This document shows positions 1-57,303 of a DNA stretch of 57,303 nucleotides, in pieces. How positions within the stretch are numbered: the stretch's first letter is position 1; each line of letters starts with the position of its first letter. The position numbers and the translations under genes are program-made. Source of the DNA: an uncultured Dehalococcoidia bacterium (GTDB taxonomy: Bacteria > Chloroflexota > Dehalococcoidia > UBA2247 > RBG-13-53-26); contig CAZTYW010000005.1 of the NCBI GenBank assembly GCA_964617695.1, forward strand, positions 1-57,303, in the 5' to 3' direction. The notes under the pieces were generated by a model that saw only the letters and a list, made by a program, of their open reading frames with translations, was not told where the DNA came from and searched no databases.

Positions 1-571
<571 letters not shown>

Positions 572-584
572 TTCCTTCCACTAT

Positions 585-600
585 CCAGTTGTTAAGGTGC
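585..600 (-). promoter_or_regulatory. boxA-like antitermination element of the rRNA leader
   Basis: Minus strand GCACCTTAACAACTGG lies between the rrn promoter and the 16S 5' end and resembles boxA (TCTTTGAAAACTG-type). Confidence 0.55.
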
Positions 601-614
601 TATCGCAACTCCTC

Positions 615-644
615 AATCTAACATAGCGAGAGGACACTTGTCAA
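615..644 (-). promoter_or_regulatory. sigma70-type rRNA promoter
   Basis: Minus strand TTGACA (644-639), 18 nt spacer containing TG, then TAGATT (620-615). Confidence 0.7.
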
Positions 645-954
645 GCGGTGCAGGCTTTCTCTCTTCTGCAGACGGCAGGCATTCTGTTCAGCGCCGGTCT
701 CCCTAGATGTGGTTGCCGAGCATCTACTTTGCTCAAGGCACCTGTGCAGTGGGACTCATTCTTCAGAACACGGGATTTCTGGCTCAACAGGCATCCATGG
801 CCTGATTGATGAAAGGCTGAGACTGGCTGTCTCTTGCCAGATTGACAATGCGTCTTTCTGGCTTATACACTATTCGAGGCCGCCTTTTGTGCCGCTACCG
901 ACCGCCTCGCCACTGGGATCCCGTTTTCTATGCTCGAGGTGGCGGAGGTCTGCC

Positions 955-2319
955 TTGAACCGAGACGAGATTGCGGAAGCTTTGAAGGGGCACGAGGCTG
1001 AATACGTGGAGATTCGCCTGGAAGAGAGCCAGGCTACGCGCATCCAGTACCGTGGCCGGGAACTTGAGGACGTCAGTCAGCCCACCAGTAAGGGAGGATG
1101 CGCCCGTGCTCTGGTCGGAGGGGGATGGGGGTTTGTCAGCTTCAATGATCTGAACAATCTGCGGGGAAAAGTCCAGCTTGCGGTGAAGCAGGCCAGGCTG
1201 GTCGGCAGGGGAGTGAGCAAGTTCACGGCGGCAGCACCGACGGTCGACTCAGTCGAAGAAGCGGTCAAGAAAGACTGCTCGTCTGTGCCCCTGGCCGAGA
1301 AGAAGAGGCTCCTTGATGAATACAACGAAGTCATCTGGAGCACTCCGAAGATCGAGACCTCCATCATCGCTTACAGGGACAGGTTGAGGAAGGTCGTGTT
1401 TGCCAGCTCCGAGGGGAGCTATATTGAGCAGAAGAACAGCGACCTGGCTCTCAGGTTCTCTGCCATGGCCAGGGACGGCGGCGATGTACAGCAAGCCGGA
1501 CTGAGCATGGGGAGCCGGGGCGACTTCGGCGAGGCGGAGGGTGTTCACCACCAGGTGGGGGAGATAGCCCAGCGGGCAGTGGACTTGCTGGCAGCGCCGC
1601 AGGCGAAGAGCGGCGAGTACTGTGTTGTGCTGGACCCCGTGCTGGCCGGCGTCTTCACGCACGAAGCCTTCGGGCACCTGTCGGAGGCTGACTTCACCTA
1701 CGAGAACGAGCGAATGAAGGAAATCATGGTGCTGGGGCGCAGGTTCGGCGGTGAGCATCTCAACATTGTCGATGGTGCTGCCGTTCCAAACCTGAGGGGA
1801 AGCTACAAGTACGACGACGAAGGGGTACCTGCAACCAGGACCTATCTCGTCAGGGAGGGAGTGCTTGTCGGGCGGCTCCATTCGCGGGAGACGGCGGCAA
1901 AGATGAACGAGCCGCTCACGGGCAATGCAAGAGCGCTGGACTACCATTACTCGCCCATCGTGCGTATGACCAACACCTTCATCGAACCACAGGGTGTGTC
2001 ATTCGAAGACATGATCGGTGACATCGAAGAGGGCATCTATGCCCGCAACTGGTACGGAGGCACTACCAGTATGGAGATGTTCACCTTTTCTGCAGGTGAG
2101 GCATACATGATCCGCCGCGGCAAGGTGGCCAAGCTGCTGCGCCCGGTGGTGCTGACAGGCAATATCTTCACTACTCTGGCGAACATAGATGCCATCGGCG
2201 ATGATCTGGAGATGAACCAGGGGGGTGGCTGTGGCAAGGGAGGACAGATGCCGTTGCCGGTGTCCAACGGCAGCCCCCATGTCAGGATTCAACACTGTCT
2301 GGTTGGCGGAAGCAGCTAG
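955..2319 (+). CDS. tldD: TldD family metalloprotease
   Basis: HEAFGH (HExxxH) motif, RMTNT and C-terminal GCGKGGQ. Start re-called to TTG at 955 with GGAGGT RBS at 944-949; the ORF track extension to 709 is not homolog-like. Confidence 0.92.
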   Translation: MNRDEIAEALKGHEAEYVEIRLEESQATRIQYRGRELEDVSQPTSKGGCARALVGGGWGFVSFNDLNNLRGKVQLAVKQARLVGRGVSKFTAAAPTVDSVEEAVKKDCSSVPLAEKKRLLDEYNEVIWSTPKIETSIIAYRDRLRKVVFASSEGSYIEQKNSDLALRFSAMARDGGDVQQAGLSMGSRGDFGEAEGVHHQVGEIAQRAVDLLAAPQAKSGEYCVVLDPVLAGVFTHEAFGHLSEADFTYENERMKEIMVLGRRFGGEHLNIVDGAAVPNLRGSYKYDDEGVPATRTYLVREGVLVGRLHSRETAAKMNEPLTGNARALDYHYSPIVRMTNTFIEPQGVSFEDMIGDIEEGIYARNWYGGTTSMEMFTFSAGEAYMIRRGKVAKLLRPVVLTGNIFTTLANIDAIGDDLEMNQGGGCGKGGQMPLPVSNGSPHVRIQHCLVGGSS

Positions 2320-2361
2320 GCCCGCCGAAGGCCTGGCAGAAATTCATGGGGAGCAAAAGGA

Positions 2362-3681
2362 TTGTCGGCTTTCGAAATTGAGGGGCTCCTCGCTCTGGCA
2401 AAGAAGAGCGCTGAAGAGGCCGAGGTCTTTGTGGTTTGCTCCGAGCAGAGCCCGGTGGTCTTCGAGGCCAATCGGCTGAAGCAGTTGCAGACACGCCAGA
2501 GTATGTCCGTGGCCCTGCGTATCGTCCGCCAGGGCAGGATAGGCTTCGCCACCAGCACCGATCTCGATGACTGGGGCACACTGGTGGACCGAGCGGTAGA
2601 GGTGTCTCAGTTCGGTGCACTCGCCAGCTTCCAACTGCCTGGACAGAGTGAGTACCCTCACGTCGACATCTACGATGCCCGGGTGGAGTCCTTCCCCACG
2701 GAGCAGATGATCGACCTCGGTGAGTCCTTGATATCCAGGGTTCGGGGCCATACCCCGGACCTGCTTTGTGATGCCAGGGTGGCCAGGAGCATGGCCTCGG
2801 TGCAGATCATGAACTCCCGTGGCGCTCAGGCGAGTTTCCGCCAGACAGCTTTCCGGATAAGCCTGGAGGGCAATCTCATCCGGAATTCGGATATGCTTTT
2901 CGTTGGAGATAGTGAAAGCTCCTGCCAGCCAATTGAGGACATCGACAACATAGCTGCTTCGGTGATCAGGCAACTGGAGCTGGCCAGGAGACAGGCCTCG
3001 GTATCCAGCGGACGTTTGCCTGTGGTCTTCACCCCGCACGGGGTGGTCAGCGCCTTCGTCGCTCCGCTGGGCGCGGCTTTTAATGGAAGGGTGGTGCTGC
3101 AGGGCGCTTCGCCGTTGGGGAATAGGAGAGGGGACATGGTATTTGATGAGCGGTTGTCCCTGCGAGACGATGGTACCCTTGGCAATCGCCCCGGGAGCCG
3201 ACCCTGCGATGACGAGGGAGTGCCCAGCCAGGTCACACCGCTGATCGAAAACGGGTTGGTGGCAGGCTTCCTGTATGACCTGCAGACTGCCGGCCTGGCC
3301 GGTGCTGAAAGCACTGGGAGTGGTGACAGGGGTGGCGGGAGCGCGCTGCCGGGGCCGTCGACCAGCAGCCTGGTGTTCGAACCGGGGGACGCGGCGTTTG
3401 AGGACATGGTTCGTGATGTGAGCGAAGGGCTGGTGGTGGAGCAGTTGATGGGTGCTGCACAGACCAACATCCTTGGTGGCGAGTTCAGTGGTAACGTGCT
3501 TCTTGGATTTAGAATAGAGGGTGGGGAGATCGTCGGAAGGGTGAAGGACACGGTGGTCTCAGGGAACGTCTACCAGGCGCTGAACAAGGTGCTTGGCATT
3601 GGCCGGGAGGCAAGGTGGGTGGGGTCGGTGTTCACTCCAGCCATTTGCTGCTGCGACCTGACCATTGGTAGCAAGGCCTGA
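2362..3681 (+). CDS. pmbA: PmbA/TldE family protein
   Basis: DDEGVP, GEFSGNV and VKDTVVSGN motifs; no HExxxH; directly follows tldD. Confidence 0.9.
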   Translation: MSAFEIEGLLALAKKSAEEAEVFVVCSEQSPVVFEANRLKQLQTRQSMSVALRIVRQGRIGFATSTDLDDWGTLVDRAVEVSQFGALASFQLPGQSEYPHVDIYDARVESFPTEQMIDLGESLISRVRGHTPDLLCDARVARSMASVQIMNSRGAQASFRQTAFRISLEGNLIRNSDMLFVGDSESSCQPIEDIDNIAASVIRQLELARRQASVSSGRLPVVFTPHGVVSAFVAPLGAAFNGRVVLQGASPLGNRRGDMVFDERLSLRDDGTLGNRPGSRPCDDEGVPSQVTPLIENGLVAGFLYDLQTAGLAGAESTGSGDRGGGSALPGPSTSSLVFEPGDAAFEDMVRDVSEGLVVEQLMGAAQTNILGGEFSGNVLLGFRIEGGEIVGRVKDTVVSGNVYQALNKVLGIGREARWVGSVFTPAICCCDLTIGSKA

Positions 3682-3684
3682 GGG

Positions 3685-4215
3685 GTGATGATAAGAGGCG
3701 AGAAAGTAGTGCTGCGCAGGAAGCGGCTGGAGGACGCCTGGGACGATTACGCGTGGAAACGTGACCCCGAGATGGCTCGTCTTGATGCCACTATACCCCT
3801 GGACCTACCCTTCGCCGTTTACCTGGCCAACTACTCTGAGGAACTGCGCTACGCTGAGGCTACGGATCATCGGTACGCAATCGAGACTCTGGATGGCAGG
3901 CACATCGGCAATTGCGGTTGCTACAACCTTGACCGTTTTAGACAGCAGGCCGAGTTGGGTATCCTCATCGGGGACCGCGAGTATTGGGAAAAGGGCTACG
4001 GCGCTGACGCGGTGAGCGCCCTGGTAGGCCACGTCTTCAAAGAGCGGCACGTGAAGAAGATATACCTTCACACCCTGGAGGACAACGCTAGAGCGCAGAG
4101 GTGCTTTGAGAAGTGCGGGTTTGCTCCGCGTGGCCGGGTTGTCCGTGGAGCGTACAAGTTTATCATCATGGAAATCAAGAAGCCCGAAGCCGAGCCTGAT
4201 GGGACCCGCGAGTAG
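3685..4215 (+). CDS. GNAT N-acetyltransferase, RimJ/RimL family
   Basis: ELGILIGDREYWEKGYG and NARAQRCFEKCGF motifs. Confidence 0.85.
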   Translation: MMIRGEKVVLRRKRLEDAWDDYAWKRDPEMARLDATIPLDLPFAVYLANYSEELRYAEATDHRYAIETLDGRHIGNCGCYNLDRFRQQAELGILIGDREYWEKGYGADAVSALVGHVFKERHVKKIYLHTLEDNARAQRCFEKCGFAPRGRVVRGAYKFIIMEIKKPEAEPDGTRE

Positions 4216-4254
4216 GTCTGCATGGCTGTCGTGATGGATTGGCAGTGCCCATGA

Positions 4255-4290
4255 AAAGAGCTGGCCGCCCCTCCTTGAGGGGCGGCCAGC
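4255..4290 (-). terminator. Intrinsic terminator between convergent genes
   Basis: Perfect 14 bp stem GCTGGCCGCCCCTC (4260-4273) / GAGGGGCGGCCAGC (4277-4290). An A-run on the left gives a U-tract on the minus strand. Confidence 0.8.
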
Positions 4291-4338
4291 CTGGCTTCTG
4301 CTTTCGCTCTGGCCCGGATTCGGCAGACCCGTGCTATC

Positions 4339-5274
4339 CTATTTTTTCTGCTCTGGCGGAGCCGGGTTGACGTAACCCTTGAGCAGGGTGGGCATGGACT
4401 TCTTCACCTCTTCCCAGGTCCACTTGCCGTAGTTGTCCCAGTCCCTGCCGAACATGATTGACTCATGCGATGGTGCCCAGTAAGAGAAGCTGGCACCGGA
4501 GGCGCCAAATATGCACCCATTTATGTGGGCGGCCTCGTCACTGCACAGGAAGGCCGGAATCGTGGCCAGATAGTCTGCAGTGGCTACGTGGGTCACCTCC
4601 TCATACCGCTCCTGAGTCCAGAGCCCGGACTCAACCCTCTTCTTGTAGCCTGCCAGTACCTCGGGACCCATCGTCATCCTGGTTGCTGCCCTGGGGCAGA
4701 TGGCGTTGACGGTTATGCCGTACCTGCCCAGCTCCCAGGCGCCAGCATAGGTCAGGCTGGCTATGCCGCCCTTGGCAGCGCCGTAGTTCACGTGCCCCAC
4801 CGTGCCCACGAAGGCCTCCGAGATTGTGTTGACTATCCTGCCATATCTCTGCTCTCTCATCAACGGGGCAGCATGCCTCATGGTGTTGAACGTACCTTTG
4901 AGATGGACTGCGATAACCATGTCCCAGTCCTCTTCTGACAGGTTCCATATCATTCTGGCCCGGTCAATTCCGGCGACGTTAACCAGAATGTCGATCCTGC
5001 CGAAGTTGTCGACGCAGGCCTTGATCATCTGTTCGGCTGCGCTCCAATCGGCCACGCTGCCGTATTGTGCAATGGCCTGGGCGCCAGACTTCTTGCACTC
5101 CGCAACCGTTTCGTCGGCCAGTGTAGCACCCGAGCCTGTTCCGTCAGTGGCTCCCCCGAGGTCACAAACGACAATATTGGCGCCCTCCTCGGCAAGGGCG
5201 AGAGCCACGGCCTTACCTATGCCGCTGCCGGCGCCGGTCACTACTGCGTTCTTTCCCTTCAGTCTATCAGCCAT
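4339..5274 (-). CDS. Short-chain dehydrogenase/reductase (MFE-2/Hsd4A-like), copy 1
   Basis: TGAGSGIG, VVCDLGG, NVAGI and NYGAAK (YxxxK) motifs. Confidence 0.9.
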   Translation of the reverse strand: MADRLKGKNAVVTGAGSGIGKAVALALAEEGANIVVCDLGGATDGTGSGATLADETVAECKKSGAQAIAQYGSVADWSAAEQMIKACVDNFGRIDILVNVAGIDRARMIWNLSEEDWDMVIAVHLKGTFNTMRHAAPLMREQRYGRIVNTISEAFVGTVGHVNYGAAKGGIASLTYAGAWELGRYGITVNAICPRAATRMTMGPEVLAGYKKRVESGLWTQERYEEVTHVATADYLATIPAFLCSDEAAHINGCIFGASGASFSYWAPSHESIMFGRDWDNYGKWTWEEVKKSMPTLLKGYVNPAPPEQKK

Positions 5275-5303
5275 TCTTAAGCCTCCTTCGCGCTTGATGC
5301 CGG

Positions 5304-6254
5304 TTATTTCTTCTTCTCGTCTGGCTGTGGCGGGGATGGGTTGACATAGTTGACCAGTAGCTTCTCCGGTACGAGCTGGGCTATCTCATCAAACCGCCAC
5401 GGACCTTCCTTCTTCCAGTCCCTGGTCACCTTTGTCTCCACCGTCGGCTGAGTCCAGTGCCCCAGTTCGGTCCCCGCGACGAAGAATATCTGCCCGTTCA
5501 CGTCTGCGGCCGCCTCGCTGGCCAGATAGGCCGCGAACCCGGCAAAGTAAGAGGGATCTGCCAGTTCGTTCATCATCTTGTCGAGTTGGTCAGGCGGCAT
5601 GAGGCCGGCCTCGATTCTCTTCTTGATGCCTTCGATGACTTTGTCGTCGGCGGTCATTCTTGTCCATGCCCTTGGACAAATAGCGTTGGACGTGACGCCA
5701 TACCTGCCCATCTCGCGAGCTACGCCGTAGGTCAGGGTGGCGATACCGCCTTTGGCGGCGGCGTAGTTGAGGTGGCTGGGTCCGCCAATGAAAGCTTCGG
5801 AGACGCAGTTGATGATCCTGCCATAGCGCTGTTCCCTCATTAGAGGAGCAGCGTGCCTGATGAGATTGAACGTACCTTTCAGATGGACACCTACTACCTG
5901 GTCCCACTCCTGCTCCGACATGTTCCAGATCATCTTGGGTTTGTCGATTCCGGCGATGTTGCACAGGATATCGATCCTGCCGAATTTATCGACGCAGGCC
6001 TTCACCATGGCCTCTGCGTTAGCAAAGCTGGACACGTCGCCGTAGTGAGCAACGGCATCTGCCCCAAGCCTCTTGCATTCCGCGACTACTTCATCAGCAG
6101 GGGTCCTGTCCGTGCCCGTACCATCCACAGCCCCACCGAGATCACAGACAACGACGTTTGCTCCTTCCTCAGCAAGCGCAATTGCTATTGCCTTGCCAAT
6201 CCCCCTACCAGCACCGGTGACTACAGCGTTTCTCCCCTTCAGTTTATCGGCCAT
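5304..6254 (-). CDS. Short-chain dehydrogenase/reductase, copy 2
   Basis: TGAGRGIG and NYAAAK motifs; clearly paralogous to both neighbours. Confidence 0.9.
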   Translation of the reverse strand: MADKLKGRNAVVTGAGRGIGKAIAIALAEEGANVVVCDLGGAVDGTGTDRTPADEVVAECKRLGADAVAHYGDVSSFANAEAMVKACVDKFGRIDILCNIAGIDKPKMIWNMSEQEWDQVVGVHLKGTFNLIRHAAPLMREQRYGRIINCVSEAFIGGPSHLNYAAAKGGIATLTYGVAREMGRYGVTSNAICPRAWTRMTADDKVIEGIKKRIEAGLMPPDQLDKMMNELADPSYFAGFAAYLASEAAADVNGQIFFVAGTELGHWTQPTVETKVTRDWKKEGPWRFDEIAQLVPEKLLVNYVNPSPPQPDEKKK

Positions 6255-6394
6255 GCTCAGTCCTCCTTACTTGATGGTTTGGGTCCCAGCACGCTCAGAG
6301 CTTCGCAGCCAGGAGTCTTGCCGTACTTACCTCGCCTTCCAGTCGCCTTTTCCGCTCTGGGGTTGACCCGTGGTCAGATTGGGAACGCAACTGG

Positions 6395-7351
6395 TCAATC
6401 GATGTCTCGTTCTCCGGGTGGGGCTGGGTTGACGTAGTCTACCAGCAATTCCTGGGGCACCAGCTTCTCAATCTCGTCGATGCTCCATTTTTCGTCAATC
6501 TCCCAGTCCCTGGTGAGTTTTCTCACTATTTGTGGATGGTTCCAGATCCCGATGGTGGCTCTTGAAGTGACGAATACGCAGCCGTTGATGTCAGTGGCGG
6601 CGTCACTTGCCAGGTAGGCTATGAATGGGGCGAAGTACTCCGGGTCTGCGCCCTCCTTCCTTGTCTCATCCATTCCCTTGAGCCGCTCCTCTGATATGAG
6701 CCCAGCCTCGATCCTCTTCTGCAGTCCCGCATCCTGCGCATCGCCGACGCTGAGTCTGGTTCGTGCCCTTGGGGCGAAGGCATTGCAGGTCACCCCGTAT
6801 CTTCCCATCTCCCGGGCGATGTCATAAGTCAGACTAACGATGCCGCCTTTGGCTGCTGCATAGTTGGAATGACCCACAGTCCCGGCGTACGCCTCGGAGG
6901 TGCAGTTTATTATCCTGCCGTATCTCTGCTGCTTCATCTCCACGCAGGCATGCCGGCACAGGTTCCAGGTCCCCTTGAGGTGAACAGCCAGCACCTTGTC
7001 CCATTCATCTTCAGTCATGTTGAAGATCATCCTGGGCCTCAGAATGCCGGCTATGTTGCACAGAATGTCTATTCTGCCGAAGCTATTGACACAGGTCCGG
7101 ATCATGTCTTCGGCAGCGGCAAAGCTGGACACATCCCCGTAGTGGGGGACTGCTTTGACTCCCAGCCTGCGACATTCCTCAACAGTGGCATCCGCAGGTG
7201 AAGCGTCTGCCCCGGACCCGTCCATTGACCCGCCCAGGTCGCAGACCACGATGTTGGCGCCTTCTTCAGCCAGTGCCAGAGCGACAGCCTTGCCGATACC
7301 CCTGCCAGCGCCGGTCACTACGGCATTCCTGCCTCTTAACCTGTCCCCCAA
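6395..7351 (-). CDS. Short-chain dehydrogenase/reductase, copy 3
   Basis: TGAGRGIG and NYAAAK motifs; shares the C-terminal YVNPAPP. Confidence 0.9.
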   Translation of the reverse strand: MGDRLRGRNAVVTGAGRGIGKAVALALAEEGANIVVCDLGGSMDGSGADASPADATVEECRRLGVKAVPHYGDVSSFAAAEDMIRTCVNSFGRIDILCNIAGILRPRMIFNMTEDEWDKVLAVHLKGTWNLCRHACVEMKQQRYGRIINCTSEAYAGTVGHSNYAAAKGGIVSLTYDIAREMGRYGVTCNAFAPRARTRLSVGDAQDAGLQKRIEAGLISEERLKGMDETRKEGADPEYFAPFIAYLASDAATDINGCVFVTSRATIGIWNHPQIVRKLTRDWEIDEKWSIDEIEKLVPQELLVDYVNPAPPGERDID

Positions 7352-7388
7352 ACTTGTACTCTTCCCGGCGTATTCCTATGTGTAGCTT

Positions 7389-7814
7389 CTATTTCGAAGG
7401 CAGGGAAACGACAGCCGTGCCTGGGGTAATCTGTTTGCCCTCAGGATTCTGTACCCAAATCTCGCACTCTACGAGGTTTTCTCCACCCTCGGTATACTTC
7501 TTCGTTACTTTGCCACCCAGCGACAGTTTCTGCCCTGGGAAGGCATTGCCTCGGTACTGCACGCTCATTTTCCGTAGCTCGCCCTTTTCGCCGATCCAAT
7601 CAGTCAGCATCTGCGTCAGGAAGGCCGCCTCGAGCCTGCCGTGAACAATTGGCCCGGGGAATCCCATAGACTGGGCAAAGTCCTTGTCGTAGTGAAGCTC
7701 AAAATAGTCACCTGAAGCACCCGCCCACTGTACCAGAGTCCTCGTCGTGGGCGTCTTCTCCACGGTGGGAATGTCCATACCCTCTTTTACATCTTCGAAG
7801 TACAGTTGAGCCAT
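7389..7814 (-). CDS. MaoC-family (R)-specific enoyl-CoA hydratase/dehydratase, catalytic subunit
   Basis: WAGASGDYFELHYD...IVHG is a variant of the hydratase-2 motif with Asp and His retained. Confidence 0.85.
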   Translation of the reverse strand: MAQLYFEDVKEGMDIPTVEKTPTTRTLVQWAGASGDYFELHYDKDFAQSMGFPGPIVHGRLEAAFLTQMLTDWIGEKGELRKMSVQYRGNAFPGQKLSLGGKVTKKYTEGGENLVECEIWVQNPEGKQITPGTAVVSLPSK

Positions 7815-7832
7815 GTATGCTGTCCTCCTTTG

Positions 7833-8255
7833 TTAGTAGCTCATTATGGTGTTGGTACTTATGGCTACGACTTCACCCTTCTGGTTCTTGTGGGTGGACT
7901 TGTAGATCATGAGGGCTCTCGGCCCTTTATCGCTGGACTTGTCCTGAAGCTCGTAGAACTCGTGAGTGGTGGTAAGTGTGTCACCGGCTCTGAGGGGCCT
8001 TTGGAACTCCCAGTCAGTTCCGGCGGCTACGCTCCGCTTGTAAGGTAGAGGAATACCCAGAAATACTGCTCCACTGCTGATCATTGCTGTGGTGATAAGT
8101 CCCGGTGGGGCGATGCCCTTCCACTTGGGGTTGGGATCACCAACGCAGTCAGTATAGAGATTGATCATGTGCTGATCGATCCCCAGCACCTGTTCTGTCT
8201 TCTTGCCTTGCAGGGCCTTTATCTCATCCACAGATGCGTACTTTAATTCAGCCAT
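7833..8255 (-). CDS. MaoC/FAS1-like hot-dog fold dehydratase partner subunit
   Basis: YTDCVGDPNP...APP and WEFQRPLRAGD motifs. ATG at 8255 with GGAGG RBS. Confidence 0.8.
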   Translation of the reverse strand: MAELKYASVDEIKALQGKKTEQVLGIDQHMINLYTDCVGDPNPKWKGIAPPGLITTAMISSGAVFLGIPLPYKRSVAAGTDWEFQRPLRAGDTLTTTHEFYELQDKSSDKGPRALMIYKSTHKNQKGEVVAISTNTIMSY

Positions 8256-8427
8256 ACAACCTCCTTCTGGAAGCGCTACCGGTGCCCGAATGCCAGTCAT
8301 AGAGTAGCCCAAATCGAGGCAGGCTGTCAAACATCGGGCGCTTTAAACGCGGTCGTGAATCTGATAGTATCTAACCTTGCCCGTTGGGAGACTCGACGAC
8401 AACCATGACTGAGAGGCACAGTTGGAT

Positions 8428-8853
8428 ATGAGGTTTGAGAGCAGCACAGACGTCAACGCTTCTCCGGAGGAAGTGTGGGCTGCGGTCCACGATCCTGAGC
8501 AATGGCCTTTGTGGGTGCCGTCTGTGAGGAAGGTGGACAAGGTGTCTGAGGGGCCCCTGGGGATTGGCTCGCAATTGCGCATAGCTGTCAAGGCTGCCTT
8601 GCCAGTGAAGTTGCACATGACGATCAAGGAGTACGTACCTGGGCAGCGTGTCGTGATGCAAGGGAAGATACTGGGCACCAGTCTGACCCGCTTCTACACT
8701 CTGGAACGCGTGGGTGACAAGACCAGGCTTGCTGCCGGAGGAGAGGCATCCGGGGCTCTGGCATGGCTGGTGTGCCGCAGTGGGAAAAAGCTGTCAGATG
8801 ACATTGTGATGGGGCTGAAGAAGCGGGTTGAGCAGGTCGTTGCCGCTGTGTAA
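8428..8853 (+). CDS. SRPBCC/START-like ligand-binding protein
   Basis: VNASPEEVWAAVHDPEQWPLW is a typical polyketide cyclase/SRPBCC N-terminus. Confidence 0.8.
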   Translation: MRFESSTDVNASPEEVWAAVHDPEQWPLWVPSVRKVDKVSEGPLGIGSQLRIAVKAALPVKLHMTIKEYVPGQRVVMQGKILGTSLTRFYTLERVGDKTRLAAGGEASGALAWLVCRSGKKLSDDIVMGLKKRVEQVVAAV

Positions 8854-8985
8854 TTGGGCTGGGGGCTGGTGGGCTATGGTTCTCCTGCAGTCTGGTGGCC
8901 CGTCTGTCTTGTGCGATTGATAAGGATGGGCTTGCGGCGCTGAATCGAGGCATTTATACTAGGAGGCAATTGCACGCAGGAACCC

Positions 8986-10269
8986 GTGAACGAGAGATTC
9001 GACGCCATCGTAGTTGGGGCAGGGCCGGCCGGATGTGCTGCTGCGTACAGCCTGGCAAAGGAAGGTCTGGAAGTGCTGGTGGTGGAGAGGGGCAAGTTTG
9101 CCGGGTCGAAGAACATGACCGGTGGAGTGCTCTACGGGCCGGTACTGGACCATCTGCTTCCTGATTTCGCCAAAGAAGCCCCCGTTGAGAGACACATCAG
9201 TCGCCACGTGATTGCATTCCTCTCGGAGAAGTCTTCAGTTTCGATTGACTTCAACATGGCGGGCTCCGGTGAGCACAACGGCTTCAGCGTTCTAAGGGCC
9301 AGGTTCGACAGGTGGTTTGCCCAGAAGGTAGAGCAGGCAGGCGGCGTTGTAGCCACAGGGTTGCGGGCTGATGACCTGCTGTGGGACCAGCAGCGGGTTG
9401 TGGGCATAGTTGCGGCCGGAGACAGGTTTGAAGGCGATGTGGTCATTGCTGCCGACGGGGTAAACTCCATGCTGGCCCGAAAGGCCGGGCTGGGGGTGAA
9501 GCTGTCGGTTGAAAACGTCAACCAGGGAGTGAAAGAAGTGATAGCGCTGCCCCCCGAGACCATCGAGGAGCGGTTCAACCTGTCGGGAGGTAGTGGTGTC
9601 GCCATTCACTTCCTCGGTTTCTGCACCAGGGGGGTGCATGGCGGTGGCTTTCTCTACACCAATCGGGAAAGCCTCTCCCTGGGCGTGGTGGTGCAACTGA
9701 GGGCGCTGGTCGAAAGCAAGCTCAAGGCCGTTGACCTTCTGGAGAGCTTCAAGGCCCACCCGACGGTAAAGGGACTGGTCAAAGGTGGGACCACCGTTGA
9801 GTACTCGGCTCACCTGGTACCTGCCGGTGGCCTGGCAATGATGCCGCGTCTCTACACCAACGGACTCCTGGTTGTGGGCGACGCGGCTGCCCTGGTGCTT
9901 GCCACAGGCAGGGCCCTCGAGGGAATCAACTTCGCCCTGGCTTCTGGGATGGCTGCGGCCGAAACTGTGAAGAAAGCCAGAGAAAAAGGCGACTACAGCA
10001 GAGCGACCCTGTCAGACTACGAGAAGATGCTGGATGAAGGTTTTGTGCTTCGGGACCTGAAGAACTTCAGCAGGGCCCCCAGGTTCCTGGAGAACCAGCG
10101 AATCTACACCGTTTACCCGGACCTGGCCTGCCGCCTGGCCGAGAAGGTCTTCAGGGTCGATGGAAACGCCAAGGAGACGGTGTGGCGGTTGGCCAGGCGT
10201 GAGATGAAGGGCAAGGTGTCCCTGTGGCAGTTGATTCGAGACGGGATGTCCGCCAGGAAGGCGATATGA
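8986..10269 (+). CDS. fixC: FixC-type FAD-dependent electron transfer flavoprotein oxidoreductase
   Basis: VGAGPAG, GSKNMTGG, ADGVNS, VEYSAHLVP and VVGDAA motifs. Confidence 0.9.
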   Translation: MNERFDAIVVGAGPAGCAAAYSLAKEGLEVLVVERGKFAGSKNMTGGVLYGPVLDHLLPDFAKEAPVERHISRHVIAFLSEKSSVSIDFNMAGSGEHNGFSVLRARFDRWFAQKVEQAGGVVATGLRADDLLWDQQRVVGIVAAGDRFEGDVVIAADGVNSMLARKAGLGVKLSVENVNQGVKEVIALPPETIEERFNLSGGSGVAIHFLGFCTRGVHGGGFLYTNRESLSLGVVVQLRALVESKLKAVDLLESFKAHPTVKGLVKGGTTVEYSAHLVPAGGLAMMPRLYTNGLLVVGDAAALVLATGRALEGINFALASGMAAAETVKKAREKGDYSRATLSDYEKMLDEGFVLRDLKNFSRAPRFLENQRIYTVYPDLACRLAEKVFRVDGNAKETVWRLARREMKGKVSLWQLIRDGMSARKAI

Positions 10270-10544
10270 ACCCGATGAGCATAGAGGAGCGACTGGCGCT
10301 AAACAAGTATGATGTTGACACGGAAGCCCACATTCGCCTGAAACAGGAGGTCTGCCTGGAGTGCCAACAACGAAGCTGCCTCTACGTGTGTCCGGCAGAG
10401 TGTTTCAAACTGCGGGATGACAAGATCACCTTTGATCATGAAGGCTGCCTGGAATGCGGAAGCTGCCAGATATCGTGCGACCAGGAAGCTGTGGAATGGT
10501 CCTACCCCAGGGGCGGCTTCGGGGTATCTTACGAGTTCGGATAG
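10266..10544 (+). CDS. fixX: FixX ferredoxin-like protein
   Basis: CLECQQRSCLYVCPA, CLECGSC and YPRGGFGV motifs. ATG overlaps the fixC stop. Confidence 0.9.
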   Translation: MNPMSIEERLALNKYDVDTEAHIRLKQEVCLECQQRSCLYVCPAECFKLRDDKITFDHEGCLECGSCQISCDQEAVEWSYPRGGFGVSYEFG

Positions 10545-10558
10545 GGAAATCTCGGTTC

Positions 10559-11359
10559 GTGAATATCATCGTCTGTATCAAGCAGATACTTGACCCCGAA
10601 ATCCCCCCGGCCAAGTTCAGGATAGACGCCGGTGCCAGGAGGGTCATTCCGCCGGAGGGCATACCGCTGGTGGTCAGTCCTTTCGACGAGCAGGCAGTGG
10701 AAGTGGCCCTCAGGATCAAGGACCTGCAGGATGCGAAGATAACGGCGATAACCCTGGGATCCGAGTCGGCCAGAGACGCAGTGAAGCATGCGCTCTCAAT
10801 GGGGGCGGACGAGGGCGTGATCCTCAGTGACGGCGCCTTTGAGGGCTCTGACTCCTTTTCCACGGCCTACGTCCTGTCAAAGGCGGTAGAAAAGCTCGGT
10901 GCGTATGACCTGATTCTGTGCGGCAGGCAGGCCGCCGACTGGGATGCGGGTCAGGTTGGCTCCATTCTTGCCGAGGACCTGGGAATACCGGTGGTAACCC
11001 TGGCCAGCAAAGTCGAGGCTGCCGATGGCAAGCTGAGAATACAGCGGGTGACACCCGATGGCTACGAGGTGGTGGAGGCTCCGATGCCTTGCGTGGTCAC
11101 TGTGAGCAGCGAGGTGGGACGGCCCCGCCTCCCCTCAGGGCGCGGTATCGTGATGGCAGCCCGGAAGCAGGTCCCTGTATGGACTGCTCAGGACATCGGC
11201 TGCGATCCGTCTCTTGTCGGCGCTGGCGCGGCGCGAAGCGAGTTACTGGCCCTGTCTATCCCCTTGCAAGAAAGGCGTGGGGAGATCATCGGTGGCGACA
11301 CCGGTGCCGAAGCGGCAGGCAATCTGGCCTCCAGATTGAGAGAAAACAGAATCATATGA
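10559..11359 (+). CDS. fixA: Electron transfer flavoprotein beta subunit (FixA/EtfB)
   Basis: GTG start NIIVCIKQ; SPFDEQAVE and GRQAADWDAGQVG motifs. Confidence 0.92.
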   Translation: MNIIVCIKQILDPEIPPAKFRIDAGARRVIPPEGIPLVVSPFDEQAVEVALRIKDLQDAKITAITLGSESARDAVKHALSMGADEGVILSDGAFEGSDSFSTAYVLSKAVEKLGAYDLILCGRQAADWDAGQVGSILAEDLGIPVVTLASKVEAADGKLRIQRVTPDGYEVVEAPMPCVVTVSSEVGRPRLPSGRGIVMAARKQVPVWTAQDIGCDPSLVGAGAARSELLALSIPLQERRGEIIGGDTGAEAAGNLASRLRENRII

Positions 11360-11395
11360 CGAGCGACTGCCCGCTGTTGCGGGCAAACAGAGCCA

Positions 11396-12397
11396 ATGAG
11401 TGAGCCCGGGGGGATTCTGGTCCTGGCCGAACCTCAGGAGCAGGGGCTGACTGCCACCAGCAAAGAGCTACTGGGGGTAGGCAGGAGGCTGGCACAGGAG
11501 CTTGGCGACCAGTTGGTTACTCTTGTCATTGGCAGCGGATCGGAAGCTGCTGCGGGGGAGGCCATCACCTGGGGTGCAGACACGGCATATGTGGCGGACA
11601 GCGTGGAGCTTGCCCGTTTCAACAGTGACAGCTACACGGATGTGGTCGCCAGGCTGGGCCGGGAACTGGCGCCGTCCATATTCCTCATGGGCCACACCGG
11701 CATTGGTCGGGACATTGCGCCGAGGGTGGCGGCCAGGCTTGGTGCCTCCCTTTCTACCGACTGCGTCGGGCTTAGCATCGATCCCGAAAGTCGTAGGCTG
11801 GTGCAGACGCGTCCCGTCTATGGTGGGAATGCGGTGGCGACTTTGGTGTCGAAGGCGTATCCGCAGATGGCTACCGTGAGGCCCAGATCTATGTCACCCT
11901 GTGATCCAGACAGCTCCAGGAGAGGCGAAGTCATACAGGTCGACACGAGTGGCCTGGAATCACAGGTGCGGGTCACGGATGCGGCGAAGGGAGAGGCTCA
12001 AGGGGTCAGCCTTGAAGATGCTACGGTTGTTGTGGCCGGGGGGGCCGGCATCAGCGGGGCGGAGGACTTTGGGCTGGTTCGCGAGCTGGCCGCCGTGCTG
12101 GGTGGCGCCGTAGGCGCCACCAGGTTTCCCTGCGAGGAGGGCTGGGTGCCTTCCGGCTACCAGATTGGGCAGACCGGCAAGATTGTGGCTCCTGATCTGT
12201 ATGTGGCGGTCGCAGTTTCAGGTGCGCCGCAGCATATGGCCGGCTGTCTCGGGTCCAGGTGCATTGTTGCCATAAACAGCGACCCTGAAGCTCACATTTT
12301 CAACGTAGCGGACTTCGCTATTGTGGCAGATTACAGGGAGGCCCTGCCAACGCTGATAGAACGGTGCCGCGAGTTGAAAGGCGGGGGCCAACAGTAG
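11396..12397 (+). CDS. fixB: Electron transfer flavoprotein alpha subunit (FixB/EtfA)
   Basis: [27 protein letters not shown] and IVAINSD motifs. Confidence 0.92.
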
Positions 12398-12498
12398 GTG
12401 CGTTGATGCAGGTGGCGCGCAAGTGCGGGGGTTGACAGTGGCGGGCAGTCACGGTTTGGGATGGGGAAGCCAAAGCACAGGTTCCGGGGGTAAGGCAT

Positions 12499-13623
12499 AT
12501 GGACTTTAACCTCACTGACGAACAGAAGATGTTCCAGAAGCTGGCCAGAGACTTCGCCGACAGGGAGATTGAGCCTGTCGCAGAGGAGATAGAACGGGAA
12601 GGCAAGATACCGGCCGACATGCTGGTGAAGATGGCCAGAGTGGGACTCCTGGGCATAACTGCACCGGAAGAGTACGGCGGACTGCAGGTTGGATACCTCA
12701 CCTTCATCCTGGCAATGGAGCAGTTACACTATCCCTGCACTCCGTGCACCTGGTTGCTGGTGGCCAACGAGCTGGCCGAATTGCTCGACCAGGTTGGTAC
12801 GGAGGAACAGAAGTCTGAGTTCCTGCCGCCGGCCATCGAGGGCAATGCATTGCCGGGTGGCGTGTTCACGGAGGCGGCTACCGGTTCATATCCTCAGATG
12901 TTGACCACTACCGCCCGGCTGGAGAAGGGCTGGTGGGTGATAAACGGCACCAAGCGTTTCCACACCTTCGGGCATGTCGATGGCCCGACCGTCATTTTTG
13001 CCAGGACAGACGAGGAGAAGACCAGCGCCATAATTGTGCCCAAGAATACGGAGGGGTATAGCTGCTCCAAGCCGTGGGGCTTGATGGGGCTCAAGGGGCT
13101 GGAGACCGTGGACACGTTTCTTCGCGACGTGCGCGTTCCGGAGGCCAATCTTCTGGGCGAGAGGGGCAGCGGCTTTGACATATTGCTGATGGTGACAGCG
13201 GGGGGACGGCTGCGGCAGGCCATCCTGTCCGTCGCCTGCGGTCAGCGGGCCCTGGATGAGGCAATCGCCTATGCCAGGGAGAGAACAACTTTGAGGGGTC
13301 CTATCTCGGACATGCAGGGACATCGCTGGCTCTTTGCCGAGATGGGGTCGAGGGTTGAAGCAGCCAGGTGGCTCACCTACCGTGCCTCGTTCCTCAGGGA
13401 GCAGGGGAAGGACGTGCGTACCGAGTCGGCAATGGCAAAGCTGTTTTCCGGGCAGGCTGGGGAATGGGTGACTTCGCAAGCACTGAAAATCCACGGTGCC
13501 TACGGCTACACGACCGAGTACAAGATAGAGAGAATTCACCGGGCGGCCCTGGCCCAGGAGCTGATTGAAGGAACCAATGAGATTCAGAGGTCCATAGTCG
13601 GGTCGGCGCTGGCAGAGGGCTAG
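12499..13623 (+). CDS. Acyl-CoA dehydrogenase
   Basis: MDFNLTDEQKM start; INGTKRF, QIHGAYGY-like and EGTNEIQR (catalytic Glu) motifs. Confidence 0.93.
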   Translation: MDFNLTDEQKMFQKLARDFADREIEPVAEEIEREGKIPADMLVKMARVGLLGITAPEEYGGLQVGYLTFILAMEQLHYPCTPCTWLLVANELAELLDQVGTEEQKSEFLPPAIEGNALPGGVFTEAATGSYPQMLTTTARLEKGWWVINGTKRFHTFGHVDGPTVIFARTDEEKTSAIIVPKNTEGYSCSKPWGLMGLKGLETVDTFLRDVRVPEANLLGERGSGFDILLMVTAGGRLRQAILSVACGQRALDEAIAYARERTTLRGPISDMQGHRWLFAEMGSRVEAARWLTYRASFLREQGKDVRTESAMAKLFSGQAGEWVTSQALKIHGAYGYTTEYKIERIHRAALAQELIEGTNEIQRSIVGSALAEG

Positions 13624-14285
13624 CCTGGCGGAATCTGCTCCATCGGGCCCCATCTTTCGAGGTAGCTCTGCTTGAGTTGCTGGAACCTTGTCTGATAAGG
13701 GTCAGAGACGATGTTCTCAGTGCTCATCACGATTGCATCCTCTCCGTCGTCAGAGTAGTAGCGCCGACGATACCCAGTCGTGGTAAAGCCGTATTTGTCG
13801 TAGAGGGCCCGTGCTGGCAGGTTCGACACGCGTGTCTCCAGAGTGACCACCTGGGCCTTGAGCTGGATTGCCAGGTCTATCATGGAGATGAGCAAAAGCT
13901 CGGCTATTCCTCGGCGGCGGCATGCCTGGTCCACTGCAATCGAGGTCAGATGGGCTTCGTCTACCATCAGCCACATGGCAGCGTAGCCAACGATATTGTC
14001 TGTGTTCTGCGCCACGTGTACGCTGGCTGGAGAGTGGCCTCCGCCGAACAGTCGCACCATTGTGTATTTCAGCAGATTCAGACCACCCCTGGCCTGTTGC
14101 TCAACCGGTACGGTGCTGCAGTGATGCTCTTCGGCGCGTTCTGCGGCAACCAGGTATCGGACGAGCTTGCTATTGAGGTCTCTCTTGAAAGGCGGGGGAG
14201 GCCACTGTGTCGGGAAGGCCTGCCTATCGATGGCATTGACCTGAGGGATATCGTCTGTCTGCATTGGACGAACTGCGTAACGCAT
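13620..14285 (-). CDS. rimI: Ribosomal-protein alanine N-acetyltransferase
   Basis: EAHLTSIAV...RRRGIAE, TLETRVSN and YRRRYYSD..EDA motifs. Confidence 0.88.
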   Translation of the reverse strand: MRYAVRPMQTDDIPQVNAIDRQAFPTQWPPPPFKRDLNSKLVRYLVAAERAEEHHCSTVPVEQQARGGLNLLKYTMVRLFGGGHSPASVHVAQNTDNIVGYAAMWLMVDEAHLTSIAVDQACRRRGIAELLLISMIDLAIQLKAQVVTLETRVSNLPARALYDKYGFTTTGYRRRYYSDDGEDAIVMSTENIVSDPYQTRFQQLKQSYLERWGPMEQIPPG

Positions 14286-14420
14286 TCGTGGGCCACTCTG
14301 CGGTGGAATCTAATTCTATCATACATAACGGGCGCGGAGTCAGCACCTATGCCATCGAAAAAGTGAGCCCGGTCTGGGCTGTTCCCACGCCTCCCCGCCC
14401 GAACAAGTCTCTGGCCGCTG

Positions 14421-15422
14421 CTAGCCCACGGTGAGCACCGCGGCCCCCTGAATCTTGCCTCGCTTTAGCAGGGCCAGGGCCTCATTTGCCTGTTCGAGTC
14501 GGAGCTCCTGGACTTCAGGGATGATTGGGATCTCGGCGGCCAGGGGAAGGAAGTCCTGGGCATCCTTCCTGGTAATGTTGGCCACGCTCTTGACCTCCTT
14601 CTCATCCCACAGCATCCGAGCGTAGTCAAGGGGCGGAACAGGGCTACTCTTACGTATCACTGCCACCACCAGCCTACCCCCTTTTTCCAGGACACGCAAT
14701 GCGGCAGGCACCGTTTCACCGACAGGTGTGAAGTCTATGGCGCAGTCGACCCGCCGCGGAGGATCGTCTTCCGCTCGGCCTGTCCAGGCTGCTCCCAGCC
14801 TCCTGGCGAGGCTGCGATGTTCCTCGCTTCGGGTGAAGACGAAGACCTCGCAGCCCCAGTATCTGGCGACCTGGATAACGATGTGGGCGGAAGCCCCAAA
14901 ACCGAAGAGCCCCAGAGTTCTGCCCGGCTTGATGCCCGAGACTCTCAAGGCCCTGAACCCAATTGCTCCGGCGCACAAAAGCGGAGCTGCCTGAGAATCG
15001 GCAAATCTGTCCGGAATCGTATAGGCAAAATCCTCGGATATGGCAACGTATTCGGCATACCCGCCGTCGGCGTTGCAGCCGGTGCCCTGGAAGTCCGGAC
15101 ACAGGTTCTCATTGCCGGCCACGCAGAAGTTGCACTTGCCGCAGGCCGAGTAGATCCAGGCGACGCCCACCCGGTCCCCTGGTCTGAACCTGGTTGCGTC
15201 TTTGCCCAGGCTGTCAACCCTTCCAACGATTTCGTGCCCCAGGATTATCGGCAGTCTCGGCTGGACTCTACCTTCGATCTCGTCCAGTTCCGTATGACAT
15301 ACGCCGCAAGCGGATACCCTCACCAGGAGCTGTTTTGTTCTCGGCTGAGGGACCGGCACGTCTACCAGTTGCAAAGGCCGGCTTTCAACCGGGGAGATAC
15401 CTTTCAGAATCTGAGCCTTCAT
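14421..15422 (-). CDS. Zinc-dependent alcohol dehydrogenase (MDR family)
   Basis: CGVCHT, GHEIVG, CGKCNFC...C structural Zn site, LLCAG and GFGASA motifs. Confidence 0.92.
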   Translation of the reverse strand: MKAQILKGISPVESRPLQLVDVPVPQPRTKQLLVRVSACGVCHTELDEIEGRVQPRLPIILGHEIVGRVDSLGKDATRFRPGDRVGVAWIYSACGKCNFCVAGNENLCPDFQGTGCNADGGYAEYVAISEDFAYTIPDRFADSQAAPLLCAGAIGFRALRVSGIKPGRTLGLFGFGASAHIVIQVARYWGCEVFVFTRSEEHRSLARRLGAAWTGRAEDDPPRRVDCAIDFTPVGETVPAALRVLEKGGRLVVAVIRKSSPVPPLDYARMLWDEKEVKSVANITRKDAQDFLPLAAEIPIIPEVQELRLEQANEALALLKRGKIQGAAVLTVG

Positions 15423-15453
15423 GCCGCCTCGTGATATGTTCGCCATGATGAGA

Positions 15454-16002
15454 TCAATGTCCTGTCCGCTTGGAGATATTGATTGGGTTTTCTTCGTCGT
15501 CTGCCCACCGCATTGGATTCTCGGCTATGTACAACCGGATGTTACTCAGAGATGCTTCGTCTCGGATGACGTGTTCATAGTAGTTGCGTTGCCAGACGGG
15601 AGTGCTAGGCGTGTCTCGCAGTTGGTTGATTCGTTTCGCTGTGTTCATCTTGGCATAGCCGACGATTTTGGGAAGCAGCATCCTCCGACGTTGGATTCGG
15701 TGACCTTGTAGGGGCAATTCATGAATTGCCCCTACGGGCAACAAAACGATGGCGTGCAAATGATTGGGCATAACAACGAAGGCATCTAATTCCATGTCGG
15801 GATAACGTAATGGCAGGTCTTGCCAACAAGCCTGGACAATCTCGCCAAAGGGATTCAATTGCATCGAACCGTTGCCAATTTCCCAAAACAGGTTCCTCCG
15901 GTCTTTGGTGCAAAGGGTGACAAGATATGCTCCGGCCTGGGAGTAATCGTATTCCTGAAGGCGGATTGAGCGGCGGCGATGTCTTTCTGGATCAAAAGCC
16001 AT
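15454..16002 (-). mobile_element. REP-associated tyrosine transposase (RAYT, IS200-like Y1 HUH)
   Basis: RRSIRL..YDYSQAGAYLVTLCT N-terminus, HUH motif VMPNHLH and WQRNYYEHVIR (catalytic Tyr). Confidence 0.92.
15708..15735. repeat. GTAG-type REP palindrome inside the RAYT coding sequence
   Basis: Perfect 28 bp palindrome GTAGGGGCAATTCATGAATTGCCCCTAC. Confidence 0.9.
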
Positions 16003-16076
16003 TCTTTGCCTCACTTGTTCGCCGTGGGGCTACGACTGAACATTTCGTCAGATTGTCGAGGGAGCAACCGAGCCAG

Positions 16077-16754
16077 TCAAAGTCCCTTTCCCAATCGCTT
16101 GGATGCATAAGAAAACAGTGCTGTCTCTACATCGGCGGCAATCCAGATTCCCTTCTCACGGAGACCGATAGCAATGTATTCGTCTGGATGAGGACATTTG
16201 TGCCCACTGGCATTACATAGGCTGGCGATATGATGAAGGATTTCTATCCAGGTGTCATATTGGCTAGGCCATGAAGCTTGGCTTTCAGGAATGCGCCACC
16301 TATAGCCGTACTTCTTGACCCCAAGCGACAGCCACCTGAGCTCTTCAATGTCGGGGTCTGCTCTGCCAAGGACTCTCACCAAACGGGTATCAATGGCTCC
16401 GTACAGTTGCGGTCGGCTGAACATCAGTATTTTGCTGAGATAGGTAGGCCCCATTCCTTTGATGGTCTCTCTTAATGGTGTAAGAGGAGCGGAAGGGGGA
16501 GTCCTGAAGAATTCGGCCAGGTCATCAGCACTGTAGAGCGATATTCTTACCCGTTCAGGACACTGAACCTTTTTCTTATTTGGCAAACGTCCCCATTTTG
16601 CTACTTTCATAATGTCGGTTTCCGTCACATATCCTTGTTTTGCGTGCGTCGTCAAGTCTACTTCAAGCTGTCGCATGTCAGGGAAGCCGTTCTCCCACGT
16701 ATCCCGACCCCATTTATACTCCCTGTACAAGGAGCCTAAATCTTGGTCGGCCAA
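16077..16754 (-). CDS. Hypothetical protein with helix-hairpin-helix / OGG-like glycosylase features
   Basis: IKGMGPTYLSKILMF (HhH-like), YGAIDTR and C-terminal ADVETALF. Visibly AT-richer than flanking genes; TTG start. Confidence 0.6.
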   Translation of the reverse strand: MADQDLGSLYREYKWGRDTWENGFPDMRQLEVDLTTHAKQGYVTETDIMKVAKWGRLPNKKKVQCPERVRISLYSADDLAEFFRTPPSAPLTPLRETIKGMGPTYLSKILMFSRPQLYGAIDTRLVRVLGRADPDIEELRWLSLGVKKYGYRWRIPESQASWPSQYDTWIEILHHIASLCNASGHKCPHPDEYIAIGLREKGIWIAADVETALFSYASKRLGKGL

Positions 16755-17063
16755 AAAGCCTTCGATGCGTCTCTGAAGCTGGATAGGTAAAGGCGTGTCC
16801 CGATGTCCTCTCTGCCGAATTCTAAGTGCAAGCCGAGGGACGAGTCAAGCCTTCTGTCTGAAGATGGGATGAAGGGAAAAATGATTTGAACAGAAAGCCA
16901 AATTGTTCAGTCGCCTCTTCAAGACAAGGTCTTTCGGAGCACCTGGATTTCAAGCTGTCGTGCTGGTCCCTTGCTGACCGGCTTCACAATCCATCATGCT
17001 GATTCACACCAGCACCACCCAGGATGAAAATGGTCTATTTTCATGACATTAACACTAGGTGAA

Positions 17064-17096
17064 CTAGGGGCGACCAGGTCAGGTCGCGGACCTGAC
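17064..17096. repeat. Composite REP-like palindrome
   Basis: CTAGGGGCGACC..GGTCGC hairpin overlapping a perfect 8 bp inverted repeat GTCAGGTC-gcg-GACCTGAC (17078-17096). Confidence 0.55.
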
Positions 17097-17138
17097 ACCC
17101 ACGGAAGGGATTCTCTCTGGCCTTGTGCTAGTCTGGTC

Positions 17139-17278
17139 TGTCATTCTGAGCGAAGCGAAGAATCTGGTACCGCTCAGGACAGGCTCCGCGAAGAATCCCA
17201 GAACCCCCGCTCCCTCAGAGTCGCCCGACGATCTGGGCCTTTAGATTCTTCCTCGCCTACGGCGATCTCAGAATGACA
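17139..17278. repeat. Palindromic miniature repeat element (TGTCATTCTGAGCGAAGCGAAGAATCT type)
   Basis: Terminal inverted repeats TGTCATTCTGAG (17139-17150) / CTCAGAATGACA (17267-17278), plus inner AAGAATCT / AGATTCTT. Confidence 0.8.
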
Positions 17279-17412
17279 TGGGCGTCATGATGACATCTGC
17301 GCCGGAACGGCAGGTGGGATTGTCGAAATGACCCCGCCCCTAGGTATTTGCAGCAGCAGTCACAAAGTGCTTACAATTACAGGGCGATATCGTTGTTGAG
17401 AGGTGGCTGTCT

Positions 17413-18336
17413 GTGAATCTCGCCGTTGACCTGGCTCCGACTCATCGGGTTGGCCTGCGCCTGAAGAACCCGGTTATGAATGCCTCCGGTACCTTCGGCT
17501 ATGGCACAGAGTACTCCGAGCTGGTTGACGTTCAGAGATTGGGCGCGGTTGTCTCCAAGGCAACCACGCTTGAGCCCAGGGAGGGGAATCCCCAACCTCG
17601 GTTGAGGGAGACGCCAGCCGGTCTGCTGAACTCCATAGGTCTGCAGAACATAGGCGTGGAGGCTGTGATCCGGGAAAAGGCGCCTGTTTGGGCGTCCTGG
17701 CAGGTGCCGGTGATCGTCAACATAGCCGGCGAGCGCGTTGAGGACTATGCCAGCCTGGCTTCCGAATTGGACGGCGTAGCCGGAGTCAGCGGGCTTGAGG
17801 TGAACATAAGTTGTCCCAACGTGGAAGCTGGCGGGATGGCGTTTGGCACCGATCCGCAGGCGGCTGCGGTGGTGACCAGGGCAGTGGTGTCGGCTACGTC
17901 ATTGCCAGTCACCGTCAAGCTCACTCCCAACGTCAAGGATATAGTTGAGATCGCCTTGGCGGTAAGCGAGGCTGGCGCTCACGCCGTCTGCCTGGTGAAT
18001 ACACTCAGAGGGATGTCCATCGATATCGCCGGCCGCAAGCCTGCGCTGGGCAATGTATGGGGCGGCCTGTCCGGCCCGGCAATAAGGCCGGTGGCTGTGT
18101 ACATGGTATTTCAGGTGGCCCGGGAGGTCAAGATACCCATCGTCGGTTGTGGCGGCATCACCTCTGCCGAAGATGCCCTGGAGTTCATAATGGCCGGGGC
18201 GTGTGCCGTTCAGGTCGGCACGTACCAGTTCGTGAGCCCGAAGGCTCTGGCGGATGTGCTGGACGGCATAGCTCAGTTTATGCAGAGAGAAGGAGTGGCG
18301 GAACTCTCTGAGCTTGTTGGCGCAGCACAGCGCTGA
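17413..18336 (+). CDS. pyrD: Dihydroorotate dehydrogenase, family 1B catalytic subunit
   Basis: NASGTFG, NSIGLQN, NISCPNV (catalytic Cys), VKLTPN and GGLSGPAIRP motifs. Confidence 0.95.
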   Translation: MNLAVDLAPTHRVGLRLKNPVMNASGTFGYGTEYSELVDVQRLGAVVSKATTLEPREGNPQPRLRETPAGLLNSIGLQNIGVEAVIREKAPVWASWQVPVIVNIAGERVEDYASLASELDGVAGVSGLEVNISCPNVEAGGMAFGTDPQAAAVVTRAVVSATSLPVTVKLTPNVKDIVEIALAVSEAGAHAVCLVNTLRGMSIDIAGRKPALGNVWGGLSGPAIRPVAVYMVFQVAREVKIPIVGCGGITSAEDALEFIMAGACAVQVGTYQFVSPKALADVLDGIAQFMQREGVAELSELVGAAQR

Positions 18337-18392
18337 CCCTCGGTCGGTTTTGGAGCCAGACAGCAACTTGATATAATCTAGCTGGAAGAACG

Positions 18393-19481
18393 ATGAACAA
18401 GAGCATGCTGGACAAGCTCGAGACTGCGGAACAGCGCTATGAGGAGCTGAACCGACTGATGGCGTCTGGTACCGAGGAGTGGCAGAGCCTGGGTCAGGAG
18501 CAGGCCTCTATCGAGCCGCTGGTCTCGAAATTCAGGCAGTACAAGGATACGTTGAAGGAACTGGAGGAAACAGAGCAGCTTCTGGGGGATAGCCTGGAAC
18601 CGGAGATGCTGGCTCTGGCCAGGCAGGAGTTGGAGACGTTAAAGAAGCGCCGCGATAGCCTCGAGCAAGACCTGCGGGTTTCTCTTCTGCCCGCGGATCC
18701 CAGCGGTAGCAAAGACGCCATTGTCGAGATACGGGCCGGCACCGGTGGGGAGGAGGCGGCGCTTTTTGCCGCTGACCTGTTCCGAATGTATATGCGATAT
18801 GCTCAGTTGAAAGGCTGGAAAGCAGAGATAATTGACAGCAGTCAGAGTGACCGGGGCGGTTTCAAGGAGATCATCTTCGAGGTGTCTGGCAAGAATGCCT
18901 TTGGAAGGCTGAAGCATGAACGCGGTGTCCACCGTGTGCAGCGCGTGCCTGTCACTGAGGCGGGAGGACGGATTCATACCTCTACAGCTACGGTGGCCGT
19001 TCTGCCGGAGGCAGAGGAGGTAGAGGTAGACATAAGGCCCGATGACTTGAGGATTGACATTTTTCACAGCGGCGGCCCCGGCGGACAGAATGTCAACAAG
19101 GTGGCTACTGCGGTTAGAATCTCCCACCTGCCGACCGGGATGGTGGTAGTCTGCCAGGATGACAGGTCGCAACTCAGGAATCGTAACAAGGCAATGGCAG
19201 TGCTCCGTGCCCGCCTTTTCGATATTGAGCAGCGGAAGCAGCAAGAGGAGATCAGTAGGGAGCGGCGCTCACAGGTCGGCGGTGCCGAGCGGGCGGAGAA
19301 GATCAGGACCTACAATTTCCCTCAGAATCGGATTACTGATCATCGTATCGGTCTGACTCTCCACAATCTCCCGGCTGTGCTCGAGGGAGAGCTTGATGAG
19401 ATTATCGATGCTCTGGCTTCCGACGAGAGGGCGAGACGGTGGGAGGAAGCGTTCGGGGAGTCTCAAGGCGACGATACTTAG
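18393..19481 (+). CDS. prfA: Peptide chain release factor 1
   Basis: GGQ motif (SGGPGGQNVNK), PVT anticodon-mimic motif and KIRTYNFPQNR. Confidence 0.97.
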   Translation: MNKSMLDKLETAEQRYEELNRLMASGTEEWQSLGQEQASIEPLVSKFRQYKDTLKELEETEQLLGDSLEPEMLALARQELETLKKRRDSLEQDLRVSLLPADPSGSKDAIVEIRAGTGGEEAALFAADLFRMYMRYAQLKGWKAEIIDSSQSDRGGFKEIIFEVSGKNAFGRLKHERGVHRVQRVPVTEAGGRIHTSTATVAVLPEAEEVEVDIRPDDLRIDIFHSGGPGGQNVNKVATAVRISHLPTGMVVVCQDDRSQLRNRNKAMAVLRARLFDIEQRKQQEEISRERRSQVGGAERAEKIRTYNFPQNRITDHRIGLTLHNLPAVLEGELDEIIDALASDERARRWEEAFGESQGDDT

Positions 19482-19561
19482 GATTGCGGCTGATCTCATA
19501 GCCAGTTGTGTGGACGGGCAGGTCTGATGACCTGTCCCTGAGTTATTGATACCCTATTGGA

Positions 19562-20431
19562 GTGAATTGTCCGGTGACTCTAAGAGAAGCCCTTCGCAGA
19601 GCCGAGACTGAGATGGCCGGCCACGATATTCCCGATGCGGGCATCGAGGCCGAGTTGCTGATGATGCACTGTCTTGGAGTCGAGAAGGCTGAGCTGTACG
19701 GTGGTCTGCATCGGCCGTTGCCCTCCGCGGAGGCTGAGAGGTTCTGGGGTCTGGTGCAGCGGCGCCTGCGACACGAGCCCTCGGCGTACATACTGAAAGA
19801 GTGGCAGTTCTACGGAGTCGACCTGTTCGTTGATTCTCGGGTGCTCATACCGCGGCCGGAGAGTGAGCTTCTGGTAGATGCCGCGCTGGAGTACGTCAGT
19901 CGGCGGTTTGGGCGGGATGCGCCCTGTTCGATTGTTGATGTCGGCACTGGAAGCGGCGCCATGGCGATTGCTCTGGCCCTGCATCTGCCTCAGGCCAGGA
20001 TATTTGCCACCGACGTTTCGGCGCCGGCCCTGGAGGTTGCTCGAATAAACTGCGAGAGACACGGAGTCGGGGCACGGGTCTGTCTTCTGCACGGTGACAT
20101 GCTCCAGCCTGTTCCCGGGCCTGTGGATGTGGTGGTGGCCAATCTGCCTTATGTGACGGACTGCGAACTGACACAGCTTATGCCGGAAATAAGGGACTTT
20201 GAGCCCTTGACCGCTTTGTCCGGTGGTGCTGACGGACTGGACAAGGTGCGCCGGTTGCTGCCTGAGGTCGGCGGTAAGCTGGTGTCAGGGGGCCTGGCGT
20301 TGCTGGAGGTTGGTCAGGGGCAGGGGGTGGAGGTGGCAGGGTTTGCCCGGGGTCAGTTTCCCGACTGTCGGGTTGACGTCATACCCGACCTGGCAGGGAT
20401 CGATCGTGTAGTGAGAATACAACTGTTGTAG
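19562..20431 (+). CDS. prmC: Release factor glutamine methyltransferase
   Basis: VLIPRPESE, DVGTGSG and NLPY motifs; directly follows prfA. Confidence 0.95.
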   Translation: MNCPVTLREALRRAETEMAGHDIPDAGIEAELLMMHCLGVEKAELYGGLHRPLPSAEAERFWGLVQRRLRHEPSAYILKEWQFYGVDLFVDSRVLIPRPESELLVDAALEYVSRRFGRDAPCSIVDVGTGSGAMAIALALHLPQARIFATDVSAPALEVARINCERHGVGARVCLLHGDMLQPVPGPVDVVVANLPYVTDCELTQLMPEIRDFEPLTALSGGADGLDKVRRLLPEVGGKLVSGGLALLEVGQGQGVEVAGFARGQFPDCRVDVIPDLAGIDRVVRIQLL

Positions 20432-20609
20432 GTGCCGTCTGCCTGGCAAAGCCGGTTGTCGCCGGGGCAACCTGTACTGTATGAGCAGCCCGGCAATGGT
20501 GACATCAAGCAGCGCTATTGGTGCCGGACGTGTGGTTGGTCTGACCAGGCCAAAGTCGACTCTGGAACGTGAATAGGACAGTGTCAACACAACGAAGGAG
20601 GTACTGAAC

Positions 20610-21386
20610 GTGGGTAAGCTGGACGGCAAAGTTGCCTTGATTACCGGGTCCGCTACGGGAATAGGGCGGGCTACTGCACTTCTTTTCGCCAGGGAAGGTG
20701 CGAAGGTGGTGGTGGCCGACTACGCCCCTGATGAGGGGAAAGAGACGGTGAGAATGATCAGAGACGCCGGCAGCGAGGCTATCTTCGTTGAGGCCGACGT
20801 CCGCCGGGCGGACGATGTGAAGAAGATGATCAGGATGGCTGTGGATACTTGCGGCCGAATCGATGTTCTCTATAACAATGCCGGTATCATGGGCAGGTGG
20901 ATATTCACCGGGGACCTTGACGAGCAAGAGTTTGACGACATCGTGGCTACAAACCTGAGGGGGGTGTTCCTCGGGTGCAAGTACGTTCTCCCGGTGATGC
21001 TTGACCAGGGGGGCGGTGTCATTATCAACACTGCGTCCACAGCGGGCCTCATTGGGTTACCCGGTCTGCCGGGCTATTGCGCCTCCAAAGCGGGCGTCAT
21101 CCAGCTTACCAAGACAGCGGCGCTGGAGTATGCCGACAAGAATATCAGGGTCAACTGCATCTGTCCGGGTGGCATAAAGACGAGGATGTCCGAGCCGGAA
21201 CCGACCGGCACGGAGCCGGCTTTCAGGCAGTCCCAGCCTATGCGTCGGTTCGGCCTTCCCGAGGAAGTGTCTCAGGCTGCGCTCTACCTGGCGTGTGATG
21301 ACTCTTCATTTGTCAGCGGTGCGGCTCTGGTAGTCGATGGCGGCTGGACAAGCGGCATACCCAAAGCTCGCCCCAAGAAGCAGTAG
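20610..21386 (+). CDS. Classical SDR oxidoreductase
   Basis: TGSATGIG, NNAG and YCASK motifs. Confidence 0.9.
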   Translation: MGKLDGKVALITGSATGIGRATALLFAREGAKVVVADYAPDEGKETVRMIRDAGSEAIFVEADVRRADDVKKMIRMAVDTCGRIDVLYNNAGIMGRWIFTGDLDEQEFDDIVATNLRGVFLGCKYVLPVMLDQGGGVIINTASTAGLIGLPGLPGYCASKAGVIQLTKTAALEYADKNIRVNCICPGGIKTRMSEPEPTGTEPAFRQSQPMRRFGLPEEVSQAALYLACDDSSFVSGAALVVDGGWTSGIPKARPKKQ

Positions 21387-21453
21387 CTACTCGGCGACAG
21401 GTGTGGCCGGTCCCTGGCTGAGTTGCGGAGGAAGATAGCAGGGGCCGTCGGGG

Positions 21454-22098
21454 TCAGCTCTTTGCCCCCTCGGCGCTGTCGCCCTGGCCCTGGGCTTCCC
21501 GGTCTCTGACCCAACGTTTGAGCTCGTCCAGGCCTGGTGGGGCGACGTAGAACACCTGTATGTCCAGCGGAAACTGGACCTGGTGCCCTTCTCTCATGAG
21601 CAGGATGCCCATCTGCCCGTTCTGCAGCGTTTCGTCTATTTGCCTGGCGATGTGCTCGTTTCTCTTCTTTCGGGCCTCTGTATACGATTCGTAGACCGTG
21701 CTGATTGCCTTATGGCTTTGCAGTCCGACCGCCAGGCATTTGCTCCAGTCCATGAACTCCGCCAGCAATTGAGCGTCCTCAATCGGCTGAAGCTCAGCCC
21801 CTTTCTCCAGCCTCACCCTGGCAATCTGGTAGCTTCCGATGTTTAGTTCCTCAAGAGCTTTGGCGCCATCTTCGCCGCCGACCGGGACGAGCTCGTGGTA
21901 CACCCGCTGCACGCTGCCGAGTTTGAGTTCCAGGTTGGACACATGAGCCTCCACTTGCTCCCAATAACTGTTGACTCTCTCAAGTAGATCGGCCTGGGGC
22001 TCCCTGGGCGCAAACACAAGGGGCACGAAGAGTAGCTTCCTGTCCGCCCTGTAGTCTTCAACAGGTGGCTTCTCTATTCTACCGAGTTCTTCCGACAT
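21454..22098 (-). CDS. Hypothetical protein, possible EreA/ChaN/TIKI-like fold
   Basis: Coding-like ORF with RBS; VYHE...RNEHIARQIDETL...GILLMREGH pattern. Confidence 0.65.
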   Translation of the reverse strand: MSEELGRIEKPPVEDYRADRKLLFVPLVFAPREPQADLLERVNSYWEQVEAHVSNLELKLGSVQRVYHELVPVGGEDGAKALEELNIGSYQIARVRLEKGAELQPIEDAQLLAEFMDWSKCLAVGLQSHKAISTVYESYTEARKKRNEHIARQIDETLQNGQMGILLMREGHQVQFPLDIQVFYVAPPGLDELKRWVRDREAQGQGDSAEGAKS

Positions 22099-22127
22099 CC
22101 TGTTTCACCTGGAACTGATTGCCACGT

Positions 22128-22955
22128 TTACATCCCGAACGGCCTTTGCCTCTTGTAGCGGAGATAGTGCTCGGAGATGAAGTTGATGGGCTTCTTGGCC
22201 GTGTTGAAGTTTTCATGGAGGAGCCGCAAGGCCTCCGACAGCTCGGACCCTCTGGCCGCTTCGTGCTCTGCTGCCAGTTTGTAGAATCTGACGCCTTCCT
22301 CTTCGTAGTCTTCCGCGCTCCTTCTCACTCGCCCGGCGATTCTGGGCCTCGTTTCACCTGACGACGGGTAGCTGTAGTCGAGATAGGTGTACTCAGGGAA
22401 CAGGCCGAGGATGAAGAGGCAGACATCCCCTATTCTCTTGTAGAAACTGAACCTGTGTTCCTCGTCGACGGCCTGACACAACCTGTTCAGACAGTCAATG
22501 TCCATGTCGTTGAAGCTGATCTTTCGCCAGATTCCGGCTCTCACCCTGAGCGGGATCGTATAGCTCTCGATCTTGGTAAAGGAGGACAGCATTTCGGCCA
22601 GGTATCTTAGAATTGCCTTGTTTCCCAGGAGACTGACGACCTCCGTGGTGTCGAAGACGGGTATTCTCTGGCTGGCGGTTCTCTCCACCGTGTAGGTTTG
22701 ATGCCCCAGTTCCTTCAAAGTCTTCCTGAGCAGGACCTCGAACAGAAGCCTTGGGGTGATGCTGGCCATGATGCCCTCTTCGCCCATAAGCATGATCCGC
22801 TGGAACAGTCTTTCGGTTTCCTGGTCCAGCATGCCCTCGATGATGGAGGGATCACCCTTTATGGTGCCTATCTTGGGCATGAGTTGAGGGTCCACAGTGT
22901 CAACCAGAAACACGATGTCGCCTTCTGAGAGTCCTGACAACTGTCGCTCCGCCAT
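22128..22955 (-). CDS. Hypothetical protein
   Basis: Coding-like 275 aa ORF (YLAEMLSSF, KRIGDVCLFILGLFPE, EGVRFY), co-oriented with the next gene across a 29 nt gap. Confidence 0.7.
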   Translation of the reverse strand: MAERQLSGLSEGDIVFLVDTVDPQLMPKIGTIKGDPSIIEGMLDQETERLFQRIMLMGEEGIMASITPRLLFEVLLRKTLKELGHQTYTVERTASQRIPVFDTTEVVSLLGNKAILRYLAEMLSSFTKIESYTIPLRVRAGIWRKISFNDMDIDCLNRLCQAVDEEHRFSFYKRIGDVCLFILGLFPEYTYLDYSYPSSGETRPRIAGRVRRSAEDYEEEGVRFYKLAAEHEAARGSELSEALRLLHENFNTAKKPINFISEHYLRYKRQRPFGM

Positions 22956-23309
22956 ATACTGTCAACCGCCCTTCTCGTCTGTGGCTCGTCGACGGCCGCA
23001 AGCTGTCATGCTATTGCATGTCCCCCGGCCCGGTCTGGTCGATGGCCTTGCACGTCGTCCGCTGCTTCCGATTCTATCACAGACCCCTGGGCGCGGGTAG
23101 CTCGCCCAACCGGTGCGGTCTCACGGCATTAGATTGCATGGATTTTGCCTGGCGTGCGGGTTTGCCGGGGCGCTGTACAGACGTTGCGGCCGGTCGAAGC
23201 TCGGCCCGGATCCAAGACGGCGGAAACCTGAAGCCAAATTGGACGTCCAGCGCGCATCTGATAAACTTGCAGGCGAATCTGCTTCGAACCCGTCCCTGGG
23301 AGGTGGCAC

Positions 23310-23810
23310 ATGGACGCAATACAGGCCATAAGGGAAAGAAGGAGCGTCAGGAGGTATCAGTCCAGGGCTGTTCCAGAGGAGAAGTTGGACCGAATCCTGG
23401 AGGCTGGCCGCTGGGCTCCCTCTGCGAGCAACCGTCAACCCTGGAAGTTCGTGCTGATACGGGATGATAAGGTCAGGAACGAGCTGGCCAGGGTCGCAAC
23501 CTACGGCAGTTTCCTGGCTCAGGCGCCGGTTGCCATTGCTGTAGTTGTTGATCCACTGGGTTCGACTCACCCGGTGGAGGATGGTGCGGCCGCAACGCAG
23601 AACATGCTACTGGCTGCTCACGCGTTGGGTCTGGGCACGTGCTGGGTTGGCTCATATGGTTCTGTCTATGAAGAGAGTGCCAGGGAGATACTGGGAATAC
23701 CCCAAGATAGAAGGCTGCTCTCGCTCATTGCTGTGGGCTATCCGGCTGAGTCGCCCCGATCGAGCAGGTTGGACCTCAGCAGGCTGGTGTGCCATGATCG
23801 GTATGCCTGA
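23310..23810 (+). CDS. Nitroreductase family protein
   Basis: RRSVRRY, APSASNRQPW and LGLGTCWVG motifs; GGAGG RBS. Confidence 0.93.
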   Translation: MDAIQAIRERRSVRRYQSRAVPEEKLDRILEAGRWAPSASNRQPWKFVLIRDDKVRNELARVATYGSFLAQAPVAIAVVVDPLGSTHPVEDGAAATQNMLLAAHALGLGTCWVGSYGSVYEESAREILGIPQDRRLLSLIAVGYPAESPRSSRLDLSRLVCHDRYA

Positions 23811-24288
23811 AGCTTGTGGCAGGTTCTTGTGCTTCCCCTGCGATAATGCGCCTGCGCAGCCTGGGTGCCGCGTATGATTAAGACGGTTTCGACTGGTTGG
23901 CCCACGATGTAGACCGCAGGTCGTTGCAGTTCCGTGAGGCTGGTTGACTACTTGTCCTGAGAGTTCTATCATTGCCGCGAGGGAACAGTTCGTAGGGGAC
24001 CGCTGACGAGCGGCGGCGGTGGGGGGTCTGCCACCAGTGGCGCAGTAAATCCGGCACAAGACATACTGTCTTCTGCACTTGATCTCCTTGGACGCTCTTC
24101 TAGTCTGGAATACGACCGGCTTGGCGGCGCGCTGGCGCTGATGGCGGTCTCCGTAGCGGAATCGGCTTGCTGCCGAGACAGGCGGTCGGACTGGGACTTG
24201 AGCGCAGAGCCTGAGCAAGCGCCGGTTTCAGCCACGGCAGCCCGTCCATTCCTGGCTAAGGGCCCACCCCTGGCATCAGCCAACCGAC

Positions 24289-25080
24289 TCAGTCTGACGC
24301 GCCAGCATGGTCCAGTTCATCCAGATCGAATCTCATGCCGTCCCGGGCTGCAATGACCCGAACGCCGGTCTGGTCTGACAGTCGCCTGGCTACCTCCCAG
24401 GGCCTGGCTCGCCACATGGTCATCCCGAAGTGGTTCAGGATGGCTACCTTCGGCCTGAGATTGCCGATGATCTCGCCTGCCTCCGGCGCAGACAGGTGGT
24501 CGAAGGGGCCTCCGGGCTCCAGCCTGACCACGTTGACAATGAGGAGGTCAGCTTTGTATAGCTGACACAGGCGGTCGAAGTAGCGCGTGTCCACAAGACA
24601 TGAGATGGTGTGTCTCCCGGTGTTGAAGACGATCCCGTACGTCTCCACGGGGTGGATGTGTTTGAGCGGGGTTTGAAAAGTGATGTTGTCGACCCGGTAG
24701 CTTCCCCCTTCTTTGATGACCTCTACGCGGTCAAGGTACGGGCGCAGGTAGCCGAGGACAACCGGGTCGTCCTCCAGGGCATCCCTTGGGGCAAAGAGGA
24801 CGCCTCTCCTGCGCAGGCCGCCATCGGTCATGGCCTCGATCATGATGTTGACATCCCCGGAGTGATCGAGGTGCTTGTGGGACAGGATTATGGCTTTCAG
24901 CTTGGACGCCTTGAGTTTCCGTTTGGCAGCCTGGACCAGGGTTCCAGGCCCGGGGTCGAGCAGCACTTCGGTGCCACCGAAATCGAACCAGAGTCCTCCC
25001 GAGGCAAGGATCTGGTTCGCCACCATTACGCGGGCGCCGGCGGTTCCCAGGAAGGTGATGCTTTGGCTCGCTTGGTTCAA
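24289..25080 (-). CDS. MBL-fold metallo-hydrolase (RNase Z/PhnP-like)
   Basis: ITFLGTAG, LDPGPG, SHKHLDHSGD (HxHxDH) and ILNHFG motifs. Start uncertain (TTG 25080 or ATG 25125); minus-strand TATAAT at 25114-25119 favours 25080. Confidence 0.85.
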   Translation of the reverse strand: MNQASQSITFLGTAGARVMVANQILASGGLWFDFGGTEVLLDPGPGTLVQAAKRKLKASKLKAIILSHKHLDHSGDVNIMIEAMTDGGLRRRGVLFAPRDALEDDPVVLGYLRPYLDRVEVIKEGGSYRVDNITFQTPLKHIHPVETYGIVFNTGRHTISCLVDTRYFDRLCQLYKADLLIVNVVRLEPGGPFDHLSAPEAGEIIGNLRPKVAILNHFGMTMWRARPWEVARRLSDQTGVRVIAARDGMRFDLDELDHAGASD

Positions 25081-25146
25081 TGCCTGTTCCTGTGGTGAAT
25101 CATCCCTTGCTGTATTATAGTACATGGCTATCCTGGTTCGGGTCCC

Positions 25147-26196
25147 ATGATCAGTATCGACGGTGCGGCGAAATCGGGTTCTGGCACTATTCTGCGCCTG
25201 GCTGTGGCTCTGTCCAGCCTGTTGGGCGAGGAACTGCATGTCTGGAATATACGGGCGGGCAGGGACAAGCCTGGGCTCAGGCCCCAGCATGTGCAGGTTG
25301 TCTTGGCCTGCGCGCGAGTTTGTGGAGGCACTGCCGAAAAAGTGAGTGTGGGGTCAAAAGAGGTATTCTACAGGCCCGGCAAGCACATCAGCGGAGGCTC
25401 GTATGCATGGGACATAGGAAGCGCCGGCTCGACTACCATGCTAGCCATGAACCTGATGCTGCTGGGGTGCTTTGCTGATGAGACGTTTACCTGCAGGATC
25501 TCGGGAGGACTGTTCCAGGATTTCGCGCCCACGGCCTATCACACGCAGTACGTGCTGATTCCCACGCTAAGCAAGATGGGCGTAAATGCCAGGCTCAAGG
25601 TGAAGCAAGCCGGGTACGTGCCGCAGGGTGGGGGTGTTGTTGAGTTGCAGGTAGAACCGCTCGCAGCAAGCCTCGCCCCGCTGGTGCTTGCTGAGCAGGG
25701 CAAGTTGAGGAGGATTGAAGGCATTGCTCTGTCCTCTCATCTCAGAGAGCAGAAAGTGAGCCACAGGATGGCTGACGAGTGCCACAAGCGACTCGGAGAT
25801 AAGGCACTCAATGCCAGCATAGAGAAGAGATATGATACCAAGGCCAGCCAGAAAGGGGCCGCCCTGAGTGTGTGGGCTCAGACCGATACGGGATGCATCA
25901 TCGGTTCCGACAGGGCGGGTACGCCGGGCAGGAGTTCAGAAGAGATCGGTCGGTACGTTGCACGCAATCTGCTCCAGGAATTGAAGAGTGGTGCGTGCGT
26001 GGATAGATACCTGGCGGACCAGCTGGTTCCTTACTGTGCTCTAGGTAGCGGGGTGAGCCGGTACGTCATCTCACACATGACAGACCACGTGGAGACGAAT
26101 CTCTGGCTGGTCGACAAGGTTCTTGGCGCACGGACGGCCGTGAAGGACAACGTGGTGGAGATACAGGGGATAGGCTTGGCGCCAACCCGGTGCTGA
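25147..26196 (+). CDS. rtcA: RNA 3'-terminal phosphate cyclase
   Basis: IDG..KSGSGTILR, KPGLRPQH, GYVPQGGG, DRYLADQL and TDHVETN (catalytic His) motifs. Confidence 0.92.
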   Translation: MISIDGAAKSGSGTILRLAVALSSLLGEELHVWNIRAGRDKPGLRPQHVQVVLACARVCGGTAEKVSVGSKEVFYRPGKHISGGSYAWDIGSAGSTTMLAMNLMLLGCFADETFTCRISGGLFQDFAPTAYHTQYVLIPTLSKMGVNARLKVKQAGYVPQGGGVVELQVEPLAASLAPLVLAEQGKLRRIEGIALSSHLREQKVSHRMADECHKRLGDKALNASIEKRYDTKASQKGAALSVWAQTDTGCIIGSDRAGTPGRSSEEIGRYVARNLLQELKSGACVDRYLADQLVPYCALGSGVSRYVISHMTDHVETNLWLVDKVLGARTAVKDNVVEIQGIGLAPTRC

Positions 26197-26350
26197 TTTC
26201 CATGCCTTGTCGATACTACTAATGAATCCGCCGACTGCCGGCATACTGCGGCATGGTGAGCCAGTTCAGCCTTTCGTGGTATACTTTTACGAGCGCAGGT
26301 CTCGCAATTCTTGCTGCCTGGCTTCTTGATCAGGCCCTGTCAGGTGAGCC

Positions 26351-27331
26351 ATGCCAGCCAATCTGACGCCGGAATACTACGAAGCTGAGAAGCGGTACAG
26401 ACGTGCCGCCACCCCCCAGGAGAGAATCGAGGCCCTGGAAGAGATGCTATCCGTTATGCCCAAGCACAAGGGCACGGATAAGCTCCGGGCCGAACTCCGT
26501 ACGAAGATTGCCAAGCTGTCCGAGGAGGCCCAAAGAAGGCCGTATGTTGCCAGGAAAGGGAGCCTTCTGTACTACGTTCCGAAGGAAGGGGCTGGCCAGG
26601 TTGTGCTGGTTGGCCTGCCCAACGTAGGCAAGTCCCAACTGGTCTCCGCTGTCACCGATGCGACTCCCGAGGTAGCTCCTTATCCTTTCACTACCCTGAT
26701 GCCCCTTCCAGGCATGATGAGGTTCGACAACATCCAAATGCAGTTGGTGGATGTTCCGGCATTGACAGCACCGCACGTGGAGTCCTGGCTGGGCAACATA
26801 GTAAGGAATGCTGATTTGCTCCTGATCGTGGTAGACCTGTCGCAGGATCCGGCCATGCAGTTGGAGACGATCGTGGAGCGACTGGAGAAATACAGGGTGA
26901 AGGTCATCGGGGAACCGGAAGAGACTGACTTCAGGACGGTCAAGAAGAAGGCGCTGATCGTTGGCAACAAGATGGACCTGGATGGTGCAGATGAGGGCCG
27001 CCAATGGCTCAACTCGCAGCATGAGGGGCTCCCCTGGCTCTGCGTTTCTGCCAAGGGGGGGGATGGCCTTGGCGATCTTGGGCCAGCCATATATGAGGCC
27101 CTGGGAGTCGTTCGCATCTACACCAAGGCGCCGGGGCAGAAGCCAGACCTGACCGAGCCGGTGGTGGTCAAGAAAGGGAGCACAGTCGAGGATGTAGCTG
27201 AGTCCGTCCACAAAGACTTCCGCACCGGGCTGAAGTTCGCGCAGGTCTGGGGCTCGGGCAAATTCGACGGTCAGAAGGTCAAAAGACAGTACGTTCTTCA
27301 GGAAGGAGACATAGTGGAGCTGCACACTTGA
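26351..27331 (+). CDS. DRG-like OBG-family GTPase with C-terminal TGS domain
   Basis: MPANL start; HKGT, GLPNVGKS, YPFTT and NKMD motifs; IYTK...VHKDF...QVWG TGS domain. Confidence 0.9.
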   Translation: MPANLTPEYYEAEKRYRRAATPQERIEALEEMLSVMPKHKGTDKLRAELRTKIAKLSEEAQRRPYVARKGSLLYYVPKEGAGQVVLVGLPNVGKSQLVSAVTDATPEVAPYPFTTLMPLPGMMRFDNIQMQLVDVPALTAPHVESWLGNIVRNADLLLIVVDLSQDPAMQLETIVERLEKYRVKVIGEPEETDFRTVKKKALIVGNKMDLDGADEGRQWLNSQHEGLPWLCVSAKGGDGLGDLGPAIYEALGVVRIYTKAPGQKPDLTEPVVVKKGSTVEDVAESVHKDFRTGLKFAQVWGSGKFDGQKVKRQYVLQEGDIVELHT

Positions 27332-27426
27332 TTCGCATTGGCGTCCACTGTGTTGTTCAGATTGCCTGGCACAGCCACTAGCCTCTCCACTGCCCTGTGA
27401 ATCGGCTCATTCACTGGAGCCACCTG

Positions 27427-27455
27427 TTGCAAAATATTTCTGTCCATGATATAAT
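27427..27455 (+). promoter_or_regulatory. sigma70 promoter upstream of the MarR gene
   Basis: TTGCAA-N17-TATAAT with extended -10 TG. The AT-rich palindromes AAATATTT and AATATATT nearby are possible operators. Confidence 0.8.
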
Positions 27456-27511
27456 TCACCAAAGCCAAAATATATTGCTGGCGCGAATAGTAAGGAACAA
27501 GGGGTTGCCGC

Positions 27512-27994
27512 GTGACGGTTGAAACAGACAGGACACGGCTAATCGAGCATATACTGGACCTTAACATGAAACTGGAGCAACTGGAGCAGGCGTTGCGTCC
27601 AGTTGTCCCCAGAGAGTGGCTGAGCGCTGATGTCACCATGACTCAACTGAGGGTTCTGCTGATTCTGTTCAGGGACGGGCCCACTCGCATGAGCGGCATT
27701 GCCTCCGGCCTGGGGGTTAGTTTTGCCACAGCCACGGGTATTGCAGACCGCCTGGTTGAGAGGGGTCTCGTCATCAGAGAGAACTCGGTTGAAGACCGTC
27801 GCGTGGTGGTTTGCCGGTTGTCCCCTCAGGGAGAGAAGCTGATGAGCCGGCTGTGGCGGTCAGGTCAAGAGCAAATAAAGCACATGCTGGAGAAGATGAC
27901 GCTTTGGCAGCTAGAGGTCGTCGCCCGGGGGACACAGATTTTCATCGATGCAGCCAAATCTTTGCAGGGCGATTCTCAAGGAGGGAAGAGCTAG
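27512..27994 (+). CDS. MarR family transcriptional regulator
   Basis: VTMTQLRVL, ATATGIADRLVERGLV and DRRVVVCRLSPQG motifs. Confidence 0.92.
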   Translation: MTVETDRTRLIEHILDLNMKLEQLEQALRPVVPREWLSADVTMTQLRVLLILFRDGPTRMSGIASGLGVSFATATGIADRLVERGLVIRENSVEDRRVVVCRLSPQGEKLMSRLWRSGQEQIKHMLEKMTLWQLEVVARGTQIFIDAAKSLQGDSQGGKS

Positions 27995-28280
27995 CGTATG
28001 GAACTCTCGCGCAGGCAGGCTAGGCACAAGGTTCACACCCCCCTTTCCCTTGTATGACGGGTCTCGTTCAGAGCGCCTGGGTATCGCGCGGTGCCGCTGC
28101 CTGCGGCTGACAGTCAGTCGAGCCTGTCGCGCACTAGCCTGCCTGCCTAATCGGTATGTGCGAGAGTGTAGAGCGCTTCCTGAGAGGAAGCGAGTTCTGC
28201 TATCATGGTCAGACCCTGTGGTTCCCTCATGACTATTCAGCGCGGTCGCCTGCCTCGAGACAGCGTCCCGCGTTGCTTCG

Positions 28281-29039
28281 TTACCGGGCAACCAGTCCTC
28301 CGTCCACAACCATTGAGTGACCAGTGACGAACGAAGCTGCGTCAGTGCAAAGCCACACGGCTGCCTCGGCTATCTCCTCTGGTTCACCCAGCCTTCCCAC
28401 AGGGTGCATGTCTCTGTAGACCTCGGCCATCTTGGGGCGAGCGGCGATTACGCGGTCGATCAGGGGTGTGTGAATGACGCCCGGACATACCGCGTTGATC
28501 CTGATCCCAGAGGTGGCATACTCCAATGCTGCCGCCTTGGTCAGCCCAATGACCCCGTGTTTGCTGGCAACGTAGATGGGGGTGCCCTGGAAGCCCACCA
28601 GCCCTGCCACAGAGGAGGTGTTGACGATGGCCCCGCTACCCTGCGTCAGCATCTGCTGAATCTCGTATTTCATGCACAGCCATACACCTTTGAGGTTTAC
28701 GGCCATTATCCGGTCCCATTCTTCCTCCGTGGTCTTGGCCGTTGGGACTCGACTTCCTCCGATACCGGCATTATTGAAGGCGCAGTCCAGGCGTCCATAT
28801 GCGTCGACGGCCCGGCTGACCATTGCCTCGACTTCGTCGGACCGCGATACGTCGGTCTTGAAGAACACTGCTTCACCCCCAGACCCCTCGATCATTCGCG
28901 CCGTCTCCTCGCTGCCCTCAACCAGGATGTCAGCTATGACCACCTTCGCACCTTCTCTGGCAAAGGCCAGCGCGGCGGCGCGTCCGATTCCTGAGCTGGC
29001 ACCTGTCACCAAAGCAATCCTGCCATCCAGCGATTTCAT
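28281..29039 (-). CDS. Classical SDR oxidoreductase
   Basis: MKSLDGRIALVTGASSGIG, NNAG and YVASK motifs. Start re-called at 29039 with GGAGG RBS. Confidence 0.92.
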   Translation of the reverse strand: MKSLDGRIALVTGASSGIGRAAALAFAREGAKVVIADILVEGSEETARMIEGSGGEAVFFKTDVSRSDEVEAMVSRAVDAYGRLDCAFNNAGIGGSRVPTAKTTEEEWDRIMAVNLKGVWLCMKYEIQQMLTQGSGAIVNTSSVAGLVGFQGTPIYVASKHGVIGLTKAAALEYATSGIRINAVCPGVIHTPLIDRVIAARPKMAEVYRDMHPVGRLGEPEEIAEAAVWLCTDAASFVTGHSMVVDGGLVAR

Positions 29040-29351
29040 GCCGATACCTCCATGCTCTGTGTTTATGTCTGGGTTGAGCCGACCCACATCAGAGCGGATT
29101 GCGCCCGCCGGCTCACACCGTCGCCAGTTGCTGTTGTCGCTTTCTGAAGCATTTCCGAATCCATTGGCTGGTTCCAGTGACCCGAAGCGGATCAGGCGCT
29201 CCGAGGGCGTTCCCTCGGCGGCGCTGGGATGGCCCGCGAACTGCCACCCGCCTTGGTGGGGCGGGCCGCTATTACGAATAGCCTGGGGTCCGAAGCGTCC
29301 AGGGCCGAAGGTTTCCTGGGTTGGGATGGGCTTGAGCGTACTTGCCAAATG

Positions 29352-30803
29352 TCATGAGCTGTGAATGTGTCGGTCCTGGTTGCGCTGGAATCGGCAGTAT
29401 TCTGTCGTCCTCTTGACAGCTCTGGCTGCTCTGTCGAAAGTCGGGAAGCTTGGTATTCCGGCTTCTATCAGCCTCGGTCTTATCTGGGACGCCTGCGCTT
29501 CCAGTTGTCCTGCGATCAGGACGACGGCGAAGCTCTTGGCACACGTTGTTCTGAAGTCGCTCATGATCCCGAGCAGTTCGTCGAGATAGGGGGGATAGTA
29601 TTCCCAGATCTGAGATAAGAACGGGATGCACAGCTCAAGCACCACGACGTCGATGTTGTCATCCTGGCTCAGGATGTCCAGGGACCTCACCAGGTCCCCG
29701 GTGGAAAGCACGTTCCACGATATGTCGAGGGGATTCAGGTAGCTTCCGCCTATGATGTTGAAAAAGGAGGCAAACTCGCGGTAGGAACGATCGGTGAGGA
29801 GAGGGACCGACAGACCTTGCTGGGTGAAGGCGTCGGCTATGACCACCGACTGCCCCCCACTATGTGCCATCAGCGCCACTCTGTTGCCCGAAGGCGGGTC
29901 AAGGTAGAGCAACGCTTCTACAGCGTCAATCATTTCCTCCAGGCTGTCGACCCCGATCGCCCCGCACTGCTTGATGACGGACTCCCACATGACCGCAGGG
30001 GACGCCAGGGCGCCGGTGTGTGACGCGGCTGCGCGAGCCCCTTCCATAGTCTTGCCTCCAATCCAGACTAGCACCGGTTTGTTGCTGGCCGTCTCCCTGA
30101 GGCACTCGAAGAATCTCCTGCCGTCCTTGACCCCTTCTACATACATGCCGATAATTGTGGTTTCCTCGTCATTGGCCAGGTACTCGAGGTAATCCGTGCT
30201 GTCAAGGATCGTCCCGTTACCGAAGCTCACAGACTTGCTCACCTTGATTCCGTGAGCCGCTCCCACCAGGCTGAAGAAAATGGCATGTGTGCCGCTTTGG
30301 GAAATGAAGCCGACGGGCCCTCCTTCGCCCCAGTACTGGTTGATATCGTGTCGCAGCCCGATCTTCGGATTGAAGATTCCCATGCAGTTGGGGCCGATCA
30401 GGTTGAGATTGGCCTCACTGGCCATGGCGGCGATTTCGCGTTCCAGCCTTGCTCCTTCCTCGGTGTTGGTCTCGGAAAAGCCGGAGGTGAACAGAGCCGC
30501 CCCGGCCACCTGTTTCTTGATGCAGTCGCCGATGATCTTTGGGGCTGCTGTCCTCGGGACCGCAACGATCACGTAGTCGACCGGCTGCTGAATATCGAGC
30601 AGGCTGCTGTAGTTCTCGATGCCCAGGCCCTCAATTCCGGGTATCTCGTTGGGGTCGATCTGAACTGAGTACACTTCCCCTTTGAAGTTGCTCAGGCATC
30701 GGAGCCACATGTAGTCGTTGGCCAGCTTGTCGCCTACGACGGCGACTGACCGTGGATTGAAAGCCCTATCGAGTCGTCTGGCTGTTTGCAGCAAGGGCTT
30801 CAC
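29352..30803 (-). CDS. Acyl-CoA synthetase (NDP-forming) alpha-type subunit: CoA-binding plus ligase domains
   Basis: NPRSVAVVG, GPNCMG, SQSG and ASHTGALA (phospho-His) motifs; no ATP-grasp domain. Confidence 0.88.
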   Translation of the reverse strand: MKPLLQTARRLDRAFNPRSVAVVGDKLANDYMWLRCLSNFKGEVYSVQIDPNEIPGIEGLGIENYSSLLDIQQPVDYVIVAVPRTAAPKIIGDCIKKQVAGAALFTSGFSETNTEEGARLEREIAAMASEANLNLIGPNCMGIFNPKIGLRHDINQYWGEGGPVGFISQSGTHAIFFSLVGAAHGIKVSKSVSFGNGTILDSTDYLEYLANDEETTIIGMYVEGVKDGRRFFECLRETASNKPVLVWIGGKTMEGARAAASHTGALASPAVMWESVIKQCGAIGVDSLEEMIDAVEALLYLDPPSGNRVALMAHSGGQSVVIADAFTQQGLSVPLLTDRSYREFASFFNIIGGSYLNPLDISWNVLSTGDLVRSLDILSQDDNIDVVVLELCIPFLSQIWEYYPPYLDELLGIMSDFRTTCAKSFAVVLIAGQLEAQASQIRPRLIEAGIPSFPTFDRAARAVKRTTEYCRFQRNQDRHIHSS

Positions 30804-31151
30804 CTCTGGTGCTTACAGGATTTGCCTGCCGGTCCCCTCGGGCCTATCGCCATCGGTCGGCGCTGACCGGTCGGTGGCCGTTTGCCACCCATCCGCTGTT
30901 CTTTGACCGCGGATGGCGAGCGCTATGGTGGCGCTTGCGGGGCCGTCCACTGGCCGAAGACGTACTTGGGCTATTATAGCATTGGGCGGCTTGCCGGGTC
31001 ATGGCCCGCCCGTTTGTACCCCGCGGCTGGTCCTGGTGGCGACGGCGGCGGATGTCCTCCCGTGAGATGTCTGGGAACACGCGCCCGCTGTTTCCAGACG
31101 ACGCACGCGTTGTCTGGGGGCGCGCAGAAGAGTCCGGAGCCTCTTGACGCC

Positions 31152-32534
31152 TCAGCCTGGCCTGGTGAACCTGGAAATCAGGTCTTCAAGCTGGAGCAGC
31201 AGGGTCATGTCGCCCTCTATCTTGAGTTTGCCCTCTGTCCAGGCGTTGAAGCGTTCAAGCTCTCCCCTCTGGATGGCAGCCCAGTCCTCGGCTGACACGA
31301 TGAGCGTGCAATTCGGGTTCTCCACGGTGCCCTCGTGGCGAGAACCCTCACCCCGATCACATAACAGGTACCAGTCGCTGCCGCCCGTTCCGGTGAGGTG
31401 AAACTGCACGGTGACGGTCACATCCTCGACTCTGGTGGCCTGCCTGGGTGGGGCTCCGGGGGCCGGCAGATCGAGCAGGGTCGCCAGCCTTTGGGTAGAG
31501 ACGTTGTTGTGCTCGGTGGCATCTCCTGGCACGGCGATCCCCATCTTCTTGAAGTTCTTGAATATCTTGAGCATGATTATCCCGAACCCGAAGGCTGCCA
31601 GGACTTCGTTGTAGAACAGGTTCTTGACCTTGAACCCGGTGAGCTCCTCGTAGCGCTGCACGGTCTCTTCCCTGTTGGGAGTGCCCTCCAGGCGGGGAAT
31701 CCCGTATCCAATGGTGTGCTGCCAGTCGAGGAAGAAGAACCAGCCCAGATCGGCCTCAGGGTCTCCCAGGTAGGCCATCTCCCAGTCCAGCACGCCCACC
31801 ACGTCAAAGTTGTCCTGGTTGTACATGGTGTTGGGTATTCGGGGGTCTCCCCAGCACAGAGTCACCCTCTCCGGCTCATACCGGTGCTCCTTCAGCCATT
31901 CCAGGGCGGCTTCAAGGATGGGCTGAGATTCCTGAGGGGACTCCTTCACCCAGTTGAGGTACCGCTCGTTGTATTCGAGCCGGCGATCAATTGGGTCTGC
32001 GCCTGCCTTGGGCACGCCCAGGAAGGAGAACCCCAGACTCTTCCAGTCGAGTTTGTGAATTCTGGCTATGGACTCGAGGGTGCCCCACCACATCTTGGCC
32101 CGCTGTTCGGGGGTGGCGTTGAAGAACACCCCGAAGGAGTGATAAGGGGGGTACTCGGGTGGAACAACTCCCTCCAGCTTGCCCATGACATAGAACTGAC
32201 TACCGAGTATGGTCTCATCGTTCTCCAGCCACAGGACGCTGGGCACGGCGATGCCCTCCGGCTGCAGCAATTCCATGGTACGGAACTGCGCACTCAGGTC
32301 GTATTCGGGGAATATCGGGTAGTCCTTGGGTGGACAGCGTAGTACCATCCCCTGGCATCTGGGAGTGCCGGCCTCCTGCCAGCTCACGTCAAAGACGAAG
32401 CTCTCATTCGACAGCCCGCCCCCCGACCTCTCCAGGTTCGATACGGTCAGGTCCTGTGCCTGGGGCATCTGCTTTTGCAGCCAGGACGCAATCTTGACCT
32501 GCGCCTCGGCCAGGTCTATGTGACGTGCCTGCAT
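31152..32534 (-). CDS. APH-family phosphotransferase (ACAD10/11-kinase-like) fused to an SCP2 sterol/lipid-binding domain
   Basis: GGLSNES, FYVM, CWGDPR and LDWEMA motifs. C-terminal VQFHLTG.GG.DWY...NAWTEGKLKIEGDM..LLQL matches SCP2. Confidence 0.88.
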   Translation of the reverse strand: MQARHIDLAEAQVKIASWLQKQMPQAQDLTVSNLERSGGGLSNESFVFDVSWQEAGTPRCQGMVLRCPPKDYPIFPEYDLSAQFRTMELLQPEGIAVPSVLWLENDETILGSQFYVMGKLEGVVPPEYPPYHSFGVFFNATPEQRAKMWWGTLESIARIHKLDWKSLGFSFLGVPKAGADPIDRRLEYNERYLNWVKESPQESQPILEAALEWLKEHRYEPERVTLCWGDPRIPNTMYNQDNFDVVGVLDWEMAYLGDPEADLGWFFFLDWQHTIGYGIPRLEGTPNREETVQRYEELTGFKVKNLFYNEVLAAFGFGIIMLKIFKNFKKMGIAVPGDATEHNNVSTQRLATLLDLPAPGAPPRQATRVEDVTVTVQFHLTGTGGSDWYLLCDRGEGSRHEGTVENPNCTLIVSAEDWAAIQRGELERFNAWTEGKLKIEGDMTLLLQLEDLISRFTRPG

Positions 32535-32587
32535 GTCGTCTCTCCTTTCCCCGGTCTGGTTTTACGGTACAGCCCTTCCTCGTCGGA

Positions 32588-33682
32588 TTAGTATCCCTGG
32601 TAGCCATACCTGGGATACTTCCCAACGACAACCATCTCGACGATGCCGTAGCCGACCTCATCGCCGCAGCGCATCTCGCACATGACGTCGTCGATGAAAG
32701 AGACGTCACGTATCACATTCGGGTCGGTCAGGTCCAGCTTGAGACCGTCCAGGAAGTAAGGGCCCATCCACAGCCCGTGGACAAATCCCTGGTAGCCGAA
32801 ATAGCCACCTGCCTTGATGTAGCAAACGCTGAGCGGGCGCACCGATATCTCTATTCTGGAGCCATCGTCGGCGTTGAGAGCGACCTCACCTCCATTGATC
32901 TGCCGTACGTCGGAGCGGAAGCGGTAATTGTGTTTGACGCTGGTCACCTCAAGCTCTTCTTTCCCGCTTCCACAGGGATAGAAAATGCCGCCGCTGAAAT
33001 GGCGGGACTTCTCTTCCCACGTCTCCCGTGTGTGGTAGGTGGCACCCCACTCCTCGAACTGCGCCACGAGCATGTTATACAGGTAGCCCTCCGGGATGTC
33101 GCCGGGCTGCACCCCCGTTTCCGGCACGCCGCCGCCCCGCCTGATACCCCATGAGTGATCCCTTTCAGCCCGCCAGCTATCCCTGTCGATCTGGTACGTC
33201 TTGCCTTCGATTTTGGCCGAGCCGAGTGGCCTTCCTACCTGGAAATAGCGCTTTATGTTCTCCTCCATCCTGCCGCGAAAACGGGCAACCTGTGATTCCT
33301 CCTCGTGGGCGTACATGGTCGCCTCAAACTCAATGTCGTAGCTCAGCCCGTGCTCGTTGTCGTCCAGGACCCACCGCACCTTCCGAAGCGGTTCGAGTAT
33401 CTCGTAGGAGAAGGGGCCTACCCTGACCTCGTCTACCTGGGGACGAAGTTCGCGGGATGCCCTGACGTTATACTGTGTCTTGCCTTCGACGGCGCAGCAG
33501 GCAAAGGCGTCGATGACGTTGCGGTTTGGGTAGAACCCGAAGCCGGACACGAGTTGCAATTTCCCGGAGATATCGTGGGCACAGAACCATAGCCTCTCTG
33601 TCCATTCCCGGGCGCTGGTCTCGACGCTGTCGAAGGTAGCTACGATTTGATGGCACGGAAGCTCGTCGTACTTGGTGAGCAT
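32588..33682 (-). CDS. Hypothetical beta-rich protein of the type found beside APH kinases in lipid/steroid degraders
   Basis: WTERLWF, GFYPNRNVIDAF and ERDHSWGIR motifs; GGGGG RBS; operonic with the APH-SCP2 gene. Confidence 0.7.
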   Translation of the reverse strand: MLTKYDELPCHQIVATFDSVETSAREWTERLWFCAHDISGKLQLVSGFGFYPNRNVIDAFACCAVEGKTQYNVRASRELRPQVDEVRVGPFSYEILEPLRKVRWVLDDNEHGLSYDIEFEATMYAHEEESQVARFRGRMEENIKRYFQVGRPLGSAKIEGKTYQIDRDSWRAERDHSWGIRRGGGVPETGVQPGDIPEGYLYNMLVAQFEEWGATYHTRETWEEKSRHFSGGIFYPCGSGKEELEVTSVKHNYRFRSDVRQINGGEVALNADDGSRIEISVRPLSVCYIKAGGYFGYQGFVHGLWMGPYFLDGLKLDLTDPNVIRDVSFIDDVMCEMRCGDEVGYGIVEMVVVGKYPRYGYQGY

Positions 33683-33934
33683 AAGGACCCCCTTTTTTGT
33701 CGAAGATGTTGCCGAGACAAGGTGTTGCGTCAGCGTCTCAGCGCAACTACCGGACTAGCGTGGCCGTCGGCCGATGTGGTTCTGTCTTCGTCCATTCTCC
33801 GGTGCCGCTGACAGTACCTGCATCAGGCCCGACTTCGCCATGCGGACGCAGGACCGGTCGTGCATGGAGTATGGATGCCACTGCGCAGAAGCCACGATCT
33901 CATAAAAGCAAGACTGGCTGCCACCGTTTCGCTA

Positions 33935-34022
33935 ACAGCAGCAGCCCAGCCATCATAGCCTGTCGGCCTTAGACCCGTGGCTTTGCGCCCCCTGATTTGT
34001 CAGGGTTTGCCCTTTTCACCGT
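33935..34022 (-). ncRNA. Cyclic di-GMP-I (GEMM) riboswitch
   Basis: Minus strand AAGGGCAAACCCTGACAAATCAGGGGGCGCAAAGCCACGGGTCTAAGGCCGACAGGCTATGATGGCTGGGCTGC shows the GGCAAAC, GCAAAGC and CTAA...TATG receptor motifs. Ends approximate. Confidence 0.88.
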
Positions 34023-34057
34023 TGCCTATTAACTTGTTGCGCCCTCTACGCAGTAGC

Positions 34058-34087
34058 GTTATACCGCCTCCAGCTAGCAAAAGTCAA
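34058..34087 (-). promoter_or_regulatory. sigma70 promoter driving the riboswitch leader
   Basis: Minus strand TTGACT-N18-TATAAC, about 30 nt upstream of the aptamer. Confidence 0.7.
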
Positions 34088-34117
34088 GTCCTATAAGCTG
34101 TGGGCCGCAATGTCGGA

Positions 34118-34768
34118 TCAGATAAGATTCAAGAGGTCAGTGGGCTTCTCAATCAATGCCCTGGCGCCGCTGGCTGCAAGTTCGTCGCCACTGCGAAAGC
34201 CCCACAGCGCGCCGACGGGGTACATGCCAGCCGCGAGGGCGGTTTTCATGTCTGTGTCTCCGTCGCCCAGATAGATGAATTTGCCTGGCGGGATATTGAG
34301 ACGTTCTGCTATCTGAAGAGCAGCCGCAGGGTCGGGCTTCCTTGGGATGGAGGCCTGGGCGCCTATCACCGGCGAGAACTCCCAGCATGGCAGAAGGTGA
34401 GACACAGCCAGTCTGGTGAAATTGTCCGGCTTGTTGGACAGGATGGCCATCTTCACGCCCCTGGCGGTCAGGCCGTCCAGCAGTTCCGGGATGCCGTCGT
34501 AGGCGCGGGTCTTGTCTGCCCAGCGCTTGCGGTACTCCTCACGAACAGCGGCGACCAGTCTGACTACCGTGACCGTGTGGCGCTGGTCATCCGGGAGCGC
34601 CTGGAAGGCCAGTTCCTCGACGCCGTCGCCGATGAAGTACTTATAGGCCTCGACGTCATGCCCCGGAAAGCCGAGACGGTCAAGCCCGATGTTCACGGAG
34701 TCGGCTATGTCTTCCAGTGTGTCCAGAAGAGTGCCGTCCAGGTCGAACACAACTGCTCTATACTTCAT
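34118..34768 (-). CDS. HAD-family hydrolase (phosphoglycolate phosphatase-like)
   Basis: [18 protein letters not shown] and GDGDTD motifs. Confidence 0.9.
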
Positions 34769-35003
34769 GCAGACACCGTTGCTGCCTGACGCGAGTCATG
34801 GCTGGCTGGACTATTGGCCTGGCTGGGTGGCCGGGACAGATTCTAGCTTTTGTTCTGGCAGTTGTCCAACCCGTCGCTTGCCTGGTCGGCGGAGGCTCGT
34901 TCGGGTGTCCTTTGAACGAGGGTTCAGTTTGCGTTTGCTGGCACCCTGCTGTGCTATAATCAACGCCATATCTCCCCACGGGACAGCGCCTGGAGGAAGG
35001 AAG

Positions 35004-35696
35004 ATGAACCCTGACCACATCATCTATGTCAGTGACCTGCACAAGACGTATGACACCGGCAAGTTCAAGGTTCACGCCCTGAGGGGCGTCGACTTCACCG
35101 TAGACCGGGGAGAAATGGTAGCCATAATGGGGCCCAGCGGCTGTGGCAAGACCACTCTGCTCAACTGCCTGTCTGGGTTGGATGATATTGATCGGGGCGA
35201 CGTGATCGTCGAGGGTGTGCGGCTTCATGAGATGTCAGACAGTGTGCGTACGGACTACCGGGCTCGCCGCATGGGGTTCGTCTTCCAGTTGTATAACCTG
35301 TTGCCGGTACTCAGTTCTGTGGAGAACGTGGAGTTGCCCCTGCTGGTCTCCGGAGTGCAGCCGGCGAAGAGTCGCCGTCTGGCCCTGGAAGCTCTGGACA
35401 TGGTGGGGCTCCCGGAGGTGGCAGACCGGATACCTGCTGAGCTATCCGGGGGGCAGCGCCAGCGGGTCACCATAGCCAGGGCCCTTGTCAACCGCCCGGC
35501 CATAGTATGGGGCGACGAGCCCACCGGGGACCTGGACAGTGAGACCACGGCCGATATCATGGATTTGCTTTGCCGGTTGAACAAGGAGAATCAGCAGACG
35601 TTTGTCCTGGTCACTCACTCCCGTGACGTAGCGGAGCGGGCTGACCGCATCGTCAGGATGCGGGATGGGCTCATTATCGGGGAAGGCCTGGCGTGA
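35004..35696 (+). CDS. ABC transporter ATP-binding protein (LolD/MacB-like)
   Basis: [16 protein letters not shown] and GDEPTGDLD motifs; start re-called to ATG 35004. Confidence 0.93.
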
Positions 35697-38653
35697 ACGA
35701 ACTCTTCGGCATCTCAATCACCACCATAGCTCAGGTCTTGCTGGGCATATTCGTCGTCGTTCTGGCGCTGGTAGGGGTGCTGGCCTGGCGAAATCGAATA
35801 ATGCTCAAGCTGGGCGTGCGGAATATCCCCAGACGCCGTGCCCAGACGGCTCTGATCATCGTGGGCCTCATGCTGAGCACGGTCATCATCACCAGCGCCT
35901 TCGGCACCGGTGATACCATGGTCCATACCATCCGGTCGCTGGCGGTGCGCTCTCTGGGCAGCACTGATGAGGTTGTCACCGGTGGCAGTCTCGGTGCTGC
36001 GGGTAGCTTCCCGTACTTCGATTCCGTGCAGTTCGAGGAGCTCCGCGATGGTCTTTCCGCTGATGACAGGATAGACGGCCTGCTTCCTGCCATCCAGGAG
36101 GCGGCGCCTGTGGTGCCAACGGGGAGTGCCCAGGATGCTTCCCGTGTCACAGTGTTCGCACCTGATGCCGAATACTATTCGGGTTTCCAGGAGATGACTA
36201 CGGAGCAGGGCCAGGTGGTCACACTGGATGACCTGGGTGACGACGGGGTGTACCTGGACAGGGACGCAGCCGACGACCTTGGGGTGGGGCCCGGGGACAG
36301 GCTCCTGGTCTACCTGGGACAACAGCCTGCCGAAGTCGGCTTGAGCGCGATTGTAGAGGAGACTTCAGCAGGCACCGTATCGGTGATGGTCATGCCGCTG
36401 TCCAGGGCTCAACAGCTCCTTGGCAGAGAGGGGCAGATCAACGCCATACATGTGTCCAATAGGGGTGGATCGGTAGAAGGGGCGGCACTCAGCGATGAGG
36501 TCACAGCCGGACTGGAATCTCTTCTCGAGGGCACCGGCCTGGGAGTTGAGCCGGTGAAAAAGGATGCGCTGGAGGGCGCGGATACAGCGGGCAGCGTGTT
36601 CACCACAATATTTGTCGGATTCGGGTTGTTCTCTATCACCGCGGGTCTACTCCTCATATTCCTGGTCTTTGCCTTGCTGGCTGCAGCGCGGAAGTCGGAG
36701 ATGGGCATGGCACGGGCGGTGGGGACCAGGCGACACCACCTGATTCAGATGTTCGTGTTTGAAGGCACGGTCTACGACCTGGGTGCTGCGGCAGTAGGGG
36801 TGGTTCTGGGTGTACTGGTGACCTATGCGATAGCCGGTATCATGGCCAGCGCCTTTGGCAATACTCCGCTGGACCTGGCCTACCACTTTGAGCCCACGAG
36901 CCTGGTAGTGGCGTTCACTCTGGGTATGCTGGTCACCTTTTTCACCGTCGCCGCGGCGGCCTGGAGGGTCAGCCGGCTGAACATAGTCAGGGCCATCAGG
37001 GACATCCCCGAGCCTCGGCTGGAGAGGGTTGGGCGGCGATGGCTGTTCCTGGCGCTCGGACTGCTCTTTGCGGGACTGATGTTGGTCTTCGGTGGACTCG
37101 GCACCGAACAGGCCTCGCCGCTGTACCTGGGGGTCTCGCTGCTCATCATAGGTCTGGCGGTGTTGCTGCGCTGGATGGGGCTGAGTGAAAGAAGAGCGTT
37201 CACCCTGGCAGGCATCGCCCTTCTCGTCTGGTCGCTCCTGCCCATAGACGTGGTCAAGTTCTTGAGCCAGCTTGGGATGGGGATTGAGATGTTCTTCCTC
37301 ACCGGTATCATGATGGTCCTCGGCGCCGTGTGGGTGGTCACCTACAACATGGACCTTTTGCTGCGCCTGCTCACGTTTGTCCTGGGGAGGTTGAAGGGTG
37401 CAGTGCCGGCATTGAGGACGGCTATCGCCTATCCGGCGAACAACCGCCTGCGCACTGGACTGACGCTGGCCATGTTCTCACTGGTGATATTCACCATTGT
37501 CTTCATGTCGGTAGTGGTCACCGCCAGCACAGCCGCTCTGGAAGACGTCGAGTCCTTCTCAGGCGGCTACGACATTTGGGGTACTGTCAGCTACAACAAC
37601 CCGATTCCAGACATGCAGGCCGCTATTGCCGCGGCCCCTGGGCTCGACTCCGATGACTTTGAGGCTGTTGCCAGCCAGGCAGTGGTACCTCTGGAGGTGC
37701 GCCAGTCCGGGGTTGCAGGTGCCGAGTGGAACGACTATGTGGTGCAGGGCGTAGATGACGTGTATCTGGATACTAACGGTTTCGATTTCGCTGTCATGGC
37801 TGCGGACTACGGTTCCGCCAGTGAGGTGTGGCAGGCGGTCAAGGAGAACCCCGGACTTGCGGTGGTCAGTGCTGACGCTGCGCCGTCGCGAAGCCAGTTC
37901 GGTGTGACAGTGGGCGGGCCGGGCTTTCGCCTGGAAGGGGTCTACCTCGATGATGACGTCATGGCTCCCACAGACGTTGAGGTCAGAGGAGCCTTCACGG
38001 GTATAGACACGGTCGTCACTGTCATTGGCGTTCTCGAGGCGGTAAGCTTCAACTTCGGCATTTACGCTTCTCAGGAGACTCTATCTGGGGCAGCCGGCAT
38101 CGCGGTTCCGCCGACGACATACCTGTTCAGGCTGAGGGAAGGGGTGGACGCGGAGGCGACAGCCGAGGCCATCGAGTCTGAGTTTCGGGCAAACGGCATG
38201 GAGGCAGTGTCGATCGAGGAGATGCTTGATGAGGCCCGTGAGACCAGCTTCACCATCAACTCCCTGCTCCAGGGCTTCATGGGGCTTGGTCTGATCGTCG
38301 GCATTGCTGCCCTGGGCGTGATCAGCACCAGGGCAGTGGTGGAGAGGCGCCACGAGATAGGCGTCCTGAGGGCCATCGGCTATCAGCGACGGACAGTACA
38401 GCTCAGCTTCCTCCTGGAGTCTTCCTTCGTGGCACTCCTGGGTGTCTTCATCGGGGCGGCACTGGCGCTGGCCCTGTCGAGCAATGTCATAGACTTCTTG
38501 AAGGAGGACATACAGGGCCTGGAGTTTCAGATACCCTGGCTTCAGACGTTTGTTATTGCTGCGGTAGCGCTGGTCGCTTCCCTGCTGATGACCTTCCTCC
38601 CTGCGCGGCAGGCATCCAGGACCTGTCCTGCTGAAGCTCTGCGGTACGAGTAG
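35693..38653 (+). CDS. FtsX/MacB-like ABC exporter permease (duplicated architecture)
   Basis: Two RKSEMG/RRHEIG..RA.G motifs, multiple transmembrane segments and a C-terminal PAEALRYE. Confidence 0.9.
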
Positions 38654-39135
38654 TCAAATGCAGTCTGCCGCGGACGGACGACGGTGAAAATGCTGTGTGG
38701 ATTAGGCATATTTGCTCACATCATCGGCCCTTTGCCTAGGTATTAATGCTTATAGCAGGGGTTCGCCATGAGAGTTTTGGGCAGACGACAACAGGCATTA
38801 CGGCGGAAGTCAATAGTCGCACCACGGTGTTACCGTAATCGTAGAACGCGGTGGTGGAGGTAAGAGAGGTGTCAAGATAGCAAGAGGTCCCTCCCTTCCG
38901 CTCCGCTTGTCCCTACATTGCCGCTCTTACCTCCAACCACTCTGTAAATGGTTTGGCGACTTCGGTCAAATCAGTGGATGCGCAGCGAAAGTCGCTACAG
39001 CACCTGGCTCGGCCACAAAGCGTTGCACCGTTCTGTGACATTCGGGTCGCGATCTGAGCGCGGCGTGCATCAACCCGCTAGAGTGGGCAGCCCATCAGGC
39101 TTAGTAGAGGTTGGCTGGCCAGATTGATATCATAC

Positions 39136-39160
39136 AGGCCTATCGAGGCCTTTTCTTTTT
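39136..39160 (+). terminator. Possible intrinsic terminator upstream of acs
   Basis: AGGCCT-atcg-AGGCCT followed by TTTCTTTTT; short stem. Confidence 0.45.
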
Positions 39161-39292
39161 ATGTATGCGCCGGTCGGAATCCGGTAGGAGCTTGCGAGCG
39201 AAGCGAACCATGTGCCTGAATGACGGCAATCTGGCGTTCCGATTGTTGGCTGTCAGACTTGGGCGGTCCCGCTGCCAAAGGAGGGTTACACA

Positions 39293-41263
39293 GTGAAGCT
39301 GGACGTGCTGCCGCCAGAGGTCAGGAAGTTCTACGCACGGGCGGAGGCGGACTACAGCGGTTTCTGGGAGGACGCTGCTGCTGGTGCCGCTGATGATATC
39401 CACTGGTTCAAGAAGTGGGACAAGATCTTTGAATGGGACTATCCAACCTTCAAGTGGTACCTGGGGGGAGTCACCAACATAAGCTACAACTGCCTGGACT
39501 ACAAGATTGAGCGAGGCATGGGTGACAAGGCAGCTCTGGTGGCGGAGTGCGGCGACACGGGTGAGACGCGCACCGTCACCTACAGCCAGCTCCTCGACCT
39601 GGTGAGGCAATGTGCCTCTGCATTGAGGGGAATCGGGGTGGACAAGGGTGATCGGGTGGCCATCTACATGCCAGTGAGTATCGAAGCGACGGCATGCATG
39701 CTGGCCTGCGCCAGGATCGGCGCCATACACATGGTCATATTTGCCGGCTTCTCACCGGGTGCCATAGCCGACAGGGTTGAGTTGAGTGGCGCGGAATACC
39801 TCATCACCCAGGCCAGCGGGTCCAGGCGAGGCAAGCCAGTATTGCTGAAAGAAATGGTTGATGAGGCCCTGGGAAGGCTAGCTGACCAGGGTCAGGTCAA
39901 AACGGTGGTGGTCCTCGATCAGCACGCGGATGAGAACATTCCCATGAAGCCTGGCAGGGACGTACGGTGGGCCGATTTCCTGGCCAGAGGAGCGGGCTGC
40001 GAATCGGACTTTGTGCCTATGGAGGCTAACGAGCCACTATTCTTGCTACCTACGTCGGGGACGACGGCGAAACCGAAGGTCACCGTCCAGAATCACGGCG
40101 GCTACCAGGTGTACTGCTACTCACAGGGGAAGTGGATCTACGGTCTGAAATCTGACGATGTGTGGTTCTCGACCTCGGACATAGGCTGGATCGTAGGGCA
40201 CAGCTACATCGTGTACGCTCCTCTACTCTGCGGCTGCACCTCAATCCTGTACGAGGGCACCCCGGACTACCCGCGCCAGGACATGTGGTGGGACGTGATA
40301 GAGAGAAACAAGGTGACGGGTGTGTTTAGCTCCCCGACAGGAATACGGGCCCTGATGAGATACGGTGCAGACCAGGCACGAAAGCACGACTTCGGCAAAT
40401 TGGAGAGGGTGGTATCTGCCGGTGAGGTGCTCAACCCTGAGGCGTGGACGTGGCTGTACGAGGAGGTGTTCGAGGGCAAGATTCCAGTGATAGACCACAT
40501 GTGGCAGACCGAAACGTCGGGCTGCATAGTAGGCTACCCCTATGGCCTGGGCGCATCTCCGGTGAGACCGGGCTCGGCCGGTTTTCCGGCCCCGGGGGTG
40601 ATGGCTGACGTGGTTGACGAGAACGACGGCCACTCCCTTGGCCCGGTGGAGAAGGGTATCCTGGTAATCGAGAAACCCTTCCCGGGTCTGACTCCGACTC
40701 TGTGGCAGAATCGCCAGAGGTATCAGAGCGACTACTGGGAGACCAAGCCGGGCACCCAGGGCGTCTACTATGCCGGAGACGCGGCGTATAAGGATGAGGA
40801 CGGGTACATCTGGTTCGCCGGCAGGGCCGATGAAGTCATCAAGATCGCCGCTCACCGGGTAGGCACCATAGAGATCGAGAATGCGCTCGTGTCTCACCCG
40901 GCGGTGATTGAGGCGGCGGCATCGGGAATCCCCGATGAACTGCGCGGTGAGGTGGCCAGTGCCTTCGTGGTACTTGCCAACGGATACAAGCCCGGCGAGG
41001 ACTTGAAAGAGGAGCTCATCCAGCACGTCCGGAGCGAGATGGGGCCCATTGTGGTGATGAAAGACCTTGTGTTCGTCAACATGCTGCCCAAGACCAGGAG
41101 CGGCAAGATAATGAGAAGGGTCATCAAGTCGTTGATGACGAACAAGGAGCTTGGCGACCTGTCCACGCTGGAGGAAGAGGCGTCGGTCGAAGAAATAAAA
41201 CACGCGGTGCAAAACATGAGGGGCACGGAGGAGGACGGCGCAGCTTCGGCTGTCTCGAGCTAG
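39293..41263 (+). CDS. acs: Acetate/propionate-CoA ligase (AMP-forming)
   Basis: ACARIGAIH, TSGTT.KPK, DIGWIVGHSY, WQTE, GRADEV and PKTRSGKIMRR motifs. Confidence 0.9.
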   Translation: MKLDVLPPEVRKFYARAEADYSGFWEDAAAGAADDIHWFKKWDKIFEWDYPTFKWYLGGVTNISYNCLDYKIERGMGDKAALVAECGDTGETRTVTYSQLLDLVRQCASALRGIGVDKGDRVAIYMPVSIEATACMLACARIGAIHMVIFAGFSPGAIADRVELSGAEYLITQASGSRRGKPVLLKEMVDEALGRLADQGQVKTVVVLDQHADENIPMKPGRDVRWADFLARGAGCESDFVPMEANEPLFLLPTSGTTAKPKVTVQNHGGYQVYCYSQGKWIYGLKSDDVWFSTSDIGWIVGHSYIVYAPLLCGCTSILYEGTPDYPRQDMWWDVIERNKVTGVFSSPTGIRALMRYGADQARKHDFGKLERVVSAGEVLNPEAWTWLYEEVFEGKIPVIDHMWQTETSGCIVGYPYGLGASPVRPGSAGFPAPGVMADVVDENDGHSLGPVEKGILVIEKPFPGLTPTLWQNRQRYQSDYWETKPGTQGVYYAGDAAYKDEDGYIWFAGRADEVIKIAAHRVGTIEIENALVSHPAVIEAAASGIPDELRGEVASAFVVLANGYKPGEDLKEELIQHVRSEMGPIVVMKDLVFVNMLPKTRSGKIMRRVIKSLMTNKELGDLSTLEEEASVEEIKHAVQNMRGTEEDGAASAVSS

Positions 41264-41499
41264 ACATGCGCGGCCCGGAATGGGCCTGGCCGTCCGACGA
41301 AGCGCTTACCTCCTGCGAGCCCGTCTGTCTCGACTCGAACCGATGGTTCGTCCTGTTGCGCCTCCCGGCGCCCCGCTCTGCGAGCTTCTCCCGGATGTGT
41401 TCGGCGCGGGCCTGCCCTGACCGCAACGAGGATTCCCTCCTGGCTACCACCATCCCTGGGTGACCCCTGGGTCGAAGCTGTGCTGCAAGCCTGGCTGTC

Positions 41500-41528
41500 T
41501 TGACAAGCCATATGGCTGATGATAAATT
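41500..41528 (+). promoter_or_regulatory. sigma70 promoter of the hrcA operon
   Basis: TTGACA-N17-TAAATT with extended -10 TG. Confidence 0.8.
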
Positions 41529-41537
41529 ACTAGTCAG

Positions 41538-41564
41538 TTAGCAGTTTAGGTGGGAGAGTGCTAA
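41538..41564 (+). promoter_or_regulatory. CIRCE element (HrcA operator)
   Basis: TTAGCAGTT-N9-GAGTGCTAA versus consensus TTAGCACTC-N9-GAGTGCTAA, directly before hrcA. Confidence 0.92.
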
Positions 41565-41566
41565 AA

Positions 41567-42598
41567 ATGAGCGCCCAGACTACCGATCTTCCGCAGAGAA
41601 GGGCCACCATCCTGAGAGTTATCGTGGCTGAGCACATAGCTTCGGCTGTTCCGGTGCCGTCGGAGAGCATTGCTCGTGGCTATTCGCTCGGTATCAGCCC
41701 GGCGACCATAAGGCACGAGATGGCGCGCCTGGAGGAGGAGGGCTACATCAACCGCCCGCATACTTCTGCCGGAGGCGTGCCGACCGACAGGGCCTATCGT
41801 TATTACGTGGAATGTCTGGTTCAGGAGTCCAAGATCGGCCGGAAGGACCAGATGGCCATCCGGCGCTTTTTCGAAGAATCGGAGCAAGAGCCTGAAGCTT
41901 GGGCGCGCCTGGCAGTGTCAATCCTCACGGAGAGACTTGAAAGCATCGCCGTGGCTACGGTGCCACGCGCCGCAGTGTGTCGCTTCAGGCACGTGGACCT
42001 GGTAGCGCTTCAGGAGTTGCTGATCCTGCTGGTACTGGTGCTCCAGGAAGGGATGGTCAGGAAGCGGATTCTGGCTCTGAGTCAGGCTATGTCTCAGGAT
42101 GAGCTGACTGCCTCGGCCAACAAGATGAATGCCTCGTATCAGGGCCTGAGCTGCCGGCAGATCGGTGCCAGCGACGTTGACCTGTCTCCGGTTGAGCAGG
42201 GAATCAAGCATACTGTGATGGGTATGATGCAGACGGAGGAGAGACAGCAGAACGAGCAGTTCTATCTTGACGGGTTGCGATACTTGATCAGTCAGGCCGA
42301 GTCCATCAGGGAACGGAGTCTCCTCAGCCTGGTGGAAGCCATTGAGGAGAGGACCTTACTGAGTAACCTGCTGAGGTCCCTGGGCGACATATCGGGGACC
42401 AGGGTCACCATTGGCAACGAGAATCGGGAGGAGGCTCTCCAGGGATGCAGCGTCATCCTGAGCAACTACGGGGTTGATGAGAGGAGGGGGGCCGTGGGTG
42501 TCATCGGGCCCACGCGAATGCCCTATGGCCGCGTCATTCCGACCGTGGACTTTATCTCTTCAGTGTTGAGTGATATGTTCGGCAGGATATATACCTGA
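41567..42598 (+). CDS. hrcA: Heat-inducible transcription repressor HrcA
   Basis: SPATIRHEM..LEEEGY..PHTSAG.VPT...YRYYV and GVIGPTRMPY motifs. Start could be GTG 41558. Confidence 0.96.
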   Translation: MSAQTTDLPQRRATILRVIVAEHIASAVPVPSESIARGYSLGISPATIRHEMARLEEEGYINRPHTSAGGVPTDRAYRYYVECLVQESKIGRKDQMAIRRFFEESEQEPEAWARLAVSILTERLESIAVATVPRAAVCRFRHVDLVALQELLILLVLVLQEGMVRKRILALSQAMSQDELTASANKMNASYQGLSCRQIGASDVDLSPVEQGIKHTVMGMMQTEERQQNEQFYLDGLRYLISQAESIRERSLLSLVEAIEERTLLSNLLRSLGDISGTRVTIGNENREEALQGCSVILSNYGVDERRGAVGVIGPTRMPYGRVIPTVDFISSVLSDMFGRIYT

Positions 42599-42612
42599 AG
42601 TCAGGGGTTGCC

Positions 42613-43239
42613 GTGGAGGACGAACAAGAGAAGGCTGAGGGAAAGCTGGAGACCGAGGCAGGCGAGGCAGATTCGCTGAGACAGGCTCTCGACGAGGAAA
42701 AGGCCAGGGCGGAGAGGTACCTGGATAACTGGCGCCGGGCTGAGGCAGACTTTGACAACTACAAGAAGCGCGTTGAGCAGGAGAAAGCAGACAGCAGCAA
42801 GTTCTCTAACATGGTGGTCATCATGGGCCTGCTGCCCGTGCTCGACGACTTCGAGAGGGCCTTCGATTCGCTCCCGGTCAAGCTGGCCGGGCTGACCTGG
42901 ATCGAGGGCATTCGGCTTATCCACCGCAAGCTCCGGGCCACCCTGGAAGCCAGGGGGCTGATGGAGATCAAGTCTCTCGGCGAACAGTTCGATCCTGCCG
43001 TTCATGAGGCGGTCACGCAGGCAGAGGGGGAGGAGGGGAAGGTCATCGAGGAGCTGCAGAAGGGCTACAAGCTGCATGATCGAGTAATCCGGCCTGCCCT
43101 GGTGGTGGTGGGCAAAGGCATCGAGGAAAAGAAGGGAGCAGAGGAGGTTGCCGAGGAGCAGGAGCCAGTGACGGAGGTGGAGTCCGTAGGGGAGGTGGCC
43201 GAAGAGAAATCCGGCGACGCACCGGACAACGCGGGTTAA
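42613..43239 (+). CDS. grpE: Nucleotide exchange factor GrpE
   Basis: [30 protein letters not shown] and [14 protein letters not shown] motifs. Confidence 0.96.
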
Positions 43240-43253
43240 GGGAGAAGAGAAGT

Positions 43254-45155
43254 ATGGCACGAGCTGTCGGAATCGACCTGGGAACAACTTTTAGCTTGAT
43301 AGCTGCAATGCAGGGCGGTGAGCCTGTGATCATTACTACTGCCGAGGGGGAAAGGCAAATGCCCTCGGTTGTTGCCGTCAGCAAGACGGGTGAGCGTCTT
43401 GTTGGATGGCTGGCGAAGCGGCAGGCGATCACGAATCCTGAGAACACCATCTACAGCATCAAGCGTCTCATGGGGCGCAAGTTCAAAGACGCCACGGTGC
43501 AGGAGGACATCAAGCGGCTACCTTACAAGATTACCGAGGCGCCAAACGGGGACTGCCGCGTGGTGATGGGCGACAAAGAGTACAGCCCGCCTGAGATATC
43601 AGCCATGATACTTCAGAAGCTCAAGGCAGATGCGGAAGACTATCTGGGTGAGCCCGTCACCGATGCCGTAGTCACCGTACCTGCTTACTTCAATGACAGC
43701 CAGCGCCAGGCCACTAAGGATGCCGGCGCCATCGCCGGGCTGAACGTACTGCGCATCATCAACGAGCCAACGGCTTCTTCGCTGGCCTACGGGCTCGACA
43801 AGAAGGATGAGGCCACCGTCGCCGTGTACGACCTCGGTGGTGGCACCTTCGACATTTCTCTTCTCGAGATGGGCGAAGGCACCTTTCAGGTCAAGTCAAC
43901 CAGTGGCGATACTCATCTGGGTGGAGATGACATTGATCAGCGCATCATGGACTGGGTGTGCGATGAGTTCAAGAAGGAGAGCGGCATTGACCTGAAGCAG
44001 GACAGGATGGCCCTGCAGCGGGTGAAGGATGCTGCAGAGAAAACCAAGCGAGAGCTGTCGACCATGCAGCAGACCGAGATAAACCTCCCGTATATCACCG
44101 CCGACGCTTCCGGGCCCAAACATCTCAACATGACACTGACGCGGTCCAAGCTGGAGCAGTTGGTCATGGAGATAGTCGAGAAGAGCATCGGCCCCTGCCG
44201 CCAGGCGTTATCGGATGCCGGGTTGAAGCCGGCGCAGATAAACGAGGTGATCCTGGTGGGCGGTCAGACCAGGATGCCGTTGGTCCAGGACAAGATAGCC
44301 CAGTTCTTTGGCAAGGAGCTGCGCAAGGGGATCAACCCTGACGAAGCTGTGGCCCTGGGGGCAGCCATTCAGGCTGGCGTGCTCAAAGGGGACGTGAGGG
44401 AGGTATTGCTTCTTGATGTCACCCCTCTCACCCTGGGCATTGAGACCCTCGGCGCCGTGGCCACCACGCTCATTCCGCGCAACACCACTATTCCCACCAG
44501 CAAGAGTCAGGTGTTTTCCACTGCGGCTGATAACCAGCCCAGCGTGGAAATCCATGTGCTCCAGGGGGAGCGGCCCATGGCTGGTGACAACAAGACCCTG
44601 GGGCGTTTCATGCTTGACGGCATTCTCCCGGCGCCGCGCGGCCTGCCCCAGATAGAGGTCACATTCGACATCGATGCCAACGGCATCCTCAACGTGAGTG
44701 CCCGGGACAAGGGCACCGGCAGGGAGCAGAAGATAACCATCACCGCCTCGAGTGGCCTGAGCCAGGAGGAGGTTGAGCGTATGAAGCGGGAGGCGGAGGA
44801 GCATGCGGCTGAGGACGCCAGGAAGAAGGAAGACATCGAGACCCGCAATACTGCCGATACGCTGGTCTACACTGCCGAGAAAGTCATACGGGAGCAGGGA
44901 GATAAGGTGCCCGCTGACTTGAAGCAGCAGGCTGAGGGAAAGATCGCCGCTGTCCGGTCGGCGCTGCAGGGGCAGGATACCGAGTACCTGCGCCGCACGG
45001 TTGAGGAGCTTTCCCAGGTTATGCAGCAGATGGGCGCTGCGGTGTACCAGCAGGCAGGGCCACCGCCCGGTGCAGAGGGACAGCCCGGAGGGGAAGGACA
45101 GCCTGGCGGCGAAGGCGGCGAGGGTACGGTAGAAGGCGAGTTTCGGGAAGTGTAG
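43254..45155 (+). CDS. dnaK: Chaperone DnaK
   Basis: [29 protein letters not shown] and [11 protein letters not shown] motifs. Confidence 0.99.
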
Positions 45156-45206
45156 CACCTGTACATCCCTGGTGCTTTGGCAGCGCTAACGTTTGCGTGA
45201 TGTCTT

Positions 45207-45235
45207 GCGGTCGCCATCGGCGACCGCCTTTTGTT
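45207..45235 (+). terminator. Intrinsic terminator after dnaK
   Basis: GCGGTCGCC-atc-GGCGACCGC (9 bp stem) followed by CTTTTGTT. Confidence 0.8.
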
Positions 45236-45336
45236 CCCCCGAACACCAGGTGTTGCCGATGCCTGGCCTTTCCCACACGCCATTGCGAGGAGGATGCGCC
45301 CGGGATTGGTGAGAACGGTGACTTTAACTGGCTTCA

Positions 45337-45477
45337 CGTCGTTGCGAGGAGGTCGCCGCAGGCGGCCGACGTGGCAATCTCGGGGTGGGGGTGGGTTGCC
45401 GCTTGAGGGCGCTGGTGATCTGCTGTCCCGTGGATTCCTCCCCGCCCAGAGATTGCTACGCTCCGCTGGCAATGACG
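45337..45477. repeat. Palindromic miniature repeat element (GTCATTGCGAG...GCAATCTC...GAGATTGC...GCAATGAC type)
   Basis: Imperfect terminal inverted repeats CGTCGTTGCGAG / CTGGCAATGACG and a perfect inner pair GCAATCTC / GAGATTGC. Confidence 0.7.
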
Positions 45478-45569
45478 TTATTGCGCAGGTTGCAGGGCTT
45501 GCCTTGCACTACCTGCTGGTGAGATAATAAACGCCTGGTGCCGCTGCGATTGGTGCAGTCCTCCCACAT

Positions 45570-45643
45570 CGGGGTGTAGCGCAGCCTGGTAGCGCACCTG
45601 AATGGGGTTCAGGTGGTCGGAGGTTCAAATCCTCTCACCCCGA
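45570..45643 (+). tRNA. tRNA-Pro(GGG)
   Basis: CGGGGTG acceptor stem pairs with CACCCCG; anticodon arm CCTGA-ATGGGGT-TCAGG; GGTTCAAATCC T-arm. CCA is not encoded. Confidence 0.97.
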
Positions 45644-45843
45644 CGTTCAATTTACACTTCATTGCAGACATTTTGCCAACATTTCCGAATGATTGGTTTT
45701 CGCTCGTATTGATGCGGCCAGCCACGCCACCAGACGCCTGACAATTCTCGCATTAGGTCGTGCCATTTTTCGGGAGGCTGATTGAAAAGGCCATCTAATA
45801 GAACGGGCTAAACGTCTAATATATCTGAGGGAGGTGTGGAAGA

Positions 45844-47205
45844 ATGACTAGGGTGGAAGTATTGATAATCGGGGCAGGCACAGCGGGCGAGTATGCCGCC
45901 GGCACAGCTAAACAGTTTGTTGACTCTGTAGGCATGATCGAAAAAGGCCCCGTTGGTGGTGAGTGCATCTTCCATGCCTGTATTCCCACCAAGGCACTGG
46001 TCCATGCAGCACGGACATACAAGAAGATGAGAGGTGCCGGCTTTTTCGGGCTACCCACGATCCAAGAAGAGGCAAATTATGCGGATGTGAAAGCCTTCAA
46101 GGACAAAATCGTCAGCGGGATAGGCACGGGCAGAGACCAGAGATGGATCGACCGGGGCATAAAGTTGTTCCGAGGTAGTGCGTATTTTCGGTCTCCAAAT
46201 GAGGTGGCGGTTGCTGATGAAGTTATTCAGGCAGACAAAATCATAGTTGCGACTGGATCTGTGCCAGCGGTACCACCGATACCCGGACTACGGGAGGCAG
46301 GATACATCACCAATATCGAAGCTCTGGATCTAGAAAGTGCACCCGAAAGGCTAGCTATAATCGGAGGCGGACCGATAGGGGTTGAGTTTGCCAACATATT
46401 CGCCGCATTTGGTTCAGAAGTTCATATCTACGAGGCTCTGGATCGAATTCTCGCTGGGGAAGATGAGGAGGTATCACAGGTTGTGGCACAGCTATTTGCC
46501 AAACAGGGCATCTCAGTCTCAACTTCTGTTTTGGTCAGCGAGGTGCGCGCCACAGGTGCCGGCAGATTGGTGATCGCCAAGAGTGCGGATGGTGAAGAGA
46601 GAAGGGAGGAGTATGATCAAATACTCGTGGCTACGGGGAGAAGGCCAGGTCTAGATGATCTCAAACTTGCGGCTGCCGGAATAGAATACACGAGAAAGGG
46701 GATCAGTGTTGACGCCGCCCTACGAACCAACCTGCCACACATATGGGCGGCTGGAGACGTGACAGGAGGATTCCTGTTCACGTATGTCGCCGGTGAGCAA
46801 GGCAAAACCGCTGTGGCAAACGCTGTTGGCGGCAAGCGGACAGAATTGAACTACGAGGTGCTTCCTCGGGCTACATTCTGCGATCCGGAGGTGGCCAGTG
46901 TCGGTCTGACTGAGAAACAGGCGCAGGCCCATGGCTACCAGGTCAAAATTGGCAAGTTCGAGTATGCCAACCTCACGCGGCCTGTTGAGGCGGATGAAAC
47001 GGATGGATTTATCAAGATCGTGGCTGATTCGAGTTCAGGACGAATCTTGGGAGGTCATATAGTGGGGGCTGAGGCGTCAAGTCTGATTCATGAGGTTGCT
47101 GTCGCTATGGCAGGCAAAGTGGCGGCGTCTGACGTAGGAAACATGCTTCATTCGTACCCCACGCTCTCCGAAGGGGTGCGCTACGCTTGTCAGGCTATTG
47201 CATAA
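45844..47205 (+). CDS. Class I pyridine nucleotide-disulfide oxidoreductase (Lpd/MerA-like, no C-terminal Cys pair)
   Basis: GAGTAG, GGECIFHACIP redox disulfide, GGGPIG, AAGD and HSYPTLSE motifs. Confidence 0.9.
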   Translation: MTRVEVLIIGAGTAGEYAAGTAKQFVDSVGMIEKGPVGGECIFHACIPTKALVHAARTYKKMRGAGFFGLPTIQEEANYADVKAFKDKIVSGIGTGRDQRWIDRGIKLFRGSAYFRSPNEVAVADEVIQADKIIVATGSVPAVPPIPGLREAGYITNIEALDLESAPERLAIIGGGPIGVEFANIFAAFGSEVHIYEALDRILAGEDEEVSQVVAQLFAKQGISVSTSVLVSEVRATGAGRLVIAKSADGEERREEYDQILVATGRRPGLDDLKLAAAGIEYTRKGISVDAALRTNLPHIWAAGDVTGGFLFTYVAGEQGKTAVANAVGGKRTELNYEVLPRATFCDPEVASVGLTEKQAQAHGYQVKIGKFEYANLTRPVEADETDGFIKIVADSSSGRILGGHIVGAEASSLIHEVAVAMAGKVAASDVGNMLHSYPTLSEGVRYACQAIA

Positions 47206-47413
47206 GCTAATTGGCTTCAGCCTTGGCCATGCTTGGAAGCCTATATCGTGCATGGCACAAATGAGGCAGCTGCCCCAGTTGGCTACGGAGCGTTGTCTCC
47301 CCTAGCATGGTGTCGCCAAACCCTGCAAGAACTCGAGAAGTGAGAAATCATCAATAGAACGCATGGAGTAGTGCAAACAGGACATTCAACAGGCGTGGCT
47401 CAAGAACGACGTC

Positions 47414-48175
47414 ATGATAAGAGCGTTTCTCTTTGACCTAGACGGTACACTCGTGCAGACGGAGAAGCTGAAGGCTTCATCCTATGCAATTGCCGTCCAG
47501 CGCCTTCTCCGACTCTCGGAGCCTGACGTGAGAGCCATCGAAGCCTATCGGGAAATAGTAGGAGCTTCCAGAGACGTCGCTTCCCGCCATATCATGGAAA
47601 GACTGAAACTGGAGAGTGACCTGCGCCCGCTGATGGAACAGCATCAGGTCTCGGAGCCGTGGGAAGTGCTGACGGCTATGAGGATGGCCATCTACGCAGA
47701 GATGGTGGCTGCCCCGAAGGTTATTCAGGACCACAAGTGGCCCTACACTGTTGATTTGCTCCAGGTCGTCAAGGAGAAGAATTGCCTGACCGCTCTGGTA
47801 ACCATGTCACGAAAAAGAGAGGCGCTGCACGTCCTGGATTCGCTTGGCATCGAAAATTTGCTGGACGTGATAGTCACCGCTGAGGATATCAAACAAGCGA
47901 AGCCCGACCCTGAGCCGTATCTTGTGGCTGCTGCAAAGCTCGGGGTGCTACCTGAAGATTGCCTGGTTCTGGAAGATTCGGTCAACGGAGTCCGGGCAGC
48001 GAAAGCGGCTGGCATGAATGTGGTGGCCATTGCCACTCCTTTCACCAATGCTGGTCTCCATACGGAGGACGTGATAGAGGATGCCTGGATTGTCCACGAA
48101 CCCGAAATGCTGGCTGCAACGGTGAGGCACCGAATTGAGGAACATGAGGGACATCGCTCTGGTGACACCCTGTAG
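47414..48175 (+). CDS. HAD-family phosphatase (beta-phosphoglucomutase-like)
   Basis: FDLDGTLV, KPDPEPY and LEDSVNG motifs. Confidence 0.88.
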   Translation: MIRAFLFDLDGTLVQTEKLKASSYAIAVQRLLRLSEPDVRAIEAYREIVGASRDVASRHIMERLKLESDLRPLMEQHQVSEPWEVLTAMRMAIYAEMVAAPKVIQDHKWPYTVDLLQVVKEKNCLTALVTMSRKREALHVLDSLGIENLLDVIVTAEDIKQAKPDPEPYLVAAAKLGVLPEDCLVLEDSVNGVRAAKAAGMNVVAIATPFTNAGLHTEDVIEDAWIVHEPEMLAATVRHRIEEHEGHRSGDTL

Positions 48176-48399
48176 AGCTTCGGTCTGTCATTAGTCGGGG
48201 TATGGGGCTGGGTTAGCGCCGTTGATTCTCTGTTTCCGTATCAGTCTGAAACGTGGGGCGAAAGAGGTGGTGAGTGATAGAAAATGACATGACGTGAACG
48301 GGTCCACCAAGGCTGCCAAATGCTGAGGACTGCAGTTCGGCTGTCATCGTCAAGTCATCTCGAAAGGAGTTATGTTCGTGGAGTGAACGGAGGAAAAAG

Positions 48400-49815
48400 A
48401 TGGTCGAGACCTACGACCTGGCTATTATTGGTGGCGGCTCGGCTGGGCTGACCGCCGGTGCGTTTGCTGTTCAACTCGGCGCACGTGTTGTCCTGTTGGA
48501 GAAGCATCGCCTGGGCGGCGACTGCACCTGGACTGGCTGTGTGCCAAGCAAAGCGCTGCTCAAAGTGGCCAGAGTAGCCCATCAGACGCGCACCGCGGAC
48601 CGCTACGGCATGAGTCCCAACGAGCCAAAGGTAGACCTGAAATCCGTGATGGGCCACGTCAAATCAGTCATAAGCGAGGTGTACCAGCAAGAATCGCCCG
48701 AAGTGCTGCGTGCTGAAGGGATAAACGTCATCCTCGACACCGCCCGCTTCCTTGATGCCCACACTCTGGCTGTTGGCGATGCCACGCTGAAGGCTGACAA
48801 GGTATTGCTGGCTACCGGCGCGCATCCTTTCATACCCCCCATTGAGGGTCTGGACAGAGTGGACTATTTGACCTATGAGACTATATGGGATCTGGAAGCT
48901 CTGCCCCAACACCTGCTGGTGCTTGGCGCGGGACCGATCGGCTGTGAAATGGCTCAGGCATTCAGCCGGCTCGGTTCACAGGTTACGCTGATAGAAGGCG
49001 AAGAAAGGGTTCTGCCTCGCGAGGAGCCAGAAGCGGCCTTCGTACTAGCTGCAGTTCTTGGTGCCGAAGGCATGGACTTGCGGCTGAGTGCCAAGGCTGA
49101 ACGGGTATGGCAGGATTCAGCCGGAATTCACCTGGTGGCCGGTGGCGACGAGCTGTTGGGCGACTCGCTACTGGTTGCCATTGGCCGCCGCGCTACCGTA
49201 GATAACCTTGGCCTGGAGAAGGCTGGAGTGGCATACGATGCCAAGGGAATCAAGGTGGACCCGCATCTGCGCACCAGCCAGAAGCACATCTATGCCGCCG
49301 GCGACTGCACTGGTGGCTACCAGTTCACCCACTATGCCGGCTGGCAGGGTTTCATGGCCGTGCGCAATGCCCTTCTCCCCGGAGCTTCCAAGGGGGTCAC
49401 CGACCATGTGCCCTGGACGACCTTCACCGACCCAGAAGTAGCTCACGTTGGACTGACCGAGGCGGAAGCCCGAGAGCGGTTTGGCGACTCTGCAACCACA
49501 TGTGACTGGTCCATGAAGCGGGTGGATCGTGCTCAGGCTGAAGGAGATACAGCCGGGTTTGTCAAACTGATTCACAAGACAGACGGAACATTCTTGGGTG
49601 CCACCATCGTTGCCGGCCAGGCCGGAGAGATGGTTCAAGAGTGGGTCTTGGCTTTGGAGCACAGCCTGAAGGTGGGCGACCTCGCCGGCGTCATTCATGT
49701 CTACCCAACCTACTCCACCGCCAGCATGCAGGCTGCTGCTGCCATCCGTGTGAATCAATGGTTGACCAGTAAATCCGGTCGGGCTGTTCGAGGCCTGGCT
49801 TCTCTGATGAGATGA
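48400..49815 (+). CDS. Class I pyridine nucleotide-disulfide oxidoreductase (MerA-like, no C-terminal Cys pair)
   Basis: GGGSAG, GGDCTWTGCVPSK, GAGPIG and HVYPTYS motifs. Confidence 0.9.
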   Translation: MVETYDLAIIGGGSAGLTAGAFAVQLGARVVLLEKHRLGGDCTWTGCVPSKALLKVARVAHQTRTADRYGMSPNEPKVDLKSVMGHVKSVISEVYQQESPEVLRAEGINVILDTARFLDAHTLAVGDATLKADKVLLATGAHPFIPPIEGLDRVDYLTYETIWDLEALPQHLLVLGAGPIGCEMAQAFSRLGSQVTLIEGEERVLPREEPEAAFVLAAVLGAEGMDLRLSAKAERVWQDSAGIHLVAGGDELLGDSLLVAIGRRATVDNLGLEKAGVAYDAKGIKVDPHLRTSQKHIYAAGDCTGGYQFTHYAGWQGFMAVRNALLPGASKGVTDHVPWTTFTDPEVAHVGLTEAEARERFGDSATTCDWSMKRVDRAQAEGDTAGFVKLIHKTDGTFLGATIVAGQAGEMVQEWVLALEHSLKVGDLAGVIHVYPTYSTASMQAAAAIRVNQWLTSKSGRAVRGLASLMR

Positions 49816-49827
49816 AAGGAGAAGATA

Positions 49828-51252
49828 TTGGCGACCTACAGCAGACAGGCAGTTCGGAACCACGTCTTCTATGAGGTCACGCGCAGTCTGTGTCCCGAAT
49901 GTCGACAGGTGATAGATGCCCAGGTGCTCATTCGCGATGGTGCTGTCTATCTGCGCAAGTATTGTCAGAACCATGGCTGGCATGAAGCCCTGTTGTCCTC
50001 TGATGCGGAATGGTACCTGAGCTCGCTCAAGTATAACAAGCCGGGGGCCATCCCCTACGACTTTGCCACGTCGGTCAGAGAGGGCTGTCCCTTCGACTGT
50101 GGCCTATGCCCTGAGCATCAGCAGCACACGTGCATCGGTATTGTTGAGATCACCGGACGATGCAATCTGCGTTGCCCTACCTGTTTTGCAGATGCTGGTG
50201 AAGGTCCCGACGTCAGCCTGCCCCAAGTCCAAAGGATGCTCGCCAGGCTGAGTGAAACAGAGGGCCGTCCGGAAGTCGTGCAGATCAGTGGCGGCGAACC
50301 GACCATTCACCCGCAGTTGCTGGATATCCTGGGTGCTGCCAAGGCGGGAGGCTTTTCCCTGGTGTTGCTCAACACCAACGGGCTACGGCTGGCTGAAGAG
50401 CCCGACTTTGTCCGCCAACTGGCCAGCTACCGGCTAGCTGCATACCTCCAGTTCGATGGGGTCACGGCTCAAACCTACAAGACGCTCCGCGGCCGCGACC
50501 TGCGTGCCATCAAACAGCAGGCACTCGACCGCCTGGCCGAGGCCGGGCTTTATGCCATACTGGTTGCCACCATAGTCAAAGGTGTGAATGACGGCGAGAT
50601 CGGCGACATTCTGCGCTACGGATTAGAACACCCAGTTGTGCTCGGCGTGAACTACCAGCCTGTCACCTATGCTGGCCGCTGTCTGGGTCATCATGACCCG
50701 CTCCACCGCGTCACAGTACCCGACGTGCTTCATGCCCTGGAAGTGCAAACAGAGGGTCTATTCCAGGTCAGCGACTTCCGGCCGCTGCCGTGTCCCCACC
50801 CCAGTTGTTCGGCCTGCACCGTCGCTTTTCTGGATGGGCAACAGGTGATTCCCATCCCACGCGTCATAAATGTGGATGACTATCTGGATTTTCTCACTAA
50901 CAGCGCTGGGCCGGAGGTGTTTGCTGAACTTGCTACATCGCTGGAAGAGCTGTGGAGCATGGCAGCGGTAATGGGCAGCAGCAAAACTATGGATGCCCTG
51001 AACTGCGTCGCCTGCGGCATGGACATGGCGCTTCCCTCCAATCTCAGCCTGTCGCCCGAGAATTTCTTTATCATCCAGGTTCATGGCTTCATGGATGAGC
51101 ATACCTTCGACCTCAAGCGACTGATGAAGTGCTGCGTACACGAGTTCCTACCGGATGGCCGGGCGGTGCCGTTCTGCGCCTATAACAACCTGGGCTACCG
51201 GGAGCGCATGAAGCAAGGGCAGGGGCCGAAAGTTGAACAACAGGACAGATGA
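49828..51252 (+). CDS. Radical SAM enzyme, Tes/GDGT-MAS (MJ0619-like) family
   Basis: N-terminal CPEC...CQNH, CPFDCGLCPEH, CNLRCPTC (CxxxCxxC), SGGEPT, NTNG, YLQFDG, C-terminal CPHPSC, FMD...CCVH and PFCAYN. Confidence 0.9.
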   Translation: MATYSRQAVRNHVFYEVTRSLCPECRQVIDAQVLIRDGAVYLRKYCQNHGWHEALLSSDAEWYLSSLKYNKPGAIPYDFATSVREGCPFDCGLCPEHQQHTCIGIVEITGRCNLRCPTCFADAGEGPDVSLPQVQRMLARLSETEGRPEVVQISGGEPTIHPQLLDILGAAKAGGFSLVLLNTNGLRLAEEPDFVRQLASYRLAAYLQFDGVTAQTYKTLRGRDLRAIKQQALDRLAEAGLYAILVATIVKGVNDGEIGDILRYGLEHPVVLGVNYQPVTYAGRCLGHHDPLHRVTVPDVLHALEVQTEGLFQVSDFRPLPCPHPSCSACTVAFLDGQQVIPIPRVINVDDYLDFLTNSAGPEVFAELATSLEELWSMAAVMGSSKTMDALNCVACGMDMALPSNLSLSPENFFIIQVHGFMDEHTFDLKRLMKCCVHEFLPDGRAVPFCAYNNLGYRERMKQGQGPKVEQQDR

Positions 51253-52030
51253 TCAGCAGATCAACGTCTGCTGCGCCACTTTCTACGAGAGCGACGTCGT
51301 CCGGATACTGCTTGGCGACGTGCTGCACCCCGGTGGCCTGGCGCTGACTCATCGTTTGGGGGAGGTGGTGGGACTGAGTGAGAAGGATCGCGTACTCGAT
51401 GTCGCCTGTGGTCGTGGTGCATCAGCCGTCTACCTCGCACGATCATTTGGCTGCCACGTCACCGGAGTGGATTATGGCCCGCAGAACGTTGCCGCAGCTG
51501 AAGCACACGGGCGCGACCAGCGTATGGCCCAGCTGACCTCTTTCCGACTCGGTGATGCTGAAGGGCTGCCCTTCGACGATGGCACTTTCGACGTGCTGAT
51601 TTCCGAGTGCAGCTTCTGTACTTTCCCAAACAAGAGGATGGCTGCCGCGGAGATGGCACGGGTGCTTTCCACGCGCGGGCGGCTTGGCCTGACCGACATG
51701 ACCGTCAACGGGCCACTGCCTGATGACATCCAGTCTCTTCTGGCCTGGGTTGCCTGTGTGGCTGGAGCTGGAACCCCTTCTGATTACCAGTCGGTGCTTG
51801 AGGGCGCCGGATTTGATGGTGTAGTCGTGGAGGATCACAGGGCCGCTTTGTTGGATATGGTGAATCGAGTGCGCCGCAAGCTGTTGGCTGTAGAGCTGGC
51901 CGCCGGCCTAGGCAAGCTCGACCTGGGGGATATTGACCTCAGCGTGGCCAAGAGCCTAGCACGCCGCGCCCTTGAGCTGATCGAGGGGCGGGTGGCGGGC
52001 TATACACTCATCGCAGCGAAAAAAGTGTGA
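51233..52030 (+). CDS. Class I SAM-dependent methyltransferase with ArsM-like cysteines
   Basis: HPGG, LDVACGRG and GDAEGLPF motifs; Cys motifs VCCA, ISECSFC and WVACVAGA. Overlaps the radical SAM stop. Confidence 0.88.
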   Translation: MNNRTDDQQINVCCATFYESDVVRILLGDVLHPGGLALTHRLGEVVGLSEKDRVLDVACGRGASAVYLARSFGCHVTGVDYGPQNVAAAEAHGRDQRMAQLTSFRLGDAEGLPFDDGTFDVLISECSFCTFPNKRMAAAEMARVLSTRGRLGLTDMTVNGPLPDDIQSLLAWVACVAGAGTPSDYQSVLEGAGFDGVVVEDHRAALLDMVNRVRRKLLAVELAAGLGKLDLGDIDLSVAKSLARRALELIEGRVAGYTLIAAKKV

Positions 52031-52188
52031 GCAGAAGTGGCTCATTTCTCGATTTCGGCTCTAAGATAGCAGGTTTGAAGGTGAGGGTTCTAGGCGAGCA
52101 TGCGTTGGAAATGTTGAAAACGGCCCCCAATGGCAGGCCTGGCTGTCACATTCTGGGTGCATTGCTACGGCGTGGGTGGAAGTCGTTT

Positions 52189-53018
52189 ATGGACAAGGCG
52201 CTGGAAGTTTGGTGGGTGTTGCCGGCTGCCATTGGCATTGCCACCATCGCACTATCCAGCGGCATCAGTGGGGCGCTGTTCTTCAGTCCCTTCTTTCTTT
52301 TGGCAGTGGGCCTTGAGCCCGCTCAGGCGATCGGTGCCGGGCTAATCACTGAATTGTTCGGCACGACCTCCGGCATTTTCAACTATATTCGCCAGCGCGT
52401 TATTGACTACCAGACTGTGCGATTCTTAGCGGCCGCTGCTGTACCTGCTGCCGTTGCTGGAGCATTCCTGGCACACAGAGTCGAGGCGGGGATTCTGCAA
52501 ATCGTTTTCGGGACGGCGCTGCTGGTACTGGCAGCGATAGTCCTATACCATAGCGCCCAGAAGGGCAAGCCCCCGACCGGGAGAATCCTGGATCAGGCAA
52601 GGAACATGACGGTCATCCAGGCCAGCGATGGTAATACATACTCATATCGTACATGCAATCGCTCTATCGGGGTCCCATTGGCTGGCGTAGGTGGGCTGCT
52701 GACCGGGCTGATGACCGCAGGGCTGCCAGAAATCACTACTACCCAGCTTATGCTGCGTTGTCGGATACCACCCCGGGTTGCTGTGGCCACTGCCATCTTT
52801 GTTCTTACCGTGACGGTCTTTTTTGCTGCTGGAGTTCATGCCCTGACTGCTGAACCAGCGTGGTACGTCGTTGTCTGGTCTATACCGGGAGTCATCATAG
52901 GGGCTCAATAGCCCCCAGGCTTGAGGGCAAGGTACCTCCGGCCATTGCAGAGCGGGTTCTGGGAGTCCTTTTCCTTGGCATAGGAGTGCTGGTGGTTGTG
53001 ATGCAGGTTAGAGGCTAG
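52189..53018 (+). pseudogene. TauE/SafE (TSUP) exporter with a 1-bp frameshift near the 3' end
   Basis: SSGISGALFFSP, AVATA and WSIPGVIIGAQ, then TAG at 52909. Shifting frame at 52905-52908 restores IAPRLEGKVPPAIAERVLGVLFLGIGVLVVVMQVRG* ending at 53018. Confidence 0.8.
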
Positions 53019-53289
53019 GTGTGACCGGTTGCCAAAAAGCTTCGCGCATTGCATTGTTCGTAATAGAAATGCACGCAGAGGAGGGGAAGCGGTACAAGAA
53101 TCCATTGAGCTGGCAGTGCCCGCGGCTGTCATGACACAGTCACTGCAGGTGCGGCTCAGGTCCCGGCAGATTCGTCCCTTTAGTGCCAGGCTGCTCGCAG
53201 CCCCGAGAAATCACTTTGGAGGCCATGCTGTGAAGGAGACCAGGTAGCAAACCGTGGCGTGAAGATAGACGAAGTGGAGAGGGGGTGGC

Positions 53290-53619
53290 ATGCTTGCCGT
53301 AGGAATAGCATGGGGTGAAGAGGGTGTACATGCTCTGGAGATTCCGGAGCCAAGAATCGGACAACCAGACGAGGTACTGGTACGGGTCAAGGAGGCGGGT
53401 CTTGATGACACTGACTTCAACATGATCCGCCATAGGTTGCAGGACATCGCCCAGGGTGGCAATGAGATGGCCCTGGGCGACATTGGCAAGATCAATGCTC
53501 GTTTTGATGGCCTGCTGACCGAGATGATAACCCATCGCTACCGTCTGGAAGACTTCCAGCAGGCCTTTGATGGCGGTGACCCAAAGCATATCAAGACTGT
53601 GATCGAAGTGGAAGCTTGA
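53290..53619 (+). pseudogene. Internally deleted zinc-dependent glucose 1-dehydrogenase-like MDR
   Basis: N-terminal EVLVRVKEAGLDDTD...MALG is joined in frame to a C-terminal ITHRYRLEDFQQAF...IKTVIEV. The GHE motif and the whole NAD-binding domain are absent. Confidence 0.75.
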
Positions 53620-53759
53620 TGCAAGGAGTGTATTTGCAGAAAGCGACTCTCGCCTTTCGAGGTGTTGTATGTGCAGGTGGGCGGGTTTTGCCAAGTCAAA
53701 GTTGACCCTCGATTGTTTGAGGACATCGCAGGCTCAGCGTCCCGGGGAGGAGGTAAATC

Positions 53760-54464
53760 ATGCCATCGGATGAGAAGGGGACTGCTTCCCGCTCGCTGGC
53801 GAAGCGGAAAGGCCTATCCACTGCTTCATCTGGCGCTGGCTGGATTGACATATCTACCCCGGTTCGTAATGGGATGGTGCATTGGCCGAGTGACCCGTCA
53901 ATCCAAATCGAGCGCACGAGCGATATGGAGCGCGGAGCTAGTGCCAATGTATCAAGGATTTCAATGGGTTCACACACGGGCACGCACATGGATGCCCCTC
54001 TTCACTTCATCCCTGGGGGCGAAGGCATCGACAATATGTCACTCGATACAACAATAGGGCGAGCCCGCGTGGTTGAGATACAAGATACCCAATCCATCAA
54101 ACCTGAAGAACTCGTCAAGCACCGCATCCGGCGGGGAGAGCGAATACTATTGAAGACGCGCAACTCTCTACGCAACTGGAGCGCTCAGGCTTTCATCGAG
54201 GATTTCGTGTTCGTATCCAAGGAGGCGGCGCATTTCCTGGCAAGGCGCAGAGTCAGACTTGTTGGCGTAGATTACCTCTCCGTCGGAGGCTACAAACGTA
54301 ACGGAGCCGAAATACACCAGATACTGCTCAATGCGGGTGTCTGGATCATAGAGGGTCTCGATCTTTCGGGGGTAGAGCCGGGGAAGTATCATCTCGTTTG
54401 CCTGCCGCTGAAGCTTGTCGATGCGGACGGGGCTCCTGCCCGGGCAGTTCTGAGGCCCATTTGA
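53760..54464 (+). CDS. Cyclase family protein (kynurenine formamidase-like)
   Basis: HTGTHMDAPLHF, GVDYLS, IIEGL and DGAPARAV motifs. Confidence 0.92.
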   Translation: MPSDEKGTASRSLAKRKGLSTASSGAGWIDISTPVRNGMVHWPSDPSIQIERTSDMERGASANVSRISMGSHTGTHMDAPLHFIPGGEGIDNMSLDTTIGRARVVEIQDTQSIKPEELVKHRIRRGERILLKTRNSLRNWSAQAFIEDFVFVSKEAAHFLARRRVRLVGVDYLSVGGYKRNGAEIHQILLNAGVWIIEGLDLSGVEPGKYHLVCLPLKLVDADGAPARAVLRPI

Positions 54465-54500
54465 GCGCATGAAGCAAGAACCGAAGGAGGAGGTGGCCAA

Positions 54501-55487
54501 ATGAAAGAGATCAGGCGAGAGTTCGGCGTAGTGGGTCTGGGGCGTATGGGGGCAAACCTTTCTCTCCAGGCCCTGGAGAAAGGCATGCGAGTAGTTGGTT
54601 TCGACATCAAAGGAGTCCCGGAGGAACTAACAAACGCAGGCATGGTGAGCATCGATAGCCTCAGCGGTTTTCGTGAACAGTTGTCGCCCCCACGACCGAT
54701 TTTAGTCTACATACCGGCCGGACCTATTGTTGACAGGGTCATAGATGACCTCGTCCCACATCTGGAAAGAGGCGATGTTGTTGTAGACAGCGGCAACTCC
54801 TATTGGGGCGACTCCATTCGTCGCTATCGCAGACTTCGGGACAGGCAGCTCCAATTCGTGGACCTAGGAACCAGCGGGGGCGTCGAAGGTGCACGCCACG
54901 GTGCATGCTTTATGGTTGGCGGTGATAGAGAACCTGTTGCCCGTATTGAGCCATTACTGCTGGAGCTTGCCACTCCTGGCGGCTACGTTCATGCTGGACC
55001 GCCCGGTGCCGGACATTTCACGAAGCTTGTCCACAACGGAATCGAGTTCGGAATGCTACAGGCAATTGGCGAGGGCATCGACCTTTTGGAGAAATACAAA
55101 GATACCGTCAACATTCCCGAGGTCCTCAGTTGCTGGCGTCATGGTTCGGTCATTCGTTCATGGTTGATTGACCTGATAGAAGCGGCGTACAGGGCCGAAG
55201 GAGGGCTTGAGAAGATTCCGGCGTATGTTGAGGATACGGGAGAGGTCAACTGGCTGGTAAACGACGCACTACACATGGAGGTGCCAATACCGGTGATTTC
55301 TCAGTCTGTAATGCAGCTTTTTGCCTCTCGCGATGACCGGAAGAACTGGGCTCGAGCCATAGCTATGATGCGCCACGGATTTGGGGGACACCCATACGGC
55401 AGGGACGAGTCTATAGTCCGGGAGCGGCAGGAGGGACGGATTGGCGACTTCCTTCGCAGCGGATTTGAGAAAGACAAACAAGAGTGA
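54501..55487 (+). CDS. gnd: Short-type decarboxylating 6-phosphogluconate dehydrogenase
   Basis: GLGRMG, DSGNS, GTSGG, KLVHNGIEFG and AMMRHGFGGH motifs. Confidence 0.9.
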   Translation: MKEIRREFGVVGLGRMGANLSLQALEKGMRVVGFDIKGVPEELTNAGMVSIDSLSGFREQLSPPRPILVYIPAGPIVDRVIDDLVPHLERGDVVVDSGNSYWGDSIRRYRRLRDRQLQFVDLGTSGGVEGARHGACFMVGGDREPVARIEPLLLELATPGGYVHAGPPGAGHFTKLVHNGIEFGMLQAIGEGIDLLEKYKDTVNIPEVLSCWRHGSVIRSWLIDLIEAAYRAEGGLEKIPAYVEDTGEVNWLVNDALHMEVPIPVISQSVMQLFASRDDRKNWARAIAMMRHGFGGHPYGRDESIVRERQEGRIGDFLRSGFEKDKQE

Positions 55488-55634
55488 GATTGACACTCTG
55501 GATACGGTGGTTGAGAAGGCTCATGCCGCCACGGCCTGGGCTGGCCTGGTTTGACTAAGCGCTCGATCGTGTAGGCGTGAAGACTACTGTGTGAGTCAGA
55601 TGGAGATGCTTTTGCTCGGAAGGAGACTACCTCG

Positions 55635-57303
55635 TTGCCCCAGAAAAACCCTCCTGGTACGAAAGGAGGCACCATTAACGCCGAACAGAAGCGATTGAAG
55701 GCCCAGCGCGAGGGCAGGGAGAACTGGAGACTGTGGGGACCCTACCTGGCCGAACGTGCCTGGGGCACAGTGCGCGAGGACTACAGCACGTCCGGGACAG
55801 CCTGGGAGTATTTTCCTCATGACCACGCGCGCTCGCGCGTCTATCGATGGAATGAGGACGGCCTGGGAGGTATCTGCGACGAAGAACAGCGCCTTTGTCT
55901 GGCGCTGTCGCTATGGAATGGCCGCGATCCGATTCTCAAGGAGCGTGCTTATGGCCTGTCCAATCATGAAGGCAGTCACGGTGAGGATGTCAAGGAGTAC
56001 TACTTCTATCCGGAGGCTACGCCGAGCCACGGCTACCTGAGGTATGTCTACAAATATCCGCAGGCCGAGTACCCCTATGACCTTCTTCTGGAAGAGAACA
56101 GCCGGAGAACCCGTCAAGATGCGCCCTTCAGCCTTCTCGGCTGCGGCGTGTTTGACGGCAACCGATATTGGGATGTGGAGGTCGAGTATGCCAAGGCTGA
56201 CCCAGAGACAATTCTGGTCAGGATCACTGCCCGGAACCGCGGACCAGAAGCTGCAATTCTCCATCTGGTGCCGACACTGTGGTTTAGAAACACCTGGTCG
56301 TGGGGAGAGGCCGCTGTCGAAAGACCCGGGCTTGCTTCTGCAGATCCTCCCGGCGGGGCAGCATGGATGATCATGGCCAAACATCCCACTCTCGGCACCT
56401 ATCATTTCCTGGGGAAACGTCCTGCTGAGCTGCTATTCACGGAAAACGAGACCAACTTCGAACGCTTGTGGGGAGTCCCGAACGGCACGCCCTACGTGAA
56501 GGACGCCGTCAATCGCCGTATTGTCCACGGAGAGGAGTCTGCCGTCAATCCGAAGAAGGAAGGGACCAAATTCGCTGCCTGGAGCAGATTCGAGGTGGGG
56601 GCGGGCGACCACGTACAGATGGACCTGCTGCTCACTGCCGGGGTTGCAGAATCCCCATTCCAGGATTTCGAGAAGGTCATGGCGGCCCGGCGCTCCGAAG
56701 CACAGGCGTTCTGCTCCGAAATGCTGCCTGGAGCCCCCGAGGAAGACATCGGCATCTTCCGCAGCGCCATCGCGGGTATGATATGGAACAAGCAATTCTA
56801 CCACTACGATGTGGACCGCTGGCTGGACGGAGACCTGCTGCGGCCACCCATAGACCGAAGATCAGGCCGGAACTACCTGTGGCGCCACCTCAAGGCTACT
56901 GACATCATTTCCATGCCTGACACCTGGGAATACCCCTGGTTTGCAGCCTGGGACTTGGCGTTCCACTGCGCTGCCCTGACCCTTGCGGACATAGACTTTG
57001 CCAAGGAGCAACTGGAGTTGCTCCTCAAGCAGAGATACATGCATCCCAATGGCCAGATACCCGGGTACGAATGGGGTTTTGGCGATGCAAACCCACCTTT
57101 GCAGGCCTGGGCTGCTCTGGAGTGTTTCCGTGCCGAGAGCGAGCAGCGAGGAAGTGGTGACTTTCATTTTCTGCGACGGGTATTCAACAAGCTCCTCCTG
57201 AACTATGGCTGGTGGCTCAATCGAAAGGACCCCGAAAACCGCAATGTGTTTGAAGGGGGATTCATGGGGATGGACAATGTCTCTGTCTATGACCGCTCCC
57301 GGC
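55635..57303 (+). CDS. MGH1-like / GH63-like glycoside hydrolase, 5' part (runs off the right edge; not in the ORF track)
   Basis: Hand-translated open frame from TTG 55635 with no stop before the window end: WGPYLAERAWGTVREDYS, HDHARSRVYRWNEDG, GEDVKEYYFY, SMPDTWEYPWFAAWDLAFH, HPNGQIPGYEW, FEGGFMGMDN. Confidence 0.9.
   Translation, partial: MPQKNPPGTKGGTINAEQKRLKAQREGRENWRLWGPYLAERAWGTVREDYSTSGTAWEYFPHDHARSRVYRWNEDGLGGICDEEQRLCLALSLWNGRDPILKERAYGLSNHEGSHGEDVKEYYFYPEATPSHGYLRYVYKYPQAEYPYDLLLEENSRRTRQDAPFSLLGCGVFDGNRYWDVEVEYAKADPETILVRITARNRGPEAAILHLVPTLWFRNTWSWGEAAVERPGLASADPPGGAAWMIMAKHPTLGTYHFLGKRPAELLFTENETNFERLWGVPNGTPYVKDAVNRRIVHGEESAVNPKKEGTKFAAWSRFEVGAGDHVQMDLLLTAGVAESPFQDFEKVMAARRSEAQAFCSEMLPGAPEEDIGIFRSAIAGMIWNKQFYHYDVDRWLDGDLLRPPIDRRSGRNYLWRHLKATDIISMPDTWEYPWFAAWDLAFHCAALTLADIDFAKEQLELLLKQRYMHPNGQIPGYEWGFGDANPPLQAWAALECFRAESEQRGSGDFHFLRRVFNKLLLNYGWWLNRKDPENRNVFEGGFMGMDNVSVYDRSR

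Follow-up and report, generated by a model that had tools for sequence, protein, structure and literature searches.

Riboswitches for c-di-GMP mainly control motility, pili, adhesins and secreted proteins and, in Geobacter, extracellular electron transfer. The prototype of class I (Rfam RF01051) is Vc2 of Vibrio cholerae. Its two hairpins with a receptor motif and its G, A and C contacts recur in an RNA element of an uncultured Dehalococcoidia bacterium, encoded on a stretch of 57,303 nucleotides that was analysed as a whole and is called the window here (contig C5 of G000, a 1.95-Mb, ~90% complete metagenome-assembled genome). With the c-di-GMP-I class at large the element shares a full-length model match, a position in a 5′ leader and an expression platform based on an intrinsic terminator. 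It differs from that class in the CAAA loop of the window copy, the catabolic gene context and the host. The GEMM-Ib riboswitches of Geobacter for 3′,3′-cGAMP (e.g., Gs1761) have the same fold, belong to the same Rfam clan and, as is proposed for the window copy, control a physiological programme beyond motility alone. However, they carry an A at position G20 and are accompanied by a Hypr GGDEF enzyme with Ser at the selectivity site, whereas the window copy has G and the sole GGDEF protein of its genome has Asp. No link of a c-di-GMP riboswitch to Dehalococcoidia or Chloroflexi, or to genes of the phosphosteroid-lyase type, was found in the literature searched.

The genes downstream of the element have a described counterpart in Sterolibacterium denitrificans. 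The 25-hydroxysteroid kinase (25-HSK) of this bacterium is a 43-kDa enzyme of the phosphotransferase family which, with 25-phosphosteroid lyase (25-PSL), converts the tertiary alcohol at C25 of the cholesterol side chain into an alkene by ATP-dependent dehydration (PMC8449060, PMC11061730). The first gene behind the element (gene 1) aligns to 25-PSL and the kinase domain of the second (gene 2) falls into the same phosphotransferase family. Unlike the S. denitrificans pair, gene 1 is only ~30% identical to 25-PSL and gene 2 carries an extra SCP2 domain. Genes 1 and 2 are adjacent in the window, whereas a 2021 paper reported no lyase candidate beside the 25-HSK gene of S. denitrificans. Riboswitch control of the S. 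denitrificans kinase/lyase system is not reported in the literature searched. Rv3168 and Rv3169 of Mycobacterium tuberculosis form the same kind of kinase-plus-partner pair. To our knowledge, that pair has neither an SCP2 fusion nor a riboswitch, and both of its proteins are functionally uncharacterised.

Aptamer, terminator and leader

The c-di-GMP-I (GEMM-I) aptamer lies at 33937..34021 on the minus strand. It matches the Rfam covariance model RF01051 at 34021..33937 over model positions 1-87 of 87 with 73.8 bits, against a gathering score of 35 (E 1.2e-12, calculated for the whole window), and RF01051 scores above the variant models of the clan. The first-pass annotation had called a GEMM-I aptamer here and proposed this search, which bears the call out. 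Within 33600-34200 there is no other Rfam match, even at E<=10, and no second RNA element in the leader. Six GEMM-I copies are present in the genome, of which the window copy is the top RF01051 scorer. The loop of its first hairpin is CAAA rather than GNRA and the second hairpin carries the receptor CUAAG...UAUG, so that the earlier reading of an unusual P2 loop with an intact tetraloop receptor is correct in both parts. The loop is YAAA in all seven cassettes compared (six from the genome and one from G006), AAAA in three copies of G008 and UAAA in one copy of G058; a first loop base other than G thus recurs together with the receptor.

The pairing of the aptamer is supported by covariation. 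In an alignment of the six genome cassettes with the one similar copy from G006, 95.1% of cells are paired, compared with 23-47% in slid controls, and four pairs show compensatory changes on both sides. P1 of the window aptamer is weak (about -0.2 kcal/mol), with G-U at three of its five pairs. Compared with its paralogues, the window copy has C-to-U changes (CUGCCACC to CUGCUGCU) whose pairing survives as G-U wobbles in the aptamer state as well as in the terminator state. These changes account for the remark in the first-pass annotation that the hairpin is 'GU-rich' and leave P1 thermodynamically marginal.

The terminator hairpin and its U-tract occupy 33902..33951 on the minus strand, as located by a scan and by folding. 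The scan gives GGCTGCTGCTGTT/AACGGTGGCAGCC, which folding extends to 17 bp with three G-U pairs and a free energy of -25.6 kcal/mol. The 5′ arm GGCUGGGCUGCUGCUGUU (33951..33934) is followed by the loop AGCGA (33933..33929), the 3′ arm AACGGUGGCAGCCAGUC (33928..33912) and the U-tract UUGCUUUUAU (33911..33902), which is the interrupted DNA tail TTGCTTTTAT. The 5′ arm starts with the last 15 nt of the aptamer, which comprise the 3′ strand of the second helix (outer part), the C92 equivalent and the 3′ strand of P1; the overlap with the 3′ strand of the aptamer had been noticed in the first-pass annotation. The terminator helix is kept in the seven cassettes, with 94.3% of cells paired as against 26-71% when the partners are slid.

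Upstream, a promoter of the sigma-70 type, also claimed before, spans 34058..34087 on the minus strand and consists of a -35 box TTGACT (34087..34082), an 18-nt spacer (34081..34064) and a -10 box TATAAC (34063..34058). A promoter scan limited to sigma-70-like sites reports no promoter-like site in 33500-34300; it requires a T at position 6 of the -10 box and therefore overlooks TTGACT/TATAAC. Both boxes are unchanged in all six cassettes of the genome and nearly identical in G006 (TTGACA/TATAAG). Transcription is predicted to start near 34051, and a short 5′ leader (34057..34022) separates the promoter from the aptamer. Behind the terminator a long leader of 219 nt (33683..33901, minus strand) extends to the ATG of gene 1 at 33682. 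The ribosome-binding site is probably GGGGG at 33692..33688, which puts it ~245 nt away from the aptamer. The distance to the ATG, put at about 250 nt in the first-pass annotation, is 255 nt from the end of the aptamer and 229 nt from the 3′ end of the hairpin (33912). The leader sequence occurs nowhere else in the genome, and shuffled versions of it fold equally well (z about 0). A 26-codon ORF that begins in the U-tract was dismissed on inspection of the sequence only; it has no ribosome-binding site. An ancestral promoter within the leader was likewise rejected, as blastn and MAFFT find no homology between the intergenic region of the window and the upstream regions of the orthologues, and the leader is unstructured.

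The aptamer and the terminator compete for the same strand. The minimum-energy fold of aptamer plus platform contains the terminator (-52.9 kcal/mol), compared with -35.3 kcal/mol when the aptamer is enforced, and for five of the six genome cassettes folding predicts the terminator form as the minimum. In the nearest-neighbour model the terminator state is thus more stable by ~17 kcal/mol, and switching must depend on the energy of ligand and tertiary contacts and on co-transcriptional kinetics. Kinetic control is usual for riboswitches of such design. Alignment column 80 (A or G) has two partners with which it co-varies, column 44 of the aptamer (U-A, U-G, C-G) and column 108 of the terminator (three A-U and three G-C pairs), which is the pattern predicted by two mutually exclusive functional helices. 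The terminator takes up the 3′ strand of the aptamer itself, so that a bound ligand can act only against termination, which amounts to an ON design; the competing platform sits upstream of the co-oriented gene 1. Judged by sequence and predicted folding, the element is probably a functional class-I c-di-GMP riboswitch that acts as a transcriptional ON switch in front of the lyase-kinase genes.

In such a switch transcription would start from TTGACT/TATAAC. When the ligand is lacking, the hairpin at 33951..33912 would capture the last 15 nt of the aptamer and, together with the U-tract, end transcription near 33902. Once it has bound c-di-GMP, the aptamer would retain these 15 nt, the terminator would be unable to nucleate and RNA polymerase would pass through the 219-nt leader into genes 1 and 2. 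Read-through may extend to the genes for a CoA-ligase-like protein and a short-chain dehydrogenase/reductase (SDR) further downstream.

Ligand and the six cassettes of the genome

In this class one guanine of c-di-GMP is recognised by G20 and the other forms a pair with C92, whereas natural cGAMP binders have an A at position 20 (PMC6140456). At model positions 11, 38 and 83, taken as the equivalents of G20, A47 and C92, the window aptamer carries G, A and C; the Vc2 numbers were mapped onto the model by reasoning from the junction layout. The G reported in the first-pass annotation at the G20 equivalent is therefore present. The genome has one GGDEF protein (C50:110-1465, 451 aa), with an N-terminal domain, an intact GGDEF motif and an RxxD site five residues upstream. 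Its substrate-selectivity position is occupied by Asp, in INDTLGHSIGD, in a register set from the N339/S348/D374 spacing of the Hypr enzyme GacA. The possibility that it is a Hypr (cGAMP-making) cyclase was rejected, as both an alignment with solved cyclases and the GacA spacing place this Asp at the selectivity residue. The sole HD-GYP gene lies on the same contig (C50, ~2426-2914), about 1 kb downstream of the GGDEF gene. EAL and PilZ domains were not found in the assembly (~90% complete, 1.95 Mb).

The three contacts and the lone GGDEF protein with Asp make c-di-GMP the expected ligand. The earlier prediction of c-di-GMP over 3′,3′-cGAMP was drawn from the G20 call, with which the A47 and C92 equivalents and the canonical diguanylate cyclase now agree. 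This single canonical cyclase would supply the messenger and its HD-GYP neighbour would degrade it; the principal receptor in the organism may be RNA.

The other five GEMM-I cassettes of G000 are at C8:38718-38803 (+), C8:32088-32172 (+), C1:48748-48832 (-), C21:10250-10334 (+) and C9:28382-28466 (-). The YAAA loop and the receptor recur in all six, as does a terminator whose start lies within the aptamer, and the leaders past the terminator are also long in the five paralogous cassettes (about 125-213 nt). One of the five precedes two acyl-CoA dehydrogenases with thiolase-like and ChsH2-like OB-fold proteins, one a hydantoinase A/B, ketone-carboxylase-like set and one three DUF6125 proteins with an SDR; the remaining two are found in front of an Fe-S protein and an ABC substrate-binding protein. 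Recent duplication of the cassette was rejected as an origin: the aptamers are 75-87% identical to one another, about as distant as from the copy in another genus (G006). The C9 copy has a G for A at the A47 equivalent (GCGAAG) and the lowest score (48.8 bits). It resembles the c-di-GMP-I-GGC variant class of Rfam, and its ligand may differ.

Related loci and alternative readings

The first-pass annotation had suggested examining whether related genomes keep the same genes behind the riboswitch. The link is absent at every orthologous locus examined. There is no GEMM-I upstream of the orthologues at nine reference loci (at the gathering score; four also at E<=1) or at the 13 metagenome loci with readable upstream DNA among 14 scanned by Rfam. 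The reference loci are 57-79% identical in gene 1, and the metagenome loci include fragments that are 82-94% identical. Same-family orthologues in G001, G007, G013, G014, G009, G012 and G005, a set that may partly coincide with the reference loci, have no riboswitch by whole-genome search. In whole-genome searches of 80 relatives, GEMM-I copies lie on contigs other than those of the orthologues, and the ON-type cassette is absent altogether from the genera, other than that of the window, in which orthologues occur. The window genome is the sole representative of its own genus among the genomes compared. Orthologues of the acyl-CoA dehydrogenase operon in other genera are also on contigs without GEMM-I. 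The hydantoinase-cassette link is common to the window genome and G006, which belongs to another genus.

A conserved palindrome, TGTCAGAGAATCTCTGACA (variant TGTCAGGCAATCCCTGATA), is found upstream of gene 1 orthologues at L007:~5840-5870, L008, L009, L102 and L113. It takes the position of the riboswitch in the window and is probably the operator of a protein regulator. An operator-like palindrome in some orthologous loci as against a riboswitch cassette in the window genome would represent regulatory turnover.

Most other GEMM-I copies of the same taxonomic family are of a 75-nt form with a separate terminator (L082-L096, genomes G001, G002, G007, G010, G013, G015, G018, G020 and G021). This form has a GNRA loop and no receptor, and the 5′ arm of its downstream terminator repeats the 5′ strand of P1, which looks like an OFF design. 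Same-family copies precede type IV pilins, an Ig/PKD-like surface protein and a sensor kinase. The two ORFs tested after the 75-nt form (L090, L095) are type IV pilins (N_methyl), and most other 75-nt copies precede ORFs of similar size. A weaker GEMM-I in G012 (L097, G012:C55:480-11200; 47.8 bits) precedes an FAD-dependent oxidoreductase; its contig also has a fragment like gene 1 at 3.3 kb and a full paralogue at 9.2 kb downstream of the GEMM-I. In distant Dehalococcoidia, copies with a GAAA loop precede CAP, PsbP-like proteins and a GH18 chitinase, as well as a histidine kinase, a LuxR regulator and a PNPOx-like enzyme. From these gene neighbourhoods the catabolic gene set appears largely particular to the YAAA-loop ON class of the window genome and G006.

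Several other explanations of the locus have to be weighed against an ON switch. The aptamer and terminator could be real while genes 1 and 2 are transcribed mainly from an unrecognised promoter in the 219-nt leader, in which case the riboswitch would add little or only give a short terminated RNA. The length and lineage specificity of the leader are compatible with this, as are the restriction of the scan to sigma-70-like sites and the orthologous loci that function without a riboswitch. Yet that scan shows no promoter-like site in 33500-34300, long leaders are shared by the five paralogous cassettes, and there is little other reason for a full cassette of promoter, aptamer and terminator to stand immediately upstream on the coding strand, so that a leader promoter is considered unlikely. 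It is distinctly improbable that the element works in another mode, as an OFF switch, at the level of translation or through RNA processing instead of anti-termination. A stabilised aptamer can only disfavour a terminator whose 5′ arm is its own 3′ strand, the overlap is kept in seven cassettes with three-way covariation, and the ribosome-binding site is ~245 nt away; these points weigh against the strong preference of the nearest-neighbour model for the terminator and the example of the OFF-type reading of same-family copies with a separate terminator.

The aptamer might instead sense another ligand, such as 3′,3′-cGAMP or another dinucleotide, as some GEMM-I variants do. This is very improbable, since the contacts of the window copy are G, A and C and cGAMP binders have A at position 20, RF01051 beats the variant models of the clan, and the only GGDEF protein has Asp rather than Ser or Thr at the selectivity position. 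Its appeal lies in the CAAA loop in place of GNRA, a gene set atypical for c-di-GMP and the C9 paralogue, whose G at A47 means that binding-site variation exists in the lineage. That the window copy is a decaying or non-functional version of a cassette working elsewhere in the genome can hardly be credited: its weak, G-U-rich P1, the interrupted U-tract and a link unique to the window genome would fit decay, but none of the other five copies scores as high with the covariance model, every change relative to the paralogues keeps pairing in both aptamer and terminator, and its promoter boxes are intact.

Genes behind the switch and a possible regulon

If the element is an ON switch for c-di-GMP as preferred here, the first gene under its control would be gene 1 (32588..33682, minus strand), which encodes a 364-aa protein of the Rv3169 family (DUF7064). 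It scores 333 bits with NF053593 (NCBIfam Rv3169-family; cut-off 150) and aligns end to end with 25-PSL (PDB 9FZN/9G2I/9G4C; residues 2-359 against 5-360 of 362), with E 1.2e-38 and 29.9% identity over 351 positions. Gene 2 (31152..32534, minus strand; 460 aa) encodes an APH-family kinase with a C-terminal SCP2 sterol-carrier domain (Pfam APH and SCP2). Its best PDB match is 9FSG ('aminoglycoside phosphotransferase-like protein', E 2e-42), and it also matches the Rv3168 structures 3ATS/3ATT (E 2e-39), the kinase domain of ACAD11 and SCP2 chains. By analogy, ATP would serve the kinase to phosphorylate an alcohol, from which the lyase would then eliminate phosphate. The kinase-lyase chemistry of S. 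denitrificans makes a hydrophobic alcohol a reasonable substrate, and the most probable task of the two enzymes is to remove water from an unactivated alcohol of a hydrophobic compound resembling a steroid or isoprenoid. At 30% identity the substrate of the lyase need not be a steroid.

Some relatives have two or three tandem lyase-like paralogues around one kinase gene (L014:6001-10752, G006:C82:45906-48159), and the lyase-like gene reaches up to six copies per genome, which suggests that the family has diversified for several substrates. A molybdenum hydroxylase of the S25DH type, which makes the tertiary alcohol, would be an expected companion of such a lyase. Molybdopterin oxidoreductase domains of any subtype give 15 matches in the 1.95-Mb genome, none of them within the operon. 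Fifteen are many for a small genome and some could be anaerobic hydroxylases; one match carries an in-frame TGA (C31:4942-6474).

The extent of the operon is less certain than its beginning. The gap between gene 2 and gene 3 is 348 nt and contains a promoter-like site at 31002..30973 (30973..31002, minus strand), ATGACC-N18-TATAAT with a TG-extended -10 box (TGCTATAAT), which is a consensus match only. Gene 3 (29352..30803, minus strand; 483 aa) resembles the alpha part of NDP-forming acyl-CoA synthetase (Pfam CoA_binding_2 and Succ_CoA_lig; TIGR02717 at 320 bits, under its cut-off) and may be co-transcribed with genes 1 and 2. Gene 4 (28281..29348, minus strand) encodes an SDR (adh_short_C2 241 bits, NF004818 383 bits). 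The position of its start codon is uncertain, since the longest ORF opens with ~100 aa to which no family can be assigned; a Pfam search of the N-terminal 100 aa gives no match. The module of lyase(s) plus kinase is the only part of the operon conserved in relatives. Together with the promoter-like site before gene 3, this conservation leaves only genes 1 and 2 securely under the switch. The lipid-catabolic operon of the first-pass annotation is supported and becomes more specific, gene 1 being a homologue of 25-phosphosteroid lyase and gene 2 an APH-SCP2 protein, but secure control does not reach beyond them.

The suggestion in the first-pass annotation that a second messenger may govern the catabolism of hydrophobic substrates gains indirect support from the other five cassettes, which share the design and stand before further catabolic or uptake operons. 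A wider reading is possible but tentative. In it, c-di-GMP works mainly through RNA in this lineage and the six ON-type cassettes form a regulon that turns on the uptake and anaerobic breakdown of hydrophobic substrates resembling steroids or isoprenoids. Its members would be the kinase/lyase module, the ChsE/Ltp2/ChsH2-like acyl-CoA set, the ketone-carboxylase-like set, DUF6125 with SDR, the Fe-S protein and the ABC binding protein. Such a regulon would couple a lifestyle signal, e.g., attachment to particles, directly to substrate use, and its role would differ from the motility, adhesion and secretion targets of GEMM-I in related genomes. The riboswitch class is already known; the proposed regulon and the sparse c-di-GMP wiring of the host are unusual, with six switches before catabolic and uptake operons, and without the usual protein receptors, in the small genome of an uncultured, environmentally abundant group. 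Should they respond as predicted, the switches would show a second messenger directly gating the use of carbon substrates. They would also offer a handle on the diet of Dehalococcoidia other than organohalide respirers and on the role of the widespread kinase-lyase pairs of the Rv3168/Rv3169 type.

The surroundings of the operon hold further recognisable features. A gene for a MarR-family regulator (27512-27994, +) is convergent with the SDR gene, and an RNA 3′-phosphate cyclase (RtcA) is encoded at 25147-26196 (+). On the other side, genes for an ABC ATPase and a large FtsX-type permease (34689-38653, +) are divergent from a HAD phosphatase gene. The 5′ third of a 16S rRNA gene (551 bits) occupies 1-571 (-), cut by the contig end, and tRNA-Pro (GGG) at 45570-45644 (+) follows the hrcA/dnaK heat-shock group (41558-45155, +).

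Follow-up and report, generated by a model that had tools for sequence, protein, structure and literature searches.

A conserved Chloroflexota gene module joining a Tes-type radical SAM enzyme to a cysteine-rich methyltransferase and a MerA-like flavoprotein

Introduction

The archaeal tetraether lipid synthase Tes (GDGT-MAS), a radical SAM enzyme, takes up lipid tails through a hydrophobic tunnel and joins them tail to tail. Its chemistry proceeds through an intermediate with a bond from carbon to a cluster sulfur, C-S(cluster) (PMC9433317, PMC13459092), and the motifs that define its cofactors have been described (PMC9433317). Bacterial Tes homologues, those of Chloroflexota included, have been proposed as brGDGT synthases, a proposal that both of the papers concerned call untested (PMC8941075, PMC11868695). 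Precedents also exist for radical SAM enzymes working with the methyltransferase ArsM (bioRxiv 10.1101/2024.02.01.577332), and NCBIfam catalogues a pairing, so far uncharacterised, of the radical SAM family TrsS (NF045646) with a methyltransferase of the DVU_1556 family (NF045667). Here we describe a locus that touches on each of these systems, in a window of 57,303 nucleotides (the whole stretch of DNA analysed) from an uncultured Dehalococcoidia bacterium.

Results

Gene layout and junctions

The initial annotation had listed four co-oriented genes, with the radical SAM enzyme first. The shared orientation stands, but the order does not: the genes run reductase, radical SAM enzyme, methyltransferase and TSUP permease. 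The features of the locus and its surroundings are as follows.

45844..47205, + strand: PNDR1, a second flavoprotein reductase paralogue, with motifs GGECIFHACIPTK and HSYPTLSEG
47414..48175, + strand: HAD-family phosphatase, beta-phosphoglucomutase-like (domain/family profile matches)
48400..49815, + strand: flavoprotein reductase PNDR2, 471 aa ORF (Pyr_redox_2 / Pyr_redox_dim)
49816..49827, + strand: 12-nt spacer with an AAGGAG ribosome-binding site, read from the sequence
49828..51252, + strand: radical SAM enzyme of the Tes/TrsS superfamily, 474 aa, TTG start (Zn_ribbon_HMPTM + Radical_SAM)
51233..52030, + strand: class I SAM methyltransferase, cysteine-rich, 265 aa, TTG start
52027-52911, + strand: TSUP/TauE ORF as called (PF01925)
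52189..53018, + strand: TSUP/TauE permease, corrected (ATG start by intact homologues; frameshifted)
54501..55487, + strand: 6-phosphogluconate dehydrogenase (NF007161, 353 bits against a cut-off of 271)

Reading the sequence bore out both tight junctions that had been reported, the 12-nt gap between reductase and radical SAM gene and the 20-nt overlap between radical SAM and methyltransferase genes; the AAGGAG in the gap is a perfect ribosome-binding site, 6 nt 5′ of the radical SAM TTG. We tentatively read 48400-52030 as a single operon-like module encoding a MerA-like flavoprotein that uses NADPH, a Tes-type radical SAM enzyme with multiple clusters, and a methyltransferase rich in cysteine, a reading that, taken jointly with the mechanism proposed below, we hold to be plausible but somewhat short of probable.

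The fourth gene stands apart. The TSUP ORF scores 102.1 bits on PF01925, where the gathering threshold is 32.6, and its reading frame is broken near 52908. Intact homologues place its start at ATG 52189, 158 nt past the methyltransferase, and the gene is therefore uncoupled from it. A two-frame tblastn match to the intact homologue of locus L014 locates a frameshift near 52905-52911, after which the last ~35 residues run on in another frame, from ~52908 to 53018; this continuation explains why the locus had been annotated as ending at 53018. The frameshift may be an assembly error or mark a pseudogene. TSUP, first suggested as part of the pathway, is not a core member: the gene is present in only about 6 loci and is frameshifted here, and it is an occasional accessory outside the conserved unit.

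Conservation of the three-gene unit

The conserved unit consists of the first three genes, which travel together within Chloroflexota. In the close clade, the reductase lies 5′ of the radical SAM gene in 20 of 21 assessable loci and the methyltransferase 3′ of it in 20 of 22. In a sister clade, at ~50% identity, all 15 loci have the methyltransferase, and a PNDR2-type reductase lies at most 5 kb away in 8 of the 15; of 8 further cases, 6 have the reductase at another site in the genome. An independent set of gene calls, labelled by Pfam, gave the same gene order. On a tree of 100 homologues the methyltransferase-linked radical SAM enzymes group together: the label ‘methyltransferase next door’ changes 3 times, against a mean of 30.8 when labels are shuffled, and none of 500 shuffles needed 3 changes or fewer. 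The adjacency is far above chance expectation, and the co-occurrence that the initial annotation had proposed to look for is seen across dozens of genomes.

Two close genomes (L004 and L011) and a metagenome contig (L114) carry the radical SAM gene without an orthologous methyltransferase, so methylation may be dispensable, or these metagenome-assembled genomes may be incomplete. Among 30 relatives the triad is complete in one genome (G012); the other 29 have none of the three genes, with best identities of 40% to PNDR2 and 45% to the radical SAM enzyme.

A Tes-like radical SAM enzyme outside the characterised clades

In a cysteine map by clade, the radical SAM enzyme keeps as clade-invariant the rubredoxin-type motif C22x2C25x20C46x2H49, the [4Fe-4S]N motif C87x3C91x2C94, the radical SAM motif C112x3C116x2C119 and the [4Fe-4S]C ligands C327/C435/C450, together with four extra invariant cysteines that are specific to the clade (C102, C322, C393 and C396). 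It matches PDB 7TOL with an E value of 1e-83. Its scores nevertheless fall short of both curated models, at 362.6 against a cut-off of 450 for Tes (NF045702; an archaeal Tes control, L069, scores 684.5 bits) and at 380.8 against 490 for TrsS (NF045646), a model that aligns over its full length. The enzyme lies outside any characterised clade, which agrees with the initial suggestion of an uncharacterised module; the pairing of its core genes is not wholly new, because the TrsS/DVU_1556-family sister pair is already catalogued. The radical SAM-methyltransferase core belongs to a putative unnamed branch of the Tes/TrsS superfamily.

The four intact Tes/GDGT-MAS metallocofactor motifs and the 7TOL match speak for one alternative, in which the module remodels membrane lipids: the radical SAM enzyme would be a bacterial tetraether or membrane-spanning lipid synthase that couples tails as for brGDGTs, as the literature has proposed (PMC8941075, PMC11868695), with the methyltransferase adding methyl branches and the flavoprotein giving electrons. 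The cofactor set fits true lipid C-C coupling equally well. Against this stand the sub-threshold Tes score, the lack of a recurring lipid-synthesis gene in any of more than 45 neighbourhoods, a partner that is a soluble cysteine-rich methyltransferase, and a patchy distribution (2 of 31 related genomes) unlike that of a core membrane trait; an Lgt-like membrane protein partners a different bacterial clade, one without the methyltransferase (33 of 50 loci). Class I methyltransferases are not known to methylate saturated carbon. We regard lipid remodelling as quite unlikely, and the partners suggest that the ‘bacterial Tes homologues’ of this module have a role other than membrane-spanning lipid synthesis.

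A methyltransferase with the arsenite-binding cysteines of ArsM and an overall fold closer to other methyltransferases

In the methyltransferase, C13, C14, C126 and C175 are invariant, and C129 and C74 nearly so. C126 and C175, invariant in 23 sequences, pair with ISNC and AACVGG when aligned to the genome’s own ArsM (33% identity), and we take them to be the equivalents of C174 and C224 of CmArsM, its As(III)-binding cysteines. The protein has HPGG where ArsM has GCGN, and the ‘GCG’ (Cys72-type) cysteine before motif I is absent. It scores 133.8 on the DVU_1556-family model NF045667 (cut-off 155) and 106.2 on the ArsM model NF008823 (cut-off 263). The closest folds to its AlphaFold2 model (pLDDT 84.5) in a structure search are RebM/AtmM and the phosphoethanolamine (PMT) and sarcosine/dimethylglycine (SDMT) N-methyltransferases, with ArsM absent from the top 50 matches. 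The ArsM-likeness seen at first is real for the As(III)-binding cysteine pair and does not extend to the overall fold, which is of the RebM/PMT/SDMT type. An identification as ArsM itself was rejected on the score of 106.2 against 263, the missing ‘GCG’ cysteine and the lack of an ars context. One member of the family, in which the equivalents of C13/C14/C126/C175 are retained, is a fusion with a CobW/COG0523 metallochaperone domain. Instead of binding As(III), the conserved cysteines could serve as ligands for Zn or Fe-S or as a docking site for the radical SAM enzyme.

An arsenic-specific pathway, with the radical SAM enzyme joining arsenic to carbon in a lipid or small molecule and the ArsM-like enzyme methylating that arsenic, would agree with the conserved cysteine pair, with the ArsM-type models among the top NCBIfam matches of the methyltransferase, with the published pairings of radical SAM enzymes and ArsM (bioRxiv 10.1101/2024.02.01.577332) and with one locus (L014) in which the gene directly 3′ of the methyltransferase combines a phosphate transporter and an LMW-PTP/ArsC-like domain in a single fusion. 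The genomic setting argues the other way. The window is free of ars genes, as had been noted from the start, arsM and acr3 occur in 0 of 41 related loci (with the ArsC-like domain in one), and the recurring neighbours are NADPH and peroxiredoxin genes. Moreover, a bona fide arsM (323.8 bits against 263) already adjoins acr3 on a separate contig of the genome (C40). Together with the HPGG replacement and the failure of ArsM to rank in the fold search, this makes arsenic specificity decidedly improbable.

The curated families that score best for the two core genes are TrsS (NF045646) and the DVU_1556 family (NF045667), and these top NCBIfam matches would fit a role in maturing a protein or a metallocofactor. 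Such a role is suspected for the true TrsS cassette, which is found with Mo/W oxidoreductases in anaerobes. TrsS itself is reportedly the work of Haft and Tolstoy (mSystems, 2025), to whom a review attributes it. The cassette families considered were NF045646, NF045667, NF045666, NF045669 and NF045645. In the genome, which is 89.5% complete, the best candidate for the DVU_1553 ligase scores 92.8 against a cut-off of 300, and the DVU_1555 C_GCAxxG_C_C and DVU_1557 mini-protein families have no match; NF045645 has no match in any control genome either, so its absence here is weak evidence. As none of the recurring neighbours of the module is a Mo/W oxidoreductase, and the other cassette members were not found in the genome at this completeness, we hold maturation to be very unlikely.

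A MerA-like flavoprotein

PNDR2 carries a redox-active pair, C42-TWTG-C47, within the motif GGDCTWTGCVPSK, and a second motif, IHVYPTYS, in which Tyr435 replaces the catalytic His and the Glu is missing; both motifs are invariant in the family, being shared by clades A and B and by locus L026. The C-terminal tail of PNDR2 (...GLASLMR), basic and conserved, has no Cys pair. Among PDB entries, mercuric reductase 5X1Y matches PNDR2 best (262 bits). On the MerA model TIGR02053 PNDR2 scores 373.2 bits against a cut-off of 454, with the C-terminal Cys pair and the NmerA domain absent, and beside its Pfam matches all of its NCBIfam scores are under the equivalog cut-offs. PNDR2 is a MerA-like class I flavoprotein pyridine-nucleotide oxidoreductase, presumably comparable to MerA relatives without C-terminal cysteines such as RclA. 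True MerA proteins, ending in SCCxE, are encoded near the module in three loci (L013, L096 and L098).

The protein had been labelled a disulfide reductase, a label weakened by the lack in PNDR2 of the His-Glu dyad of true disulfide reductases; recycling of methyltransferase thiols is therefore one option among others. The paralogue PNDR1 adjoins the module also in L001, L114 and L115 and is recurrent in the close clade.

A neighbourhood suggestive of NADPH supply and thiol stress

The neighbours of the module point to NADPH supply and thiol stress rather than to ars genes. An AhpC-TSA_2 gene is found nearby in about 11 loci, and genes for G6PDH, 6PGL, 6PGDH, glucose dehydrogenase and transketolase lie around the module, with pentose-phosphate genes flanking it in eight loci (L001, L003, L008, L010, L016, L023, L115 and L116). 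Only the close clade shows this context, which may reflect synteny passed on by descent. The HAD phosphatase, also recurrent and in L115 located 3′ of the methyltransferase, is tied to sugar-phosphate metabolism. Separately, the genome uses selenium, encoding a SelD with an in-frame TGA.

Such surroundings would suit a module that makes and recycles a low-molecular-weight thiol, a selenol or a redox cofactor of a new type: the radical SAM enzyme would insert S or Se at a carbon, the methyltransferase would N- or S-methylate the molecule, and PNDR2 would be its dedicated NADPH reductase, feeding the peroxidase AhpC-TSA_2. Directly 5′ of PNDR2 in several loci there is indeed an AhpC-TSA_2 gene, and the pentose-phosphate enzymes, the neighbours in L112 (a rhodanese, sulfite-oxidase-family enzymes and a rubrerythrin), the recurrence of TSUP and the selenium use of the genome fit as well, as do the resemblance of the methyltransferase to betaine-forming N-methyltransferases and the C-S(cluster) intermediate of Tes chemistry (PMC9433317, PMC13459092). 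However, PNDR2 is without the His-Glu dyad of glutathione-, mycothione- and trypanothione-type disulfide reductases, the pentose-phosphate link is confined to one clade, and a patchy module would be odd for a main cellular thiol. We think a cofactor of this kind quite unlikely.

Discussion

Our best guess is that a radical reaction joins carbon to a heteroatom and that a soft atom bound by thiols is then methylated. What we infer for the substrate, the heteroatom and the reaction is as follows. Like Tes, the radical SAM enzyme would abstract hydrogen at an unactivated carbon, but the carbon radical, rather than being coupled to a second lipid tail, would be captured on a soft heteroatom (sulfur or persulfide, selenium, tellurium or arsenic) that a cluster sulfide or the extra cysteines C102/C322/C393/C396 would hold. 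The methyltransferase would then bind the heteroatom through ArsM-type thiolates (those of the N-terminal CC, C126 and C175) and methylate it. With NADPH that in many genomes may come from the adjacent pentose-phosphate genes, the flavoprotein would reduce whatever each cycle leaves oxidised, be it heteroatom species or disulfides of the enzymes. In its specific form, as an NADPH-driven, Tes-type radical and iron-sulfur route to a carbon-heteroatom bond on an unactivated carbon with methylation on ArsM-type thiolates, this remains a doubtful possibility. For the heteroatom installation and methylation suggested initially, gene co-occurrence and the ArsM cysteine pair speak in favour, and the arsenic context and a core role of TSUP are unsupported or weakened.

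If true, the module could supply missing enzymology for arsenolipid-type alkyl-arsenic or alkyl-selenium compounds or, alternatively, lead to a new methylated thiol or selenol cofactor of Chloroflexota, and many of the ‘bacterial Tes homologues’ that are at present taken for brGDGT genes would not be lipid synthases.

Set beside known systems, the module shares with ArsS/ArsM (arsenosugar) and ArsL/ArsM (arsinothricin) the succession of a radical SAM enzyme and a thiol-dependent heteroatom methyltransferase, but ArsS and ArsL come from different radical SAM families and transfer parts of SAM itself, whereas the radical SAM enzyme of the module is Tes-type. The methyltransferase resembles ArsM/AS3MT in being a class I enzyme with two As(III)-binding cysteines and an N-terminal Cys pair, and differs in having RebM/PMT/SDMT-type enzymes as structural neighbours. 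PNDR2 has the FAD/NAD(P)H fold, the CxxxxC redox disulfide and the Tyr at the catalytic His position of MerA, with a basic conserved tail in place of the C-terminal Cys pair, and no NmerA. The TrsS cassette shows the same pairing of radical SAM enzyme and methyltransferase, but here a MerA-like flavoprotein replaces the DVU_1553/1555/1557 partners and there is no selenocysteine. With Tes/GDGT-MAS (MJ0619; PDB 7TOL/7TOM) the radical SAM enzyme has in common its superfamily, domain order, zinc ribbon, [4Fe-4S]N, radical SAM motif and C-terminal cluster ligands. Archaeal Tes lacks the four extra invariant cysteines; the module enzyme, by contrast, belongs to a bacterial host and is the obligate neighbour of a cysteine-rich methyltransferase and a MerA-like flavoprotein.

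Gene layout of the module

Four co-oriented genes lie within 48400-53018 of the window, as the initial annotation proposed and as open reading frames and domain calls confirm, and the 12-nt gap and 20-nt overlap that it described are both present in the sequence. The gene order and the TSUP boundaries needed correction, and the arrangement is the following:

48400-49815, +, PNDR2, class I flavoprotein pyridine-nucleotide oxidoreductase, 471 aa
49828-51252, +, radical SAM protein with HMPTM/Tes zinc ribbon, 474 aa, TTG start
51233-52030, +, class I methyltransferase, 265 aa, TTG start
ATG 52189 to ~53018, +, TauE/TSUP permease in two frames, delimited by alignment with intact homologues

The first three genes span ~3.6 kb in total. 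The 12-nt spacer between PNDR2 and the radical SAM gene, read directly as AAGGAGAAGATA, holds a perfect ribosome-binding site, and the 20-nt overlap is that of the radical SAM and methyltransferase genes. The permease matches its intact homologues from the ATG at 52189, which therefore leaves 158 nt between it and the methyltransferase; a one-base frameshift near GCTCAATAGCC (52905-53018) interrupts it and places its last ~35 residues in another frame (~52908-53018), so that the gene is a pseudogene unless the shift is an assembly error. Upstream of the operon, no riboswitch or other RNA element was detected at Rfam gathering thresholds, and around it sigma-70-type promoters, terminators and operator-like inverted repeats did not exceed shuffled expectation.

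Elsewhere, the window carries a bacterial 16S rRNA gene cut by the window start, of which the 5' third is present (1-571, -), and a c-di-GMP-I riboswitch aptamer (33937-34021, -; 73.8 bits, gathering score 35). Three tandem paralogues of 311-318 aa with near-identical short-chain-dehydrogenase-like N-termini (MADxLKGxNAVVTGAG...) occupy 4339-7351 (-), and are followed by two small open reading frames of MaoC-like size.

Conservation across genomes

The first three genes form a real, strongly conserved module. In a close clade of 22 genome loci, in which the radical SAM protein is 62-79% identical to that of the window, PNDR2 (58-76% identical) lies directly upstream of it in 20 of the 21 loci whose contig reaches far enough, and in 20 of 22 the methyltransferase comes directly after it. 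On other contigs, genes called independently and given Pfam labels stand in the same order. In a sister Chloroflexota clade, at ~50% identity, the radical SAM gene is followed by the methyltransferase in all 15 loci, with a PNDR2-type gene at most 5 kb from the module in 8. The co-occurrence with methyltransferase and reductase that the initial annotation made a test of its reading is borne out. In 6 of 8 cases without an adjacent reductase, the genome encodes a PNDR2-type protein at another site. Both a Hydrothermarchaeales archaeon and a Thermoleophilia bacterium likewise carry the radical SAM-methyltransferase pair. Radical SAM proteins linked to the methyltransferase group together in a tree of 100 homologues, with 3 label changes against 30.8 expected.

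Of 30 host relatives, G012 alone carries the triad, in unchanged order; in the other 29, identity reaches at most 40% for PNDR2 and 45% for the radical SAM protein. Co-occurrence among these relatives is perfect and the distribution patchy, the latter probably through horizontal spread. The nearest module-bearing relative is itself labelled an uncultured Dehalococcoidia bacterium.

The TSUP permease, initially counted as a member, is not part of the core: it lies near the module only in the window and in five other loci (L008, L011, L014, L016 and L114), and in L011 and L114 it takes the methyltransferase's place immediately behind the radical SAM gene. No orthologous methyltransferase was found anywhere in the genomes of L011 and L004, an absence that is uncertain because both are metagenome-assembled. 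Two close loci (L110:5719-5997 and L116:5588-5878) hold a small open reading frame of 92-96 aa without a Pfam match between PNDR2 and the radical SAM gene, which is absent from the 12-nt gap of the window. In the archaeal locus (L022:10138-11082), a second radical SAM protein with DUF3463, which we take to be an HpnH-like architecture, directly follows the methyltransferase.

A distinct branch of Tes-like radical SAM enzymes

The radical SAM protein matches the archaeal tetraether lipid synthase GDGT-MAS (PDB 7TOL) at E 1e-83 and by alignment retains each of the four cofactor motifs described for that structure (PMC9433317):

C22x2C25x20C46x2H49, rubredoxin-type motif
C87x3C91x2C94, [4Fe-4S]N motif
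C112x3C116x2C119, radical SAM motif
C327/C435/C450, C-terminal cluster ligands

It nevertheless falls below both NCBIfam equivalog cut-offs and so outside either named clade, scoring 362.6 against 450 for Tes, where a true archaeal Tes in our locus set reaches 684.5, and 380.8 against 490 for TrsS, a relation drawn from HMM scores only. Four further cysteines (C102, C322, C393 and C396) are invariant in the methyltransferase-linked clade and missing from archaeal Tes; going by sequence, they would suffice to form a further cluster or to bind a soft metal.

To our knowledge, Tes-family radical SAM enzymes have one known reaction, the sp3-sp3 C-C coupling of archaeal lipid tails. That the module likewise couples lipids is unlikely, however, in view of the other large bacterial branch of Tes homologues (loci L027-L079; Paenibacillus, Pedobacter, Bradyrhizobium, Massilia and others). 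Its members lack C396, C435 and C450 and have no methyltransferase next door, and in 33 of 50 loci they follow a conserved Lgt-like membrane protein (prolipoprotein diacylglyceryl transferase family); the membrane-lipid signal therefore belongs to that branch, whose gene pair is distinct from the module and uncharacterised. Maturation of a protein or cofactor, as might be read from the likeness to TrsS, is more doubtful still and very improbable: the true TrsS cassette comprises partners of the DVU_1553, DVU_1555 and DVU_1557 families, none of which was found in the incomplete host genome.

A thiol-rich methyltransferase

In the methyltransferase, C13, C14, C126 and C175 are invariant across 23 sequences, and C129 and C74 nearly so. 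The protein is 33% identical to the host's own ArsM, and C126 and C175 align with the cysteines of ISNC and AACVGG, which we take to be the two As(III) ligands of ArsM/AS3MT; the 'GCG' cysteine of ArsM is replaced by HPGG. Among curated families, the protein scores highest with the DVU_1556 methyltransferase (133.8, cut-off 155) and next with ArsM (106, cut-off 263). The closest structures to an AlphaFold2 model (pLDDT 84.5) are AtmM/RebM, phosphoethanolamine N-methyltransferases, TleD, MitM and sarcosine/dimethylglycine methyltransferase, and ArsM is not among the top 50 matches. The designation 'ArsM-like' therefore applies to the cysteine constellation and not to the whole fold.

In a library clustered at 50% identity, 508 representatives belong to the family at E ≤ 1e-30. 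Among the best 150 of these, there are no radical SAM-methyltransferase fusions, and the fusions present are only CobW-methyltransferase and tandem methyltransferase. The metagenomic protein P0232 (599 aa) joins a metallochaperone GTPase domain of the CobW/COG0523 type, bearing a GGCFCC motif, to a family methyltransferase that retains the CC, C126 and C175 cysteines.

The flavoprotein

PNDR2 has the redox disulfide GGDCTWTGCVPSK and a conserved basic C-terminal tail without cysteines, and its best solved relative is mercuric reductase. Disulfide reductases carry an HxHPTxSE motif, where PNDR2 reads IHVYPTYS, with Tyr in place of His and no Glu after. Given these substitutions and the kinship to MerA, the classical role implied by the earlier label of disulfide reductase is not the obvious one; judged from its motifs, PNDR2 is equally likely to perform a MerA/RclA-like reduction of small oxidised species. 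PNDR2 is not MerA itself: it scores 373 against a cut-off of 454 and lacks the C-terminal Cys pair that is present in the true MerAs of L013, L096 and L098.

Genomic and host context

Recurrent neighbours are redox and NADPH genes: G6PDH, 6-phosphogluconolactonase, 6PGDH, glucose dehydrogenase, GH15, transketolase and a second PNDR. AhpC-TSA_2 is found in ~11 loci, often directly upstream of PNDR2, and one locus has rhodanese, two sulfite-oxidase-family proteins and rubrerythrins near the module; in the window, the flanking genes are the paralogous flavoprotein PNDR1, a HAD phosphatase and 6PGDH. This context favours thiol and oxidative-stress chemistry, and the enzyme motifs favour a metalloid. 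A novel thiol cofactor with its own reductase is a further candidate, which we consider improbable.

An arsenic-specific pathway would accord with the alignment of C126 and C175 with the As(III)-ligand cysteines of the host ArsM, but is quite unlikely, as none of 41 related loci contains arsM or acr3 and the host MAG (1.95 Mb, 89.5% complete; the window is its contig C5) encodes a canonical arsM (C40:1014-2971; 323.8 bits, cut-off 263) with an Acr3-type gene for arsenite efflux directly downstream, and therefore has ordinary arsenic detoxification outside the module. Enrichment in heavy-metal genes is suggestive and not conserved, with true MerA (in L013, L096 and L098) accompanied by ArsR, HMA or P-type ATPase genes near only 3 of the 41 loci. 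In one locus (L014:5067-6572), the gene that directly follows the methyltransferase encodes a fusion of an LMW-PTP/ArsC-like domain with a PHO4/PiT phosphate-transporter domain.

The host's SelD (selenophosphate synthetase; C75:7979-8902) contains one in-frame TGA, so the host uses selenium/selenocysteine, and no tRNA-Sec was found by aragorn among the 24 tRNAs of the incomplete MAG. Several related genomes have an arsM orthologue with one in-frame TGA, which may be a selenoprotein ArsM. Selenocysteine in the module itself was rejected: the window genes have no internal stops, and the sole in-frame stop in a homologue is a TAG in the L003 methyltransferase (~9779), at the Glu immediately before invariant Cys126, probably a nonsense mutation or sequencing error.

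Discussion

In our reading, the three module genes act together. Retention of the Tes cofactors argues that the radical SAM enzyme would take hydrogen from an unactivated carbon and that an iron-sulfur or thiolate site would capture the carbon radical, and the combination of a thiol-rich methyltransferase with a MerA-like NADPH enzyme argues that a soft heteroatom (S/Se/Te or As) would be reduced, held by thiolates and methylated. Radical capture of an unactivated carbon, together with methylation of a reduced, thiolate-bound soft heteroatom, is thus a tentative general mechanism, quite possible if a little short of probable. The module likely performs new radical chemistry, and the large bacterial branch tied to the methyltransferase and MerA-like reductase probably hides a reaction other than lipid-tail coupling.

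The producers of the brGDGT palaeothermometer lipids are being inferred from the occurrence of Tes homologues in bacterial MAGs (PMC11868695; PMC8941075), and a Black Sea study counted 111 Chloroflexota MAGs in this way (PMC11868695). Zeng et al. put bacterial homologues forward as brGDGT synthases without experimental test and, as they noted, halobacterial homologues occur in strains that make no GDGT (PMC8941075). If the present branch is not a lipid synthase, such inferences must be divided by clade, for which an adjacent methyltransferase and the cysteine signature C102/C322/C393/C396 are two practical markers. The ~3.6 kb triad also offers a compact construct for direct biochemistry.

The literature covered describes no bacterial Tes homologue that is both characterised and partnered by a methyltransferase, and a review from 2026 on radical SAM enzymes that modify lipids includes none (PMC13459092). 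NCBIfam already names the sister pair TrsS and DVU_1556, catalogued but uncharacterised; what is novel over that pair is the combination of a MerA-like flavoprotein, a Tes/TrsS-type radical SAM enzyme and a methyltransferase with ArsM motifs.

Follow-up and report, generated by a model that had tools for sequence, protein, structure and literature searches.

Bacterial homologues of tetraether synthase (Tes), recognised by BLAST at E<1e-50, have been used to infer which bacteria make branched tetraether lipids, although none of them has ever been confirmed to be active (PMC8941075, PMC11868695). Widely applied proxies of past temperature and of pH are built on these lipids. The window analysed here, a stretch of 57,303 nucleotides from an uncultured Dehalococcoidia bacterium, carries one such Tes-like radical SAM gene, and the question that it raises is whether the product is a tetraether synthase at all or an enzyme with the same scaffold and a different chemistry.

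The product of the gene is an intact radical SAM metalloenzyme that has both the fold and the complete four-cofactor architecture of tetraether synthase (Table 1). The first-pass annotation had claimed that all of the cluster-binding motifs of the family are present, and this is correct: the four metal-site motifs were found with spacing identical to that in the archaeal enzyme GDGT-MAS, and the C-terminal cysteines are C327, C435/C436 and C450. A pseudogene or decaying paralogue was ruled out because the open reading frame is intact and all of the ligand motifs are invariant in 120 homologues. An AF2 model of the protein (pLDDT 85, pTM 0.88) was used in a Foldseek search, which returned 7TOM/7TOL with an E of 1e-47 and a TM-score of 0.82, the next match, MoaA, having a TM-score of only 0.36.

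Table 1. Coordinates of the cassette genes, of the adjacent transporter gene and of motifs in the radical SAM gene, within the window.
Feature	Position	Strand	Remarks
PNDR1, flavoprotein pyridine-nucleotide disulfide oxidoreductase, 471 aa, CxxxxC redox motif	48400..49815	+	Pfam Pyr_redox_2, Pyr_redox_dim
Shine-Dalgarno-like AAGGAGAA	49816..49823	+	Upstream of the radical SAM TTG, which begins 5 nt after the strong RBS AAGGAGAAG; read from sequence
Tes/TrsS-superfamily radical SAM gene, 474 aa, methyltransferase-coupled clade	49828..51252	+	Pfam PF23545 and PF04055; ORF boundaries exactly as given; start codon TTG
Rubredoxin-like / zinc-ribbon site C22-x2-C25-x20-C46-x2-H49	49891..49974	+	Spacing as in GDGT-MAS C9X2C12X20C33X2H36; invariant in alignments
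N-terminal auxiliary [4Fe-4S] motif C87-x3-C91-x2-C94-x2-H97	50086..50118	+	Equivalent to GDGT-MAS C73/C77/C80 and His
Radical SAM motif C112-x3-C116-x2-C119	50161..50184	+	
C322-x4-C327-x2-C330	50791..50817	+	C327 aligned to the single Cys retained in Tes
Segment VHGFMDEHTFDLKRLMKCCVHE	51079..51144	+	His419 at 51082-51084; C435/C436 inside; Glu439 at 51142-51144
Cys450 (PFC motif)	51175..51177	+	Conserved candidate ligand of the C-terminal cluster
Partner class I SAM methyltransferase, 265 aa	51233..52030	+	Pfam Methyltransf_11/25/31
TauE/SafE (TSUP) family membrane transporter	52027..52911	+	PF01925 match from residue 66

The C-terminal region departs from Tes at two positions. A HMMER alignment to PDB chain 7tol_A (E 1.2e-83) places V418-H419-G420-FMD of the query against C458-M459-H460-FMD of the chain, and CCVHE against CCIHY. 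Since the chain numbering is +20 relative to that of the paper, His419 corresponds to Met439 and Glu439 to Tyr459, in agreement with the earlier reading of His and Glu at these positions. His419 is present in all 120 of the nearest homologues (65-100% identity), of which 71 have Glu and 45 have Gln at position 439, so the swap is not a chance feature. Met439, the labile ligand of the Tes [4Fe-4S]C cluster, and Tyr459 are 100% conserved in 1000 archaeal homologues (PMC9433317). The first-pass annotation had called both residues catalytic, a description that has to be dropped: the GDGT-MAS variants M439A, Y459F and Y459L retain robust activity (Lloyd et al. 2022; PMC9433317), so Met439 and Tyr459 are not essential catalytic residues, and neither position is conserved in the clade to which the query belongs. 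In the alignment columns, Met and Tyr are each found in 17/17 Tes sequences and Met at the 439-equivalent in 30/30 TrsS sequences, and the 54 methyltransferase-linked sequences carry Gln (33), His (10), Lys (8), Thr (2) or Arg (1) at the Met439 position. What the swap marks, then, is membership of another clade; it is not in itself the cause of a new chemistry. Cysteines are a further mark. C322, C327 and C436 are present in 54/54 methyltransferase-linked sequences, C322 being missing from 16 of the 17 Tes sequences, and C435 and C450 are Cys in every aligned row except for one misaligned row (L063) and an Ala at 450 in L047. The query carries C322, C327, C435, C436 and C450 together with a non-Met polar residue, His, at the Met439 position.

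Profile scores and phylogeny place the query outside both of the named families. It scores 362.6 bits against the NCBIfam Tes profile NF045702, below the cut-off of 450, and a six-frame search with the Tes profile gives 352.4 bits for the query against 473-522 bits for the Tes proteins of its relatives. The best NCBIfam match is TrsS (NF045646), at 380.8 bits again below its cut-off (490). In the IQ-TREE phylogeny the query is left out of the Tes clade, which has an SH-aLRT of 100, and of the TrsS clade (SH-aLRT 99; anchored by P0164, P0190 and P0220 at 545-607 bits), as it is of a clade of Tes, TrsS and a few other sequences (support 97), and the query subclade has a support of 100. A grouping of Tes with the query subclade was rejected by the AU test (p=0.0004, delta lnL 79.7). 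The query falls with other methyltransferase-linked sequences in a group of 35, the support for which is only moderate (SH-aLRT 84). At the base of Tes plus TrsS in this tree lie two methyltransferase-linked sequences from archaea, so the link to a methyltransferase may be an ancestral feature and not one that a single clade acquired.

The same separation is seen within genomes. Of 19 genomes from the same bacterial family, 12 have a true Tes that is above the cut-off (473-522 bits) and has the xM[QH]FMD and CCLHY motifs intact. One related genome (G012) holds both such a Tes and an orthologue with 79% identity to the query, the latter within the same three-gene cassette as here. No methyltransferase neighbour was found at Tes-proper loci. 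In the query's own genome no true Tes was found, and as this genome is 89.5% complete, that absence is not proven. The sub-cut-off scores, the tree, the AU test and the co-occurrence with true Tes together rule out a Tes orthologue. The query belongs to a separate clade, paralogous to both Tes and TrsS, which is marked by a methyltransferase gene directly downstream or overlapping, by frequent linkage to a disulfide reductase, by the loss of Met439 and Tyr459, and by the extra invariant cysteines C322 and C436 around the C-terminal cluster. Taken with the obligate methyltransferase partner, these results support the core of the first-pass interpretation, namely a retained metal scaffold that probably serves a chemistry or a substrate other than those of tetraether synthesis in archaea. 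Its catalytic label does not stand and, as discussed below, its option of a membrane-spanning lipid synthase is disfavoured; its other option, a different coupling enzyme, may apply.

The genomic context is a tightly packed three-gene operon of PNDR1, radical SAM and methyltransferase genes. PNDR1 is the first cassette gene, with 12 nt between its stop and the radical SAM start. Its best NCBIfam match is PRK06370.1-3 (479 bits, below the cut-off of 620). MerA was ruled out by a score of 373 bits, against a MerA cut-off of 454, and by the lack of a Cys pair in the C-terminal sequence. A PNDR1 homologue lies immediately 5' of the radical SAM gene in loci L005-L009 and L023 and in G012, and near it in about 20 of 53 methyltransferase-linked loci. 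At the other end, the first 20 nt of the methyltransferase gene lie inside the radical SAM gene (across this locus, L005, L007 and L008 the overlap ranges from 1 to 20 nt), and the radical SAM gene is translationally coupled to a Cys-rich methyltransferase. The conserved motifs of the latter are C13-C14, H32-P-G-G, E125-C126-x2-C129 and C175; in an alignment of 23 sequences, H32, C126 and C175 never vary, and conservation is at least 90% at C13-C14 and at C129. These conserved cysteines suggest that the methyl acceptor may be a thiol or another soft atom. The best NCBIfam match of the methyltransferase is the DVU_1556 family (NF045667; 133.8 bits, below the cut-off of 155), followed by the ArsM subfamily over profile positions 74-240 (106 bits, cut-off 263). 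The best match among PDB sequences is MitM at 70.8 bits, against 45.3 bits for ArsM 5evj, which ranks 7th, and the Foldseek top 50 is led by O-, N- and olefin C-methyltransferases and contains no ArsM. A strong 'ArsM-like' label was downgraded on these grounds.

The pair of radical SAM and methyltransferase genes is conserved in Chloroflexota, Acidobacteriota, Actinomycetota and some archaea. A methyltransferase gene lies directly 3' of the radical SAM gene in L005-L009 and G012, as here, and at 49 of 79 genome loci, including nearly all of those with at least 43% identity, and the loci with this arrangement span five bacterial phyla and three archaeal lineages. An even sample of 251 genomes from the phylum, searched at the published threshold of E<=1e-50, gave 28 'Tes homologue' matches. 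The Tes cut-off was reached by none of the 28, and 19 have the partner methyltransferase directly downstream.

Overall, the explanation that we consider best, and probably right, is that of a Tes-fold paralogue coupled to a methyltransferase, which functionalises a C-H bond of a hydrophobic substrate by radical chemistry in conjunction with methyl transfer. We infer every step of the following scheme beyond SAM cleavage. The radical SAM enzyme would cleave SAM to the 5'-dA radical, which would abstract a hydrogen at an unactivated carbon of the substrate, a hydrophobic and probably lipid-like molecule. The substrate radical would be handled at the C-terminal [4Fe-4S] cluster, as in Tes, where Cys322 or Cys436 (or, in the query subclade, His419) would probably complete the cluster in place of the labile Met. 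Instead of being coupled to a second lipid tail, the intermediate would be resolved with sulfur, another soft atom or a methyl group, the thiol-rich partner methyltransferase would install or transfer the methyl, and the disulfide reductase may re-reduce a cysteine pair or persulfide spent in each turnover. With no second tail coupled and a methyl transferred, the product is more likely a methylated derivative, for example of the methylthio type, than a membrane-spanning lipid. It is possible, and we suggest it only tentatively, that the cassette is an undescribed two-component radical SAM system in which the Tes-fold enzyme forms a C(sp3)-heteroatom (S, Se, As) or C-CH3 bond on a lipid or hydrocarbon chain at the modified C-terminal cluster, with the methyl coming from the dedicated thiol-rich methyltransferase and the redox cycle closed by the dedicated disulfide reductase. 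If so, a new class of lipid or hydrocarbon modification, and not tetraether synthesis, would be what most 'bacterial Tes homologues' that fall outside true Tes stand for.

Other schemes can be built on the same cassette. The enzyme could couple two fatty-acyl or alkyl tails, as Tes does, with the methyltransferase merely decorating the product (e.g. with the methyl branches of penta- and hexamethylated brGDGTs), but we regard this as distinctly unlikely. The complete Tes fold and cofactor set would suit such an activity, Tes remains active in vitro without the Met and Tyr that are changed here, the clade is found in Acidobacteriota, which are known brGDGT producers, and PlsY and Lgt associations exist within the superfamily. 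However, G012 has a true Tes beside the query type, true Tes with its Met and Tyr kept is common in the family, and the conserved cysteines of the methyltransferase would be unexpected in an alkyl-chain C-methylase. The methyltransferase-coupled clade also extends to Streptomyces, Kitasatospora, Mycobacterium and Micromonosporaceae, which are not known to make membrane-spanning lipids. The bacterial membrane-spanning lipid synthase that the first-pass annotation had offered is disfavoured by this distribution and by the intact Met and Tyr of the family's own Tes. In addition, known iso-diabolic-acid producers are mostly without Tes homologues (PMC13159169).

We think it improbable that the cassette is an organo-metalloid pathway, in which the Tes-like enzyme would link a carbon radical to thiol-held As(III) or Se, an ArsM-like methyltransferase would methylate the metalloid, and the disulfide reductase would recycle a Cys pair in the way that thioredoxin does for ArsM. 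Such pairings of a radical SAM enzyme with ArsM have precedent, being known for arsenosugars and arsinothricin, and the sister family TrsS includes selenoproteins. The two invariant cysteines of the methyltransferase motifs EC126 and WVAC175 are 49 residues apart, a spacing like that of the As(III)-binding Cys pair of ArsM/AS3MT, but the position of the cysteine in the ArsM GCGNP motif is occupied by His in the partner (HPGG). Although the ArsM subfamily is the best named NCBIfam match after DVU_1556, its score is far under the cut-off, its rank is 7th by sequence, it is missing from the 50 best structural matches, and metalloid genes, whether ars, sel or others, do not recur around the 53 loci. 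There is similarly little chance, in our view, of a two-component C-methylase or desaturase-methylase. As a C-methylase, the methyltransferase would load a methyl onto a cysteine or cluster sulfide for attack by the substrate radical, equivalent to the second half-reaction of Tes with CH3 in place of the lipid tail; as a desaturase-methylase, by analogy with the formation of 10-methyl fatty acids by BfaB/BfaA, the radical SAM enzyme would make an olefin, with the carboxylate at 438/439 as a base, which the methyltransferase would C-methylate and the flavoprotein reduce. [quoted passage not shown] Two olefin C-methyltransferases, TleD and GPP C-methyltransferase, are among the proteins to which the methyltransferase is structurally similar, and the initial annotation of MJ0619 was that of a radical SAM methylase (Pfam name HMPTM), but methylation of an olefin leaves the invariant cysteines unexplained. 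A flavoprotein reductase is also linked to the cassette, yet it is a CxxxxC disulfide reductase and not of the ene-reductase type.

The preferred reading, a methyltransferase-coupled Tes-fold paralogue, can be set against the systems already described. With GDGT-MAS/Tes (MJ0619; 7TOL, 7TOM; NF045702) the query shares 31% identity, the domain order and fold, and the spacing of the rubredoxin-like site, of [4Fe-4S]N with its His, of the radical SAM cluster and of C327/C435/C450. Unlike Tes, it falls below the cut-off and outside the clade, has His and Glu at Met439 and Tyr459 and the extra invariant C322 and C436, and comes with an obligate methyltransferase partner and a linked disulfide reductase, one relative's genome holding both types. 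TrsS and the DVU_1556-family methyltransferase (NF045646, NF045667), both uncharacterised, are the best NCBIfam matches of the query pair and have the radical SAM-methyltransferase partnership in common with it, but both scores are sub-cut-off (380.8/490 and 133.8/155), the TrsS clade excludes the query and TrsS keeps its Met. TrsS is listed in a review only as an uncharacterised selenoprotein, and a literature search on DVU1554-1557 found nothing. In the logic of pairing radical SAM C-H activation with SAM-dependent methyl chemistry, an analogy may be drawn to two-component systems such as MiaB/RimO-type methylthiolation, the C10P/C10Q cyclopropanase (cited in PMC13459092), and ArsS/ArsL with ArsM. 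None of these has a Tes-fold enzyme, and NCBIfam and Foldseek searches found no homology to them beyond the radical SAM core. Mss, the bacterial membrane-spanning lipid synthase of Thermotoga and Thermoanaerobacter, which the first-pass annotation had named for comparison, is, like Tes, a radical SAM enzyme that couples lipid tails; it is only remotely related to Tes (PMC13159169) and is set beside the query here by description alone.

These results bear on how the label 'Tes homologue' is used. It mixes at least two things: one is true Tes, in which Met and Tyr are intact, and the other is a paralogue coupled to a methyltransferase, in which the site of the C-terminal cluster is remodelled. 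With none of the 28 matches in the phylum sample at the Tes cut-off and 19 of them beside the partner methyltransferase, genomic inventories of tetraether producers in Chloroflexota are likely inflated. As the query branch is separate and methyltransferase-linked, it should not count as a marker of tetraether lipids. The module of disulfide reductase, radical SAM enzyme and methyltransferase is, in its own right, a compact and widely conserved three-gene target for new radical SAM chemistry.

Some features of the surroundings and of the wider superfamily are recorded here. The neighbours of the query gene are PNDR, HAD, TauE and cyclase genes; the HAD hydrolase and TauE were ruled out as members of the cassette, neither being present in the G012 cassette or at other loci, and the true start of TauE/SafE may lie further downstream than the one given in Table 1. 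Some other members of the superfamily carry fused MobA-like NTP-transferase and AMP-binding domains, neither of which is encoded beside the query gene. A methyltransferase-radical SAM fusion is present in the sister TrsS lineage and an Lgt-radical SAM fusion in the superfamily, and at six Dehalococcoidia loci a PlsY-like gene lies 3' of the methyltransferase. The pocket of Tes itself is hydrophobic, which we have counted as a lipid hint alongside the Lgt fusion and the PlsY-like neighbours.

The rSAM gene is an intact open reading frame with a TTG start codon, a AAGGAGAAG ribosome-binding site 5 bases before it, and the stop codon of the flavoprotein disulfide reductase gene PNDR1 12 nt upstream. 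The Pfam domains of its product are a zinc ribbon of the HMPTM/MJ0619 type (PF23545) and a radical SAM domain. The first-pass annotation had described a homologue of tetraether synthase (Tes, GDGT-MAS) with all cluster-binding motifs of the family and with His and Glu at the positions of Met439 and Tyr459. This description is borne out: every motif is found with the spacing of the M. jannaschii enzyme, the C-terminal segment translates exactly as quoted, and an HMMER alignment to PDB 7tol_A (E 1.2e-83; chain numbering is published GDGT-MAS numbering +20) pairs His419 with Met439 and Glu439 with Tyr459. The replacements are not one-off substitutions, since His419 is invariant in the closest homologues (120/120; 65–100% identity) and, of these 120, 71 have Glu and 45 have Gln at position 439. 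What does not hold is the accompanying claim that the swapped residues are catalytic. [quoted passage not shown] The two residues are therefore family signatures rather than essential catalytic residues, and their replacement is by itself no proof of new chemistry.

Positions of features in the rSAM protein, the window and related loci
Feature	Position	Remarks
rSAM gene	49828..51252 (+)	474 aa
Rubredoxin-like site, rSAM protein	C22-x2-C25-x20-C46-x2-H49	spacing of C9X2C12X20C33X2H36 in M. jannaschii GDGT-MAS
N-terminal cluster motif, rSAM protein	C87/C91/C94 + H97	GDGT-MAS counterpart C73/C77/C80 + His
Radical SAM motif, rSAM protein	C112/C116/C119	
C-terminal cysteines, rSAM protein	C327, C435/436, C450	
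PlsY-like gene after MT (L024, L026, L030, L047, L070, L072)	about 7300–8200 in each locus	
Cassette region, window	45844–55487	PNDR0-HAD-PNDR1-rSAM-MT-TauE; cyclase and 6PGD-like genes farther downstream
Cassette region, related genome G012 (L110)	G012:C7:4000-19000	PNDR1-rSAM-MT, then PNDR0, cyclase, 6PGD-like gene
TauE/TSUP gene, window	52027–52911	listed GTG start overlaps MT stop (GTGA)
Antisense ORF, window	49168–49983 (-)	271 aa; across reductase gene end and rSAM gene start
hrcA-grpE-dnaK heat-shock operon, window	41558–45155	upstream, same strand

The protein belongs neither to Tes nor to the sister family TrsS, scoring 362.6 bits against the NCBIfam Tes model (cut-off 450) and 380.8 bits against that for TrsS (cut-off 490). 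In an IQ-TREE phylogeny of 85 sequences, with clades anchored by sequences passing these cut-offs (P0241 and P0249 for Tes; P0164, P0190 and P0220 for TrsS), the Tes and TrsS clades have SH-aLRT supports of 100 and 99. The query falls outside the clade that unites both with a few other sequences (support 97) and within a Chloroflexota subclade (100); the larger, mostly methyltransferase-linked group of 35 that includes it has a support of only 84. Union of the query subclade with Tes is rejected (AU test, p=0.0004, delta lnL 79.7). The predicted structure (pLDDT 85, pTM 0.88) matches 7TOM/7TOL over the whole length (TM-score 0.82, 31% identity), and the next PDB fold, MoaA, covers the radical SAM core only.

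Active-site positions were compared by alignment columns across Tes (n=17), TrsS (n=30) and methyltransferase-linked (n=54) sequences. The Met439 column is Met throughout Tes and TrsS (17/17 and 30/30) and Q (33), H (10), K (8), T (2) or R (1) in the methyltransferase-linked clade, and the Tyr459 column is Tyr in 17/17 Tes, mostly Val in TrsS and variable in the methyltransferase-linked sequences. An acidic residue at 438 or 439 occurs in 0/17, 4/30 and 34/54, respectively. C322 and C436 are both present in 54/54 methyltransferase-linked sequences; in Tes they occur in 1/17 and 9/17. These columns suggest that the C-terminal cluster of the methyltransferase-linked clade may be completed by an extra cysteine instead of the labile Met, with His419 as a possible alternative in the query subclade, in which it does not vary, and that the pocket beside the reactive carbon has probably turned polar.

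The start of the downstream class I SAM methyltransferase gene (MT) overlaps the rSAM stop by 20 nt. The order PNDR-rSAM-MT recurs in G012 and on three unrelated contigs with differing flanks and rSAM/MT overlaps of 1–8 nt. Among 79 loci from species-representative genomes, MT lies immediately downstream of rSAM in 49, which include nearly every locus of at least 43% identity and span Chloroflexota, Acidobacteriota, Actinomycetota (Streptomyces, Kitasatospora, Mycobacterium, Micromonosporaceae), Dormibacterota and Armatimonadota, as well as archaea (Heimdall-, Thor- and Thaumarchaeota). A PNDR1-type reductase is close by in about 20 of 53 loci, across which no other neighbour is broadly recurrent; an MFS transporter occurs in 7 acidobacterial and related loci, and the HAD hydrolase and TauE transporter adjoining the window cassette are not conserved across the compared loci. 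The best NCBIfam match of MT is the DVU_1556 family, the partner family of TrsS (133.8 bits, cut-off 155), and a TrsS-type methyltransferase-rSAM fusion exists, so the partnership looks older than the query clade; Tes proper differs in lacking it. Natural fusions in the Tes/TrsS superfamily (P0140, P0174, P0189, P0228, P0168, P0233, P0194, P0177) comprise Lgt-rSAM, MobA-like NTP transferase (with or without an HD domain)-rSAM, rSAM-DUF5714, rSAM with an AMP-binding domain, and methyltransferase-rSAM, which indicates several distinct functions.

The Tes fold, cofactor motifs, operon structure, conserved partnership and changed pocket are established by these comparisons, and the mechanism is inferred: the rSAM protein would cleave SAM and abstract hydrogen from a hydrophobic substrate, with the radical handled at the modified C-terminal cluster. 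The intermediate would probably be resolved by bonding to a methyl group or to a soft atom such as sulfur, MT providing the methyl chemistry, and the disulfide reductase would reset a persulfide or cysteine pair. Plain tail-to-tail coupling of lipids, followed by methylation, is unlikely. A divergent PlsY-like acyltransferase gene directly 3' of MT in six Dehalococcoidia loci hints at a link to lipids in that lineage. Organo-arsenic or organo-selenium chemistry we consider quite improbable. In a 23-sequence alignment of MT, conservation is at least 90% at C13-C14 and C129 and complete at H32(PGG), E125-C126 and C175; C126 and C175 presumably have the same spacing as the As(III)-binding cysteines of ArsM/AS3MT. 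In other respects the case for calling MT an ArsM is weak: it scores 106 bits against the ArsM subfamily profile (cut-off 263), its best PDB sequence match is MitM and ArsM is absent from its Foldseek top 50. Those 50 include sugar O-, phosphoethanolamine N- and olefin C-methyltransferases. A route by C-methylation, or by desaturation and methylation, is likewise given little credence beside the soft-atom or methyl resolution proposed here.

True Tes occurs in the same bacterial family. A Tes-model search of the 30 nearest genomes found proteins above the cut-off in 12, all of this family (473–522 bits), which retain Met and Tyr (xM[QH]FMD...CCLHY) and are placed within the Tes clade (IQ-TREE); no methyltransferase neighbour was found within 1.5 kb of their genes. 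At these loci (L010–L021, relatives G002–G018), 11/12 have CPED for CPEC as the first rubredoxin motif, with Asp replacing Cys. A query orthologue is present in only one relative, G012 (79% identity), which also has true Tes, so neither protein is a functional substitute for the other. The window's own genome has the query type only; it is 89.5% complete and Tes may have been missed. Named homologues, and the small complete genomes assigned to its class, make the source organism probably a member of the Dehalococcoidia. Across its phylum, 251 evenly sampled genomes were searched with the Tes model; 28 have matches at the literature threshold (E<=1e-50), none reaching the NCBIfam equivalog cut-off for Tes, and an MT-profile match lies directly downstream of rSAM in 18 of the 27 other genomes (19/28 with the window's own). 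Published surveys take such matches to mark a potential for brGDGT synthesis, Chloroflexota being one of the richest groups, and note that the activity is unconfirmed (PMC8941075, PMC11868695). The 12 above-cut-off proteins, with Met439 and Tyr459 kept and no counterpart in the phylum sample, make the family a candidate for bacterial synthesis of membrane-spanning lipids by Tes, its Tes possibly acquired horizontally.

The cassettes of G012 and the window share the same neighbourhood, rearranged relative to the second reductase gene (PNDR0). The Pfam domain of the TauE/TSUP gene begins at residue 66, with in-frame Met codons at ~29 and ~55, so its true start and degree of coupling are uncertain. 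The antisense ORF is most likely a spurious frame in GC-rich DNA, and the heat-shock operon is unrelated to the cassette.
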